The notes beneath the pieces are model-generated. The model was given only the letters and a program-made list of their open reading frames with translations. It had not been told where the DNA came from and did no database searches. The position numbers and the translations under genes were made by a program. Shown piece by piece: positions 1 through 49,774 of a DNA stretch of 49,774 nucleotides. Source of the DNA: a virus (lineage: Duplodnaviria > Caudoviricetes); the IMG/VR virus record IMGVR_UViG_3300022741_000072, positions 1-49,774 of that record; one strand, written 5' to 3'. Each line of letters opens with the position of its first letter. Positions within the stretch are counted from its first letter, which is position 1.

Positions 1-1152
1 TTAGTCCAGCTTCTGCAATTCAGCCCAATCTGATGTTGAATTGAGCCACTTTGCGTAAGTGGAAAGGAGCATTTGTACACTGTGCCCCAGCTGGTTGGCA
101 ATGAACGCGGGGTTCATTCCAGCCATCAAGCACATGGTTGCGTAGGTGTGCCGGGTGTCGTACTGGCGTCGCTGGCGAATGCCAAGTGCCGCCATGGCCT
201 GGCGGAAATAGTCCTTGGTCGTGGAGTCTGAGCGGATCCAGTCCACGTCTTTATCCACCATCAAAGCAGGTGCGAACACGTAGCGGCTACGGCCCTCGGT
301 GATCACCAGCGCCTCGTCCAGGGCATGCAGTGCCCTGTCATTCAGCAGCACGTAGCGGTCGCGCTTCGTCTTGACCCTGTCCTTTATCTCCCCTTTCACC
401 ACCCCCCTGCAGACGTGCGCTGTGCGACCCTCGCGGTTTACCTCATCCTTCATGAGCGCAGCCTGTTCACCAGGCCGCATGCCGGAGAAGAAGGCGAACT
501 CGAACCAGCAGGCGTAGATCCGCGTCAGCCCGGTCAGATTCTCGTAAAGCCATGCAATGATTTGCTCGGCTTCTTCACGGGTGAACGGGTCGACCACCTT
601 CTTTGCCACCCTTGGCCGTGCGATTGAGGCCATAGGGTTACGGCTTATCAGCCCATCCTGCACCGCTGATTCCATGATGCTCGACATCTTGTCGCAGGCG
701 TTTCGGCGCACGCCGGCCGATGTCCATGCAGTAGTCGAAACCACACGTCGGCAATCAACCGACCCGATCTGATCGAGCCGCCAGGTAGCGAAGTTCGGCA
801 TCCAGTAGCGGTTCAGTGTGCTCTTGTAGTTGTCGCGCGTGGTTTGCACGATCTCCCTGCTATCAAGCCAGATCTGGGCATACTCACCGAAGGTGGGGAT
901 GCGGTTCTGCAGGGTGTAGCTGGAGGAAGGGAAGAGCTCGGCGTACTTCTCTTCGGTCATGACGCCGAGCTTGATCAGTTGCTTTACGTCAGCACGAAGA
1001 CGGGCTGCTTGTGCGATCCCGGCCGGCGTAGGCTGGATGGGGAGGGTTTCACAGCGCCGAGGTGGCGTGGCGCCTTTCCATGTGAAGCGGATGCGGACTG
1101 ACTTTCCGACGATTTCGACTCCGCCGGGCATTCCCACAGGCTTTCTATCCAT
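1..1152 (-). CDS. int: Phage integrase (tyrosine recombinase with N-terminal Arm-type DNA-binding domain)
   Basis: Motifs SGMRPGE, KTKR, YDTRHTYAT, QLGHS, Y in STYAKW; start MDRKP at ATG 1152 preferred over 1200. Confidence 0.95.
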   Translation of the reverse strand: MDRKPVGMPGGVEIVGKSVRIRFTWKGATPPRRCETLPIQPTPAGIAQAARLRADVKQLIKLGVMTEEKYAELFPSSSYTLQNRIPTFGEYAQIWLDSREIVQTTRDNYKSTLNRYWMPNFATWRLDQIGSVDCRRVVSTTAWTSAGVRRNACDKMSSIMESAVQDGLISRNPMASIARPRVAKKVVDPFTREEAEQIIAWLYENLTGLTRIYACWFEFAFFSGMRPGEQAALMKDEVNREGRTAHVCRGVVKGEIKDRVKTKRDRYVLLNDRALHALDEALVITEGRSRYVFAPALMVDKDVDWIRSDSTTKDYFRQAMAALGIRQRRQYDTRHTYATMCLMAGMNPAFIANQLGHSVQMLLSTYAKWLNSTSDWAELQKLD

Positions 1153-1337
1153 GCGTTGTATCTCTGTTTGCTGTACATGATGCGGCCATCGATCACGCAC
1201 CAGACGCCGCGCGGGATGATCCCGCGCTCACGCTTGCGCTCCAGGGCTTTCTTGGTTGTGCCGATCAGGGCGGCCATGGCCGCCTCATGGATCTTGTCGA
1301 ACTCCTCGAGCGGCACGACCGGCATTGGCTTGGCCAT
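984..1337 (-). CDS. Putative excisionase / HTH protein overlapping the int 5' end
   Basis: MAKPMP...AALIGTTKKALERKRERGIIPRGVW...DGRIMYS resembles phage Xis-like wHTH proteins; immediately upstream of int. Confidence 0.7.
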   Translation of the reverse strand: MAKPMPVVPLEEFDKIHEAAMAALIGTTKKALERKRERGIIPRGVWCVIDGRIMYSKQRYNAWIESLWECPAESKSSESQSASASHGKAPRHLGAVKPSPSSLRRPGSHKQPVFVLT

Positions 1338-1350
1338 GGTTGCACCCCCT

Positions 1351-1755
1351 TCAGGCCTGACGTTGGCAGGCGTTCTTGGCCCGCGCTTCGTTGGCTGAAA
1401 GCCACTCGATGAACGCGCGGGCACTGGGCAGGGTATCGAGAGTGCGGAAGATCGGGATGCGCAAGGCGTCGGCACGGGCCATCTCGCCCTTGGTGCCGGC
1501 GCTGTTCTCCCAGCCTGGCACCAGCACCACGGCGTCGCAGCGCTCCATCATTTCCATGGTGCCGCGCAGCCAGAATTCGTCGCCGAGGTCAGGCAGGTCG
1601 AGCTCCATGTGCGCAGTGTTGGCGTGCGGGATGACAGGGAACCAGCCCCGCTCAGCGGCGCTGATACCGACCAGGCGCGCCGCCTCGATATTGCTGGCAA
1701 TAGCTTCCCGTGTGGTCGCCCGGTACGGGCCGGCCACGTAGATCAATGGCTGCAT
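1351..1755 (-). CDS. DUF4406 / nucleoside 2-deoxyribosyltransferase-like protein
   Basis: IYVAGPY...PH...CDAVVLVPGWENSAGTKGE...A..L.IPIF pattern. Confidence 0.8.
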   Translation of the reverse strand: MQPLIYVAGPYRATTREAIASNIEAARLVGISAAERGWFPVIPHANTAHMELDLPDLGDEFWLRGTMEMMERCDAVVLVPGWENSAGTKGEMARADALRIPIFRTLDTLPSARAFIEWLSANEARAKNACQRQA

Positions 1756-1758
1756 GAT

Positions 1759-1965
1759 TTAGTCCTCGGCGGTGTAGTAGCTGACCGGGCCGTCTTCGCC
1801 CTGGTCGGAGTCGTTGGCGATGGTGATGAGCTGGCGGGCGATGGCTCGCAGCTGGGCTGAGGTGAAGTAGCCGCTGATGGTGGTGATGGGCGTCACGCTG
1901 GTGATGGAGACCATCGGCATCGGCCTCTGCCGCTGGCTATGCACGGCGTTCAGGGTTCGCTGCAT
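1759..1965 (-). CDS. Hypothetical phage protein
   Basis: ATG (MQRTLN) preceded by AAGGAG RBS; in the leftward operon. Confidence 0.6.
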   Translation of the reverse strand: MQRTLNAVHSQRQRPMPMVSITSVTPITTISGYFTSAQLRAIARQLITIANDSDQGEDGPVSYYTAED

Positions 1966-2050
1966 GGCGGCGGCTCCTTCGGTGGGTTGCAGCGCATGCA
2001 CTGGCATTCGGTGATGCGCCGGAGGGTGGTGCGGCAGAAGGGGATCGTCG

Positions 2051-2203
2051 TCATACCGCCCTCCATTCGTTGGCGGCCTGCCAATACACCTCCAGGGCAG
2101 CTTTGATCCCCGACCAATCACGCATCGCGTGTAGCTCGCGCAGGCGCCTGGCTGCTTGATTTACCTTGCCGCGCAGCTTGGCGCGTAGGGCTGGGCGATT
2201 CAT
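2051..2203 (-). CDS. Small hypothetical protein (50 aa, not in the ORF track)
   Basis: MNRPALRAKLRGKVNQAARRLRELHAMRDWSGIKAALEVYWQAANEWRAV; ATGA overlap with the upstream gene's stop. Confidence 0.5.
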   Translation of the reverse strand: MNRPALRAKLRGKVNQAARRLRELHAMRDWSGIKAALEVYWQAANEWRAV

Positions 2204-2559
2204 GATCCATCCCCTTGTGGCTTCACCGACTGATTCCGGCGCTCAGCAATTCCGAGCAGAAGGCGTAGGCTTTCAACGCCAAGGAATCGTTCCTCACTGG
2301 CGAGTTCCGCTAGGTCAGAGTGCAGAGCGCCGAACTCGATCCCTTCGTCATCGTTGAGGGCATTCATCTGGCGCAACTGCTTGTCGAGCCATTCGCGAGC
2401 CTCGGAGCACGGCAGGCATGTTTTGTAGGAGAAGCCCTGGCCGTCCTGCGCACCGCTGTCGCGGTCGTATTTGGTTCCCTTGGCGATCACGCCCTGGCAT
2501 TCGCAGCAGGTGTGTTCCTTGGCTGCCACCAGTGTTACCACTACGTTAAAGTCACTCAT
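2200..2559 (-). CDS. Hypothetical zinc-finger phage protein
   Basis: HTCCECQG ... KTCLPC motifs; start MSDFNV with AGGAG RBS. Confidence 0.65.
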   Translation of the reverse strand: MSDFNVVVTLVAAKEHTCCECQGVIAKGTKYDRDSGAQDGQGFSYKTCLPCSEAREWLDKQLRQMNALNDDEGIEFGALHSDLAELASEERFLGVESLRLLLGIAERRNQSVKPQGDGS

Positions 2560-2788
2560 TGCTGTTCTCCTGTGCGCGCATGTAGTCCGCCATATCTCCC
2601 ATCTGCGCGACGATGGCAGTCTCTTGGGTTGCGTGCGCAGCAATGATTTCGGCCTTACGTTTAAGGCACCGCCTGCAGTCAACCAGGCCCCAGTTATTCG
2701 TCGAATCGCCGCCGAATCCGAGCAGCGCTCCACATTCGGCAACCTCAGCTTCATCGTCCGCATACGGGTAGAAATGCATGGTCATCAC
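2552..2788 (-). CDS. Hypothetical phage protein
   Basis: Translationally coupled ORF with CRRC motif. Confidence 0.55.
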   Translation of the reverse strand: MMTMHFYPYADDEAEVAECGALLGFGGDSTNNWGLVDCRRCLKRKAEIIAAHATQETAIVAQMGDMADYMRAQENSNE

Positions 2789-3096
2789 TCGCCACCCCGC
2801 TGCTCATGTTGATTAGCAAGCATGGCGAGCATCCGGCGTTCGGCCTGAATCCGCGTGTCGTGGTCTCGGCTTACAAGATCAGCCAGCAGCTCGCGAGGCA
2901 CCCGCACCTCCCCGGAATCGCGGGCGGCGTATAGGGTTCGGCATTCATAGCTGCCGTCCTGCTGGCAGAACTCATACGATTCTGCGCCGACCTCTTCCCA
3001 GCAAACGCTTCCCTTGGTGCGAACCATGAGGACTGGCTTGCCATCACCCGTCAGGTGATCTGTGCGGCCTGGGCAGTTCGTGCATTGCTTGTTCAT
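2785..3096 (-). CDS. Hypothetical phage protein
   Basis: GAGG RBS; ATGA coupling to the next gene. Confidence 0.55.
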   Translation of the reverse strand: MNKQCTNCPGRTDHLTGDGKPVLMVRTKGSVCWEEVGAESYEFCQQDGSYECRTLYAARDSGEVRVPRELLADLVSRDHDTRIQAERRMLAMLANQHEQRGGE

Positions 3097-3203
3097 TGGT
3101 CACCTCATGGGTGTGGGATACTTGTCGCCTGCCGTCCCGGCCGCCGCATCGGGCAGGGAGGATCGGCCGGGGTGGTTTTCTGGAATGAATCGAGGGTTGG
3201 GTT

Positions 3204-3437
3204 ATGCAGTGCTACGTGTGCAGGGGTGAGGCAGAGCGGCTCTCCAGTGGTTTCGATGGAGAGCGGATCAACTGCCCTGATTGCGGGCCTTATGCGATCA
3301 GTGGATCGGCGTTGGCCGAGATGACTGCTGGTGGCCACACGATCAACACCGAAGCGACCCGCGCCTGGCTGGCGGATCAGCGTGAGCGCGTGGAGCCGGT
3401 GCCGATGATCAATACCCAGACGCGGATCTTGGGTTGA
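3204..3437 (+). CDS. Small zinc-ribbon protein, opposite orientation to the operon
   Basis: CYVC...CPDC motifs, GAGG RBS. Confidence 0.65.
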   Translation: MQCYVCRGEAERLSSGFDGERINCPDCGPYAISGSALAEMTAGGHTINTEATRAWLADQRERVEPVPMINTQTRILG

Positions 3438-3441
3438 TCAA

Positions 3442-4218
3442 TCATTGATCGAGGTAGGCGGCTATGAACTGCGTTGCCGCTTCAGCATTGATGGCGTTTC
3501 CGTAGGCGCGCAGGCGTCCACTTCGTTCGGTATCGCCATCAGCCAGCGGCTTAATGCCGGGTTCAAGTAAACGCCAGGAACCGTCGGCGCCCTCCATAGG
3601 GATCGCTCTAGCCCATGGAGACAGGCTGCATCGGTCAGCGTCACCCCGCCATGATGCCGACTTCCTTCCTTTCGACTGCTTGTCGAGTTTCGGCTTCCTA
3701 TGGCGTCCTGTGCGGTTGGAGTTGGCCACGATCCACAGCCGCTGTCGCAGGTGCGGAGCGCCGACCCCCGCAGAGCAAATATCGAACGCTGCGCAGGCGT
3801 AACCCGCACCCTCCATGTCAGCTTGAACAAGGTCGAGCCACGCGAGGCCAGCCTTGCTCGCAACCTGTTCGCCAAAGATGACGTCAGGCTTTCGCTCGCT
3901 AATGAGGTGGTGCCACGCCGGCCAAAGGTGCCGCTCATCAGCAAACCCAAGTTGTGAGCCTCCCTCGCTGAAAGGTTGGCACGGACAGGAACCCGTCCAA
4001 ACAGGTCGATCATCGGGCCAGCCGGCGCGGCGAAGTGCAAGCGACCAGACGCCGATGCCGGCGAAGAAGTGGCACTGGGTATAGGGCTTGAGGTCATCGG
4101 GATGAACATCCTGTATTGAGCGTTCGTCGACATCGCCTGGAGCGATGTGACCCCCGGCGATCAGGTTGCGCAGCCACTGGGCGGCGAATGGATCAATCTC
4201 GTTGTAGTAGGCGGCCAC
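3442..4218 (-). CDS. C5 DNA cytosine methyltransferase (alpha polypeptide)
   Basis: Motif I FFAGIG, catalytic SCPCQPFS, EQV (VI), HLRQR (VIII), YGNAI (X); GTG start after GAGGAG. Confidence 0.92.
   Translation of the reverse strand: MAAYYNEIDPFAAQWLRNLIAGGHIAPGDVDERSIQDVHPDDLKPYTQCHFFAGIGVWSLALRRAGWPDDRPVWTGSCPCQPFSEGGSQLGFADERHLWPAWHHLISERKPDVIFGEQVASKAGLAWLDLVQADMEGAGYACAAFDICSAGVGAPHLRQRLWIVANSNRTGRHRKPKLDKQSKGRKSASWRGDADRCSLSPWARAIPMEGADGSWRLLEPGIKPLADGDTERSGRLRAYGNAINAEAATQFIAAYLDQ
3462..4133 (-). CDS. Putative beta polypeptide of a two-frame C5 methyltransferase (EcoHK31I-like), nested in an alternative frame; start uncertain
   Basis: 223-codon open alternative frame with WPTPTAQD and motif IX-like LNPALSRWLMAIP, which the main frame lacks. 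Confidence 0.7.
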   Translation of the reverse strand: MSTNAQYRMFIPMTSSPIPSATSSPASASGRLHFAAPAGPMIDLFGRVPVRANLSAREAHNLGLLMSGTFGRRGTTSLASESLTSSLANRLRARLASRGSTLFKLTWRVRVTPAQRSIFALRGSALRTCDSGCGSWPTPTAQDAIGSRNSTSSRKEGSRHHGGVTLTDAACLHGLERSLWRAPTVPGVYLNPALSRWLMAIPNEVDACAPTETPSMLKRQRSS

Positions 4219-4369
4219 GGCGGCTCCTCGTGTAGCTGCTCTATTCACTCAACCCAGCAGTGAGGCCAGATGCCCAGGGCGTATTCCAGCGCTTCGTCGT
4301 GATCGCAGCGGCTGCCTACCATGGGGAAGCGCTTGCCGCATGGCAGGCATACGAACCAGCAGGCTTTGG

Positions 4370-4753
4370 TCATGAGTCGTCCTCGGTCACCGAAGCGAAG
4401 CCGCCATCGAGGTCGCGCAGGTCGGTGATGGAGATGGTGGTTTCACCGTCCGTCACGGCCCAGGTGGTGAGTTCAAGGTTTCGGAAGGTGCCGCAGAAGT
4501 GGCGGTATGCACCGAGTGCTGCTCGGCGGAATGACTTGGCGGCGACCGGGCCGATCACCAGCGCCTTACCCCCCCCCACAAGCTGGAGGTTGTAGACCGA
4601 AAGGTCTTCGATGCGCTTGACCGCTGCGCGCACTGTGCTGGGCGAGAGCGAGAAGTCTGCGGCGACTTCAGCCACCGTTTTGCCGCTGGTGGCTTGGAAT
4701 ATTTCCATGTCGCGCGCCGGGTTGCGAAGGCCGGCATAGAGGGTGGTTTGCAT
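4370..4753 (-). CDS. Hypothetical HTH protein
   Basis: GKTVAEVAADFSLSPSTVRAAV HTH-like segment; GGAG RBS. Confidence 0.65.
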   Translation of the reverse strand: MQTTLYAGLRNPARDMEIFQATSGKTVAEVAADFSLSPSTVRAAVKRIEDLSVYNLQLVGGGKALVIGPVAAKSFRRAALGAYRHFCGTFRNLELTTWAVTDGETTISITDLRDLDGGFASVTEDDS

Positions 4754-4855
4754 AGCTTTCTCCGGTGCGAGTTGGTGCCTCGCCAGTAGCGTGATTGATG
4801 GGAATGGGGTATCAGTGCGATGACGGCATGGAGCCGGTTAAAGGAGAGTTGCGAT

Positions 4856-5065
4856 ATGAGTCAGCAAGCGCAGATCGATGCTCTGGAGCATCTGCTTATG
4901 GCTGTTCTGAGAACGAACGTCATGACGCTAAATGTTGGAAAGGTATTTGAAGAAGCCGAGTCTTCGATCATGAGTAGCGATGGCCCGCCAAGTGCGGAGC
5001 AGAAGACGAAGGCCACGGAATACCTTGCACACCTGAAGAGCCCGTTCGTTCCAAAAAAACGCTAA
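4856..5065 (+). CDS. Hypothetical protein, opposite orientation
   Basis: AAGGAG RBS then ATG (MSQQAQIDALEH). Confidence 0.6.
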   Translation: MSQQAQIDALEHLLMAVLRTNVMTLNVGKVFEEAESSIMSSDGPPSAEQKTKATEYLAHLKSPFVPKKR

Positions 5066-5075
5066 GACCAAGGCG

Positions 5076-5389
5076 CTACTGGTCTTTCTGATCGAGCCGC
5101 GCAGCTTTGCGCTGGCCTTCGCGGTAGAGTTGCTGCGCCACGTTTTCGGATGGCGTGAAATCGTGGCGCGGAACTTCAAGCAGGCGGCGGGCGCCTTCAG
5201 GGCCGAGGGCGTGGGCGTTGATGATCAGGGTTTGCAGACATTCGACCATCTGACTGAAGCCGCCCCAGGCCACGAGGTCGCGCAGCATTGCGAGGATGCC
5301 CGGCCCACGCGGTGGCGAAGCTCGACCTCTCCAGCCTCTAATCGGCGCCGGGTGGTTGCGTCGTCACGATCCTTTTGGGTCTTGGCCAC
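5076..5389 (-). pseudogene. Frameshifted hypothetical phage gene (VAKTQKDRD...ELRHRV / ...GILAMLRDLVAWGG...)
   Basis: GTG start with GGAGG RBS; the N- and C-terminal halves join into one 104-aa ORF if one base is restored near 5306. Confidence 0.55.
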
Positions 5390-5828
5390 TATCACCTCCC
5401 AGCGTGATGCCATGCTTTTTGCACAGGTTGTAGACCTGCAGGTACTTGAGGCTGGTGGCTTCCGCCAGTTCGCGCATGGTGCCCACCAGCGGGGCGGCTG
5501 CGCGTACTCGGTCGGCATGGCTTGGCCGCCCGGCTTCCGCGAATGTCAGGCCGTAGTCGTCACGCAGCTTGGTGAGTACGCTGCGGCTGACGTTCATCAG
5601 CCTGGCCACTTCCGCCATGTGAAGGTGTGACAGCTTCCTTGCCTGCGCGACCAGTTCCGGCGTCCGTCGTTCCGATTCGGGCTGCCGGATGTGCTTGTGC
5701 GGCTTGAGCTTTTCGCGCTCCTGCTGCCTTGCGTACCGGCGTGGGTGCTTTAGCGGGTCGAGGGCGGCCGCACAGCCCAAGGCGGCCTGTTGCTCGGCGT
5801 GCGAGCGGAAGTGAGGCGTTGGGGTCAT
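5364..5828 (-). CDS. Hypothetical HTH-containing phage protein
   Basis: MAEVARLMNVSRSVL and MRELAEATSLKYLQVY HTH-like segments; GAGG RBS. Confidence 0.6.
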   Translation of the reverse strand: MTPTPHFRSHAEQQAALGCAAALDPLKHPRRYARQQEREKLKPHKHIRQPESERRTPELVAQARKLSHLHMAEVARLMNVSRSVLTKLRDDYGLTFAEAGRPSHADRVRAAAPLVGTMRELAEATSLKYLQVYNLCKKHGITLGGDSGQDPKGS

Positions 5829-5838
5829 GGCTGCGCCC

Positions 5839-6093
5839 TCAGTGATGCAGTTGCAGGCCGAGCTCAAGGCGTGTGGCCAGTTCGGCTGCCTCGTGCTGGC
5901 TTGGACGCCAGGCCAGCAGGCGCCCGCTATCGGCGTCGAGCACCTGCCAGTCGCTACCGCAGGCGTACAGCTGGGTGGCGCGCGGTGCTGGCTGGCGTGT
6001 ACGGGCTTCAGCAGCCATGCGGGCATGGCCGGTCTGGCGCAGCGCGTCGAGCAGTTCGGCGATTAATTCGCGGGCTTTGGTGAAGGCGTTCAT
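5839..6093 (-). CDS. Hypothetical protein coupled to the RT stop codon
   Basis: ATGA overlap with RT stop; GAGG RBS. Confidence 0.6.
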   Translation of the reverse strand: MNAFTKARELIAELLDALRQTGHARMAAEARTRQPAPRATQLYACGSDWQVLDADSGRLLAWRPSQHEAAELATRLELGLQLHH

Positions 6094-7337
6094 GTGTCAC
6101 CTCGCTTGCGGTAGGTCTGGGTAAGGGCTGCGTTTACGGTGTGGCCGCGGCGCAGCAGCAGGCGCGCGAGCTGCGCGCGGTCGTGGCGGCTGGAGGTGGC
6201 CTGCCCGAGCAGGCCGAAGTAGCTGTTGGCAGTTGCCAGCAGCTCGTCGTCAGGTGCGGCGGCGATGCGCCGCTGCGCTTCGGCAACGGTCTTGCGGCGC
6301 GTGGTGCGGCGCCAGGGCTTGATCACCTGGCCTACGAAGTCGACGCCGCGCGCGACGGGCTGCAGGATGGTTTTCGTTGGGTTGAGACGCGCGCCTAGCG
6401 TCGGCAGGAAGGCCTCTATCTCTGCGAGCCAAGCGTTGAGCTGTTGCGGTGATTCGTGCAGCAGTACGAAGTCGTCCACGTACCTGATGTAGTGCCGCGC
6501 CTTGAGCTCGTGCTTTGCGAACTGATCCAGGGCGTTCAAGTAGACGTTGGCGAAGAACTGGCTAGACAGGTTGCCGATGGGTAGCCCGAGGTGTGCTGGC
6601 TGAGCAGTCAGGCGCTTGTGCTGTGGAACCCGGTTCAGCAGGTGAATCGGGCAGCGCATGCTGACGTTCTCGCGCGGGTCGTGCCACAGGATTTGCAGCG
6701 CCAGGCGTCGCCACCAGGGCTCGTCGATCAGTCGCCGTAGCTGGCGATCCAGCACGCGCTTGTCGATGGCGACGAAGAAGTTGGCCAGGTCTGCCTTCAG
6801 GTAGTGGCAGGGGCGCGCCCAGTTCTGCGTCGCACTGCGCACCTTGGCCTCCAGCCGCTTGGCAGCGTAGAGGGTGCCGCGCCCTGGGATGCAGGCGCAG
6901 CTGTCGGCGATGAATGTCGACTCGATGCCGGCGCCGATCTGGTTGTACAGCAGGTGGTGCACGATGCGGTCACGGAAGTCAGCGGCCCACACTTCGCGCG
7001 CCTTTGGCCGGGTGACCACAAAGCATATCGAGCGGCCTGGCTGGTAGGTGCCGGCCAGCAGCTCGTCGTGCAGGTCGAGCAGGTTGGTTTCCATGGCCTG
7101 TTCGAACTGCCGCGCGCTGTTGGTGTTGCGCTTGTTGCGGCGGCAGTCGTAGTAGGCCTGCACCAACTGCTCGAAGGTGAAGGGTGCAACCGTTGGATCT
7201 GCGGACGAGCGGGGCGAAGCGCTCGAAGTTCTTGTCGTTGTATGTCTGCCAGCCAACCTCGAAGACCATGATGTAGGCGCTGTAGGCGGAACACTGCGAC
7301 CTGCCGTGCTATCTACGTCGCCAGGGCGATTGCTCAC
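6090..7337 (-). CDS. DGR reverse transcriptase (start codon uncertain)
   Basis: KAREVWAADFRDRIVHH, KADLANFF, GLPIGNLSSQFFAN (DGR IGxxxSQ motif), RYVDDF, GVDFVG. Confidence 0.95.
   Translation of the reverse strand: MSNRPGDVDSTAGRSVPPTAPTSWSSRLAGRHTTTRTSSASPRSSADPTVAPFTFEQLVQAYYDCRRNKRNTNSARQFEQAMETNLLDLHDELLAGTYQPGRSICFVVTRPKAREVWAADFRDRIVHHLLYNQIGAGIESTFIADSCACIPGRGTLYAAKRLEAKVRSATQNWARPCHYLKADLANFFVAIDKRVLDRQLRRLIDEPWWRRLALQILWHDPRENVSMRCPIHLLNRVPQHKRLTAQPAHLGLPIGNLSSQFFANVYLNALDQFAKHELKARHYIRYVDDFVLLHESPQQLNAWLAEIEAFLPTLGARLNPTKTILQPVARGVDFVGQVIKPWRRTTRRKTVAEAQRRIAAAPDDELLATANSYFGLLGQATSSRHDRAQLARLLLRRGHTVNAALTQTYRKRGDT
7198..7298 (-). repeat. DGR template repeat (TR) by position; atypically adenine-poor
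   Basis: CAG TGT TCC GCC TAC AGC GCC TAC ATC ATG GTC TTC GAG GTT GGC TGG CAG ACA TAC AAC GAC AAG AAC TTC GAG CGC TTC GCC CCG CTC GTC CGC AGA; colinear and ungapped with both VRs, 18 mismatches to each over 99 nt. Confidence 0.9.
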
Positions 7338-7442
7338 CCAGGAAACTGCGCGAGACCAGCCCGAACGCTTTAGATCGGCGGTATCTCTGCTGCGCTTGGC
7401 GGTGGCCGGATGGCCAGCGGCACGACCAGATTCAGCGCGCAG

Positions 7443-7466
7443 GCATGAGGGCCGTAACCCTCATGC
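7443..7466. other. Perfect 9-bp hairpin over the avd stop codon (possible 5' boundary of the DGR RNA)
   Basis: GCATGAGGG-CCGTAA-CCCTCATGC. Confidence 0.55.
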
Positions 7467-7820
7467 AACGGGCGCGGTTGCGGTGATGCTCTTTTTCCAG
7501 GCGTTGGCCTGGCGGCCGATGCTGGCGGTTGCCTGCATGGTCTTGGCGTGCTGCCCCTTGGCGATCACGCCCTGGTTGGTGAGGGCGCGCAGCAGGTAGT
7601 TGATCATCCAGATGCTTTCGAGCAACTGGTTGAGGTGGGGCAGCTTGTCGCGCGCCATGTTGGCGCGGCCGATAAGCACCATGACCTGCAGGCACTCATC
7701 GCGAAGTTTGGCGCCGACCACTTGCTTGAGGTCGCGCGGGATGTTGCGCACGAGATTCAGGATGATGCCGAGCAGTTCTTCGGCGACCTTGTGAATCTGC
7801 AGCTCCGTGTGCATGGCCAT
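7461..7820 (-). CDS. avd: DGR accessory variability determinant (four-helix bundle)
   Basis: 119-aa basic helical protein with C-terminal SIGRQANAWKK (cf. Avd EIGRxxGGW); between target gene and TR; AAGGAGG RBS. Confidence 0.88.
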   Translation of the reverse strand: MAMHTELQIHKVAEELLGIILNLVRNIPRDLKQVVGAKLRDECLQVMVLIGRANMARDKLPHLNQLLESIWMINYLLRALTNQGVIAKGQHAKTMQATASIGRQANAWKKSITATAPVA

Positions 7821-7935
7821 CCTGGCCTCCTTGTGGTGGTGTGCAGGCGGCCGGCGCTGCCCGGCATGCTTCTGGTCTGGCTGGCTGCTCCAGCCCCGGA
7901 ATCACCTGCGGTGAAAGAATCAATGAATCAGTGGA

Positions 7936-8409
7936 TTACTGAATTAGAACGCCGCGGACGAGCGGGGCGACGCGCTCGCCGTCCTTGTCGTAGTAGTACT
8001 GCCAGCCACCCTCGAAGTCCAAGCCGTAGGCGACGTTGGCGGAACACTGCGTGCTCAACCAGCAATAGCGATCCTCGCGCAGTGTGACCAGACCCTCGGT
8101 CTTTGCTGCCATCAGCAGGTGCGCTTCCAGGCACGCCGGGATGTGGCCACCCAGCTCCAGCGCCTGCTTGGCGATTTCGCTGCCGGCTTCGGCCATGGCG
8201 CGGGTGTTCTTCTCGCCGTCGGTGTAGCTGGTGGCGCCTTCGATGTCCTGGCCGTACTCGCCGTAGGTGCCCTGCACCTCGCCTGGCAGCAGGATCAGCG
8301 CGCGCTGTTCGTTGCCGATGAAGTAGCGGGCGACGAAGATGCCGTCGTCCAGCGGCTTGCCGCGCTCGGGAAGATCCGTCACGAGGATAGTGCGTTGTGC
8401 TTGGTTCAT
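7936..8409 (-). CDS. DGR target protein 1 (CLec-fold / DUF1566-like, 157 aa)
   Basis: DGEKNTRAMAEAGS...IPACLE...WLSTQCSA...ERVAPLVR C-terminus contains VR1; ATG with GGAG RBS. Confidence 0.88.
   Translation of the reverse strand: MNQAQRTILVTDLPERGKPLDDGIFVARYFIGNEQRALILLPGEVQGTYGEYGQDIEGATSYTDGEKNTRAMAEAGSEIAKQALELGGHIPACLEAHLLMAAKTEGLVTLREDRYCWLSTQCSANVAYGLDFEGGWQYYYDKDGERVAPLVRGVLIQ
7951..8051 (-). repeat. Variable repeat VR1
   Basis: Encodes QCSANVAYGLDFEGGWQYYYDKDGERVAPLVRG; ungapped match to TR. Confidence 0.92.
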
Positions 8410-8439
8410 TGGGTTGCTCCGGGGTCGATTTGAAGGCGT

Positions 8440-8464
8440 AAAAAAGCCCCGGTGTGAGCGGGGC
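8440..8464 (-). terminator. Rho-independent terminator between target 2 and target 1
   Basis: Minus strand GCCCCG-CTCACAC-CGGGGC-TTTTTT. Confidence 0.7.
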
Positions 8465-8544
8465 AATACCGTGATGACAAGCGATGCAGAGCATCCCAAT
8501 GCCGCCTCTGCGAAGCGGCATCAGCGATGCAATGAAGGAGTGGA

Positions 8545-9141
8545 TTAGCGAATGATGGGAATCCTGCGGACGAGTGGGGCGAAGCGCTCGTTGAGCTTGC
8601 CGTCGCCGCTCTGCCAGCCATCCTCGAAGCCCATGCTGTAGGCGTTGTGGGCGGAATACTGCGTGCTCGTCCAATAGCGGACGTCCTCGCGCACCGTCAC
8701 CAGGCCGGCATCCTTGGCGCACTTGAGCAGGTGACACTCAGCCACCGATGGGATGTAGGCGCCGGCCTCGATGGCCTTTTTCGCCAGCTTGCTGCCGGCT
8801 TCAGCCATGGCCTGGGTGTTCGCCAGGCCATCACCGTGAGTCGTTGTCACGTCCTGCTCACGCTTACCCCAGGCGCCCTCGATGTCCGCCTCGGCGCCAA
8901 GGTAGGTCAGGGCGAACTCTTTGCCGCCGATCCAATGGCGGGCGAAGACCACATGCCCGTCGACGCGGTCGCCGATTTCGAGCGTGGTTTCGGCTGCGAT
9001 GGTTTCGACTACTCCGGCGAACTGGATCGGCTGTGCCTTCGCGATTTCAGGGCACAGCGACTGCAGCACTTGCAGGGCAAGCGAGGGGCTGGTGGTATGA
9101 AGCGACGATTCGCCGACGCTGAGCGAGATTTCCTGGGTCAT
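8545..9141 (-). CDS. DGR target protein 2 (CLec-fold / DUF1566-like paralog, 198 aa)
   Basis: DGLANTQAMAEAGS...IPSVAE...YWTSTQYSA...ERFAPLVRR; clear paralog of target 1. Confidence 0.88.
   Translation of the reverse strand: MTQEISLSVGESSLHTTSPSLALQVLQSLCPEIAKAQPIQFAGVVETIAAETTLEIGDRVDGHVVFARHWIGGKEFALTYLGAEADIEGAWGKREQDVTTTHGDGLANTQAMAEAGSKLAKKAIEAGAYIPSVAECHLLKCAKDAGLVTVREDVRYWTSTQYSAHNAYSMGFEDGWQSGDGKLNERFAPLVRRIPIIR
8563..8663 (-). repeat. Variable repeat VR2
   Basis: Encodes QYSAHNAYSMGFEDGWQSGDGKLNERFAPLVRR; ungapped match to TR. Confidence 0.92.
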
Positions 9142-9167
9142 GGTGGGTGCTCCGGGTGGTGGACTGG

Positions 9168-9539
9168 TTACGCCGTCAGCTCGACTTCATCGACCTTGCG
9201 AACGACGCGGGACTGGCTGTAGCTGCGCGGCACGTTGGGGCGCCGCAGGACTGGGGATTGGTGGCCGTGGCCAACGCCGAGCATCAGCACCAGGGCGAGC
9301 GGGGCGAGGATGCCGCGCTTCATGGCCTCGACGACCAGGGCGCGAACGCTGCGCTGCATGCCGAGCTTGAAGCGAGCGTCATCCAGGCGCTGCTGCACGC
9401 TGCGTGGGCTGATGCCCAGCTCACGAGCGGCTTCCTTTGTGGTGCGGTCATTGGCTGACAGGGCGAGTACTTCCGCCTGCTTTGGGGTGATGCCCTGCAG
9501 GCTCACCCGCCAGCCGGCGAACTCGATGGTTGGGTGCAT
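9168..9539 (-). CDS. LuxR-type HTH phage protein
   Basis: ITPKQAEVLALSANDRTTKEAARELGISPRSVQQRLDDARFKLG. Confidence 0.85.
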   Translation of the reverse strand: MHPTIEFAGWRVSLQGITPKQAEVLALSANDRTTKEAARELGISPRSVQQRLDDARFKLGMQRSVRALVVEAMKRGILAPLALVLMLGVGHGHQSPVLRRPNVPRSYSQSRVVRKVDEVELTA

Positions 9540-9563
9540 GGTTGGTCTTCCTTGGTGGTCGAG

Positions 9564-10442
9564 TTAAAACGCTTCGCACGACTCAGAGCACCCATCATGC
9601 TCGGCAAAGCGTGGCGCCCGCCTCTCGTCAGGGAGCGCCACTTGCGCTAGAGCAATCAGGTCTTTGGTGCTTCTGTTCTCGCGAAAGAACACCCTGGCCT
9701 CTCCTGTCTGTCCGGCTCCGTGATGGCCGTAAAGACGCTCCATCTCTGCGGGGAATTCGTACCATTCAGGGTGATCGCTGAGATTCAACAGGTGCTTGTT
9801 CAGAGACTTCTTCCAACACCAGACGCAGTTCCCGTATCTCTCTGGAAACTCAATCTGGCCGGATCCGTCCAGGGGCCTGTCGAGGTCGAAAGGCTGGTCT
9901 TCCCACCAGGCAATAACGTCCTGTTTATCGCTTTCCCAGGTGGAGGCAAGTGGATAGATCCGGCCAGGTGTGCGCCGCAAGCGCTTCGGCTCGTCTGCAC
10001 GGATGCCGAGCGCTAGGGAATAGTTGACTCCCAGCTTGCTCTCTCCACCCCAGCCCAAAATGTCTCGGATATAGGCAAATGACGGGCGAGTCTTCAGGTC
10101 ACGCGTACAGAACGGGAAGGCCTTGTTTGGCAGGCCAAGCTTTTCGATGATCTGGCGGAACGGGGTTCCGTCCCTGCTTGCCGTTTCGAAGGAAACGATC
10201 TTCGCTTTCACTCCTTGACCGTGCCTGGCATTGACTTGCGCCTCAATCCATACAATCTCGATTCCCCAGGCCTCCTCGCAGTCGCGGACGAAGGCCAGAG
10301 TCCGAGGGTGCTCCCAGCCCGTATTGCAGAAAATAAAAACAATCTCGTACTGATCGCTCCAGTACAGCTGAATCATGCGAGCCATATACATTGATGATCG
10401 GCCACCGCTGACGCTGACGATAAGTTTCGGCTTCGTTTTCAT
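9564..10442 (-). CDS. PAPS-reductase-like adenine-nucleotide alpha-hydrolase family protein (start 10442 or 10460)
   Basis: PP-loop SVSGGRSS, FCNTGWEH, CTRDLK, GIRADE, GNCVWCWKK, C-terminal CSESCE. Confidence 0.8.
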   Translation of the reverse strand: MKTKPKLIVSVSGGRSSMYMARMIQLYWSDQYEIVFIFCNTGWEHPRTLAFVRDCEEAWGIEIVWIEAQVNARHGQGVKAKIVSFETASRDGTPFRQIIEKLGLPNKAFPFCTRDLKTRPSFAYIRDILGWGGESKLGVNYSLALGIRADEPKRLRRTPGRIYPLASTWESDKQDVIAWWEDQPFDLDRPLDGSGQIEFPERYGNCVWCWKKSLNKHLLNLSDHPEWYEFPAEMERLYGHHGAGQTGEARVFFRENRSTKDLIALAQVALPDERRAPRFAEHDGCSESCEAF

Positions 10443-10697
10443 GCGTTCCTCCGGATTCATCCCGCTGCACCCGGTAGCCCAGGTGCAGCAGTGATTCGTC
10501 GGTCTTGCTCGCTACACCTCTCGGGTCATTCGCGCGGTTCGGTCAGCACCTCGTCAGGCTCGGCCCCTCTGCGGCCTACCCCTGAACGCCGGTCGCCGTT
10601 CGGCGTAGCGGTTGTTACTCACATGACTTTCTGTCGCCCCACATGTGATGGCCGGGGCTGCCTCGCCGGTTGCCCGGCTAGCTGTTCATGGCGCTGG

Positions 10698-10710
10698 TTG
10701 TTAAAGAGCG
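10698..10710 (-). promoter_or_regulatory. boxA antitermination (nut-like) element of the leftward operon
   Basis: CGCTCTTTAACAA, a consensus boxA ~40 nt downstream of pL. Confidence 0.8.
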
Positions 10711-10753
10711 GTGGCCTTGCGGCCTGGCCGTCGTTTCCGGCGGCGTTGGAGTG

Positions 10754-10796
10754 AATATATCCACGAGATATATATCCGTCAAATCCAATGGATATA
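10754..10796 (-). promoter_or_regulatory. pL promoter with two repressor operators (OL)
   Basis: TTGACG-17nt-TATATT on the minus strand; 17-bp palindromes TATATCCacgAGATATA (10756) and CAAATCCaatGGATATA (10780). Confidence 0.8.
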
Positions 10797-10854
10797 TTTC
10801 GTTTTGCGCGCAAACAATCAGCGTTCTGCTTGAGGGGGATTCAGGGTAGTATTA

Positions 10855-10870
10855 CTGTATATGCATACAG
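10855..10870 (+). promoter_or_regulatory. LexA (SOS) box
   Basis: CTGTATATGCATACAG = CTG-N10-CAG, upstream of the DUF1654-umuDC operon. Confidence 0.9.
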
Positions 10871-10891
10871 CAAAAGGAGAGGCGCGCTACC

Positions 10892-11191
10892 ATGACGAAA
10901 ACCGCAAAGCAGCCCGAGCCACTGAACGCCATTGACCGCCTGGGGCTGCGCGTTACCACGATGATTCAGCACCCCATCGCACAGCTAAATGGCGGCGTGG
11001 TGGTGCATCGGCTCGATACCGACCCGGACTACGCCTGGCAGGCGATCCTTGAATTGATCAAGGAAACGGACGGCATCGAGATGGAGGAAGGGGAGGGATT
11101 GATCACATTGAAATGGGATCTGCCGAGCGATGACGACACGCGCCTCGAGGCCGGCGAGATCGAGGCTTTGGAAGATGCTGCACCGTTCTGA
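10892..11191 (+). CDS. DUF1654-family protein
   Basis: DRLGLRV..MI.HP.AQ...HRLDTD...W pattern; first gene behind the SOS box. Confidence 0.7.
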   Translation: MTKTAKQPEPLNAIDRLGLRVTTMIQHPIAQLNGGVVVHRLDTDPDYAWQAILELIKETDGIEMEEGEGLITLKWDLPSDDDTRLEAGEIEALEDAAPF

Positions 11192-11636
11192 ACTGCCGCA
11201 CGGCGAAACCGTTGTCGTGCTCGGCGCCTTGCGCGCCGATGGCCAGGCTATACCGCTTTGCTCCAGCCTGGTGCCGGCCGGCTTTCCGTCGCCAGCACAG
11301 GATCACCTAGAACAACAGATATCCCTGGACGAGCTACTGAACATCCGCGCACCACAGACGTACCTGGCCCAGGCCTGCGGCGACAGCATGACGGGGATTG
11401 GCCTGTACGACCGCGACCTGATGGTGGTGGACAGGTCGTTGGATGCAGTGAGCCGAGACATCGTCATCGCCCTGGTCAACGGTGACGTATGCGTGAAGCG
11501 CTACTGCCGGGAAAACGGGAGCGTGATTCTGCGCCCGGAAAACGCCGCATTCCCGCCGCGCTACATCATGGAGGGTGACGAGCTGCAGGTATGGGGCGTG
11601 GTTACCGGCTGGATCCGGCGGACGCGCCATGCATGA
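11175..11636 (+). CDS. umuD: Pol V accessory subunit UmuD/RulA (S24 peptidase)
   Basis: [12 protein letters not shown] cleavage site, GDSM (Ser), VKR (Lys), WGVVT. Confidence 0.92.
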
Positions 11637-12903
11637 GCGCGCCTTCGCACTGATCGACTGCAATTCGTTCTATGCCAGTTGCGAGCGGGTATTCCGGCCT
11701 GACCTCGCGCGCACACCGATAGTGGTACTGAGCAATAACGATGGGTGCGTTATCGCCCGGAGCCGTGACGCCAAGCCGTTCGTGAAGATGGGCGAGCCTT
11801 ACTTCCAGATCAAGGCCACGCTGAAGCGCCACGGCATCCTCGCTTTCAGTTCGAACTATGCCCTGTATGGCGACATGAGCGAGCGCGTGATGGCGGTTAT
11901 CGAGGGGCTGGTGCCAGCAGTCGAGGTTTACTCAATCGACGAAGCGTTTGCCGACCTGACCGGCGTACCTGGCTCACTCGAACAGATTGGCCGGCACATC
12001 CGCGCGCAGGTGCTGAAGGTAACAGGCATCCCGACCGGGGTTGGCATTGCCACTACCAAGACCCTGGCCAAGCTGGCCAACCATTCCGCAAAAAGGTGGC
12101 AGCAGCAGACCGGCGGTGTCGTTGACCTCTGCGACCCAGACCGGCGCGACAAGGTGCTGCGGGTAACCCCGGTCGAGGATGTGTGGGGCATCGGCCGCCG
12201 GCTGACGGCGCACCTGCATGACATGCACATCAAGACCGCCCTCGACCTGGCCCAGGCGGATGCCTGGATGCTGCGTAAGCGCTTCAGTGTGGTGGTTGAA
12301 AAGACGGCCAGGGAGCTGCGCGGCGTCAGCTGTCTGGAGATGGAGGAGGCCGCACCACCGAAGCAGGAGATTTGTTGTTCACGCATGTTCGGCCACCGCC
12401 TGAAGGAGCTGCCGCCTATCCGCGAGGCGGTGGCAACGTATGCCGCCAGAGCCTGCGAGAAGCTGCGTGCACAGCAGTCGGTGTGCCGACGAGTGCGGGT
12501 GAGCATTCGCACCGGCATGCACAACCCTGACGAGCCTCGCTTTGCCCGCGGCGCCTTAGTTGAGCTGCCATTCCCCACTGACGACACGCGCGCGATTACC
12601 CAGGCCGCCGTCAGCGCCCTTGAGCAGGTGTATCGGGATGGCTACGCCTTCGCCAAGGCGGAAGTGTTGCTGATGGAGTTGTGCCAGCGCCAGGACGTGA
12701 CGGGTGACCTGTTCGCCCCGGCGCAGGCGGCAGCCTCACAAGCGGTGATGGCGGTACTGGATTCGGTTAACGCCAGGTGGGGCAGGGGGACGATACGGCC
12801 CGGCGGCGTGCCGGCCGAGCCCGAATGGGGAATGCGCAGGGAGCTGAAGAGCCCGAGTTACACGACGGATTTGGATCAGATTTGGCAGGTGCCGTGCCGG
12901 TAG
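11629..12903 (+). CDS. umuC: Y-family DNA polymerase V subunit UmuC/RulB
   Basis: [36 protein letters not shown]-terminal SPSYTT. Confidence 0.95.
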
Positions 12904-12913
12904 CTCTTGAGGT

Positions 12914-13852
12914 CTACAGTTTTTGCCCTCTCCAGACATACAGAACGCGCGCATGGATCGTCACGTCGCCCACGGGCACTACGCGATCCTTGTGCTTCTC
13001 GTTGTCGGAAATCATGTCAAAATTGTCGGCGTCTGCTTTCTGCAGACGCTTGATGTAGAGCATGCCGTCCCAGGTCAGCACGTACACACCGTCGCCGTTG
13101 AACTCGGTGACACCGCGGTCAACGATGACCGGATCCTTGTCGTCGATGGTGCCGGCCATGGACTGACCCCAACCGGTAATGATCGACAGGTTCGCGGTGG
13201 AGGTGTACTCCAGACCCAGCTTCTCCAACTGCAGGCCATTGACGACGACGTTGCGCACGAACTCGACATAGTCGCCTGGCACTTGGCCATGGCCCATCGA
13301 GCCGCGCACGTTGTATTGCGGGATCAGTACGTCGCCGTCCTTCATGCGCGCTGCTCGCGAGAAGTCTGCGGTGATCACGTTGCCGGATTTTTCCTCGGCC
13401 AGGCTTTCGGATACAGCATGCAGGAGCCGCTGCTGGGCGCTATCGGTCAAGGTCTTGCCGTGTTTGTTCAGCAGCTCCATGACCTTGTCCGCAGCGGTTG
13501 CCGTATAGGTCGCCGGAGTCTCTGAGGTCAGTCCAGATAACTGAGTTTTTGGGATGACCGAGGAAAGCGGGATCGCCAGTTCCTCGATTTCGTGAACAAG
13601 CCGAGGACTGAACGCTGCGACATTTATCCCGAGGAGCCTGGCCATTTTCGCGGCCAGTTCCTTGCTTATGGCGCGCCGGCCATTCAGGTGAGCATTCAGG
13701 TTCCCTTGGGTCATTCCAAGCTCCTGCGCCAGGCTCTCCTGGGTGAATGCCTTTCCTTTGGGTGCCCGCCGATTGAAAGCGGCGAGTTCGGCCTTGAGTG
13801 CTGCGCACTCTGCCTTCTCCCAGTCCTCTAGTTCGCGTCTGTCTTTGCTCAT
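12914..13852 (-). CDS. cI: CI-like repressor (HTH + S24 autopeptidase)
   Basis: TQESLAQELGMTQGNLNAHLNG HTH; SMG.G site, GQSM, IKRLQ; divergent from cro; ATG 13852 (MSKDRR). Confidence 0.9.
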   Translation of the reverse strand: MSKDRRELEDWEKAECAALKAELAAFNRRAPKGKAFTQESLAQELGMTQGNLNAHLNGRRAISKELAAKMARLLGINVAAFSPRLVHEIEELAIPLSSVIPKTQLSGLTSETPATYTATAADKVMELLNKHGKTLTDSAQQRLLHAVSESLAEEKSGNVITADFSRAARMKDGDVLIPQYNVRGSMGHGQVPGDYVEFVRNVVVNGLQLEKLGLEYTSTANLSIITGWGQSMAGTIDDKDPVIVDRGVTEFNGDGVYVLTWDGMLYIKRLQKADADNFDMISDNEKHKDRVVPVGDVTIHARVLYVWRGQKL

Positions 13853-13858
13853 CTGTTG

Positions 13859-13928
13859 ATCGTATTCCCATTGGACATAACTCCCAATATCCTTTGGGCT
13901 TGAACTGTATATCCCTTGGATATAGTCT
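13859..13928. promoter_or_regulatory. OR region: three operators, pR and pRM
   Basis: 17-mers at 13863, 13886, 13908 (perfect TATATCCcttGGATATA); pR TTGAAC-17-TAGTCT (+); pRM TTGGGA-17-TACGAT (-). Confidence 0.8.
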
Positions 13929-13958
13929 TGCCCGTAGATAACCGCAGGAGTCCATGAG

Positions 13959-14162
13959 ATGCGACGCATCCCCCTGAATGAATTTGCAAGCGAGAAAGGC
14001 CAAGTCCATGCGGCAGCCCTGCTAGGCATGTCGCAAGGCGCTCTCAGCAAGGCGCTTGGAGTTGGCCGCTCGGTGTTTGTCACCGATCACGGCGACGGAA
14101 CATTCAGCGCCGAGGAGGTCAAGCCATTCCCCTCCCAGGCCCAGCCAAAGCTGGCGTCCTGA
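13959..14162 (+). CDS. cro: Cro-like repressor
   Basis: MRRIPLNEF...GQVHAAALLGMSQGALSKAL...AEEVKPFPS, lambda Cro-like. Confidence 0.9.
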   Translation: MRRIPLNEFASEKGQVHAAALLGMSQGALSKALGVGRSVFVTDHGDGTFSAEEVKPFPSQAQPKLAS

Positions 14163-14487
14163 CGATGACTCACATCCTACCTATCCGAGCCGGCGGTCGT
14201 AATCCGCGTGGTAGCGGTGTGCATCCATCCAGTGGTTCCGCGCATGCGCGGAATTACTCATCCGCGAATTGGTGCCCATTGGCTCCGCACTATCAATCAA
14301 GAGCCAAGGGAAGGGCTCGTAGGCCAGCGCGCTGAATTGCACGCACAAAAAAGCCACCGGGCAGGGTGGCTGATTCGTTAACGCTAGGAGACCTGATTAT
14401 GCACACCCATCGAGCGCGCTGCAAACCCGCTGCGCCACGATTTACGCACGCTGAAAACGTGGCGCGCGAATGCCTGGCGGTGAGGTC

Positions 14488-15270
14488 ATGAGCGTTCAGG
14501 CCATGACCTGGGCGCTGGCTCAGCGCCTGGTCACCGACCCATCAGCACGGCATGTGCTGCTGTGCCTCGCCAACTATGCGGACAAAGACGGCAAGGGCGC
14601 CTTCCCGTCCGCCAACAGCCTTTCCGATGACACCGGCCTGGCGGTGCGCACCGTTCGATACAAGCTGGAGCAGCTGCAGGAGACCGGCGTTATCCGCCTC
14701 GGCAATCAGGCGATTGCTGCTGCCTACATTGATCGCGGCGACCGTCGTCCGGTGGTTTACGACCTGGCGATGGAGCGGGGTGCAGCTGATGCACCCCGCC
14801 CTCCACGACGTGCAACACATGCACCCCGTAACGCTGAACGGGGTGCAAATGAAGACAGCACGGGGTGCAACTCACGACCGAACGGGGTGCAAATGACGAC
14901 CGAACGGGGTGCACCAGTTGCACCCAATCCGTCATTAAACCATCAAGGATCCGTCAATGATCCGAGAGAGGAGCGCGCACCCTTCGCGCTGGATCTCGAA
15001 TGGCAGCCAGATCCGAAGCGGCTCAAGGCGGTGGCGTTTGCTGCTGGGGTGAGTGTCGATGCATGCCATGAGGCGCTGGGGTTGTTCGTGACCCACCGTG
15101 AGGCCGAGGGGCTGGCAAAGACTTCTGCCGAGTGGCATGCCGACTTGGTGAAGTGGGCCAAGCGTGATCAGGCTCATGGCGCCGGCAAGGTGTCCCAGCT
15201 TCGGCCGTCCTCGACCGCGCCGACTGATGACGACTTCGCCGGCACTGGCTGGCTTGGGGGGCGGCAATGA
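14488..15270 (+). CDS. Phage replication initiator (O-like; N-terminal HTH)
   Basis: ARHVLLCLANYAD..G.AFPS...L..DTG..RTV; internal iterons. Confidence 0.85.
   Translation: MSVQAMTWALAQRLVTDPSARHVLLCLANYADKDGKGAFPSANSLSDDTGLAVRTVRYKLEQLQETGVIRLGNQAIAAAYIDRGDRRPVVYDLAMERGAADAPRPPRRATHAPRNAERGANEDSTGCNSRPNGVQMTTERGAPVAPNPSLNHQGSVNDPREERAPFALDLEWQPDPKRLKAVAFAAGVSVDACHEALGLFVTHREAEGLAKTSAEWHADLVKWAKRDQAHGAGKVSQLRPSSTAPTDDDFAGTGWLGGRQ
14776..14925 (+). repeat. Replication origin iterons
   Basis: CGGGGTGCA at 14776, 14839, 14861, 14883 and 14905 (22-bp period), plus inverted TGCACCC copies. Confidence 0.85.
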
Positions 15271-16076
15271 GTCGACAGGACAGCAAGCCGACCCACAAGC
15301 CTGTCGCGCGATCCGTTGGCGCCGTTGCTGGTGCGGTAATGGGGGGCGAGCGCGGTCGTAAGTCTCTGGCGCCGCGCAAGGCTGCCGAGGTGATTGCCGC
15401 CCTGAGCGAGGATCAGCGCGCCGCCGTCGAGGGGGTTATCAATCGGCTGTTTCGTGAGATTCGCGATGTTCGCCCAGCCTGGCGACAGGCCTGGCCGAGC
15501 AAGCAGGCAATGGAGTCGTCGAAGGTCAAGTGGCTGGCCGCGCTGATCGAGGCCGGCTGCACGGATTGGGAGGCTCAGATCGAGGTTGGCCTGGCCCGCT
15601 TGCGCGCCGAGCCGAGCGATTTCGTGCCGTCGCCAGGGAGCTTCGTTGCGTGGTGTGTGCCGACCCCTGAAGCGCTTGGCGTGCCGCCCGTTGATCGGGC
15701 GTTCGATGAGGCATGCCGCAATGCCCACACAGCGGTGCGCCAGGGTGCGAAATGGAGTCACCCGGTTGTTTATCACGCCGCCATCGACGTCGGGCTGGAT
15801 GTGCTGATGTTCGAGCCGACCGCCCACAGCCGCAAGCTGTTCGACCGGAGTTTCACCGTGATGCTGCGCCGCGCGGCGATGCGTGAGCCGCTGAACGGAG
15901 CGGTGCCGCTGGGCATTGGCCACGACGGCGCCAAGACCCTTGCTCAGCTGGCCGAAGAGCACAGCCTGCAGCAGGCGCTGAAGCTGCGCGAGGCGCAGGG
16001 CATCAAGACCAGTGGCGAGGCGGCACGCGCCGAGTTGCTGCGACATCGCAACCGCTTGGGAGGTGCTCGTGGCTGA
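15267..16076 (+). CDS. Replication protein P-like helicase loader
   Basis: PAWRQAW...KWLAAL...GLARLR...F.PSPG.F..WC...WSHPVVYHAA; follows the initiator. Confidence 0.8.
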   Translation: MSRQDSKPTHKPVARSVGAVAGAVMGGERGRKSLAPRKAAEVIAALSEDQRAAVEGVINRLFREIRDVRPAWRQAWPSKQAMESSKVKWLAALIEAGCTDWEAQIEVGLARLRAEPSDFVPSPGSFVAWCVPTPEALGVPPVDRAFDEACRNAHTAVRQGAKWSHPVVYHAAIDVGLDVLMFEPTAHSRKLFDRSFTVMLRRAAMREPLNGAVPLGIGHDGAKTLAQLAEEHSLQQALKLREAQGIKTSGEAARAELLRHRNRLGGARG

Positions 16077-16266
16077 TCAACTCGACGTGTCTGCATACCG
16101 CTTCGCTCTGTACTCGGGCGCCGAGCGTATTGGCCTGGCTGCTGAGCGTGGCCAGCCGGTAGCGCTGTTCGCTGACGAGGGCGCCGCCCGCGCTCATGGT
16201 CGGCGCCTGTATGGGGAGTTTGCCGAGGTGATCGAGCTCCCAGCTACGGCACAGGTGAAGCTATGA
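16069..16266 (+). CDS. Hypothetical phage protein
   Basis: GTG start after GGAGG; coupled to neighbours. Confidence 0.55.
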   Translation: MADQLDVSAYRFALYSGAERIGLAAERGQPVALFADEGAARAHGRRLYGEFAEVIELPATAQVKL

Positions 16267-16505
16267 CAGCCATCGCCTGGGCGCCGAAGAAAAACCGAGA
16301 CGGCGCCATCGTGCCGAGCTGCTGGATCACCGATGCCGGTTACACGGTCGCGGAATACAACGTCGATGGCGCCAAGAGTTACACCGTGACCGCTCCAGGG
16401 CAGCAGGTGGCCACGGCCTACCGCCGCAGCCGTGAGGGTGTCATCACGGCGATCAATCAGCACATGGCCGGGGAGGCTGTGAGCAAGTTCGAGGAGGTGT
16501 CCTGA
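16263..16505 (+). CDS. Hypothetical phage protein
   Basis: Coupled ORF (ATGA overlap). Confidence 0.6.
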   Translation: MTAIAWAPKKNRDGAIVPSCWITDAGYTVAEYNVDGAKSYTVTAPGQQVATAYRRSREGVITAINQHMAGEAVSKFEEVS

Positions 16506-17542
16506 TGGCGAAGCGTAAAACCAATCTGCGCACGGTGGCCGATGTGGTGCTCTGGTGGCTTGAGCGGCTGCTGGTCGATGTGCAGCGCTCTGGCAAGTAC
16601 AAAGACAGCATGCGCTCGATGGTGCAGCGGCACGTTATTCCAAGGGTTGGCAAAGTGTCTGTGCGCAAGCTGGATCGGGTGACGCTCGACGATAAGCTGA
16701 TCTGGCCGATGCACAACGAGGGGCTGAAGCCACGCACGGTGCAGAAGGCGGTGCAGGCGCTGCGGCAGGCCTTCGCGATGGCTGACGAGGCCGAGCACAT
16801 CGACGCCAACCCGATGGTGGGCATCACCTTCCGAAACTTCTACAAGGGCAAGCTACGGCCGAAGCCGGCTGCGTTGTCGCGGATTGATCTGCCTGCTCTG
16901 GTGCGTCGACTGGTTGAGGTGTTCAACGCCGACCCGGTGCGCGGGATGTTGCCGCTGCTGATGCTGGCTTACGGTACTCGCATCACTGAGACGCTGCTAA
17001 CGCGGTGGTCTCGGTTCTCGCTTGACGAGCGGGTGTGGTTCATCAGCGCCGCTGACCAGAAGTCGCGCCGAGAGCACCTGTTGCCGATCACGCCGCAAAT
17101 CATCGGCCTGGTAACTCGCTACCGCGCAGCACTGCCTGATGCTCGTCTGCGCGCCATGTGGATGTTCGCGGTGCGTGGCGGCGGTCGAATGGCGGACACC
17201 AGTGCCCATGCCTTGATCCGTGAGGTCAGCGAGCGTCAGTGGACGAGTCATGACCTGCGCAAGCTGATGCGCTCCAGCCTGGCGGACATTGGTATCGATT
17301 ACATGGTCGCCGAACACCTGATCAACCACAGCCTTGGCACGACCGCCGAGACGTACCTGAGCAAAGACGAGATGGATCGCCGCCGCGATGCCGTCGAGCG
17401 CTGGCATGCGCGTCTGGATGAGTGCGGTTTTACCGATGCTCACGGCGTGAATGTGGCTGCTCCTGCATTTCTACAAAACAACGCAATGCCGCTGGTGGCG
17501 GGCACTCCCGCCGATTCCTGCGTTTCTATGGGGAGAGGATGA
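16505..17542 (+). CDS. Second tyrosine recombinase (no Arm domain)
   Basis: YGTRITE, QKSRREH, SHDLRK, INHSL, TY catalytic pattern. Confidence 0.85.
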   Translation: MAKRKTNLRTVADVVLWWLERLLVDVQRSGKYKDSMRSMVQRHVIPRVGKVSVRKLDRVTLDDKLIWPMHNEGLKPRTVQKAVQALRQAFAMADEAEHIDANPMVGITFRNFYKGKLRPKPAALSRIDLPALVRRLVEVFNADPVRGMLPLLMLAYGTRITETLLTRWSRFSLDERVWFISAADQKSRREHLLPITPQIIGLVTRYRAALPDARLRAMWMFAVRGGGRMADTSAHALIREVSERQWTSHDLRKLMRSSLADIGIDYMVAEHLINHSLGTTAETYLSKDEMDRRRDAVERWHARLDECGFTDAHGVNVAAPAFLQNNAMPLVAGTPADSCVSMGRG

Positions 17543-17545
17543 AAA

Positions 17546-17794
17546 ATGCTTGGATATACGACGAAGTCTGAGGCCATCGAAGCCGGCTGCACCCACTACG
17601 GGAGTTACTACGGGATCCCGGTCTGGATGGGCGAGGTTGATTCCGAGGCACCTCTCGTGTTCGCAAAGTGGGCGCCCCTTGATCTGCTCATCTTGCCGGT
17701 ATCAATCGTCGAGGGGCTGCTATTTCTGCTGGTTCATGGCCGAGAAGCCGAACCTGTTTTCATGTTCAAGCTGCTGGGGAAGATCGAGCCATGA
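17546..17794 (+). CDS. Hypothetical phage protein
   Basis: Coupled to Q; GAGG RBS. Confidence 0.6.
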   Translation: MLGYTTKSEAIEAGCTHYGSYYGIPVWMGEVDSEAPLVFAKWAPLDLLILPVSIVEGLLFLLVHGREAEPVFMFKLLGKIEP

Positions 17795-18180
17795 AGAAGC
17801 GCGAATACACGAACAAGCCGCTTGGCGACACTGAATGGCTGTTGGAGCAATGGGGATGGTGGCGAATGGATGGTGCCGGCGTGCCGGCGTGCATCTCGCC
17901 CTTGTATGCGCTGATCCGCGACAACACCGCCTGCTGTGGCGGTATCAAGCAGTACAGTCTTCAGGACGATACGGCGTTGTTTATCGATGGGGCGGTCGCC
18001 AGGCTGTCCGCCCGCGACAAGCAGATGGGCGATTTCATCTGGCTCTACTTCGGGGCGAAGTGGCCGGCGCTGCGAATAGGTCGCCAGGCTGGGCTGGGTG
18101 AAGCCAAAGCACGCGAGGTGATTAAGGCGGGCGTCGCCTGGATCGATTGCGCCCTGGAGAACCTTCGCGAAGCGGCATGA
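17791..18180 (+). CDS. Antitermination protein Q-like
   Basis: TEWLLEQWGWW...DGAVARL...KAGVAWID; directly upstream of the late terminator and lysis genes. Confidence 0.8.
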   Translation: MKKREYTNKPLGDTEWLLEQWGWWRMDGAGVPACISPLYALIRDNTACCGGIKQYSLQDDTALFIDGAVARLSARDKQMGDFIWLYFGAKWPALRIGRQAGLGEAKAREVIKAGVAWIDCALENLREAA

Positions 18181-18260
18181 AAATAGTTCTTTCCGCGCGG
18201 ATAAGCACATGGTTTTATGGCAGCGTGTCCAGGCCAACAGCGACTGACACCTGACTTCAA

Positions 18261-18287
18261 AGCCCAGCCATCGAGCTGGGCTTTTTC
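18261..18287 (+). terminator. Late-region terminator (tR'-like)
   Basis: AGCCCAGC-CATCGA-GCTGGGCT-TTTT. Confidence 0.8.
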
Positions 18288-18411
18288 GTTTCCGCAGTGC
18301 CAGACCTGCTAAGTGCGGGTTCTTCCGTGTCTAGTAGTGGCGCTCTGATATTGAGAATTTTTCGTTGTTTTCTACTATTTCCTGTGGGCATTTTGCCCTA
18401 GGAGATAGACG

Positions 18412-18729
18412 ATGAAATTTAAGTGGATTAATGGTTGGCTCTTGGTCTCATTTCTTTTGGCTTTTGGGGATGCGTACGGAGCCCCCCAATTCAACTACTA
18501 CCTTGCAGGGTCGTCGTTTCAAGTTGATGCCACTAACTCGGAAGATAGGGCATACAGTTGCAGCATTTCGTATGTCCTGAAGTACGTCCAGCACGGTGAG
18601 GCCGGAAGCCAGAGATTCCAAAACACATTTGGCGTGAGGGGGAATTGGCAAGGTAATGTTCTACTCAACTCGACGGGTTGGGCGGCATCTACTCTCTCTT
18701 ATGAAAATGTGAATATACGGTGTAACTAG
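18412..18729 (+). CDS. Low-GC moron, predicted secreted protein
   Basis: Signal-peptide-like N-terminus MKFKWINGWLLVSFLLAFGDAYG; AT-rich; AGGAG RBS. Confidence 0.7.
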   Translation: MKFKWINGWLLVSFLLAFGDAYGAPQFNYYLAGSSFQVDATNSEDRAYSCSISYVLKYVQHGEAGSQRFQNTFGVRGNWQGNVLLNSTGWAASTLSYENVNIRCN

Positions 18730-18741
18730 CTCGATGAGCTG

Positions 18742-18770
18742 GCCCAGCCATTGCGCTGGGCTTTTCGTTT
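18742..18770 (+). terminator. Terminator, near-duplicate of 18261-18287
   Basis: GCCCAGC-CATTGC-GCTGGGC-TTTT. Confidence 0.75.
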
Positions 18771-18831
18771 TCGGGCCATGCCCAACAGACGGCTCTGATC
18801 TGAGCCGCCTCAACTGACTGGAGAATCACGC

Positions 18832-19233
18832 ATGGCAGAGCCGAGCAGCATTGCGGCGGTTGCCGTGCCTGGTGTTCTTGGTATCGGAGCTGCTGCGCTC
18901 ATCCCAGGCGTCGACCTTAATGCCGTGATCGGTGCTTGGGCAGGCGCCTTGTTCTTCGTGACTTGGGCGAGTGACCTGTCGATCTGGTCGCGCCTGGCCT
19001 ATCTGGTCGTGTCCTGGGTCGGTGGTTACTTCGTGGCAGCTGAGCTAATGGGGCGTAGCCTCACCCAGTTCTCTGGCCTGCCTGCTCTGCTCGCAGCTGC
19101 TCTAATCGTCACCGTTCTGATCAGCGTGGCCGAGTGGGTGAAGGGTGGGAAGATGCCGAGCTGGATCAGCGCCGCCCTTGGTTGGGCTCGCCACGCACTG
19201 AGCCGCCCTGGATCTGGAGGTGGCAATGGTTAG
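18832..19233 (+). CDS. Putative holin
   Basis: MAEP start, several TM segments, GVDLNAVIGAWAGA. Confidence 0.75.
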   Translation: MAEPSSIAAVAVPGVLGIGAAALIPGVDLNAVIGAWAGALFFVTWASDLSIWSRLAYLVVSWVGGYFVAAELMGRSLTQFSGLPALLAAALIVTVLISVAEWVKGGKMPSWISAALGWARHALSRPGSGGGNG

Positions 19234-19546
19234 CATCGTCGTCATCGCAGTTGGTCCCGACTACTGGACGCTTACCGCCGCCGCGATCTGTGCAGCGATC
19301 AGTGGCAGGATCGTGACGTGGTGTCCGGAGCCTAGTCAGCAGTACAAGCTAGGCCAGTCGCTGCTTGCGTGGTTCATGGCTGCTTCAACTGGTGGGTATG
19401 CCCTGCAGGTCGGTCTGTCGCCGTTCTTCAGCGACCCTGTACCCGAGACACCGCCGATGCTGGTGGCCATCCTGCTGGTGGTCATGGTTCAGGTCTACCG
19501 GGCACGCGGCAATGTCGCTGCGTTCTTGCGTGTGGATTGGGGCTGA
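19226..19546 (+). CDS. Phage holin-family membrane protein
   Basis: Three TM segments, C-terminal RARGNVAA. Confidence 0.7.
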   Translation: MVSIVVIAVGPDYWTLTAAAICAAISGRIVTWCPEPSQQYKLGQSLLAWFMAASTGGYALQVGLSPFFSDPVPETPPMLVAILLVVMVQVYRARGNVAAFLRVDWG

Positions 19547-19729
19547 TCGCCGGTCAAGCAGTTACGCACCGGTTTGGCGCGAGGGTGGCGGGGCCCCTGG
19601 GCACCACCCGGCCCCGCGGGGGAGGCGTTGAGCCGCGCGGTAACAGACAATTTTTCGATTTTCTAATGCTCCACCACAGCCCTTGTCGGAGATAGGCGCC
19701 AGGCCGCGTGGCTGCTGGGCTGCGTAGGA

Positions 19730-20254
19730 GTGCCCATGGTTGCGACCCTTGTACATTCCGGGCCGCGATTGTGGTCTATCAATGCACTAGCTGAAGAGTT
19801 CGGCATTGACCGCCGAACAGTGAAGAAGCGTGTCGACGGAATCCCTCCAGCGGGTGAGGTGAATGGCCATCCGGCGTGGCGACTTCGCGACGTAGCCGTG
19901 GCGGTAATGGGGCCGCAGGCATCGGTGACTATTGGCGGCCTGGCTCCTGACGAACTACCGCCTAAGGATCGGCTCGACCACTACCGCGCCGAGCGTGAAA
20001 AGATCAAATGGCAGGCCGAGGAGCGCATCAGCATCCCGGCGCCGGAGGTCGAGGCGGTGGTCGCCAGCGCATTCAAGGCGCTGAGCCAGGGCCTGGACAC
20101 CATCCCTGACGTGCTCGAGAACGACTGCGCCCTCGGTGCAGCAGAGGTAGAGCGCACGATCGAAGTTATCGACGGCATCCGTGAAGGCCTGTATCAGCAA
20201 CTGCTGGAGGTGTGCGGAGGTATGGAGCAAGACGATGCACGCGAATCCGGCTGA
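19730..20254 (+). CDS. Terminase small subunit (DUF1441/Nu1-like)
   Basis: WSINALAEEFGIDRRTVKKR HTH; PPKDRLDHYRAERE; LDTIPDVLE. Confidence 0.85.
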   Translation: MPMVATLVHSGPRLWSINALAEEFGIDRRTVKKRVDGIPPAGEVNGHPAWRLRDVAVAVMGPQASVTIGGLAPDELPPKDRLDHYRAEREKIKWQAEERISIPAPEVEAVVASAFKALSQGLDTIPDVLENDCALGAAEVERTIEVIDGIREGLYQQLLEVCGGMEQDDARESG

Positions 20255-22343
20255 TATCGTCCGCAACATCGCTGAATTGATCCGCCCGCCGCGCCGCATT
20301 TCGGTCAGTGCTGCGGCCGAAGATTACCTAGTGCTCAATGAGCCGGGCGGGTATCAGGGCAAATTCACGCTATCAGTCGCGCCATACATGCGCGAGCCGC
20401 TCGACCTGAAAGCTAGTCGCCGTTTTGAAGGCGTGGTGTTTGTTGGCCCGGCTCGGTCGCTGAAGACCCAGGCCCTGATCGATGGTGGTATGGCCTACAC
20501 CGTGACGTGCGACCCTGGCGACGCACTGATCGTGCAGATGAGTCAGGAGGCAGCGCGCGATTTCTCACGCACACGTGTAGACCGTGCGATTCGCTACAGC
20601 CCAGAGATCAAGTCGCGGCTGTCGACCGGACGAGCGGACGACAACGTCTATGACAAGTTCTTCAAGAGTGGTCAGGTACTGAAGATCGGCTGGCCGGCGG
20701 TCTCGCAGGTCTCCTCGAAGTCTATCCGCTGGGTGGACATTACAGACTACGACCGCATTCCAGATGACATCGAGGGCGAGGGTAGCCTTTGGTCGCTCGC
20801 CTTGAAGCGAACACAGACGTTCAAGTCGCGTGGTATGTGCTGCGCCGAGTCGTCGCCTGGCCGAGAAGTGAAGGATCCGACCTGGCGCAAGCAGACCCCG
20901 CACGAGGCTCCACCTTGTACTGGCATCATCGGCTTGTACAACACTGGCGACCGCCGCCGCTGGTACTGGGCGTGCCCAAGCTGCGGTGAGTTCAGCGAGC
21001 CGGAGCCCGGCATCGGTTCGTTCGCACTGCCTAGCTTCGAGGAGCTGAAAGAAACGATCCGCGGCGCTGATCTGATGCAGTTGGCGCGGCGAAGCGCGTT
21101 CTTCGCATGCCCGCATTGTGGAGACCTGATCACCGAGCGCCACAAGCGCGAGATGAACAAGAGCGGGCTCTGGCTGATTGAGGGCCAGAGTGTTGATAAA
21201 AACCGCCAGGTAACTGGTACGCCTCGCGAGAGCAAGGTCGCCAGCTTCTGGCTGGGCGGCCAGGCCGCAGCGTTCCAGAGTTGGGAGTCGATCTGCCTGC
21301 GCTACCTCGAGGGCGTGCATGCGTATGTCACCACGGGCGACGAAACCAAACTGCAGGGCACGACGAATCTCGACCAGGGTGCGCCCTACATGCCTCAGCG
21401 ATCCGGGGCGGTTCGGTCTGCTGATGTGCTTATCGATCGCCGAGAGGAGGTCATCAAGCACCAGGTGCCTGAAGGTGTCAGGTTCATGGTCGCGTCAGTC
21501 GACGTGCAGGCCGGTGGCAAGCCAAGGTTTGTCGTGCAGGTGCATGGCTATGGCGTAGGCGGCGAAGAGTGGGTGGTCGACCGCTACAACATCCGGAACA
21601 GCAAGCGCAAAAACGACGATGGCGAAGAGCTCCCTATCGACCCATCTGCCTACCTGGAAGACTGGGAAGCGCTTGTAACGGATGTGATGCAGAAGGCTTA
21701 CCCGCTTTCGGATAACAGCGGCCGCGCGATGCTACCGGCCATTGTTGTGTGCGACTCCGGCGGTAAGGCGGGCGTGACCGAGAAGGCCTACGACTTCTAT
21801 CGGAAGCTGAAGCGCCGCGGGCTGCATCGCAGCTTCATGTTGATCAAGGGCGGCAGCCAAGCTAATGCCCCGCGTATCCGCGAGAGTTATCCGGACAGCG
21901 AGCGCAAGGATCGCAAGGCGAAAGCGCGAGGTGAGATTCCTGTGTTCATGCTGAACACGAACCTGCTGAAGGATGCCGTAAACAACGCGCTGCAGAGAGA
22001 CAAGCCTGGGCCCGGCTACGTTCACACCCCGGAATGGCTTGGCGAATGGTGGTTCGAAGAACTCACCTTTGAGGTGCGCACCCAGCGTGGCTGGGAGAAG
22101 CCAAGCAAGGGCGCCAACGAGGCCTTTGACCTCTGCTGCTATGCACTGGCCGGGGCGATAAAGCTCGGCATTGAAACAGTCGACTGGGCAAGGCCTAAGC
22201 CTTTCGCCAGGGCGTGGGATGAAAACCCGTTCGTACACCAGGTGGAAACCGTGGCTGTTGTCCTGCCGCGAGCAGTAGAAGCCGCTAAACCCACACCCAA
22301 GAAAACCGCCACCCGGCGGGTGCGCATGCAGGTATCACGCTGA
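20235..22343 (+). CDS. Terminase large subunit (lambda GpA family)
   Basis: PYMREP, GPARSLKT Walker A-like, TDYDR, ESSPG, CPSC/CPHC, SVDVQ, DSGG, NEAFDL. Confidence 0.93.
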   Translation: MHANPADIVRNIAELIRPPRRISVSAAAEDYLVLNEPGGYQGKFTLSVAPYMREPLDLKASRRFEGVVFVGPARSLKTQALIDGGMAYTVTCDPGDALIVQMSQEAARDFSRTRVDRAIRYSPEIKSRLSTGRADDNVYDKFFKSGQVLKIGWPAVSQVSSKSIRWVDITDYDRIPDDIEGEGSLWSLALKRTQTFKSRGMCCAESSPGREVKDPTWRKQTPHEAPPCTGIIGLYNTGDRRRWYWACPSCGEFSEPEPGIGSFALPSFEELKETIRGADLMQLARRSAFFACPHCGDLITERHKREMNKSGLWLIEGQSVDKNRQVTGTPRESKVASFWLGGQAAAFQSWESICLRYLEGVHAYVTTGDETKLQGTTNLDQGAPYMPQRSGAVRSADVLIDRREEVIKHQVPEGVRFMVASVDVQAGGKPRFVVQVHGYGVGGEEWVVDRYNIRNSKRKNDDGEELPIDPSAYLEDWEALVTDVMQKAYPLSDNSGRAMLPAIVVCDSGGKAGVTEKAYDFYRKLKRRGLHRSFMLIKGGSQANAPRIRESYPDSERKDRKAKARGEIPVFMLNTNLLKDAVNNALQRDKPGPGYVHTPEWLGEWWFEELTFEVRTQRGWEKPSKGANEAFDLCCYALAGAIKLGIETVDWARPKPFARAWDENPFVHQVETVAVVLPRAVEAAKPTPKKTATRRVRMQVSR

Positions 22344-22573
22344 TGGCTTACACCCAGGCACAACTCGATCAGGTCGAGCAGGCAATCGTCGACCTTGCGC
22401 GCGGAGAGCGTGTCGTCGAGGTGCGCTTCGGCCCAGGCGACTCCACTCGCTATGCGACTGCAGAACTGCCGCAACTGATCGAACTGCGTGATCGGATGAA
22501 GTCCGAGATTCTGGCCGCCGGCAAGGGGCGCCGCATCCGCGGCTTCCGACTGAACCACAACAGGGGGCTGTGA
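22343..22573 (+). CDS. Head-tail joining protein gpW-like
   Basis: Small protein between terminase and portal; LARGERVVEVR...Y. Confidence 0.75.
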   Translation: MAYTQAQLDQVEQAIVDLARGERVVEVRFGPGDSTRYATAELPQLIELRDRMKSEILAAGKGRRIRGFRLNHNRGL

Positions 22574-24042
22574 TGGATTACGAAACGCTCTCTGCGCGTG
22601 GCTTCCAGATCGGCGGCCGTCCGCTCGGTGCTGATGCCAGCTATGACGCGGCCTCTACTGGGCGCCGCCTCAAAAACTGGCAACCGGGATCACCTGGGCC
22701 GACTCGCGCTGCTGTCAGTCAGCTGACTACCGTGCGTGCTCGATCGCGTGATGCGGTGCGAAACAATGGCTGGATCAGCAACGGCGTTGGCAACTGGGTA
22801 TCGAACGAGGTCGGAACTGGTGTAAAGCCGCGCTCGTCTGCTCCAGACAAGGCGTTTGCCGACGAAGCCAACAAGCTGTGGGAGTTGTGCGCCAAAGAGT
22901 TGGACTACGACGAGCAGCTCGATGTGTACGGCCTGATGGCGATGGCTGTTCGCAGCCGGAAAGAGGCTGGTGAGTGCTTCGTGAAGATTCATCACCTCGG
23001 CCTGGATAGCGGCAACCTGCTACCGATTCAGTTCCAGATCATCGAAGGTGAGCAGGTGCCGCACACTCTCAACGAAACCCGGGCTGATCGCGAGATCATC
23101 GCAGGTGTGGAGTTCAGGGCTGGCAAGCGCACGGCATACTGGATGCACCCGCGCCACCCCAACGATAGCGCGGCACTGATCAACAACACGCCAATTGCTG
23201 TTGCGGCTCGCGACGTCATCCACCACTTTGCGCCGCTGCGTGCTGGCCAGGTGCGCGGCGTGGCCGAGACCGTGCAGGCACTGATCAAGGCCAAGGACTT
23301 CGATGAGTACGACGACGCCGAGCTGACCCGAAAGAAAACGCGGGCTGACTACACTGGAGTTATCAAGCGGCAGAGCTTCGAAGAGTCTGACTGGGAGTTT
23401 GATCCCTTCACCGGTGATCCGCTCGAGCGAGACGGCAACAGCGCCGTAGTTAACATGCAGCCTGGTACCTTCCCGGCGCTGCTGCCCGGCGAGGAGATTC
23501 AGCTGTTTGATGGCGACCAGGGTGGTGGCTACGGCGACTACATGCGGCAGCAGCTCATGGGCGTGGCAGCGTCGCTGGGCGGTATCCCGTACGAGCTGCT
23601 TTCCGGCGACATGCGCAACGTCAACGACCGCATCCTACGGGCGATCCTTAACGAGTATCACCGCCGCATCGAGCAGAGCCAGTGGCTGTACACCATCCCT
23701 CAGCTCTGCCAGGGCATGTGGAATGCGTTCATCGACGCGGCTGTGCTGGCTGGCCTGCTCAAGGCGCCGGACTACGCCGAGAGGCGCCGTGAATACCTGC
23801 GTTGCGACTGGCGCCCACATGCCTGGGCCTACCTGCACCCCGTGCAGGACATTCAGGGCAAGCTGATGGAAATCGGCGGCGGCGTGAACTCCCGCCAAGC
23901 AGTGGTGGCCGCCCGCGGCTACGACGTGGAAGAGGTCGACGCCCAGAACGCTGCTGATACCGCGCGAGCCCGAGAGATGGGGCTCAGTTACACCCATGAC
24001 CCCGTCCCCATCAAGGATGACGAGCCAGAGAGCAACCAATAG
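22570..24042 (+). CDS. Portal protein (lambda gpB family)
   Basis: RARSRDAVRNN, GECF, GVEF, RAGQVRG, PYELLSGD. Confidence 0.92.
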   Translation: MMDYETLSARGFQIGGRPLGADASYDAASTGRRLKNWQPGSPGPTRAAVSQLTTVRARSRDAVRNNGWISNGVGNWVSNEVGTGVKPRSSAPDKAFADEANKLWELCAKELDYDEQLDVYGLMAMAVRSRKEAGECFVKIHHLGLDSGNLLPIQFQIIEGEQVPHTLNETRADREIIAGVEFRAGKRTAYWMHPRHPNDSAALINNTPIAVAARDVIHHFAPLRAGQVRGVAETVQALIKAKDFDEYDDAELTRKKTRADYTGVIKRQSFEESDWEFDPFTGDPLERDGNSAVVNMQPGTFPALLPGEEIQLFDGDQGGGYGDYMRQQLMGVAASLGGIPYELLSGDMRNVNDRILRAILNEYHRRIEQSQWLYTIPQLCQGMWNAFIDAAVLAGLLKAPDYAERRREYLRCDWRPHAWAYLHPVQDIQGKLMEIGGGVNSRQAVVAARGYDVEEVDAQNAADTARAREMGLSYTHDPVPIKDDEPESNQ

Positions 24043-24064
24043 AGCCCGCGAAAGCGGGCTCTTT
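24041..24064 (+). terminator. Hairpin/terminator after portal
   Basis: AGAGCCCGC-GAAA-GCGGGCTCT-TT. Confidence 0.55.
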
Positions 24065-24081
24065 CATTTCCGGAGCACCCC

Positions 24082-25434
24082 ATGCAGAAACCAACCAACA
24101 TCCTGGCTCGGCTGTTTAGTCGCGGCCAGGGCGGCCCGCTGGTGTCGCAGATCTACAGCCGCGTCATCAACCGGCCACTGCTGGTTGAACCCGGCATGGC
24201 TGAAACCCTGATCGACGGCTGGCTCCGCGGCGGCGTGGATGCCGGGCAGGGCGGCGAGCCCCGCCAGGTGATGGAGAAGGTCGGCAACATTGCGGTGCTG
24301 GATGTATCCGGCCCGCTGATCGCTCGTGCCGTTGAGGATCCGGCGTGCGGTACCGCCCCGGTTAGCTACGAGAACCTGATGCTGGCTTTCGATGACATCG
24401 AGGCGGACGCCAATATCACCCACGTGGTGATTCGCCTGCAGACGCCTGGCGGCGAGGCGTCTCAATTGTTCGACCTGAGCGATCGAATGGCCGGCATGCG
24501 CGGCAGCAAGACGCTGATCGCCATGGTGGACGACTACGCCTATTCCGGCGGCTACGGCATCGCTGCGGCCTGTTCCGAGATCTGGGTTACCCGTACTGGC
24601 GGTGTCGGCAGCGTTGGCGTGGTGATCGGCCACAAGGATGTCTCCGAGCAGAACGCCCAGAAGGGTGTCCGCTGGACGTATGTGCACTCCGGCGCCATGA
24701 AGGTGGCCGGCAACCCCAACGAGCCGCTGAGCGAAGAAGCCCGCGCCTTCATGCAGGCTGAGTCGGATCGTATCTACGACCTGTTCGCCGGCAGCGTCGC
24801 GGCCTATCGCGGCATGGATCTGGAAGCGGTCAAGGCTACCGAGGCCGGGTTGTTCTTCGGCCAGCAGGCCATCGATATCGGCCTGGCTGACCACGTTGGC
24901 ACCTTCCGCGAGCTGATGACTGAACTGCAGGGCGGCCGCTACGTGCGCAAGCGTGCTCATACCCCGGCGACCACAAGCACCACCGTTGAGGGCGCCGATC
25001 TGGCGCCGGCTGTCGATGCTGACCTGCAGGGCGATGACACGCAAGACCAGCCAGCTGTTGATGATCCGGCGGCCGATCAGGCGCCAGCCGATGATCCGCT
25101 CGATGCAGCCGCCATCGCCGAGCACTGCCTGGCCAACAACATGGCCGGCCTCACTGCAACTGGCATTCGCGAGCAGTGGACGCTGAGCCAGATGGAGGCA
25201 GCCACGACCCGTGTGAGCGAGGTGCGCAACCTGTGCGCCGCCGCCGGGATGCCGAAGCTGGCGGACGACTACATCAAGGCGGGCACTGGCGTGGAGGTCG
25301 TTCGGCAGGAACTGGCCAGCCGCCTCAGCGCCGGCCCGCACCTGAGCAACCGCCAGTCGGCGGGCAACCGCGAGGCACCTAGCCCCGCTTCCAACTACGC
25401 GGCCATTTACGCCAATCGCCGCAACGCGAGGTAA
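24082..25434 (+). CDS. Prohead protease/scaffold (S49, lambda gpC-like)
   Basis: QTPGGE, AYSGGYGIA, GGVGSVGV, GLADHVG; acidic C-terminal scaffold region. Confidence 0.9.
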   Translation: MQKPTNILARLFSRGQGGPLVSQIYSRVINRPLLVEPGMAETLIDGWLRGGVDAGQGGEPRQVMEKVGNIAVLDVSGPLIARAVEDPACGTAPVSYENLMLAFDDIEADANITHVVIRLQTPGGEASQLFDLSDRMAGMRGSKTLIAMVDDYAYSGGYGIAAACSEIWVTRTGGVGSVGVVIGHKDVSEQNAQKGVRWTYVHSGAMKVAGNPNEPLSEEARAFMQAESDRIYDLFAGSVAAYRGMDLEAVKATEAGLFFGQQAIDIGLADHVGTFRELMTELQGGRYVRKRAHTPATTSTTVEGADLAPAVDADLQGDDTQDQPAVDDPAADQAPADDPLDAAAIAEHCLANNMAGLTATGIREQWTLSQMEAATTRVSEVRNLCAAAGMPKLADDYIKAGTGVEVVRQELASRLSAGPHLSNRQSAGNREAPSPASNYAAIYANRRNAR

Positions 25435-25438
25435 CTCC

Positions 25439-25807
25439 ATGAGCGTTAAAACCGAAACCCGTCGCGTTGGCGACTTCATGCTGAGCGAGGCCAACGGCAC
25501 GCTCAGCCGCGAAAACATCGTGGTCGCACTCGGCACCCATGTGCCGGGCACCGTGCTGGGCAAGATCACCGCCGTCGGTGCGGATCAGGGCAAGTTCGTG
25601 GCGCTCGACCCCGCCGGCGAAGACGGCAGCGAAGTGGCGGCCGCGATTCTCTACGGCCATGCCAATGGCACCGATGTACCTGGCGTTGGGATCACTCGCC
25701 TCGCCGAGGTGCGCGCTGACCTGCTTGTCTGGCCGGTCGGTATCTCCGAAGCCAATAAAACCGCAGCGCTCTCGGCCCTGGCCGTCAGCCATCTTGTGGC
25801 GCGCTGA
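25439..25807 (+). CDS. Head decoration protein (gpD-like)
   Basis: SRENI...GTVLGKIT...DGSEVAAAIL; between protease and capsid. Confidence 0.85.
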   Translation: MSVKTETRRVGDFMLSEANGTLSRENIVVALGTHVPGTVLGKITAVGADQGKFVALDPAGEDGSEVAAAILYGHANGTDVPGVGITRLAEVRADLLVWPVGISEANKTAALSALAVSHLVAR

Positions 25808-25849
25808 GCGCCCATCAGCACCGAACCGGCCTGACCATAGGAGAAAGCC

Positions 25850-26842
25850 ATGCATCTCGATATTTTCAACGATGACGCTTTCAGCGTCGCAAGCCTGACC
25901 GCCGCCATCAACGACCAGCCGTTCGTACCTGGCCGCATTGGTGCGCTGGGTCTGTACAGCGAAGAAGGTGTGACCACCACCAGCGTCACCATCGAATTCA
26001 ACCAGGGCAAGATCACCCTGGTGCCGGTTGGTGAGCGCGGTAAGCCTGTCAGCCCGCAGGCGCGCGATGCCCGCAAGCTGCGTTCCTTCGTCGTGCCTCA
26101 CCTCAAGCGCGACGACAGCCTGATGGCTGACTCCATCCAGAACCTTCGGGCCTTTGGCACCGAAAGCGAAGTGGAAACGGCGCAAGCCGTGGTCAACCAG
26201 CGCCTGGCGCGCATGAACCGCGATCTGGATGCCACCATCGAGTTCCATCGCGTGGGCGGTATCAAGGGCAAGATCCTGGATGCCGACGGTACATCGGTCA
26301 TCTACGACCTGTACCAAGAGTTCGGCATCACCCAGAAGGTCGTCAGTCTGGGGTTGGCCAACGCCAATACCAACGTGCGCAATAAGATCCTCGAGGCAGT
26401 GCGTACTGCAGAAGAAGAGCTGGGCGCCGCGATGGTCAGTGGCTACCGCATTTTCTACGGCCGTACCCTGTTCGACGAGCTCACTGGCCATGCCAAGGTC
26501 GAGAAGGCCTGGGAGCGCTGGAACGAGGGCGAAATGCTGCGCAATGACCCGCGCGGCGGCTTCCAGTTTGGTGGGGCCTTCCATGAAGAGTACCGCGGCA
26601 AGGTCGGTACCCAGGCATTCATCGAGGATGATGCTGCCTACCTGGTGCCGGAAGGCGTTGCCGATCTGTTCATCACCCGCTTCGCTCCGGCGGACTACAT
26701 GGAAACGGCCAACACCCTCGGCCTGCCCAAGTACGCCAAGCAAGAAGCCATGCGCATGAACCGCGGCATCGAGCTGGAAGCTCAGTCCAACCCGCTGAAC
26801 CTCTGCACCCGCCCGGGCGCGATCATCAAGCTGACCCGCTGA
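25850..26842 (+). CDS. Major capsid protein (lambda gpE family)
   Basis: DAFSVASLTAAIN, IQNLRAFG, FAPADYMETANTLG, QSNPL. Confidence 0.92.
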   Translation: MHLDIFNDDAFSVASLTAAINDQPFVPGRIGALGLYSEEGVTTTSVTIEFNQGKITLVPVGERGKPVSPQARDARKLRSFVVPHLKRDDSLMADSIQNLRAFGTESEVETAQAVVNQRLARMNRDLDATIEFHRVGGIKGKILDADGTSVIYDLYQEFGITQKVVSLGLANANTNVRNKILEAVRTAEEELGAAMVSGYRIFYGRTLFDELTGHAKVEKAWERWNEGEMLRNDPRGGFQFGGAFHEEYRGKVGTQAFIEDDAAYLVPEGVADLFITRFAPADYMETANTLGLPKYAKQEAMRMNRGIELEAQSNPLNLCTRPGAIIKLTR

Positions 26843-27174
26843 TGAGCCGCCAGCAGCTCAAAGCCCGCGCCGCCCGCGCGATATTCCAGCGCATGCACGA
26901 GGCGGATTGCCGTGGCGATCCCCTGTGCGGCAGCTACCAGGAGGCCGGGCGCGCGCCGGTTACCGGGTTGCAGCTGATCGTGCTGCAGGATGTCGAGCGG
27001 GTTGGCGAGGACGGCGCACTGCTGGTCGACAAGGTGCAGATCAGCGCCATGGCTGCCGATCTACCACGCCTGCGGCGGGACGGCCTCTTCATCGTTGGCC
27101 AGCAGCGGTACCGGGTGACCGTACCGCTGCGCAACGATGGCGTAGTCGTCACCGCCGTGGTGGTGGATGCATGA
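26842..27174 (+). CDS. Head-tail joining protein (FII-like)
   Basis: Position and size. Confidence 0.55.
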   Translation: MSRQQLKARAARAIFQRMHEADCRGDPLCGSYQEAGRAPVTGLQLIVLQDVERVGEDGALLVDKVQISAMAADLPRLRRDGLFIVGQQRYRVTVPLRNDGVVVTAVVVDA

Positions 27175-27788
27175 GCGGGCTGAAGCTGTCCCTCAAGGGC
27201 GGCAAGCAGATGGCTGAGCGCCTGGGGGCTATGCCCGACAAGGCCAAATCAGTCGTTGTCATGGCGCTGAACGATACGGTGGAGACCTTGCGGGCTCATT
27301 TCCTGCGGGAGATCGGCAGCGAGGTCAACATCAAGCGCAATCTGCTCCGTGAGCGTGTGCGCATTACGCGGGCCACTCGCGGGCGAATGGTCGCCAGGCT
27401 CTGGGCGGAAAAGCGCGGCCTTGTGCTGAGTCATTTCCCCCACAAACAACTGTGGACGAAGGGCAAGAAAGGCAAGCGCCGTCCGGCCGGTGTGCGCGTG
27501 AACGTAGGTGGCTCGGCAAAGGTGCTCCCTGGCGCCTTCATCGTGGCAACTGCAGGGTCGGGCAGCACCAATGGCCTGATCTTCGTCCGCTATGGCCCCA
27601 AGCGCTCCAAGGAAGAGAGGGCCGGAAATGGCCCGTGGGGTTACGACATGCTGCAGCAGCGCATTCGTGCGCTGTATGGGCCGTCGCCGTCGCAGATCCT
27701 TGAAACCCGCAAACCGGATATGACTGCAGAAGGTAACCAGCTCCTGCGGCAGAACGTAGTTCGCCAGCTCGAAAGGGCCAAGCTATGA
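27171..27788 (+). CDS. Minor tail protein Z-like
   Basis: Basic protein, ALNDT...PGAFI...LYGPSPSQ; ATG at 27171. Confidence 0.7.
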   Translation: MSGLKLSLKGGKQMAERLGAMPDKAKSVVVMALNDTVETLRAHFLREIGSEVNIKRNLLRERVRITRATRGRMVARLWAEKRGLVLSHFPHKQLWTKGKKGKRRPAGVRVNVGGSAKVLPGAFIVATAGSGSTNGLIFVRYGPKRSKEERAGNGPWGYDMLQQRIRALYGPSPSQILETRKPDMTAEGNQLLRQNVVRQLERAKL

Positions 27789-28264
27789 CCAACCCGCTGA
27801 ACGCCGCTGATCAGTCCTTGATAGATCAGCTGGGCACCATCTTGCCCGCCAACGGCTACTTCACCGACATCGGAACACGCATCCATGAGAAGTGGATCGG
27901 GGCTCTGCTGGCGGATGAGGACTTGGTTTACCCATGCCTCACTGTACAGCCAGATGAAACGCCGCCACCTCTCAAGGGCGCGGACTGCTGGAAATTCGCT
28001 ATCGGTCGCAAGGTGTTGGCGTTGGTGAAGCCAAACCACCCTGACGGCAGCCTGCAAGAGCTGAACGACGTGCTGGCCGACCTTGCGCGCTGCCTGCACG
28101 TGCCTGATGGCACCCCAAACCCATGGGGCAGACCCGGGCCGCTCAGCGTTTTCGTGAAAACAATCAATCAATTCCTGCCGGACAACGAAATCCCGGTGGG
28201 CACTGTTTCTGTACCCGTGCTGATGCACGTCATCCTCCCAGGAGAGCAAAACCATGGCCGCTAA
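27785..28264 (+). CDS. Putative tail terminator
   Basis: I.PANGYFTDIG motif; position before the tail tube. Confidence 0.6.
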   Translation: MTNPLNAADQSLIDQLGTILPANGYFTDIGTRIHEKWIGALLADEDLVYPCLTVQPDETPPPLKGADCWKFAIGRKVLALVKPNHPDGSLQELNDVLADLARCLHVPDGTPNPWGRPGPLSVFVKTINQFLPDNEIPVGTVSVPVLMHVILPGEQNHGR

Positions 28265-28451
28265 ATCCAAAGCAAGTGCCGATGAAGAACCGACCAAGGA
28301 ATTGGTTGAGGTGACCCTCAGCAAGGAACACACCCACAAACGCCAGCGACTCACTGCCGGCGACAAGATTCAGGTCACGCCCAAGCAGAAAGAGTGGCTG
28401 GAAGGCCAGGGTAAAGTCGGCGCGCCGAAAGAGGAGGTGAGCAATGTCTGA
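28254..28451 (+). CDS. Small hypothetical virion-associated protein
   Basis: GGAG RBS; VTL.KEHTH...AGDKI.V pattern. Confidence 0.55.
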   Translation: MAAKSKASADEEPTKELVEVTLSKEHTHKRQRLTAGDKIQVTPKQKEWLEGQGKVGAPKEEVSNV

Positions 28452-29187
28452 TTTGCGCGGTGCCTTCCTTGGCGTTGGCAAACTGTATCTGGAAGATCTG
28501 GATGACCCGAAGGGGCTGATCTTCATCGGCAACGTCAGCTCCCTGACCTATGAGGCGACCCCTCAGGAGATCGAGGAGCAGGACTACACCACCCCTGGTG
28601 GCGGCCTGGATGCCTCGGTGCAGCGCATCAGCTCGTTGAATGTTAACTACAACGCTCGCCACTTCAAAAAGGACAACATGGCCCGTGCGCTGTACGGCAG
28701 CAGTGAGGATGTTGCCGCCGGCACCGCCACTGGCGAAGAGCACAAGGCTTACCCCGGCGCTCTGCTGCTACTCGGCAATCCGGGCGCTACCAATGTGGTT
28801 GTCACGCCATCCTCTGGTGGCACCCCTTTGGTGCTGGACACCGACTACACCCTCGACCCAGCAGGCTTCCCGGTGATTACCGAAGATGGTGCGGTAACCG
28901 ACGCCGGTCTGGATGTGGAAGTGGACTACTCCTACGCCAAGCACGCCACCATCCAGGCGCTGGTGAAGTCGGGCAAGCGTTTCCGTCAGGTGTTCGTTGG
29001 CCTCAACGAGGCGCGTAGCGGCAAACCGGTGGTGATCGAGGTGTTCCGTGTGAACCACTCGCCTTCAACGCTGGGCTTCATCGGCGACGAGTTCCAGGGC
29101 ATGGAGTTCACCGCCAAGGTGGAGAAGGACGCCACCAAGGTCGGCACTGGCCTGTCGCAGTACATGGTGATCAAGGACGTGGAGTGA
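28444..29187 (+). CDS. Major tail tube protein
   Basis: FLGVGKLY...FIGNVSSL...GLNEARSGKPVVIEVFR; position. Confidence 0.75.
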   Translation: MSDLRGAFLGVGKLYLEDLDDPKGLIFIGNVSSLTYEATPQEIEEQDYTTPGGGLDASVQRISSLNVNYNARHFKKDNMARALYGSSEDVAAGTATGEEHKAYPGALLLLGNPGATNVVVTPSSGGTPLVLDTDYTLDPAGFPVITEDGAVTDAGLDVEVDYSYAKHATIQALVKSGKRFRQVFVGLNEARSGKPVVIEVFRVNHSPSTLGFIGDEFQGMEFTAKVEKDATKVGTGLSQYMVIKDVE

Positions 29188-29287
29188 TCCTGCCTGGCCA
29201 TGGATGGCCTTGTTGTCACATACGGTAGGGCTAGCAACAGGCGATTCAGTGCACCCACGATAGGTTGGTCTCAACTGGCCCAAAAGC

Positions 29288-29322
29288 AAAACCCCCGAAG
29301 CCGGCCAGCTTCGGGGGTTTTT
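29288..29322. terminator. Bidirectional terminator
   Basis: AAAACCCCCGAAGC-loop-GCTTCGGGGGTTTTT. Confidence 0.8.
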
Positions 29323-29357
29323 ATTTCCACCCCTTGAGAGAAGCAAGGAGCAGAACA

Positions 29358-29519
29358 TTGTTCAATTATAGACCCAAGCATCGGGTCAAGGTAGATGGGA
29401 AAATGCATCCAGAAGATGCGGGTATCGTTGGTAAGCGCCTCGCCAATGCTGCATTGATAGCCGCGACCGGGTTCAGCCTTGCCGCGATGATCGCTGCGCT
29501 TGGTGTGCTGCTCGGTTGA
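29358..29519 (+). CDS. Small membrane protein (moron)
   Basis: AAGGAG RBS + TTG start; C-terminal hydrophobic helix. Confidence 0.5.
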   Translation: MFNYRPKHRVKVDGKMHPEDAGIVGKRLANAALIAATGFSLAAMIAALGVLLG

Positions 29520-29778
29520 GTTGGACGAGAAACAGAAACTCGATCGCGCTTGTCGCGCACTTGAAAACGGCAGGAAGGCAGCCAGTGCGAATGGTCGAGC
29601 GCTCACGCTATGGAAATCTGCAAGTCGGCGCTGGGGGACGAGGTTGACCACTTGCGCCACCAGATACAGCCCACGCTTGGGTTGTAATGGGTTCTTGCTG
29701 GGCTTGGCGCTGGATGGATTATCAGTGCCTAAACAATGATCCTGGTGGTACATTGTAATCGTCCCATTAGGAGGTGCC

Positions 29779-30558
29779 ATGGCCGGCCCTACCCCCGAAC
29801 TCAAGTCGAATGAGCTGGGAAAACGCGTAAAAATGATCGCGTCCAGCTACGCCGATACTGGAATTCTCAACGAAATCGCGTGGCAGGGTGCCTTCAGGGA
29901 TTCGCTCGCGCTTGAGGGGACTCCGTCTGAGCCGGGAGCGCTCATCGCTCGCGGTGTTCTGCTTGGGCTGAAGCAAGACAATGAAGGCGTTGATCTATCT
30001 TTCGATAAGTACGCTACCCGCTACGGGATAGACTGGGGCTGGCATGCTTGTCGTGCCTCGTTAGCCTTATTCCTTGGTCGCCCTGAGTTCGTTGTGGACT
30101 TGATCGAATTTGGAGTGCCTGAGGGAGATATAGATGCCTGCTTAGGCGCATATAGCTACGCCAGCCAGGCTGGATTCATGATCTCGGCCAGCGAATACAT
30201 CGCCAAGCTCAGGGTAATGAAATCGGAAGTCTTCAATACACCACGTGCTGAGTTTATGGATGAGGTTGTAATCGCGTCCGAGTATCTCCGTACTCATGGC
30301 ATAAATGAGCGCGATCTGGCGGACAGGATCGCGGCCGGGTGGAAGGTTGCGTCTCGTGAGTCGAATGTGACAGTGCTTGGCAATGTCGATCTGAGCGCAA
30401 ACGAAGAGGGGATTTCGTTCAATTTCTGCTTGCGCGCCGATGTGGATAGGTGCCTCGCAATCCAGCAGTTGATGGATGAAGCACTGATCAACAATTTTGA
30501 CGATCCCATGTTTGAGCATTTGAGCGTGGGTGTTTTTCCTGCTGACATGGGACGTTGA
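29779..30558 (+). CDS. Hypothetical protein, partner of the HEPN gene (moron)
   Basis: AGGAGG RBS, lower GC, 1 nt from the next gene. Confidence 0.75.
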   Translation: MAGPTPELKSNELGKRVKMIASSYADTGILNEIAWQGAFRDSLALEGTPSEPGALIARGVLLGLKQDNEGVDLSFDKYATRYGIDWGWHACRASLALFLGRPEFVVDLIEFGVPEGDIDACLGAYSYASQAGFMISASEYIAKLRVMKSEVFNTPRAEFMDEVVIASEYLRTHGINERDLADRIAAGWKVASRESNVTVLGNVDLSANEEGISFNFCLRADVDRCLAIQQLMDEALINNFDDPMFEHLSVGVFPADMGR

Positions 30559-30559
30559 G

Positions 30560-30961
30560 ATGGCAGTAACCCCGGATGATTTCCTGGCGCTCAGCAAGGC
30601 GATCGATGGCAAGAGTAATTGCTCGGAGATTGAGCTAAGAAACGCTTACCGATGCGCTTACTACGCAGCTCATCACGCTGCGAAGCAGGCCCTGCCAAGA
30701 CTGGGTTTGGCTCTAGCCAAAGCTAGCAACGGTGGATCGCACGCAGATGTTGAGGTTTCACTTGCTGCAGCAGGAACCTACCAGTCCAAGAGACTGGTAG
30801 CGCAGTTGCAGCGCCTGAAGCGAGTCCGCGTGGATTGCGATTACCATCTCGATAAAAATATTAACGCTAATGTGCTTGCTGTGCGGATGGCTGAGGCTCA
30901 AAACGCCTTTGTGCATTTGATGTCGCTAGGCGTTCCTAATGCAGCGGCGCTCGCAGAGTAG
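30560..30961 (+). CDS. HEPN-domain protein
   Basis: R..YRCAYYAAHHAA...SH..V...L..LKRVRVDCDY pattern of HEPN domains. Confidence 0.75.
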   Translation: MAVTPDDFLALSKAIDGKSNCSEIELRNAYRCAYYAAHHAAKQALPRLGLALAKASNGGSHADVEVSLAAAGTYQSKRLVAQLQRLKRVRVDCDYHLDKNINANVLAVRMAEAQNAFVHLMSLGVPNAAALAE

Positions 30962-30981
30962 AAGCTCCATATCAGACACCT

Positions 30982-31015
30982 AACAAAAAGCCCCGCAAAT
31001 GCGGGGCTTTTTGTT
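30982..31015. terminator. Bidirectional terminator
   Basis: AACAAAAAGCCCCGC-AAAT-GCGGGGCTTTTTGTT. Confidence 0.85.
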
Positions 31016-31046
31016 GGGCGGTGCAAACGGCTGCACGGCTGCCGGG

Positions 31047-31373
31047 TTAACTCATGCCGTCCTGATCCAAGCGAGAGCGTTTCAGATGTTCGACCTGCCC
31101 ACGAATACGGCTAGGGAGGTCGTAGCTGATTTCAGCGTAAAGGCGATCCCCGCCGCCCGGGTACTTCAGGTGCCGCCTGGCGCTGTAGAAAATGCTGGCA
31201 AGCTCTCGCAGCTGACCAGCTTTCTCTGAGATATAGCCGTTGGTGCCGCGCATCTGATCACAGAGAAATTGCACTCTGCCCAGGGCTGCTGGGTTGGCTC
31301 CAACGTAATTGTTCCGCTTCAATACGCCTTCGAGTTCTTCGAGGGTCTTGAGTATGCGATCGAGGTCATCCAT
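31047..31373 (-). CDS. Hypothetical protein (moron)
   Basis: MDDLDRILKTLEEL..., ends at the bidirectional terminator. Confidence 0.55.
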   Translation of the reverse strand: MDDLDRILKTLEELEGVLKRNNYVGANPAALGRVQFLCDQMRGTNGYISEKAGQLRELASIFYSARRHLKYPGGGDRLYAEISYDLPSRIRGQVEHLKRSRLDQDGMS

Positions 31374-31575
31374 GCCTGTACCCTGCCACCTTCCGCCGGC
31401 TAGGGCGGAGATTGTTGAGTTGATCCATGTTCCCGCGCATCGCGGGGATGGCTCCGAGGCGAACCCGGAGCGCATCATCAACCTTTACTTCACCAAGGGT
31501 GGAGAGCTGGTCGCTTGTTACGACCCGCTTAACGGCCCGCTCGATGGTTTCCTAGCAGCGGACAAATCGGCCTAG
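31372..31575 (+). CDS. Small hypothetical phage protein
   Basis: HRGDGSEANPERIINLYFTKGGELVACYDP resembles a recurrent small phage family (from memory, unverified). Confidence 0.5.
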   Translation: MPVPCHLPPARAEIVELIHVPAHRGDGSEANPERIINLYFTKGGELVACYDPLNGPLDGFLAADKSA

Positions 31576-31579
31576 TAGA

Positions 31580-31831
31580 TCAACCCTTTGTTTGCGTCAT
31601 CACGACGAGTTCCCACTTGATGTCTTTTTCCTGACAGGGGTGCTGAGTTTTGTTTTGGGGTGGGAAAGGATCCCCTTTGTTGGACGTAACTTCATCGCCA
31701 CAGGCAATGCAGCGGTAAATGCCTGAAACAGGCACCTTGGCTGCTGGCCCGTACACGTGCGTCCAGTGCTCATTCTCAGGTTTGTTGGTCTGATTGACGT
31801 ATTTCTTGGTATCTGGTGCGTAAAGAGCCAT
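31580..31831 (-). CDS. Small zinc-ribbon protein (YjzC-like)
   Basis: VPVSGIYRCIACGDE...G.PFPP...W motif. Confidence 0.7.
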   Translation of the reverse strand: MALYAPDTKKYVNQTNKPENEHWTHVYGPAAKVPVSGIYRCIACGDEVTSNKGDPFPPQNKTQHPCQEKDIKWELVVMTQTKG

Positions 31832-31914
31832 TCCGTCGTTCTCTTGTTGGGTGGAGGCACTACGCTACTACCTGGCTTGAGCGCTCGGTAGCTGGTGATA
31901 CGTACAGGGAGGTC

Positions 31915-32055
31915 ATGATGGGATTCAACGGATGGTCGCGGTGGTTTGAGAGGCTGGCTAGCGGCGAGCGAAGGGCTCGTTTGCAACTGGTGGCTTGGGT
32001 GGTGGTCGTGGTGCTGCTGGGGTTGGTGTTGGTCGTTATTCCGCCGACAGATTGA
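31915..32055 (+). CDS. Small membrane protein
   Basis: GGAGG RBS; single hydrophobic helix. Confidence 0.45.
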   Translation: MMGFNGWSRWFERLASGERRARLQLVAWVVVVVLLGLVLVVIPPTD

Positions 32056-32250
32056 GGGGTATTGAGGAAATGATGAGGATCGCCCAGCGGGATATGGTTG
32101 CAGTGTTCGCCGCCGGCAGGCGGTCACAGTGCTCCACGGAGCCATTTTTCAGCATTGCCGGCCGCGACGAGCCGGCGCTGTTCATTGAGCTGTGGGGTGG
32201 CAAGCAGAAGGTCGGCTACGCAGAACTGCGAAAAGTAGGCGCCGAGATGC

Positions 32251-32742
32251 TCAGCCACCAGCGCCAGGCAGGTATGTACGAATTAGCGAGACTGCACCCG
32301 GCAGATTATCCAGACCCAAGTCCAGTAGTCGCGTTGTCAGGTGCTTTATGGCCTCGCCGGGAAGTTCTCGAACAGCTTGCAGCAGGGGACGCTTCTCTTC
32401 CTCTGGAAGGTCTGAACCTGCAATGCGGGCCTCGATCAACTGCTTGATGGTGTCTTCGTGGATCTTTACCGTGACCACTCCGAGGATCGCGCCGACACCG
32501 CCGTCATCGGCCAGGAAGTCCATGCCAGCGGCGGTGATGCGTTGCTGTCCTCCAATGCCCATTGGCTTGCCGCTGAACTTGGAGAATTTCGCGCTTACGA
32601 GATTGTGCTCGGTCAGGTAGAAGAGGTTGGCCACCCCGGCGGAATCTTCAATTCCAATATCACGTAGGACATTGAAAGTGGCTTCCGGATAAATGGCCGC
32701 CAGTGCTTTCAGTATCCGTAGCTGGATTTCCCTGTCGAGCAT
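32251..32742 (-). CDS. Hypothetical winged-helix-like protein (moron)
   Basis: MLDREIQLRILKAL...NLFYLTEHNLV...ITAAGMDFLADDGG; GAGG RBS. Confidence 0.7.
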   Translation of the reverse strand: MLDREIQLRILKALAAIYPEATFNVLRDIGIEDSAGVANLFYLTEHNLVSAKFSKFSGKPMGIGGQQRITAAGMDFLADDGGVGAILGVVTVKIHEDTIKQLIEARIAGSDLPEEEKRPLLQAVRELPGEAIKHLTTRLLDLGLDNLPGAVSLIRTYLPGAGG

Positions 32743-32769
32743 GACCGTTCCTCGTCTGGGTGGCTATTT

Positions 32770-33132
32770 CTAAGCGCGCTTCTGGAACTGCTCGATCATG
32801 TATTCGATGCGTGACTCGATTTTGTCGAGCCGAGCGTCGGTACTGGAGAGTTGATCGCGCAGTTCGCGGGCGTGAACCTCAAGGTTCATTTGGTGCAGAT
32901 CATCGACTGCCTCCGAGCGCTCATGGGCTAGATCAAGCAGCATTTCACCCACCTCATGCAGAGGGGTGGTGGCACCCATATGCTTCAGCATTTGTTCGAT
33001 GCTGATAGTCGCCTCAATGCGAGAAATGATCTCTGCATTAAGGGATCGGCGGTTTTCTTTGGCCGCTTGGTCAATCTTGGTACGTATCTCTGGCGGCATG
33101 CGCAACGCAAAAGGGGTGATGTCTCGGCTCAT
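32770..33132 (-). CDS. Arc/Mnt-family ribbon-helix-helix regulator
   Basis: FALRMPPEIRTKIDQAAKENRRSLNAEIISRIE. Confidence 0.85.
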   Translation of the reverse strand: MSRDITPFALRMPPEIRTKIDQAAKENRRSLNAEIISRIEATISIEQMLKHMGATTPLHEVGEMLLDLAHERSEAVDDLHQMNLEVHARELRDQLSSTDARLDKIESRIEYMIEQFQKRA

Positions 33133-33235
33133 CGCAGGTACTCATAAAATAGTGAGTCACCATAGCTGCACGGCTTGTTGACAGCAATGAGTCACCGTGG
33201 ATATAGTTTCACCGTGACTCACATTGGAGGTTCCC

Positions 33236-33406
33236 GTGAAGAAACGCGACATCACGCCATTCGGCTTGCGACTAGATCCAGAGAAGAAGGACAGAGTGAA
33301 GTCTGAGGCGCAGGCGCATAGGCACAGCATGAACACTGAGATTGATATGCTGATTGAGGACGGATTCAGATGGCGAGAGACGCAGCGGAAGCAGGCGAAC
33401 GCCTGA
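33236..33406 (+). CDS. Arc-family ribbon-helix-helix regulator
   Basis: FGLRLDPEKKDRVKSEAQAHRHSMNTEI; GGAGG RBS + GTG. Confidence 0.8.
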   Translation: MKKRDITPFGLRLDPEKKDRVKSEAQAHRHSMNTEIDMLIEDGFRWRETQRKQANA

Positions 33407-33474
33407 AAAGAAGAAGCCCCGGCGTGCAGGCCAGGGCTTCGGATAACGTCGAAACTGTCGAGGTAAACAACGTC

Positions 33475-34362
33475 ATGAGTAATGCTACCGCAATTCCGAA
33501 AGAAAACAATGCCAGGCCTGCCACTGTGGATTTCCATGGACAGCCCCTTACGGTTATCACGGCAGGTGATCAGCGCCTGGTTGCAATGAAGTCAATCTGT
33601 GATGGGATTGGGCTGGATTGGGCGGCGCAGTTCACCAGAATCAAGCGGGACGAGGTTTTGCATTCAACCATTGTCGTCACGACAACGGTTGCTCAGGACG
33701 GCAAAAGACGAGAGACGGTGTGCCTTCCATTGGAGTACCTCAACGGCTGGCTTTTTGGTGTCGAAGTGAGCCGGTGCCGTGAGGAGATACGCCCGACGCT
33801 GATCAGGTACAAGCGCGAGTGTTACGCTGCCCTCGCTGCGTACTGGAACGATGGAATGGCGGTTCGCACACATGACCGCGATACCGCGACCGTAATTGAC
33901 GAACTGATCGGCATGACCGAGGTGAATGTCATCAGGGGCCTGATACGCGACAAGGCGAAGGTGATCCCAATTGATCGCCGCCGCGGATTTCAGTTGGCGA
34001 TGCACAATCGCCTGCACACCCGCTTCAACGTGCCAAGAGTCGAGCTGATACCAGCGCAGCAATTCGATGCGGCCTGCAACTTCGTCGCCGCCTATGCCCT
34101 TGAGGGGGAATGGCTGCCAAAACGAGAGGTGCTTACTTCTCGCGAGATATGCGACTGGTCGAACATCAATTTCATGATCGCTTGCATCGAGTACTGCCAG
34201 GAACGGTGGGAGCACTATCACCTGTACACCCACCTGAGCGGCTTGGGCTGCAAAGGTGGCTCCGAGATTGCCAGCATGCTGTGGGATGGCCTGGGTTCAG
34301 CCCGGCACGTAAAGAAGCACTGCGCGGAACAGCTCGCGCTGCTGGACGCCCGGCTCCGCTGA
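33475..34362 (+). CDS. ant: Antirepressor (P22 Ant N-terminal domain)
   Basis: VDFHGQPL...VAMKSICDGIGLDWAAQFTRIKRDEVL...CLPLEYLNGWLFGV. Confidence 0.88.
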   Translation: MSNATAIPKENNARPATVDFHGQPLTVITAGDQRLVAMKSICDGIGLDWAAQFTRIKRDEVLHSTIVVTTTVAQDGKRRETVCLPLEYLNGWLFGVEVSRCREEIRPTLIRYKRECYAALAAYWNDGMAVRTHDRDTATVIDELIGMTEVNVIRGLIRDKAKVIPIDRRRGFQLAMHNRLHTRFNVPRVELIPAQQFDAACNFVAAYALEGEWLPKREVLTSREICDWSNINFMIACIEYCQERWEHYHLYTHLSGLGCKGGSEIASMLWDGLGSARHVKKHCAEQLALLDARLR

Positions 34363-34384
34363 CACACTGAATGCGATTCACAAT

Positions 34385-34408
34385 GAAACCCGGCCTACGC
34401 CGGGTTTC
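34385..34408. terminator. Terminator hairpin
   Basis: GAAACCCGGC-CTAC-GCCGGGTTTC. Confidence 0.65.
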
Positions 34409-34463
34409 GGTGCTGGCGTTGATCGGCTAGAGTCCCTTCCATATTCATAGGGAGGGAAACCTG

Positions 34464-35294
34464 ATGCAGTGTCCAGCATGCGAGCATGAGGCGCCGGCGG
34501 CGTCGTTCGGTGATCCACTGCGATGCCCTGAATGTGGGGCGTTTTATGAAAAGGCCGTACAGCTCAAGGCGAAGAGGGATGCAATGGCCGTGACGACCGC
34601 ACCCAAGGTGAAGCCTGCGCTAAACCATGGTGGGGTTGCACCAACCAATATAGGTACCCCTGAAGCAATCAAGGCTTCGAATAGATTCTGGGGGCGTGTG
34701 TTTGCTGTTTTTGGATTGATAGTTGTGTCTTTGACTATCTACAAGAATTTCTTAGAGCCCGCAGGGGTTAAGCTGCCTGTGCCAGCCAAAGAGCCTTATC
34801 TGGCGCCGATTGGGGAAGGTGCAATACCTGCGCGAATTGGTTGTGATGAAGGGTGTGACAGGCTCAACTTATTTGAGCGGTGGCAGCCGTATTTACATAA
34901 AGTTGTGGAAGTTCATCGCAGGCAAGAGAAGTGTCGAAAGGTTGAGTATGTCAGTGTCTCGAATGAGAGCTCACCAGATGATCCTGTATTCTTTGTTATG
35001 TGTGAGGACGCTAAAGGGAGAGCCTACAATACTGAGTATAAGAGGTCTGACGTTGAGGCAGGCCTTGTTGCTCGAGGCGATGATGTGAGCCAGCGCTATG
35101 CGCTCAGTGCTTGTGAAAAAGAGCTGCCTAGGTACTTCTCAGGCTACTTCAAAGGCGCCGTAACAAAGACTGGATTCTATGTTGCTCCGAATGGCCGCGC
35201 GCAGGTTTTTTATGATCTTGTGATCGCAGGCCAGCCCAGATCAGGAAGGTGCCTGGTGGGGCATGACTTTGTTGAGTTCACCGTGGTGAACTGA
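34464..35294 (+). CDS. Zinc-ribbon + single TM + Cys-rich exported domain (moron)
   Basis: CPAC/CPEC N-terminus, TM VFAVFGLIVVSLTIY, low GC. Confidence 0.75.
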   Translation: MQCPACEHEAPAASFGDPLRCPECGAFYEKAVQLKAKRDAMAVTTAPKVKPALNHGGVAPTNIGTPEAIKASNRFWGRVFAVFGLIVVSLTIYKNFLEPAGVKLPVPAKEPYLAPIGEGAIPARIGCDEGCDRLNLFERWQPYLHKVVEVHRRQEKCRKVEYVSVSNESSPDDPVFFVMCEDAKGRAYNTEYKRSDVEAGLVARGDDVSQRYALSACEKELPRYFSGYFKGAVTKTGFYVAPNGRAQVFYDLVIAGQPRSGRCLVGHDFVEFTVVN

Positions 35295-35312
35295 CTTTTT
35301 CATAATTCCTAG

Positions 35313-35333
35313 ACCCGCCTCGGCGGGTTTTTT
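35313..35333 (+). terminator. Terminator
   Basis: ACCCGCC-TC-GGCGGGT-TTTTT. Confidence 0.7.
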
Positions 35334-35352
35334 ATTGTCCGGAGATTTTCCC

Positions 35353-35709
35353 ATGACTGACCTCGCCGCCAGCCAGCCTGTGAAGGTTGGCTCGGGCACG
35401 GCTGCCCGCGACATTCTGGTGTATGAACTCACTCCGTTGGAGTACCGCAAGATTCTGCTCGGCACGGCCAGCCTGGCCGATGATGCAGATGTCGAGAGCA
35501 TCGCCCGTTACCAGATCGACCAGGCGCTGCTGGCTGATGTAAGCCTGAGCGACCTGGCGCTGTTCGTGCGGCTGCCTGTGGCTGAGTTGGAAGTGCTGCC
35601 GGCCGGCGCGCTGAAGAAGCTGCTGGCCAAAGCCAAAGAGATGAATCCGGATTTTTTCGACGCTCTGGCGCGCCTGGCCAGCCTCCAGAGCGCGCCCTCG
35701 CCGACCTAG
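35353..35709 (+). CDS. Tail assembly chaperone (G); probable -1 frameshift product G-T to 35798
   Basis: Directly before TMP; NPDFF on GAT TTT TTC; -1 frame open to TGA 35798. Confidence 0.8.
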   Translation: MTDLAASQPVKVGSGTAARDILVYELTPLEYRKILLGTASLADDADVESIARYQIDQALLADVSLSDLALFVRLPVAELEVLPAGALKKLLAKAKEMNPDFFDALARLASLQSAPSPT

Positions 35710-35801
35710 AGCGCAGCCTCGCTGCCCTTGGCCGCCTCGGTCATCCCAATGCAATCCATTACCCATGGCGCATGTTCCTGCGCTGTCTTGAGGTGTGAAC
35801 C

Positions 35802-38792
35802 ATGACTGACGTTGAGCTGCGAATTACGGCGGATGCCGGTGATGCCAGCAAGGAGATTAGCGGCTTCCGCAAGGAATACGCCGAGCTGGTAAAGGCGGTG
35901 GAGAAACCGCTTCGCCAGATCGATGCGCTGCAGAAAACGACCGAGAATGCCAAGGCTGCTACCGCCGCCTATTTCGATGCCAAGCGCCGCGTGGATGATT
36001 TGAAGCGCGCCATCGAGCAGGCCGGCCAACCGGTGAGAGAACTTGACCGCGCTTACGCCCAGGCCCAGCGCACCCTGGCCAGTGCAACGCGTGAGTTCGA
36101 CCGGCAGAAAACCAAAGTGCGCGAGCAGCGTGCCGAGCTGAAAGCCGCTGGTGTTGACGTGCGAAACCTGGCTGCCGAGCAGCAGCGTCTGCAAGGCCAA
36201 CTCGGTTCTGCCATTGGTATGGGCCGAATGGATTCGCAGATCAAGGCTGCGACTGATGCTTTCGGCATCACCCAATTGCGTAACCTGCGCACCCAGTTGG
36301 TGGCTTTGGATGCCGACTATCGCAGGTTGACTGCATCCGCCAACCTCTCCGCACGCGAGCGTATCACCGCCGAGATCCAGTACCAGGCCCAGGTCAACAA
36401 AACCCGTGCGGCGATTCGTGAGCTGGAGACCGGTAGTGAGCAGGTCGGCGGTAACCTCCAGGCGTTGGCCTCTCGCCTGGCTGTTGTGGTGGCGACAGCC
36501 TACAGCCTTGAGCGCGGTTCGCGTGCCTTCTTCGACGTGGCCGATGCCGTCGTCACGATGGAGGATCGCCTGCAGGCGGCTACACAAAGCCAGGACGAGT
36601 ACGATCGCTCCCTGGCTCGCCTCGAGGAAACGTCGAAGCGCGTGCGCATCCCGCTGGCGGCTACTTCGGAGCTCTTCCTCAACTCTGTTCGTCCGCTACG
36701 TGAGATGGGCTTCTCTGCCGCTATGACAGCGGACATGGTAGCTGCACTCTCGGCCGGCTTGGTGACCAGCAACGTCAAGGGCCAGCAGGCTGAAGCGGTG
36801 ATCAACCAGCTGAGCCAGGGCTTGCAGACCGGCACTATTCGCGGTGAGGCCTTCAACGCCATGCTGCGGAACGCGCCTACACTGATCAATGCCTTGACCG
36901 AGGGCCTTGGTGTTAGCCGCGCCGAGTTGATCCGCATGTCTGCTGCCGGAGAGTTGACGACAGATCGCTTTGTAACAGCTCTGAGCAAGCAAGCTGAGCA
37001 ATTGCTTGAACTGGCTGACAAGATGCGTAGCACTGTAGGTGATGCACGCAGCACCAACACCGATGCGATCAATAAGGTGGTAGGTGCTATTGACTCTCTA
37101 ACAGGGGCTTCTGACGCTGCAATAAAGCGTCTGGATGATCTGTCCGTTGCGCTGGATAAGGCTGCGGAGGGGGATGGCAGAGGGATCGCAGATTTCATAT
37201 CTGATCGAACCAAATATTCCTGGTTTAGCGGTTTCTCGCTTTGGATCGAGGGGTTCAAATCTTGGTCAGACGCTGGCATGGAAGCCTCCGAGACGGTTAT
37301 CAGCGCCGAGCAGCAAGCGGCTGATCGCTCGCGTGAGCTGGAAGAGCAGAGCCTGGCTGCCAAACGCGCCTACGCTGCCGAGTTCAACCAGATCAGCGCT
37401 GACCTGGCGGTGAAGTTCAAGAACGCTCTCGATGACCAAGTGGCAGCCCAGCGCAAGGCCAACAGCGAACTTGGCAAGGCGCGCAATGCGCAGCTGGAAA
37501 CGGAGAAGCGTTACAAGTCTGCTCTCGAAAAGCTTCGGGTTGGTGCCACAGGCCCAGCTAGTTACAACAATGCGCAGACCCTGCAAGTGGCTGCACGCGA
37601 TGCATTGCGGCGCAACGATGTCGAGGGGGCCAAGCGTAACGCCCAGGCAGCGCTGAAGATGCTGACCGAGCTGGCCGAGGCCGGTGAGAACACCTACGGC
37701 TTTGCCGGAATGATCCAGGGGCTGCAGGCCATCGAGCAGAAAGCCGACAAGATCAACGTCGACAAGGCCGAGAAGAGCTTCGAGGCAGCAAGGAAGAAAA
37801 CTCAGGAGTGGAAGAAAGAACTCGAAGCGCTGAAGAACTTCACCATTGTCCCTGAAATTTCTGACCAGGCCTTGGCTGATGAGGCCGCCAAACTGCGCAA
37901 GTGGGCACAACAGATCGGCCTCGATATTTCCCTCGCCCCACGTGTGCTGCCCAGTGATACGCCGACCAGTGCACTGGGTGCAGGCCTTGGCGCGACTCAG
38001 CCGTCGGTAATCATTGACCCGAAGGCGAAGCCCGCGCCGGCGGCCGCCGTGCCGGTTCCGGCAAAGCCGCAGTGGGTGAGGGAGGGCAACACCTTCTCCG
38101 ACCCCGTCGAGGTGGCAGCCAAGCCCAAGTGGGTGCAGGACGGTAATAGCTTCGGCGATGCCCTCCCGGTAGAAGCCAAGGTGGTGGGTATTCGCCAGGA
38201 CGGCGAGAACAGCTTCACCAACCTGCCGCCAGTCGATGTCGAGCTTGGCATCGACGAAGCCTCTGCGGCTGCAGCGGTGCAGGCGGTTGAGGGCATTGCC
38301 CAGGTGTTGCGGCAGAAGCTGCAGGTGCCTATCAGCGTTGGGCCGGTCACCAGTGGCCCGCAGGATGCTGCCGGCTTCTCCGCCGGCGGCTGGACTGGCC
38401 CTGGCAGCAAGTACCAGCCGGCCGGCGTGGTGCATGCCGACGAGCATGTGCAGCCCAAGGAGGTGGTGAACGAGCCGGGTGCGCTGCCGTTCCTCGAGCG
38501 CATCCGCCGCCATGGATTCGGCAACACCATCAGCGAGTTGCGTGCGCGGATTGCAGCAGGTCAGCGGGGTTATGCGGCTGGAGGGCTGGTTACACCAAGC
38601 CGCCCGGTGCCGACCATCCCGTCTCTGGCTCCGGCATTGCAGGAGCAGTTGGCCGGCCCCGCTTTCCCCGATCTAGGGCGCGTTGTTCTTGAGGCGGGCG
38701 GGCAGGAGTACGTGCTGTATGCGCCGCCACAAGAGGCGCTCAACCTACGCCGGAATGCCCTGAAGTTCGGCGGCACAGCCCGTCGTAAATAG
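35802..38792 (+). CDS. Tail tape measure protein
   Basis: 996 aa, Ala-rich coiled coil, tape-measure motif QLSQGLQTGTIRGEAFNAM. Confidence 0.92.
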   Translation: MTDVELRITADAGDASKEISGFRKEYAELVKAVEKPLRQIDALQKTTENAKAATAAYFDAKRRVDDLKRAIEQAGQPVRELDRAYAQAQRTLASATREFDRQKTKVREQRAELKAAGVDVRNLAAEQQRLQGQLGSAIGMGRMDSQIKAATDAFGITQLRNLRTQLVALDADYRRLTASANLSARERITAEIQYQAQVNKTRAAIRELETGSEQVGGNLQALASRLAVVVATAYSLERGSRAFFDVADAVVTMEDRLQAATQSQDEYDRSLARLEETSKRVRIPLAATSELFLNSVRPLREMGFSAAMTADMVAALSAGLVTSNVKGQQAEAVINQLSQGLQTGTIRGEAFNAMLRNAPTLINALTEGLGVSRAELIRMSAAGELTTDRFVTALSKQAEQLLELADKMRSTVGDARSTNTDAINKVVGAIDSLTGASDAAIKRLDDLSVALDKAAEGDGRGIADFISDRTKYSWFSGFSLWIEGFKSWSDAGMEASETVISAEQQAADRSRELEEQSLAAKRAYAAEFNQISADLAVKFKNALDDQVAAQRKANSELGKARNAQLETEKRYKSALEKLRVGATGPASYNNAQTLQVAARDALRRNDVEGAKRNAQAALKMLTELAEAGENTYGFAGMIQGLQAIEQKADKINVDKAEKSFEAARKKTQEWKKELEALKNFTIVPEISDQALADEAAKLRKWAQQIGLDISLAPRVLPSDTPTSALGAGLGATQPSVIIDPKAKPAPAAAVPVPAKPQWVREGNTFSDPVEVAAKPKWVQDGNSFGDALPVEAKVVGIRQDGENSFTNLPPVDVELGIDEASAAAAVQAVEGIAQVLRQKLQVPISVGPVTSGPQDAAGFSAGGWTGPGSKYQPAGVVHADEHVQPKEVVNEPGALPFLERIRRHGFGNTISELRARIAAGQRGYAAGGLVTPSRPVPTIPSLAPALQEQLAGPAFPDLGRVVLEAGGQEYVLYAPPQEALNLRRNALKFGGTARRK

Positions 38793-38830
38793 CCCGCCTC
38801 GTGCGGGCTTCGTTTTTCTGGAGCCCATGA

Positions 38831-39343
38831 ATGTCTCTACCACGGATCATGCTCGGCGGTGTCGAGCTTGTGCTGCACTCTGGCGCGCCAGTTGAAACGC
38901 TGGAGCCGCTTGGGGCGGGCAGTCAGCTGTTACGCATGAGCGACGGGGCGGGCGTGATTCAAACCCACTTCGAGAAGATGGCCGGCAGCATCAGCGGCCA
39001 AGGCTGGATGCCACCGGGCCTTTCGGGTCTGAGCTACAGCCTGCCCATGGAGCTGCGCAGCACCAAGGTTGAGAGCATCGGCGGTGATGGGTTGGTGCAT
39101 AACCTGACCAGCACCCCTCGGCCTGATTTCCCGCCCTGGGGCCTGGCACTGGTTGGCCGTGAATGGGTGGACACACCATGCACTGTAGTGGGCGGCGTTG
39201 CCACTCTGGTTGCGGTGCCAGGCGCTACAGCCTATCGCGTCAGCTGGATGCCCGTGTTTTCGGTGCGTGCTACTCGCCCGAGTGAGAATCAGGACTCTGG
39301 CGGCAACGTGCACAGCTGGTCGCTGAACTGGGAAGAGGTGTAA
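38831..39343 (+). CDS. Tail protein (distal-tail position)
   Basis: Synteny after TMP. Confidence 0.6.
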   Translation: MSLPRIMLGGVELVLHSGAPVETLEPLGAGSQLLRMSDGAGVIQTHFEKMAGSISGQGWMPPGLSGLSYSLPMELRSTKVESIGGDGLVHNLTSTPRPDFPPWGLALVGREWVDTPCTVVGGVATLVAVPGATAYRVSWMPVFSVRATRPSENQDSGGNVHSWSLNWEEV

Positions 39344-39346
39344 CCC

Positions 39347-41071
39347 ATGCTGATCGGAGCTCAGCCGCTGGCCAGCGGCCCGCTTGCTGTCGCCGTGGGT
39401 TCCGCCTACGAACCGGTATATGTGGTGCGTGGCCAGGCGTTCAACTGGCGGCTGCGCCTGCTCGTGGATGGTGTAGACCTGACCAGTCAGCTCACCGGTG
39501 TGATCGACACTGATCGCGAGGAGGGCGCGGCTGGTGTTGGGGGCTTTGTGCTGTACCTGCCGCCAGGCCCGGTGGTGCCGGATGACTGGAAGGGCAAGCC
39601 GGTGACACTGGATTTCATCAGTCGCAACCGTGATGGCGTAATCACCGAGAAGCGCCTGTTCACCGGCAAGATCGAAATGCCCGAATGGGATGCGACCTGG
39701 CGCCTGCTGGCTTGCGATTGCAGCGACCAGCTGCAGCAAAAAGTCGAGGGCATGCCGATCGAGACAATCGACAGCATGACCGGTGGCCACTGGTCGGCGG
39801 ATCTGTTCGAGCCCGTTACCGGGCGCAGTCGCTGGGACTATGCGCAGGAGCGCATGCAGAGCAGGGCGGCCAGCCTGGATTGTTCGCCAACCGGTGATGT
39901 GCGCGTGACCGACTGGGCGGCCGCTGCTGTGCCGCACTTCGTGTTCGGCCCCGGCACCACGTTGTTCGATAGTGTGCAGATTGACCTGCAGCCGCTCGGA
40001 GCCGCCACCAACCGCTTGGAGATCGAAGCCGGCTACCGCTTCCCGCGGTTATGGCAGCACATCCAGGGCTTCGGCTGGACGCACCCGGAGTACACCAACA
40101 CCGGCATCCCCGGCTTCTGTAACTGGCGCACGTACACCAGTGACCTGCCCACCACTGAGATGATCACCGACGCCATCACTGGCGCCGGCCTGACCATGGT
40201 GGGCGCCGTGGGGGGTTACAAGCTGCCGCCGAGCATGGCCAACCCGTGCGGTGATGGCAACGCGTGGACGAACACCTTCGACAACCTCTGGCTGAGCGCC
40301 ACGGCCAGCGGCGGGCGCCGCTGGGTGCAGCAAGTGACCGAGAGTTACAAGCTGCTACTGACAGCAATCGGTGGTGAAGACGAAGCCACGCAAGTGATCG
40401 CCCGCGACAGCGGTAGCGTGGCTATCGAGAGCAGCCAGGCGGATGAGTGGGAGTCGAGCAAGCCGTCATCGTCCGTGCCGGACGTTGTCGATTTGTCCGA
40501 TGAGGTGCGCCGCACTGCTGCGCTGTTGACGCTGCTGTGGGGTGGGGCGGTGCAGCTGCTGAGCGCGCATCGTGGCACCACGCTGAGCTGGCAGGTGCCG
40601 ACCGACCTGGCCTTGGGTGTTGACCTGGTGCACACCCTGCGTCTGGAAGACAAAGCCCTGGCGCAGGGTAAGTGCCGACGCATTCAGCACCGCATCGACA
40701 TCGAGGGCGGTACGGCGATCACGACGATCAGCGTAGCGATCAGTCGCGGCGGTGGCGTGGGTGACCCGCTCACCGTTCCGGCGCGGCCCGACACCAGTTT
40801 GCCGCCCATTGAGGGTGGTTCGATTCTGGTCACCCAGCTTGGCGGCCGGCTGAATGACCCGATCACCGGGCTGCCCATCCCACCGTATGACGACGGGCGC
40901 CTGGGCTTCTCCGGCAACTGGGACGTGAAGGACGATTTGACCGCCGAGGACTTCCCGCGCCGGTTCGATGTGGAGGCGGTGGAGATTCCTGAGATCTACC
41001 GCGACGAGCGTACCGGTGAAGTGACCGCACATTACCGGGTGGCCATTCCCAATGACCTGCTGGAGTTGTAG
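39347..41071 (+). CDS. Tail/baseplate hub-like protein
   Basis: 574 aa; synteny. Confidence 0.6.
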   Translation: MLIGAQPLASGPLAVAVGSAYEPVYVVRGQAFNWRLRLLVDGVDLTSQLTGVIDTDREEGAAGVGGFVLYLPPGPVVPDDWKGKPVTLDFISRNRDGVITEKRLFTGKIEMPEWDATWRLLACDCSDQLQQKVEGMPIETIDSMTGGHWSADLFEPVTGRSRWDYAQERMQSRAASLDCSPTGDVRVTDWAAAAVPHFVFGPGTTLFDSVQIDLQPLGAATNRLEIEAGYRFPRLWQHIQGFGWTHPEYTNTGIPGFCNWRTYTSDLPTTEMITDAITGAGLTMVGAVGGYKLPPSMANPCGDGNAWTNTFDNLWLSATASGGRRWVQQVTESYKLLLTAIGGEDEATQVIARDSGSVAIESSQADEWESSKPSSSVPDVVDLSDEVRRTAALLTLLWGGAVQLLSAHRGTTLSWQVPTDLALGVDLVHTLRLEDKALAQGKCRRIQHRIDIEGGTAITTISVAISRGGGVGDPLTVPARPDTSLPPIEGGSILVTQLGGRLNDPITGLPIPPYDDGRLGFSGNWDVKDDLTAEDFPRRFDVEAVEIPEIYRDERTGEVTAHYRVAIPNDLLEL

Positions 41072-41073
41072 CG

Positions 41074-41508
41074 ATGGCGACACTTGCGCAACAACGCGCC
41101 GCGATTGCGGCGGGTATGCGTTCATCCCGCCAGGGTACTAGCGAGGCCTCTCGCCGGGCAACCGGCGAGGCGATGGTGAGCCGCCGCACGGGGCGCGATG
41201 AGGTCGATGACCTCAATGCCGTTATCACCCAGCCCCGCCAGCGCACGACCCTGCGTACCGTCGAACCGCGCGGCAGCGTGCCGGCGCAGGTGGGGCGGGG
41301 TAACTACACGGCGCCGCCGGCTGCCGGTGCTGGCTTGGCTAGTCCGGTAACTGAGCCGAGCTTTGCTGTGCGAGAGTTCTGGGCGAATGGGTTGGCGAGC
41401 AGCGACGGTCTGTTCTTTCTGCCTGCGCCAAAGAAAATCGTCATGCAAGACGCCAACGGTGCCGAAGCCGTTTTCGAGTATGCGCAGCCTGTGGTGCCCA
41501 GCCCATGA
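41074..41508 (+). CDS. Hypothetical tail-region protein
   Basis: Coupled ORF in the tail operon. Confidence 0.6.
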   Translation: MATLAQQRAAIAAGMRSSRQGTSEASRRATGEAMVSRRTGRDEVDDLNAVITQPRQRTTLRTVEPRGSVPAQVGRGNYTAPPAAGAGLASPVTEPSFAVREFWANGLASSDGLFFLPAPKKIVMQDANGAEAVFEYAQPVVPSP

Positions 41509-43145
41509 ACCCAGACAACGTACCGCCGTGGGGTTGCCCCTGGCACGGCCTTGTGAAGGGCGCGCGCGTGCAATTGCCCAACGGCAGCTCCCGGCCTTAC
41601 TCGCAGCCTGGTTCAACAATCCACAACATGTCGGGCAACACGTCCTTGCTTGCATGTCCTGGCGTGCCGGTTGTTGAGCGAACCGAGGAAGAGGCAGCAG
41701 CCGATGCTGACGCCGGCATGCAGTGGTGGAACGTCGCGGTGCTGGCTGGCAATCGGCTGCATGGTCGCGAAATGCCGGCCGGTGGGTGGGTGTATATCGA
41801 CCCTGCCGGTGACCGCTGGCTTGTGGCGCTGAGCTTGTCCGGCGCGACGGGCGGCGGCACTCGGAATCTCACGCTACGTCGTTTCGGCGTGCTTGGCGGT
41901 GCGCCGACTCAGTACGTGTATAGCGTGACCGTACCGAATATGGGGCAGACCACGCCGGTCATTTCCGGTTCTGACGGCACTCTGTCTGTATTGCGGCATC
42001 ACAGCAATCCGACCGGGAGTGCTTCGGTGTTCGAAGTTTCGGTTGGCTTCGGTGCATCTTTGCCTGGGCAGCCAGATGCCAACCGCTACTGGCCGCGCCG
42101 CCCGTGCGGCTGGGTTGAAGTCCGGCTGAGCGGGCCGGGGGCGGAATGCGAGGTTGTGATCGAGGTACTGAAGACGCGCGCCCAGGCGCTTGGTACTGCC
42201 TACTTCGATGATTTCGAGTTGTCGCTGGAAACGTACTGGCTCGTCGAGGAGCGTGATGGCGGTGGCGCGCTGACCGGTACACGCCTGACGACAGACTCGC
42301 CGCCGCCCGGCACCACCAACTCGGTGGCGGTCTACCATGCGATCAGCGATGGCGCTGCGCTCAGTTCGGGTTTCGACGACTACGTGGTCGGCATGTGGTA
42401 CGACAATGCTGGGGTAAGGCATGAGTTGACGGCGTTTCGGCATGTTGAGATGACGCTCAACTCGCCGCCGATAGAGCATGAGGGGCCGACCTGGTTCCCG
42501 GCCGGCAGCACGATCACGGGCACATTCAGTATCACGCAGACGACCACGATGTTGATCAGGTTCGGTTACCTGCTCGATGGTGTAGAGGTCTATGCGCAGG
42601 AATACAACGCCGCCGAGAACGCGGAATATGATGTGGTGCTCAACGGTTCTGATGCTGTGCAGTCTGGGAGCATTTCCGCGACATTCGACCCTGGGATCAC
42701 AATAACGGACGGCTACGCGACAACGGTGGCGCCGCGTCCGCCGACAGGGCTGTCGCTTGGCGGGTCGCGTTACTTGGGTGCGCCCAGCGCCTGGAACGAT
42801 CCCGGTCTCACACCCAGTCGCATTTCGCTGAATTACCGTTGGGGGTTCGAGGTGCCTGCCGCTGGCCAGCTGCCCCCGGCTGTTAATTTCGCGCTGTATC
42901 GCTTCTGCAACCAACTCTACGGCGTTGTGAACTGGCATTTGCCGGATTCCGGCCCGCCGTTTCTCTATCGCTACCACTACCTGCCGGCTGTCGTGACGCC
43001 TGGCGGTTTGGGGGCGCTGCCTGAGATCGACACCACACAATCGCGCGGCACTGCGTTTGCGCAGTTCGATGTGCTGGCCTACGGCAGCTGGTGCCCAGTT
43101 ACCGCCCAGGCCGCCCGAGACACTGAGCCCGTCTGCTTCACCTGA
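41505..43145 (+). CDS. Putative tail tip / receptor-binding protein
   Basis: WGCPWHGL N-terminus, beta-rich 546 aa; synteny. Confidence 0.55.
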   Translation: MNPDNVPPWGCPWHGLVKGARVQLPNGSSRPYSQPGSTIHNMSGNTSLLACPGVPVVERTEEEAAADADAGMQWWNVAVLAGNRLHGREMPAGGWVYIDPAGDRWLVALSLSGATGGGTRNLTLRRFGVLGGAPTQYVYSVTVPNMGQTTPVISGSDGTLSVLRHHSNPTGSASVFEVSVGFGASLPGQPDANRYWPRRPCGWVEVRLSGPGAECEVVIEVLKTRAQALGTAYFDDFELSLETYWLVEERDGGGALTGTRLTTDSPPPGTTNSVAVYHAISDGAALSSGFDDYVVGMWYDNAGVRHELTAFRHVEMTLNSPPIEHEGPTWFPAGSTITGTFSITQTTTMLIRFGYLLDGVEVYAQEYNAAENAEYDVVLNGSDAVQSGSISATFDPGITITDGYATTVAPRPPTGLSLGGSRYLGAPSAWNDPGLTPSRISLNYRWGFEVPAAGQLPPAVNFALYRFCNQLYGVVNWHLPDSGPPFLYRYHYLPAVVTPGGLGALPEIDTTQSRGTAFAQFDVLAYGSWCPVTAQAARDTEPVCFT

Positions 43146-43157
43146 CTGGAGACTTGC

Positions 43158-43859
43158 ATGAATTTCGTAAACAACTGGCTCAGGGAAATCACCCTGGCTG
43201 CCGGCGAGTTCGAGTGCCCGCTTGATTTGCCGGATGGTACGTATCGCCTGGTGCTTGCCGATGGGATCGGCGTTGCGGCAACTCGCATCGAGGTGATCGA
43301 GGCATACGTGGTCGAGGGTGTTGCCGAGCTACAGCGCGGCCTTGAGGGCACCGAGGATCAGGATTGGGGCGAGGGTACCGTCATTCATAGCACCCTGACC
43401 GCCGGTGTGCTGCTGGATGTGTTTTCCAGGTTGCAGGAATTGGATGCACGCGTGACGGCCCTTGAGCCGAGTACTCGTTTGTATCTACGCATCACGTTCA
43501 CTGACTGGACATACGGTGCTTACTCGCGAATCACGAGCGTCGCGGCTTATGCCGGGGGCGAGCAGGTGCAGGAGCTTGACCTGTCGCTCTTCGCGCAAGC
43601 AGAAGGGCAGGGAGGCTCATACGTCGACTCATCACCGGGCGGTGTCGTGATCGGCACAAACGATCCCACGGCGAACATCGATTGCGGTGCAAATCTCGAT
43701 GCCGGGTGGGACGAGCTACGAATCACTATCACTGATAGCTATGGCTTCGGGGCCGATGTTGCGGTGCTGACCTCTTTCTCGCCCGAGAACATTGTTTCTA
43801 GCGACTCGTTCCCGACGAACGGAGCCGGCGGCATCGATATCTCGCTGCCGCTCGTATAA
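43158..43859 (+). CDS. Hypothetical tail-associated protein
   Basis: MNFVNNW...RGLEGT..QDW..G N-terminus; GGAG RBS. Confidence 0.6.
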   Translation: MNFVNNWLREITLAAGEFECPLDLPDGTYRLVLADGIGVAATRIEVIEAYVVEGVAELQRGLEGTEDQDWGEGTVIHSTLTAGVLLDVFSRLQELDARVTALEPSTRLYLRITFTDWTYGAYSRITSVAAYAGGEQVQELDLSLFAQAEGQGGSYVDSSPGGVVIGTNDPTANIDCGANLDAGWDELRITITDSYGFGADVAVLTSFSPENIVSSDSFPTNGAGGIDISLPLV

Positions 43860-43880
43860 CCCCGCAACCGGGAGACCCAT

Positions 43881-44468
43881 ATGCAGCCCGCCTGCCTAGA
43901 CCTGCCCATCATTCCGGGCGCTACAAACCGAAAACCGCTATTCCTGCTCCAGCCGCGCTTCGAGCGCAAAGCCATTACCGAGGTGCAGAAAACCCCGTCA
44001 CTGAAACTGACCGTCCCTGAGCACGGCCTGGTCGCCGAGTGGCCTTGCTGGGTTGAGGGGGTGTCCGGCTTCAGCGCGCTGAACCGCCAGCCCCCGCAGC
44101 AGGCGCCCTGGATGGTCGGCGTGATCGATGCAGACACGGTAGAGATTAACGCGCTGAACGGCGCAGAGCAGAACGGCCGCGGCGGGTGGCTGATGTATCA
44201 GCCAGGCGTCGACCTGACCGACGCAAGCGCCAAGCTCACTCTCACGGGCCACGGCTACAGCCTTGAGCTGACCATCGCCAACGAAGGCCTGCAGGTGCTC
44301 GGTGTGGGCCGCCTGATGATCGTGCTCACACCGGCACAGAGCGCAGCCATTCCGTTGAATGGCGTGACGTACACGCTCGATATCACGTGGCAGAACGGCG
44401 ACGTAGACCGCTGGCTCGATGGGCCGGTGAGCGTTCGTAGAGGGGGTAGCCATGGCTGCTGCACCTGA
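43881..44468 (+). CDS. Hypothetical tail-associated protein
   Basis: GGAG RBS; in operon. Confidence 0.6.
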   Translation: MQPACLDLPIIPGATNRKPLFLLQPRFERKAITEVQKTPSLKLTVPEHGLVAEWPCWVEGVSGFSALNRQPPQQAPWMVGVIDADTVEINALNGAEQNGRGGWLMYQPGVDLTDASAKLTLTGHGYSLELTIANEGLQVLGVGRLMIVLTPAQSAAIPLNGVTYTLDITWQNGDVDRWLDGPVSVRRGGSHGCCT

Positions 44469-44673
44469 TGTGCTCGTGCTTGGTGAACCGTTCGTGCTGC
44501 TGGTTGAGCCGACAGCAGCGCCGGCCGTGGTCGTTGCGGCAGGCGGGCAGGGGCCGCCCGGTCGCAATGGTGTCGACGGCGCAACGATAAGCCCAGACCC
44601 AGGAAACCAGATTCAGAACCGCCCGACCGGGCTCTACGTGCCGCCCGCTGAGTGGGTCGGCACCGAATGGTAA
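44452..44673 (+). CDS. Small protein with short collagen-like stretch
   Basis: GGQGPPGRNGVDG. Confidence 0.55.
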   Translation: MAAAPDVLVLGEPFVLLVEPTAAPAVVVAAGGQGPPGRNGVDGATISPDPGNQIQNRPTGLYVPPAEWVGTEW

Positions 44674-44685
44674 TCAGGAGGCCGC

Positions 44686-45252
44686 ATGGCTCAAGTTCGA
44701 TTCTTCAAAGTCACTACGCTGCCGGGTTCTCTGCAGCCTGACTCGTTCTATTTCGTCGAGAACGGCAGCTATGCCGAAAGCTATCTGACCAACAGCTCCG
44801 GCGTGGCACGGGCGGTTGGCAACTCGGCAATGATCAATGCCCTGATCAGTGAGGCCCTGGCCAACTGGTCGGGCGTGGCCAGCACGGTGCAGATCGTCGC
44901 TGACATCGCTGCCCGGGATGCCCTGATCGCCACGCTCGAAGCCAATGCGATGATCCTTGTGATCGACGCCACGGCCGACCCCACCGTCGATGCTGGTTCC
45001 GCGCTCTATGCCTACGACGCGACGGCGGAAGAGACCTACAAGGTCGCCGAGTATGAGTCGATGGACGTGGTGCTCCAGTGGGCTGATCTCGTGGGCGGCC
45101 CGACTTCTACCCCGGCGCAGATCGACAACAGCGTCAGCCTGGCTCACAGCCACTCGAACAAATCGACGCTGGATTTGCTGGGAGCAGACGCTGACGGGCT
45201 GCTTTACAACGGCCAGGGCGTGACCACTCGCTGGACAAATAACAACTGGTGA
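44686..45252 (+). CDS. Hypothetical tail-associated protein
   Basis: AGGAGG RBS. Confidence 0.65.
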   Translation: MAQVRFFKVTTLPGSLQPDSFYFVENGSYAESYLTNSSGVARAVGNSAMINALISEALANWSGVASTVQIVADIAARDALIATLEANAMILVIDATADPTVDAGSALYAYDATAEETYKVAEYESMDVVLQWADLVGGPTSTPAQIDNSVSLAHSHSNKSTLDLLGADADGLLYNGQGVTTRWTNNNW

Positions 45253-45256
45253 TCCT

Positions 45257-45856
45257 ATGGCGGTGATCAAGCATCACAAGTTTGTTGCAGTGCTGCCGGC
45301 GACGCTCGAGGCGAACTCAATCTACTACGTGCGGGTGGGCGCTGGGTTCGATATCTACGTGACAAACAGCAGCGGAACCTTGATTGCGTATCCGCTCAAC
45401 CCCAGCGTTCAGCAAACACTGCACGTCCGCGACGAGAAGCCGACCGGTACAGATGGCGGCACCTTCACTTCCGGCGCTGATCGCACGCGCGACTTAAACA
45501 CTGTTGTCACGAATACGATCACTGGGGCCAGCTTGCTTGGTAACCAGGTGACCCTGCCATCGGGAACCTACGACATCGAGGCTTATGCGACGGCCTATCA
45601 GGTTGCGGCAAGTAAGGCTCGACTCACGACATCTGCTGGCACTGTCCTGCTTGTTGGATCGAGCGCTTATGGAGGGGTGAACACGGCGGCGAACGTAGCG
45701 TCTTTTGTCCGGGGAAGGCTCGTGCTGGGCAGCACTACCGTGATTGAGCTTCGCCATCAGTGCGGAACCACCAGCGCCACCAACGGCTTCGGGCGGGCGG
45801 CATCAATTGCCGGCGCCGTGGAGGTCTACAGCGACCTCCAGATCAAAAAGGTATGA
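45257..45856 (+). CDS. Putative short tail fibre / spike
   Basis: VRDEKPTGTDGGTFTSGA..RDLNT...VTLPSGTY beta-sandwich-like C-terminus. Confidence 0.55.
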   Translation: MAVIKHHKFVAVLPATLEANSIYYVRVGAGFDIYVTNSSGTLIAYPLNPSVQQTLHVRDEKPTGTDGGTFTSGADRTRDLNTVVTNTITGASLLGNQVTLPSGTYDIEAYATAYQVAASKARLTTSAGTVLLVGSSAYGGVNTAANVASFVRGRLVLGSTTVIELRHQCGTTSATNGFGRAASIAGAVEVYSDLQIKKV

Positions 45857-46257
45857 GTATGGACATTGCTCTGGCCATAGATGCCATCGTCCCGTCCGCC
45901 AAATACGGTGGCAGCGTAACCGACAACACCCGTGAAGCATTCGATGCGCTCAGATGGGAGGACTCCAGGCCGCAGCCCACCTGGGCAGAGCTGGAGGCAG
46001 TGGTAATCCCTGTGGCCGCGCCGGGGACGATTACTCGCCGACAGGCCCGTCTGGCGCTACTGCAGGCCGGCAAGCTCGCCGCCGTTGAGTCCGCCATCGC
46101 AAACATCGCCGATCCTGCTCAGAAGATGGCCGCCCAGATCGAGTACGAGGCCGAGACCTGGAAGCGTGCGAATCCCTGGATTGAACGAACGGGACAAGCG
46201 GTTGGCCTGACCCCCGAGCAGATCGACGCCCTATTCATTGCCGCCGCGACTCTCTGA
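45853..46257 (+). CDS. Tail-fibre-associated small protein
   Basis: W.D.RPQPTWAEL plus ITRRQARLALLQAG...LTPEQIDALFIAA. Confidence 0.6.
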   Translation: MSMDIALAIDAIVPSAKYGGSVTDNTREAFDALRWEDSRPQPTWAELEAVVIPVAAPGTITRRQARLALLQAGKLAAVESAIANIADPAQKMAAQIEYEAETWKRANPWIERTGQAVGLTPEQIDALFIAAATL

Positions 46258-46276
46258 GTCGACTTCCCACCTGAGC

Positions 46277-46298
46277 CCCGCCATCGAGCGGGTTTTTT
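46277..46298 (+). terminator. Terminator
   Basis: CCCGC-CATCGA-GCGGG-TTTTTT. Confidence 0.65.
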
Positions 46299-46315
46299 GT
46301 GCCTGGAGAAAACCA

Positions 46316-46870
46316 ATGGCTCGAATCTCTGCTGCCCAAGCGGGTGGCCCGAACGTGCTCGCCTTTTTGGACATGCTGGCCTGGTCTGAGCTGGGGGAGA
46401 AGATCCTGGCGCAGTCCGACGATGGCTATAACGTCATCGTCGGCTCTTTGCCCGGTCGCCTGATCACCTTCGATGATTACTCGGCGCATCCGAATCGGCT
46501 GGTGCAGCTGTCGCGTTACGGCATCGCGTCGACTGCTGCTGGCCGGTACCAGTTCCTGTACCGCACCTGGCACGCCATCGTCAGGGTCTACGGGTTCAAG
46601 GGTCGCTTCATTCCTGAAGCCCAGGATCTGGCTGCCGTGAAGCTGCTGACCGAGTGCAAGGCATTGCCAGCGATCAAGGCCGGTCGCATCGCTGATGCCA
46701 TAGCTCTGGCTGCGCCGATCTGGGCCAGCCTGCCAGGAGCTGGTTATGGCCAGCGGGAACATGCAGTGGCCAGCCTGCTGGAAATCTACGACGAGGAGCG
46801 CGCCGCCGAGCCGTGCGCCGAGCAGGATCTGGTCGCCATGTATGCGGCGTGTGGCGGGGTGGTGGCATGA
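46316..46870 (+). CDS. Endolysin (lambda R-like lysozyme/transglycosylase)
   Basis: AFLDMLAWSE, GYNVIVG, STAAGRYQFL, QDLAA, IWASLPGAGYGQ. Confidence 0.92.
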   Translation: MARISAAQAGGPNVLAFLDMLAWSELGEKILAQSDDGYNVIVGSLPGRLITFDDYSAHPNRLVQLSRYGIASTAAGRYQFLYRTWHAIVRVYGFKGRFIPEAQDLAAVKLLTECKALPAIKAGRIADAIALAAPIWASLPGAGYGQREHAVASLLEIYDEERAAEPCAEQDLVAMYAACGGVVA

Positions 46871-47274
46871 CCGCCTGGCTCAAGCTGGTTCCGGCCTGGG
46901 GTTGGGCACTACTTGCCGGCCTGGCACTTGCCGGCGCGCAGCAGATCCGCGTCATAAGCCTGCAGGACGATCTTGTCACTGCTCGAAAGGGATTGGTCGA
47001 CGAGCAGGGAAAGCTAGGCGCTTGCCGGGCTACGCGCACGAATCTGCTCGGCCAGGTGATCGAGCAGAACGTCGCGCTGGCCGACCTGCGTGCTGCTGAG
47101 CTGGAGCGCGCCGCACGGGCACGCGATGTGCAGCAGCAGGCCGAGGGCGAGGCTCACCAGGCCGACCAGCAGGCTTTGGCGGTCATGCAGGAACGCACGC
47201 CGGCCGGCGTTGATGTGTGCACTGCGGCCAGCCAGGCGTTCGACGATGAACTGAAACGGGAGCGCGGGCTATGA
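46867..47274 (+). CDS. i-spanin (Rz-like)
   Basis: N-terminal TM plus coiled coil, after endolysin. Confidence 0.75.
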   Translation: MTAWLKLVPAWGWALLAGLALAGAQQIRVISLQDDLVTARKGLVDEQGKLGACRATRTNLLGQVIEQNVALADLRAAELERAARARDVQQQAEGEAHQADQQALAVMQERTPAGVDVCTAASQAFDDELKRERGL

Positions 47275-47537
47275 AGGGGGCTCTGATTGTCCTGGCTCTG
47301 GCTCTGGTCGGCTGCGCCGGCCAGGTGGCTGAGCCACCCGAGCCGCAGCTGGTACGCGTCGAGGTGCCGGTGCAGATCCCGTGCCGCACTGAACGCGTTC
47401 AGCGTCCGGTGTTTGCGGTCGACTCGCTGCCCATCGGGGCGTCGATTGCCGAGCAGATGCGCGCGCTGCGTGCTGATCGGCTGCAGCGAAAGGGGTACGA
47501 GAAGCGGCTAGAGGCCGCTGTGGCTGCATGTATGTGA
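47271..47537 (+). CDS. o-spanin (Rz1-like lipoprotein)
   Basis: Lipobox LVGC, Pro-rich VEVPVQIPC. Confidence 0.8.
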   Translation: MKGALIVLALALVGCAGQVAEPPEPQLVRVEVPVQIPCRTERVQRPVFAVDSLPIGASIAEQMRALRADRLQRKGYEKRLEAAVAACM

Positions 47538-47925
47538 GGGGAGTTTCGTTGCCCAGAACGGGCGATGAATGCCGTACCACTTTTTGTACCAATCAGGTTC
47601 CGGCAATGGGGGTGGCGGGGTGTCAGAGGGGAGTCGAAAGCCTGAAGCAACTGGACTCGCGGGGGCGGTTATCTTGACCAACTACCCCTCCAATCCCCTT
47701 GAATCATCATAAGGAAATGACGAGACGGCGCAAATTGCCGCCCTCTGGCATACAAAATCCTGTTTTGTAAGCCTTTTCCCAAAGCTGCGTGCGAGATGTC
47801 ACAAAACTGACATCCTCGCTTGCGCCGCTCTAGAACGGGCCTCTAGGATGCCGCCGCCTTTCCAAGGCAATGCATTGCCCCCGCAACGGGGACATCCATG
47901 GAATATATGTGCAAAGGAGTTTTGC

Positions 47926-48357
47926 ATGAAACACGTAGCCTACGCCGCCGCTTTCTCCGCTCTCGCCCTGCTGACTGGCTGTGCCAGCCAGAACGTTAGC
48001 CAGCCGACCGTTCCGCTGAACGGCACCGTGCAGACTAACCTCAAGGCCGACGTGAAAGTGGGCGAGCCCATCTCCGGTCAATCTTCGGTGAACATCCTGT
48101 TCGGTGTGTTCAAGCTGGGTGGTGACACTCAGTTCGCCGATGGCGTGACCTACGGTGGTGGCGAGGGTGGTTTCGCACTGGGTCTCGACCCGGTCGCTTC
48201 CGCCAAGTCCGCAGCTGCCTACAAGGCAGTCAAGGCCTCGGGTGCCGACGTGATCGTCGCCCCGCGTTACGAAGTGAACGTTCAGGATTACTTCGTGTAC
48301 AAGACCGTTAGCGTCAACGTTACCGGTAACAAGGGCACCGTGACCTCCATCCGTTAA
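47926..48357 (+). CDS. Host lipoprotein
   Basis: AAGGAG RBS, lipobox LTGC, ADVIVAPRYEV. Confidence 0.8.
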   Translation: MKHVAYAAAFSALALLTGCASQNVSQPTVPLNGTVQTNLKADVKVGEPISGQSSVNILFGVFKLGGDTQFADGVTYGGGEGGFALGLDPVASAKSAAAYKAVKASGADVIVAPRYEVNVQDYFVYKTVSVNVTGNKGTVTSIR

Positions 48358-48502
48358 TCCGGACAGTCGCGACCCTGAATCGGCAGGCTTGATGCCTGCC
48401 GATTCATGAGACGAACGCTGCTGGCGTCGCCTCCGTGCTCGGCCCATAGTTCATGACCTGCGACCTGACCGGTCGTCTCGGATCAGAACAAGAGGCCAGG
48501 CC

Positions 48503-49774
48503 ATGACCAAGTCCCTCCATTACCGTGCATGCCATCTGTGCGAAGCCATCTGTGGGCTCGCCATCGAAACCGAAACCCAAGCTGACGGCAGCACGCAGAT
48601 TCGCTCGATCAAGGGCGATGCTCAGGACAGCTTCAGCCGCGGCCATATCTGCCCCAAGGCCGTTGCGTTGCAGGACATCCAGAACGACCCCGACCGTATC
48701 CGCCAGCCCATGCGCCGCATTGGCGAGCAGTGGCAGGCCATCGGCTGGGATGAGGCTTTCGATCTGGTAGCCGAGCGCCTGAGCGCGATCCAGTCCGAGC
48801 ATGGACAGAACGCCGTGGCCGTGTATCAGGGCAACCCCAGTGTGCATAACTACGGGCTGATGACCCACAGCAACTATTTCCTCGGTCAGCTGAAAACCCG
48901 CAATCGCTTCTCCGCCACGTCGGTGGATCAGCTGCCGCACCACCTGACCAGCCACCTGATGTATGGCCACGGCCTGCTGATTCCGATTCCCGATATCGAT
49001 CACACCGATTTCATGCTGATCCTGGGCGGCAACCCGCTGGCCTCCAACGGCAGCATCATGACCGTGCCGGATGTGGAAAAGCGTCTGAAGGCCATCCAGG
49101 CCCGCGGCGGCAAGCTGGTGGTGGTCGATCCGCGTCGCAGCGAAACCGCGGCTATCGCCGACCAGCACCTGTTCGTGCGCCCCGGCAGTGATGCCGCGCT
49201 GCTGCTGGCATTGTTGAATACCTTGTTCGAGGAAGGCCTGACGCGTGACAGCCATCTGCCGGTGGAAGGGCTGGAGCAGGTGCGCGAAGCCATCGCCGGC
49301 TTCGATGCCGAAGCCATGAGTTCGCGCTGTGGCGTGCCGGCCGCCACCATCCGCCAGTTGGCGCGGGATTTCGCCGCCGCGGACAAGGCGGTGTGCTACG
49401 GCCGTATGGGCGTTTCCACCCAGGCGTTTGGCACGCTTTGTCAGTGGCTGGTGCAGGTGATCAATCTGGTGACCGGCAACCTCGATCGCTCGGGCGGTGC
49501 GCTCTGCACGTCACCGGCGGTGGATCTGGTGGCGAGCACCTCGGGTGGTCATTTCAATCGCTGGCAGAGCCGTGTGTCCGGCCTGCCGGAATATGGCGGC
49601 GAGCTGCCGGTTTCGGCGCTGGCCGAAGAGATGCTGACGCCGGGCGAGGGGCAGGTTCGCGCCCTGGTCACGGTCGCCGGCAATCCGGTGTTGTCCACGC
49701 CCAATGGCCGGCAGCTGGAGCAGGCGTTGGACGGCCTGGACTTCATGCTCTCGGTGGATTTCTACATCAACGAG
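48503..49774 (+). CDS. Host molybdopterin oxidoreductase, 5' part (runs off the window; absent from the ORF track)
   Basis: MTKSLHYRACHLCEAICGL...GHICPKA 4Fe-4S motif; GGNPLASNGS; VVVDPRRSETA. Confidence 0.9.
   Translation, partial: MTKSLHYRACHLCEAICGLAIETETQADGSTQIRSIKGDAQDSFSRGHICPKAVALQDIQNDPDRIRQPMRRIGEQWQAIGWDEAFDLVAERLSAIQSEHGQNAVAVYQGNPSVHNYGLMTHSNYFLGQLKTRNRFSATSVDQLPHHLTSHLMYGHGLLIPIPDIDHTDFMLILGGNPLASNGSIMTVPDVEKRLKAIQARGGKLVVVDPRRSETAAIADQHLFVRPGSDAALLLALLNTLFEEGLTRDSHLPVEGLEQVREAIAGFDAEAMSSRCGVPAATIRQLARDFAAADKAVCYGRMGVSTQAFGTLCQWLVQVINLVTGNLDRSGGALCTSPAVDLVASTSGGHFNRWQSRVSGLPEYGGELPVSALAEEMLTPGEGQVRALVTVAGNPVLSTPNGRQLEQALDGLDFMLSVDFYINE

Follow-up and report, generated by a model that had tools for sequence, protein, structure and literature searches.

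Template Repeats in Known DGRs

In the DGR of Bordetella phage BPP-1 (mtd-VR/IMH/hairpin, avd, TR, spacer, brt), a reverse transcriptase (RT), Avd and a template repeat (TR) act together with VRs at the 3' end of CLec-fold targets; mutagenesis is of the A-to-N type, and hairpins are located downstream of the VRs. The available parts of PMC6182149 and PMC10907252 describe the TR as invariant. DGRs can diversify without end because information passes by rule in one direction, from TR to VR. In 'atypical' or 'sloppy' DGRs (Roux 2021, PMC8144416; Wu 2018, PMC5758913; Schillinger 2012, PMC3521204), TR/VR pairs deviate from the A-to-N rule; the accessible portions of these papers explain the non-A pairs by drift, by inactivity or by an RT of relaxed specificity. 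Overlap of TR and RT ORF is already known as well and corresponds to the layout of Schillinger group 3, as far as described in PMC3521204. According to excerpts of two bioRxiv preprints, DGRec (10.1101/2025.03.24.644984) and HGT-DGR (10.64898/2026.07.21.739853), engineered DGRs overwrite their TR with their own cDNA at VR-like rates, and adenines are progressively lost. In the literature searched, TR self-mutagenesis was found for engineered recombineering systems alone, and no report on a natural TR was found.

The DGR Cassette of the Prophage

The window, i.e., the whole stretch of 49,774 nt analysed here, represents a lambdoid prophage with integrase, repressor, replication, terminase, portal, and tail genes. 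Judging from its closest annotated relatives, which infect Pseudomonas, its host may be Pseudomonas-like. The early region encodes a complete DGR on its minus strand in the order target 2, target 1, avd, RT-15 RNA, TR, and RT (Table 1). The two-target DGRs of Pseudomonas and Burkholderia prophages (Cruim01 PP179333, Haboob, Magia, and the loci L001-L284 of our survey) share this cassette order, the RT-15 RNA and Lcl_C-type targets. The similarities to BPP-1 comprise RT, Avd, TR, VRs at the 3' ends of targets with a CLec-type fold, A-to-N mutagenesis, and hairpins downstream of the VRs. Unlike in BPP-1, the TR is mutagenised and overlaps the RT frame, as in group 3, the RT-15 RNA lies 5' of the TR, and the targets are two small early-region proteins instead of a tail fibre.

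Table 1. Features of the DGR cassette in the window.
Feature	Position	Strand	Remarks
Template repeat (TR), eroded	7198..7298	-	12 differences from intact TR of L001/L002
TTG codon at TR+42, likely RT start codon	7254..7256	-	
DGR reverse transcriptase (RT)	6090..7256	-	open frame, 388 aa counted from TR+42
RT-15 structured RNA	7297..7477	-	Rfam RF03018, 165.8 bits; between avd and TR
avd (bAvd PF22296)	7461..7820	-	119 aa, intact; E=1.8e-13
VR1	7951..8051	-	17 differences vs intact master, 16 at A
Target gene 1	7936..8409	-	157 aa; predicted CLec-like Lcl C-terminal fold
GCA-loop hairpin downstream of VR1, target-site hairpin candidate	7902..7914	-	
VR2	8563..8663	-	13 differences vs intact master, 12 at A
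Target gene 2	8545..9141	-	198 aa; paralogue of target 1; phrog_4245
GCA-loop hairpin downstream of VR2, target-site hairpin candidate	8499..8521	-	

By sequence, RT, Avd, and RT-15 RNA look intact. The RT matches RVT_1 with intact YVDD and SQ motifs and is 96% and 95% identical to the RTs of the closest loci, L001 and L002, respectively, the catalytic region being unchanged relative to L002. Both VRs are predicted to sit at the 3' ends of CLec-fold target genes. An Lcl_C domain was identified in 88 of 110 aligned homologues of the target, while target 1 itself is without an Lcl_C match; a target profile search matched 8q4e (E=1.6e-9), and the target model (pLDDT 96.5) has the Lcl C-terminal domain as its best Foldseek match (E=1.1e-3).

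The Template Repeat and Its Intact Master

A sequence-only reading of this locus had proposed that the TR itself carries DGR-type A-to-N changes and that an A-rich master gave rise to all three copies. Its counts were reproduced when TR, VR1, and VR2 were compared over 101 nt, all on the minus strand. The TR differs from each VR at 18 sites, of which 9 (VR1) and 7 (VR2) are located at TR adenines, and thus breaks the DGR rule that VR differences occur only at TR adenines. Nine sites show an A in a VR opposite T, G or C of the TR, the TR contains 21 A compared to 20 A in VR2, and 21 of the 24 columns that vary among the three copies contain an A. The number of three A-less columns was also correct; two of them are A in the intact master described below, and the third, a T>G in VR1, is a true non-A change. 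One G>A in VR2 likewise does not go back to a lost adenine.

L001 and L002 provide this master. Their TRs are identical to each other and AAC-rich with 31 A and 9 AAY, and the five VRs of both loci deviate from them at A alone. In contrast, the window TR is not the invariant AAC-rich template expected of a DGR: the two AAC codons counted previously are its only 2 AAY. The master peptide predicted from the window agrees with the real TR of the relatives (QYSANNAYNMDFENGWQNNNDKNNER). Aligned to the latter, the window TR differs at 12 of 101 sites, and these are not random bases, as 11 of them are adenines in the relatives (hypergeometric p=5e-6). Outside the TR, about a fifth of the differences in the RT gene fall on the relative's A (16/78 for L001, 15/68 for L002). 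The A-specific changes of the TR are therefore not attributable to chance, and they speak against neutral drift. Against the same master the A-to-N rule holds for the VRs, with 16 of 17 differences at A in VR1 and 12 of 13 in VR2. The three copies are thus independent A-to-N derivatives of one master, which bears out the core of the sequence-only reading.

The difference at 7257 also occurs in VR1 and VR2 and probably arose earlier in the lineage. Without it, 10 A-to-N changes plus one C>A remain private to the TR, and its mutable adenines are reduced by about a third relative to the master. The C>A at 7243, the sole non-A change, is wedged between two mutated adenines; in this respect it resembles the 'snowball' effect measured for bRT, as described in the available text of 10.1101/2025.03.24.644984. 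Among the sites lost in the TR, VR1 retains A at 3 and VR2 at 5 (8 together). The TR flanks are nearly identical to those of L001 and L002. Judged from these alignments, the window TR is a real, natural DGR template that was mutagenised A-specifically, and the VRs still derive, by their alleles, from the intact master and not from the eroded TR.

Among viral contigs, a skeleton pattern matched the records of L001 and L002 alone. Two loci, L283 and L284, were matched among metagenome contigs; L283 has the coordinates and record length of the L002 record, while L284 equals the window throughout 4716 nt and was counted once together with it. In contrast to previous accounts of 'atypical' DGRs, the deviation from the A-to-N rule is traced here to A-specific change in the TR itself. 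Some catalogued 'non-A' DGRs might accordingly be explained without new RT chemistry.

Origin of the Eroded Template Repeat

For the window, we consider it rather probable that one mutagenic cDNA of the element itself homed onto the TR, which is also the route that fits best among the three put forward in the sequence-only reading. An error-prone cDNA would have integrated back onto the TR rather than onto a VR and would have caused about ten adenine-specific changes, most of them in one event, in an otherwise intact two-target DGR. Being homologous to the TR locus, this cDNA could have annealed there via a weak hairpin-independent homing route, and neither VR would have been rewritten from the eroded TR since then. 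TR self-mutagenesis, known for engineered DGRs, would probably have its natural instance here, and the rule of one-way transfer would be shown to leak.

Self-homing is favoured because it requires no unseen donor, because the second TR patch of a further element, L255, is carried whole by neither of its VRs, and because homing without a hairpin is reduced but not abolished, according to the accessible parts of PMC3240598 and PMC12875486. As expected of a DGR, the candidate GCA-loop hairpins are located downstream of VR1 and VR2, and none is located downstream of the TR. No GNA hairpin was detected at the window TR, which counts against self-homing; in a strict 59-nt test a hairpin was present in none of the 212 TRs compared to 77 of 337 VRs of the elements listed. 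An acquired hairpin or an altered flank at the TR was considered and rejected; neither was found, and the first 25 nt downstream of the TR are the same as in L001-L004. In 2004, Doulatov reportedly made the BPP-1 TR variable by adding an IMH. A-to-N changes 5' of the VR-homologous stretch, in the TR-only leader, would have been diagnostic of cDNA; none is present in the window, which likewise counts against self-homing.

Further observations speak against self-homing. The published self-mutagenesis required an added recombineering protein: in E. coli, the engineered systems work only with a single-strand annealing protein and with mismatch repair suppressed. The window, in contrast, is a natural prophage, and among its 55 ORFs scanned against PHROGs no phage recombinase or single-strand annealing protein was detected. 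The TR is changed at 9 of 26 scored sites, compared to a mean of 11.7 in family VRs, and its likelihood score lies above that of 35 of 95 subfamily VRs. In number and kind, its changes thus fit the VR distribution of the family, which speaks for self-homing; but as the TR scores as an ordinary VR allele, the sequence cannot tell a fresh cDNA from an absent VR as donor.

This leads to DNA-level gene conversion, a route beyond the three proposed previously, in which the TR received, by homologous recombination, the allele of a VR from a sibling genome copy, a co-infecting relative or a third target since lost. We regard conversion as a possible but less probable origin. Besides the VR-like character of the TR, it is consistent with RT-independent TR-VR recombination reported in an engineered system, with changing numbers of targets (L001 has three), and with five eroded elements in which only one VR has the patch (L018, L122, L156, L276, L065). 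The TR of L065 is identical to its neighbouring VR over 101 nt, while that of the near-identical L052 is intact, and so it appears to stem from conversion or misassembly; one of these occurs in the family, which counts against self-homing. For the window, however, conversion requires an unseen donor. The resident VRs were rejected as donors, since one has 2 and the other 0 of the 10 private TR alleles, with 2.25 expected by chance, and both retain A at the sites given above. A third VR, or any other repeat copy, was not found within the 49.8-kb record, the best other match to the non-A skeleton reaching 40/70; the exact core allele string of the TR occurs in no viral contig scanned, and the closest relative, L002, likewise has two targets. 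An intact TR elsewhere in the host, such as in a second prophage, would instead give cDNA in trans and rewrite the TR, while the VRs stay master-like. This second proposal of the sequence-only reading we consider unlikely. In the available part of PMC10907252, an identical TR is reported to act on targets in trans, and some hosts harbour two such cassettes (L202/L220, L208/L277, L204/L211); but neither the 49.8-kb record nor the contigs listed for the sequencing runs X1, X2, and X3 lend it support. The X1 depth over the TR equals that of the single main contig, no other contig of at least 80% identity occurs among the matches listed for these runs (contigs may drop variants), and the VRs, identical where X2 and X3 cover them, give no sign of ongoing rewriting.

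If, as the third of the earlier proposals holds, the RT also misincorporated opposite U, the TR could be the true unchanged template; we give this practically no credence. The underlying count was accurate, 14 of the 20 non-A mismatches being located at TR T, and the family-wide mismatch rate at T (0.68%) is slightly over those at C (0.26%) and G (0.31%). But the mismatched T sites are A in the relatives, and 336 near-canonical family TR/VR pairs, a set from which pairs exceeding 3 non-A mismatches were excluded, as were the loci L284 and L065, show mismatch rates of 45% at A, 0.7% at T, 0.3% at G, and 0.3% at C. In addition, non-A mismatches amount to 0 in 8 of the 9 VRs of relatives with 91-96% identical RTs (the remaining one, from L003, is out of register), and the window RT has the same catalytic region as its L002 counterpart. 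An assembly chimera or neutral drift is very improbable, too. The source is metagenomic, and three repeats with 83% identity lie inside 1.5 kb, which would be compatible with a chimera; yet the TR is no mosaic of the two VRs, and its changes are A-specific. The chimera that the sequence-only reading had cautioned about was not seen in other runs: an X2 contig (7105-7553) and a contig of X3 (7168-7350), an RNA-library run from another study and year, both have 0 differences from the window TR. There are likewise no differences between the window and X2 over 7966-9141, or X3 over 7626-8057 and 8386-8600, and the VRs are identical wherever these contigs, available as consensus only at depth 3-5, cover them. 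Run X1 may be the source of the record and is not independent.

The Likely RT Start Codon inside the Template Repeat

The RT frame runs through the TR, and the 5' end of the RT ORF contains the TR, an overlap that the sequence-only reading had missed. An ATG is present at TR+42 in 180 of the 212 family TRs listed, and a TTG in the window. An RT frame was detectable in 205 of the elements listed; in 97 of these, the only possible in-frame start is located in TR codons 12-14, and in 46 of those an in-frame stop just precedes these codons. The RT of Cruim01 is annotated from TR+39, i.e., also with a start inside the TR. In the window, no start codon was found between the TR and the conserved N-terminal RT motif; the frame is also open up to a GTG at 7337, which is located in a stem of the RT-15 RNA and is GCG in L002. 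Every candidate start has a weak predicted ribosome-binding site (-3.0 kcal/mol in the intact case, -2.2 in the window). That none of the 212 TRs has a stop in the RT frame was rejected as evidence for translation, as the VRs are open too (280/281). The RT likely starts at TR+42.

TTG is still a start codon. If most TR changes go back to one self-homing event, the change from ATG to TTG would have occurred in the same event; a TTG start would lower RT output and might thereby help to hold the VRs frozen. Low homing rates alone could account for the unchanged window VRs as well. The adenine of the TR+42 ATG is changed in 105 of the 281 VRs listed. If the RT start is a mutable template adenine, self-homing might act as a built-in brake that narrows diversity by a ratchet of clustered patches and that, in more than one third of full events, downgrades the start and freezes the targets, as in the window; we put this forward as a speculative and rather doubtful idea. 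Template erosion, if this is true, would also regulate the mutator. L255 looks frozen, and its RT start lies outside its TR. Over the variable codons, the theoretical amino-acid space decreases from about 10^15-10^16 to 10^10, so the reachable diversity would shrink through TR erosion.

Template Erosion across the Family

Among the matches listed, 273 TR matches at the loci L001-L284 were condensed to 212 elements with 116 TR haplotypes. The survey patterns were built on flanks and not on adenines; they covered 119 of about 230 viral matches, and some loci are without flanks. With TRs ranging from intact to lightly and heavily eroded, these cassettes constitute a testable system. Directed evolution by DGRs is stated to be hampered by TR erosion, so the way in which natural elements mostly escape it is of practical value. 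Nearly all of the prophage DGRs have an intact AAC-rich TR, whereas the window element (21 A) and L065 (16 A) alone are heavily eroded among the 212 elements listed. In L225, 7 A are missing from the 3' half of the TR, and about ten of the 212 show small clustered A-to-N patches, which are usually passed to both VRs. Of the 176 listed elements with a usable VR, 7 have a VR carrying A at a site that is not A in the TR.

For 146 of the elements listed, private TR changes were scored against three flank-defined neighbours, which yielded 59 changes at A and 87 elsewhere (p=0.02). Without the window element and L065, 31 changes at A and 85 elsewhere remain (p=0.32). The lack of an overall excess at A counts against a pervasive ratchet and is a further point against self-homing. 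The A changes are clustered: a pair within 5 nt occurs in 8 elements compared to 0.44 expected (0/20,000 shuffles), where the shuffle ignores the kinship of the elements and thus gives no clean p-value. In 15 eroded elements judged by eye, all eroded alleles are present in both VRs in 8 cases, in one VR in 5, and in neither in 2. With 8 of 15 carrying the alleles in both VRs, eroded TRs usually keep templating their VRs. The window element is unlike most of the eroded ones in that its VRs were not rewritten from the eroded TR.

Eroded and rearranged templates in related cassettes

Erosion is seen at locus L225 (Metapseudomonas resinovorans DSM 21078, 2301-2416), where 7 adenines are gone from the 3' half of the TR. 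All seven eroded alleles are present in both VRs, so this template continued to function after its erosion. At L065, the TR and the adjacent VR (4040-4140 and 3375-3475) show no difference across 101 nt, while the TR of the near-identical L052 is intact; this comparison points to either a VR-to-TR conversion or a short-read misassembly.

The TR of L255 (Comamonas odontotermitis, 2301-2416) carries a three-base A-to-N patch, which neither VR has as a whole. Small clustered A-to-N patches also occur in the TRs of L010, L014, L018, L031, L053, L122, L145, L156, L243, and L250. Most of them lie at one or the other end of the variable stretch, at TR positions 14-18 or 68-72. The TR of L034 (4040-4160) has a 15-nt duplication in its AAC run compared with its own VRs. 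In L063, six non-A sites differ between the 3' part of the TR and both VRs, which suggests that its TR was recently exchanged for that of a related element.

RT start relative to the template

The codon at TR+42, the likely RT start, is ACG in 29 of the 212 family TRs among the matches listed. Since about half of these have no start codon downstream of the TR, translation of their RT may begin either upstream, so that the entire TR is read, or at the ACG itself. In L255, a separate ATG for the RT lies downstream of the TR.

Other features of the window prophage

The umuD-like/umuC-like pair constitutes a second mutagenic module within the same prophage as the DGR.

Additional features and their window coordinates
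Feature	Position	Remark
umuD-like and umuC-like genes (Pol V type)	11130-12903	adjoin repressor gene
Second integrase-family gene and PAPS-reductase-domain gene	16505-17542 and 9564-10460	
Three direct repeats, 22 nt each	14836-14913	within replication initiator gene; likely origin iterons
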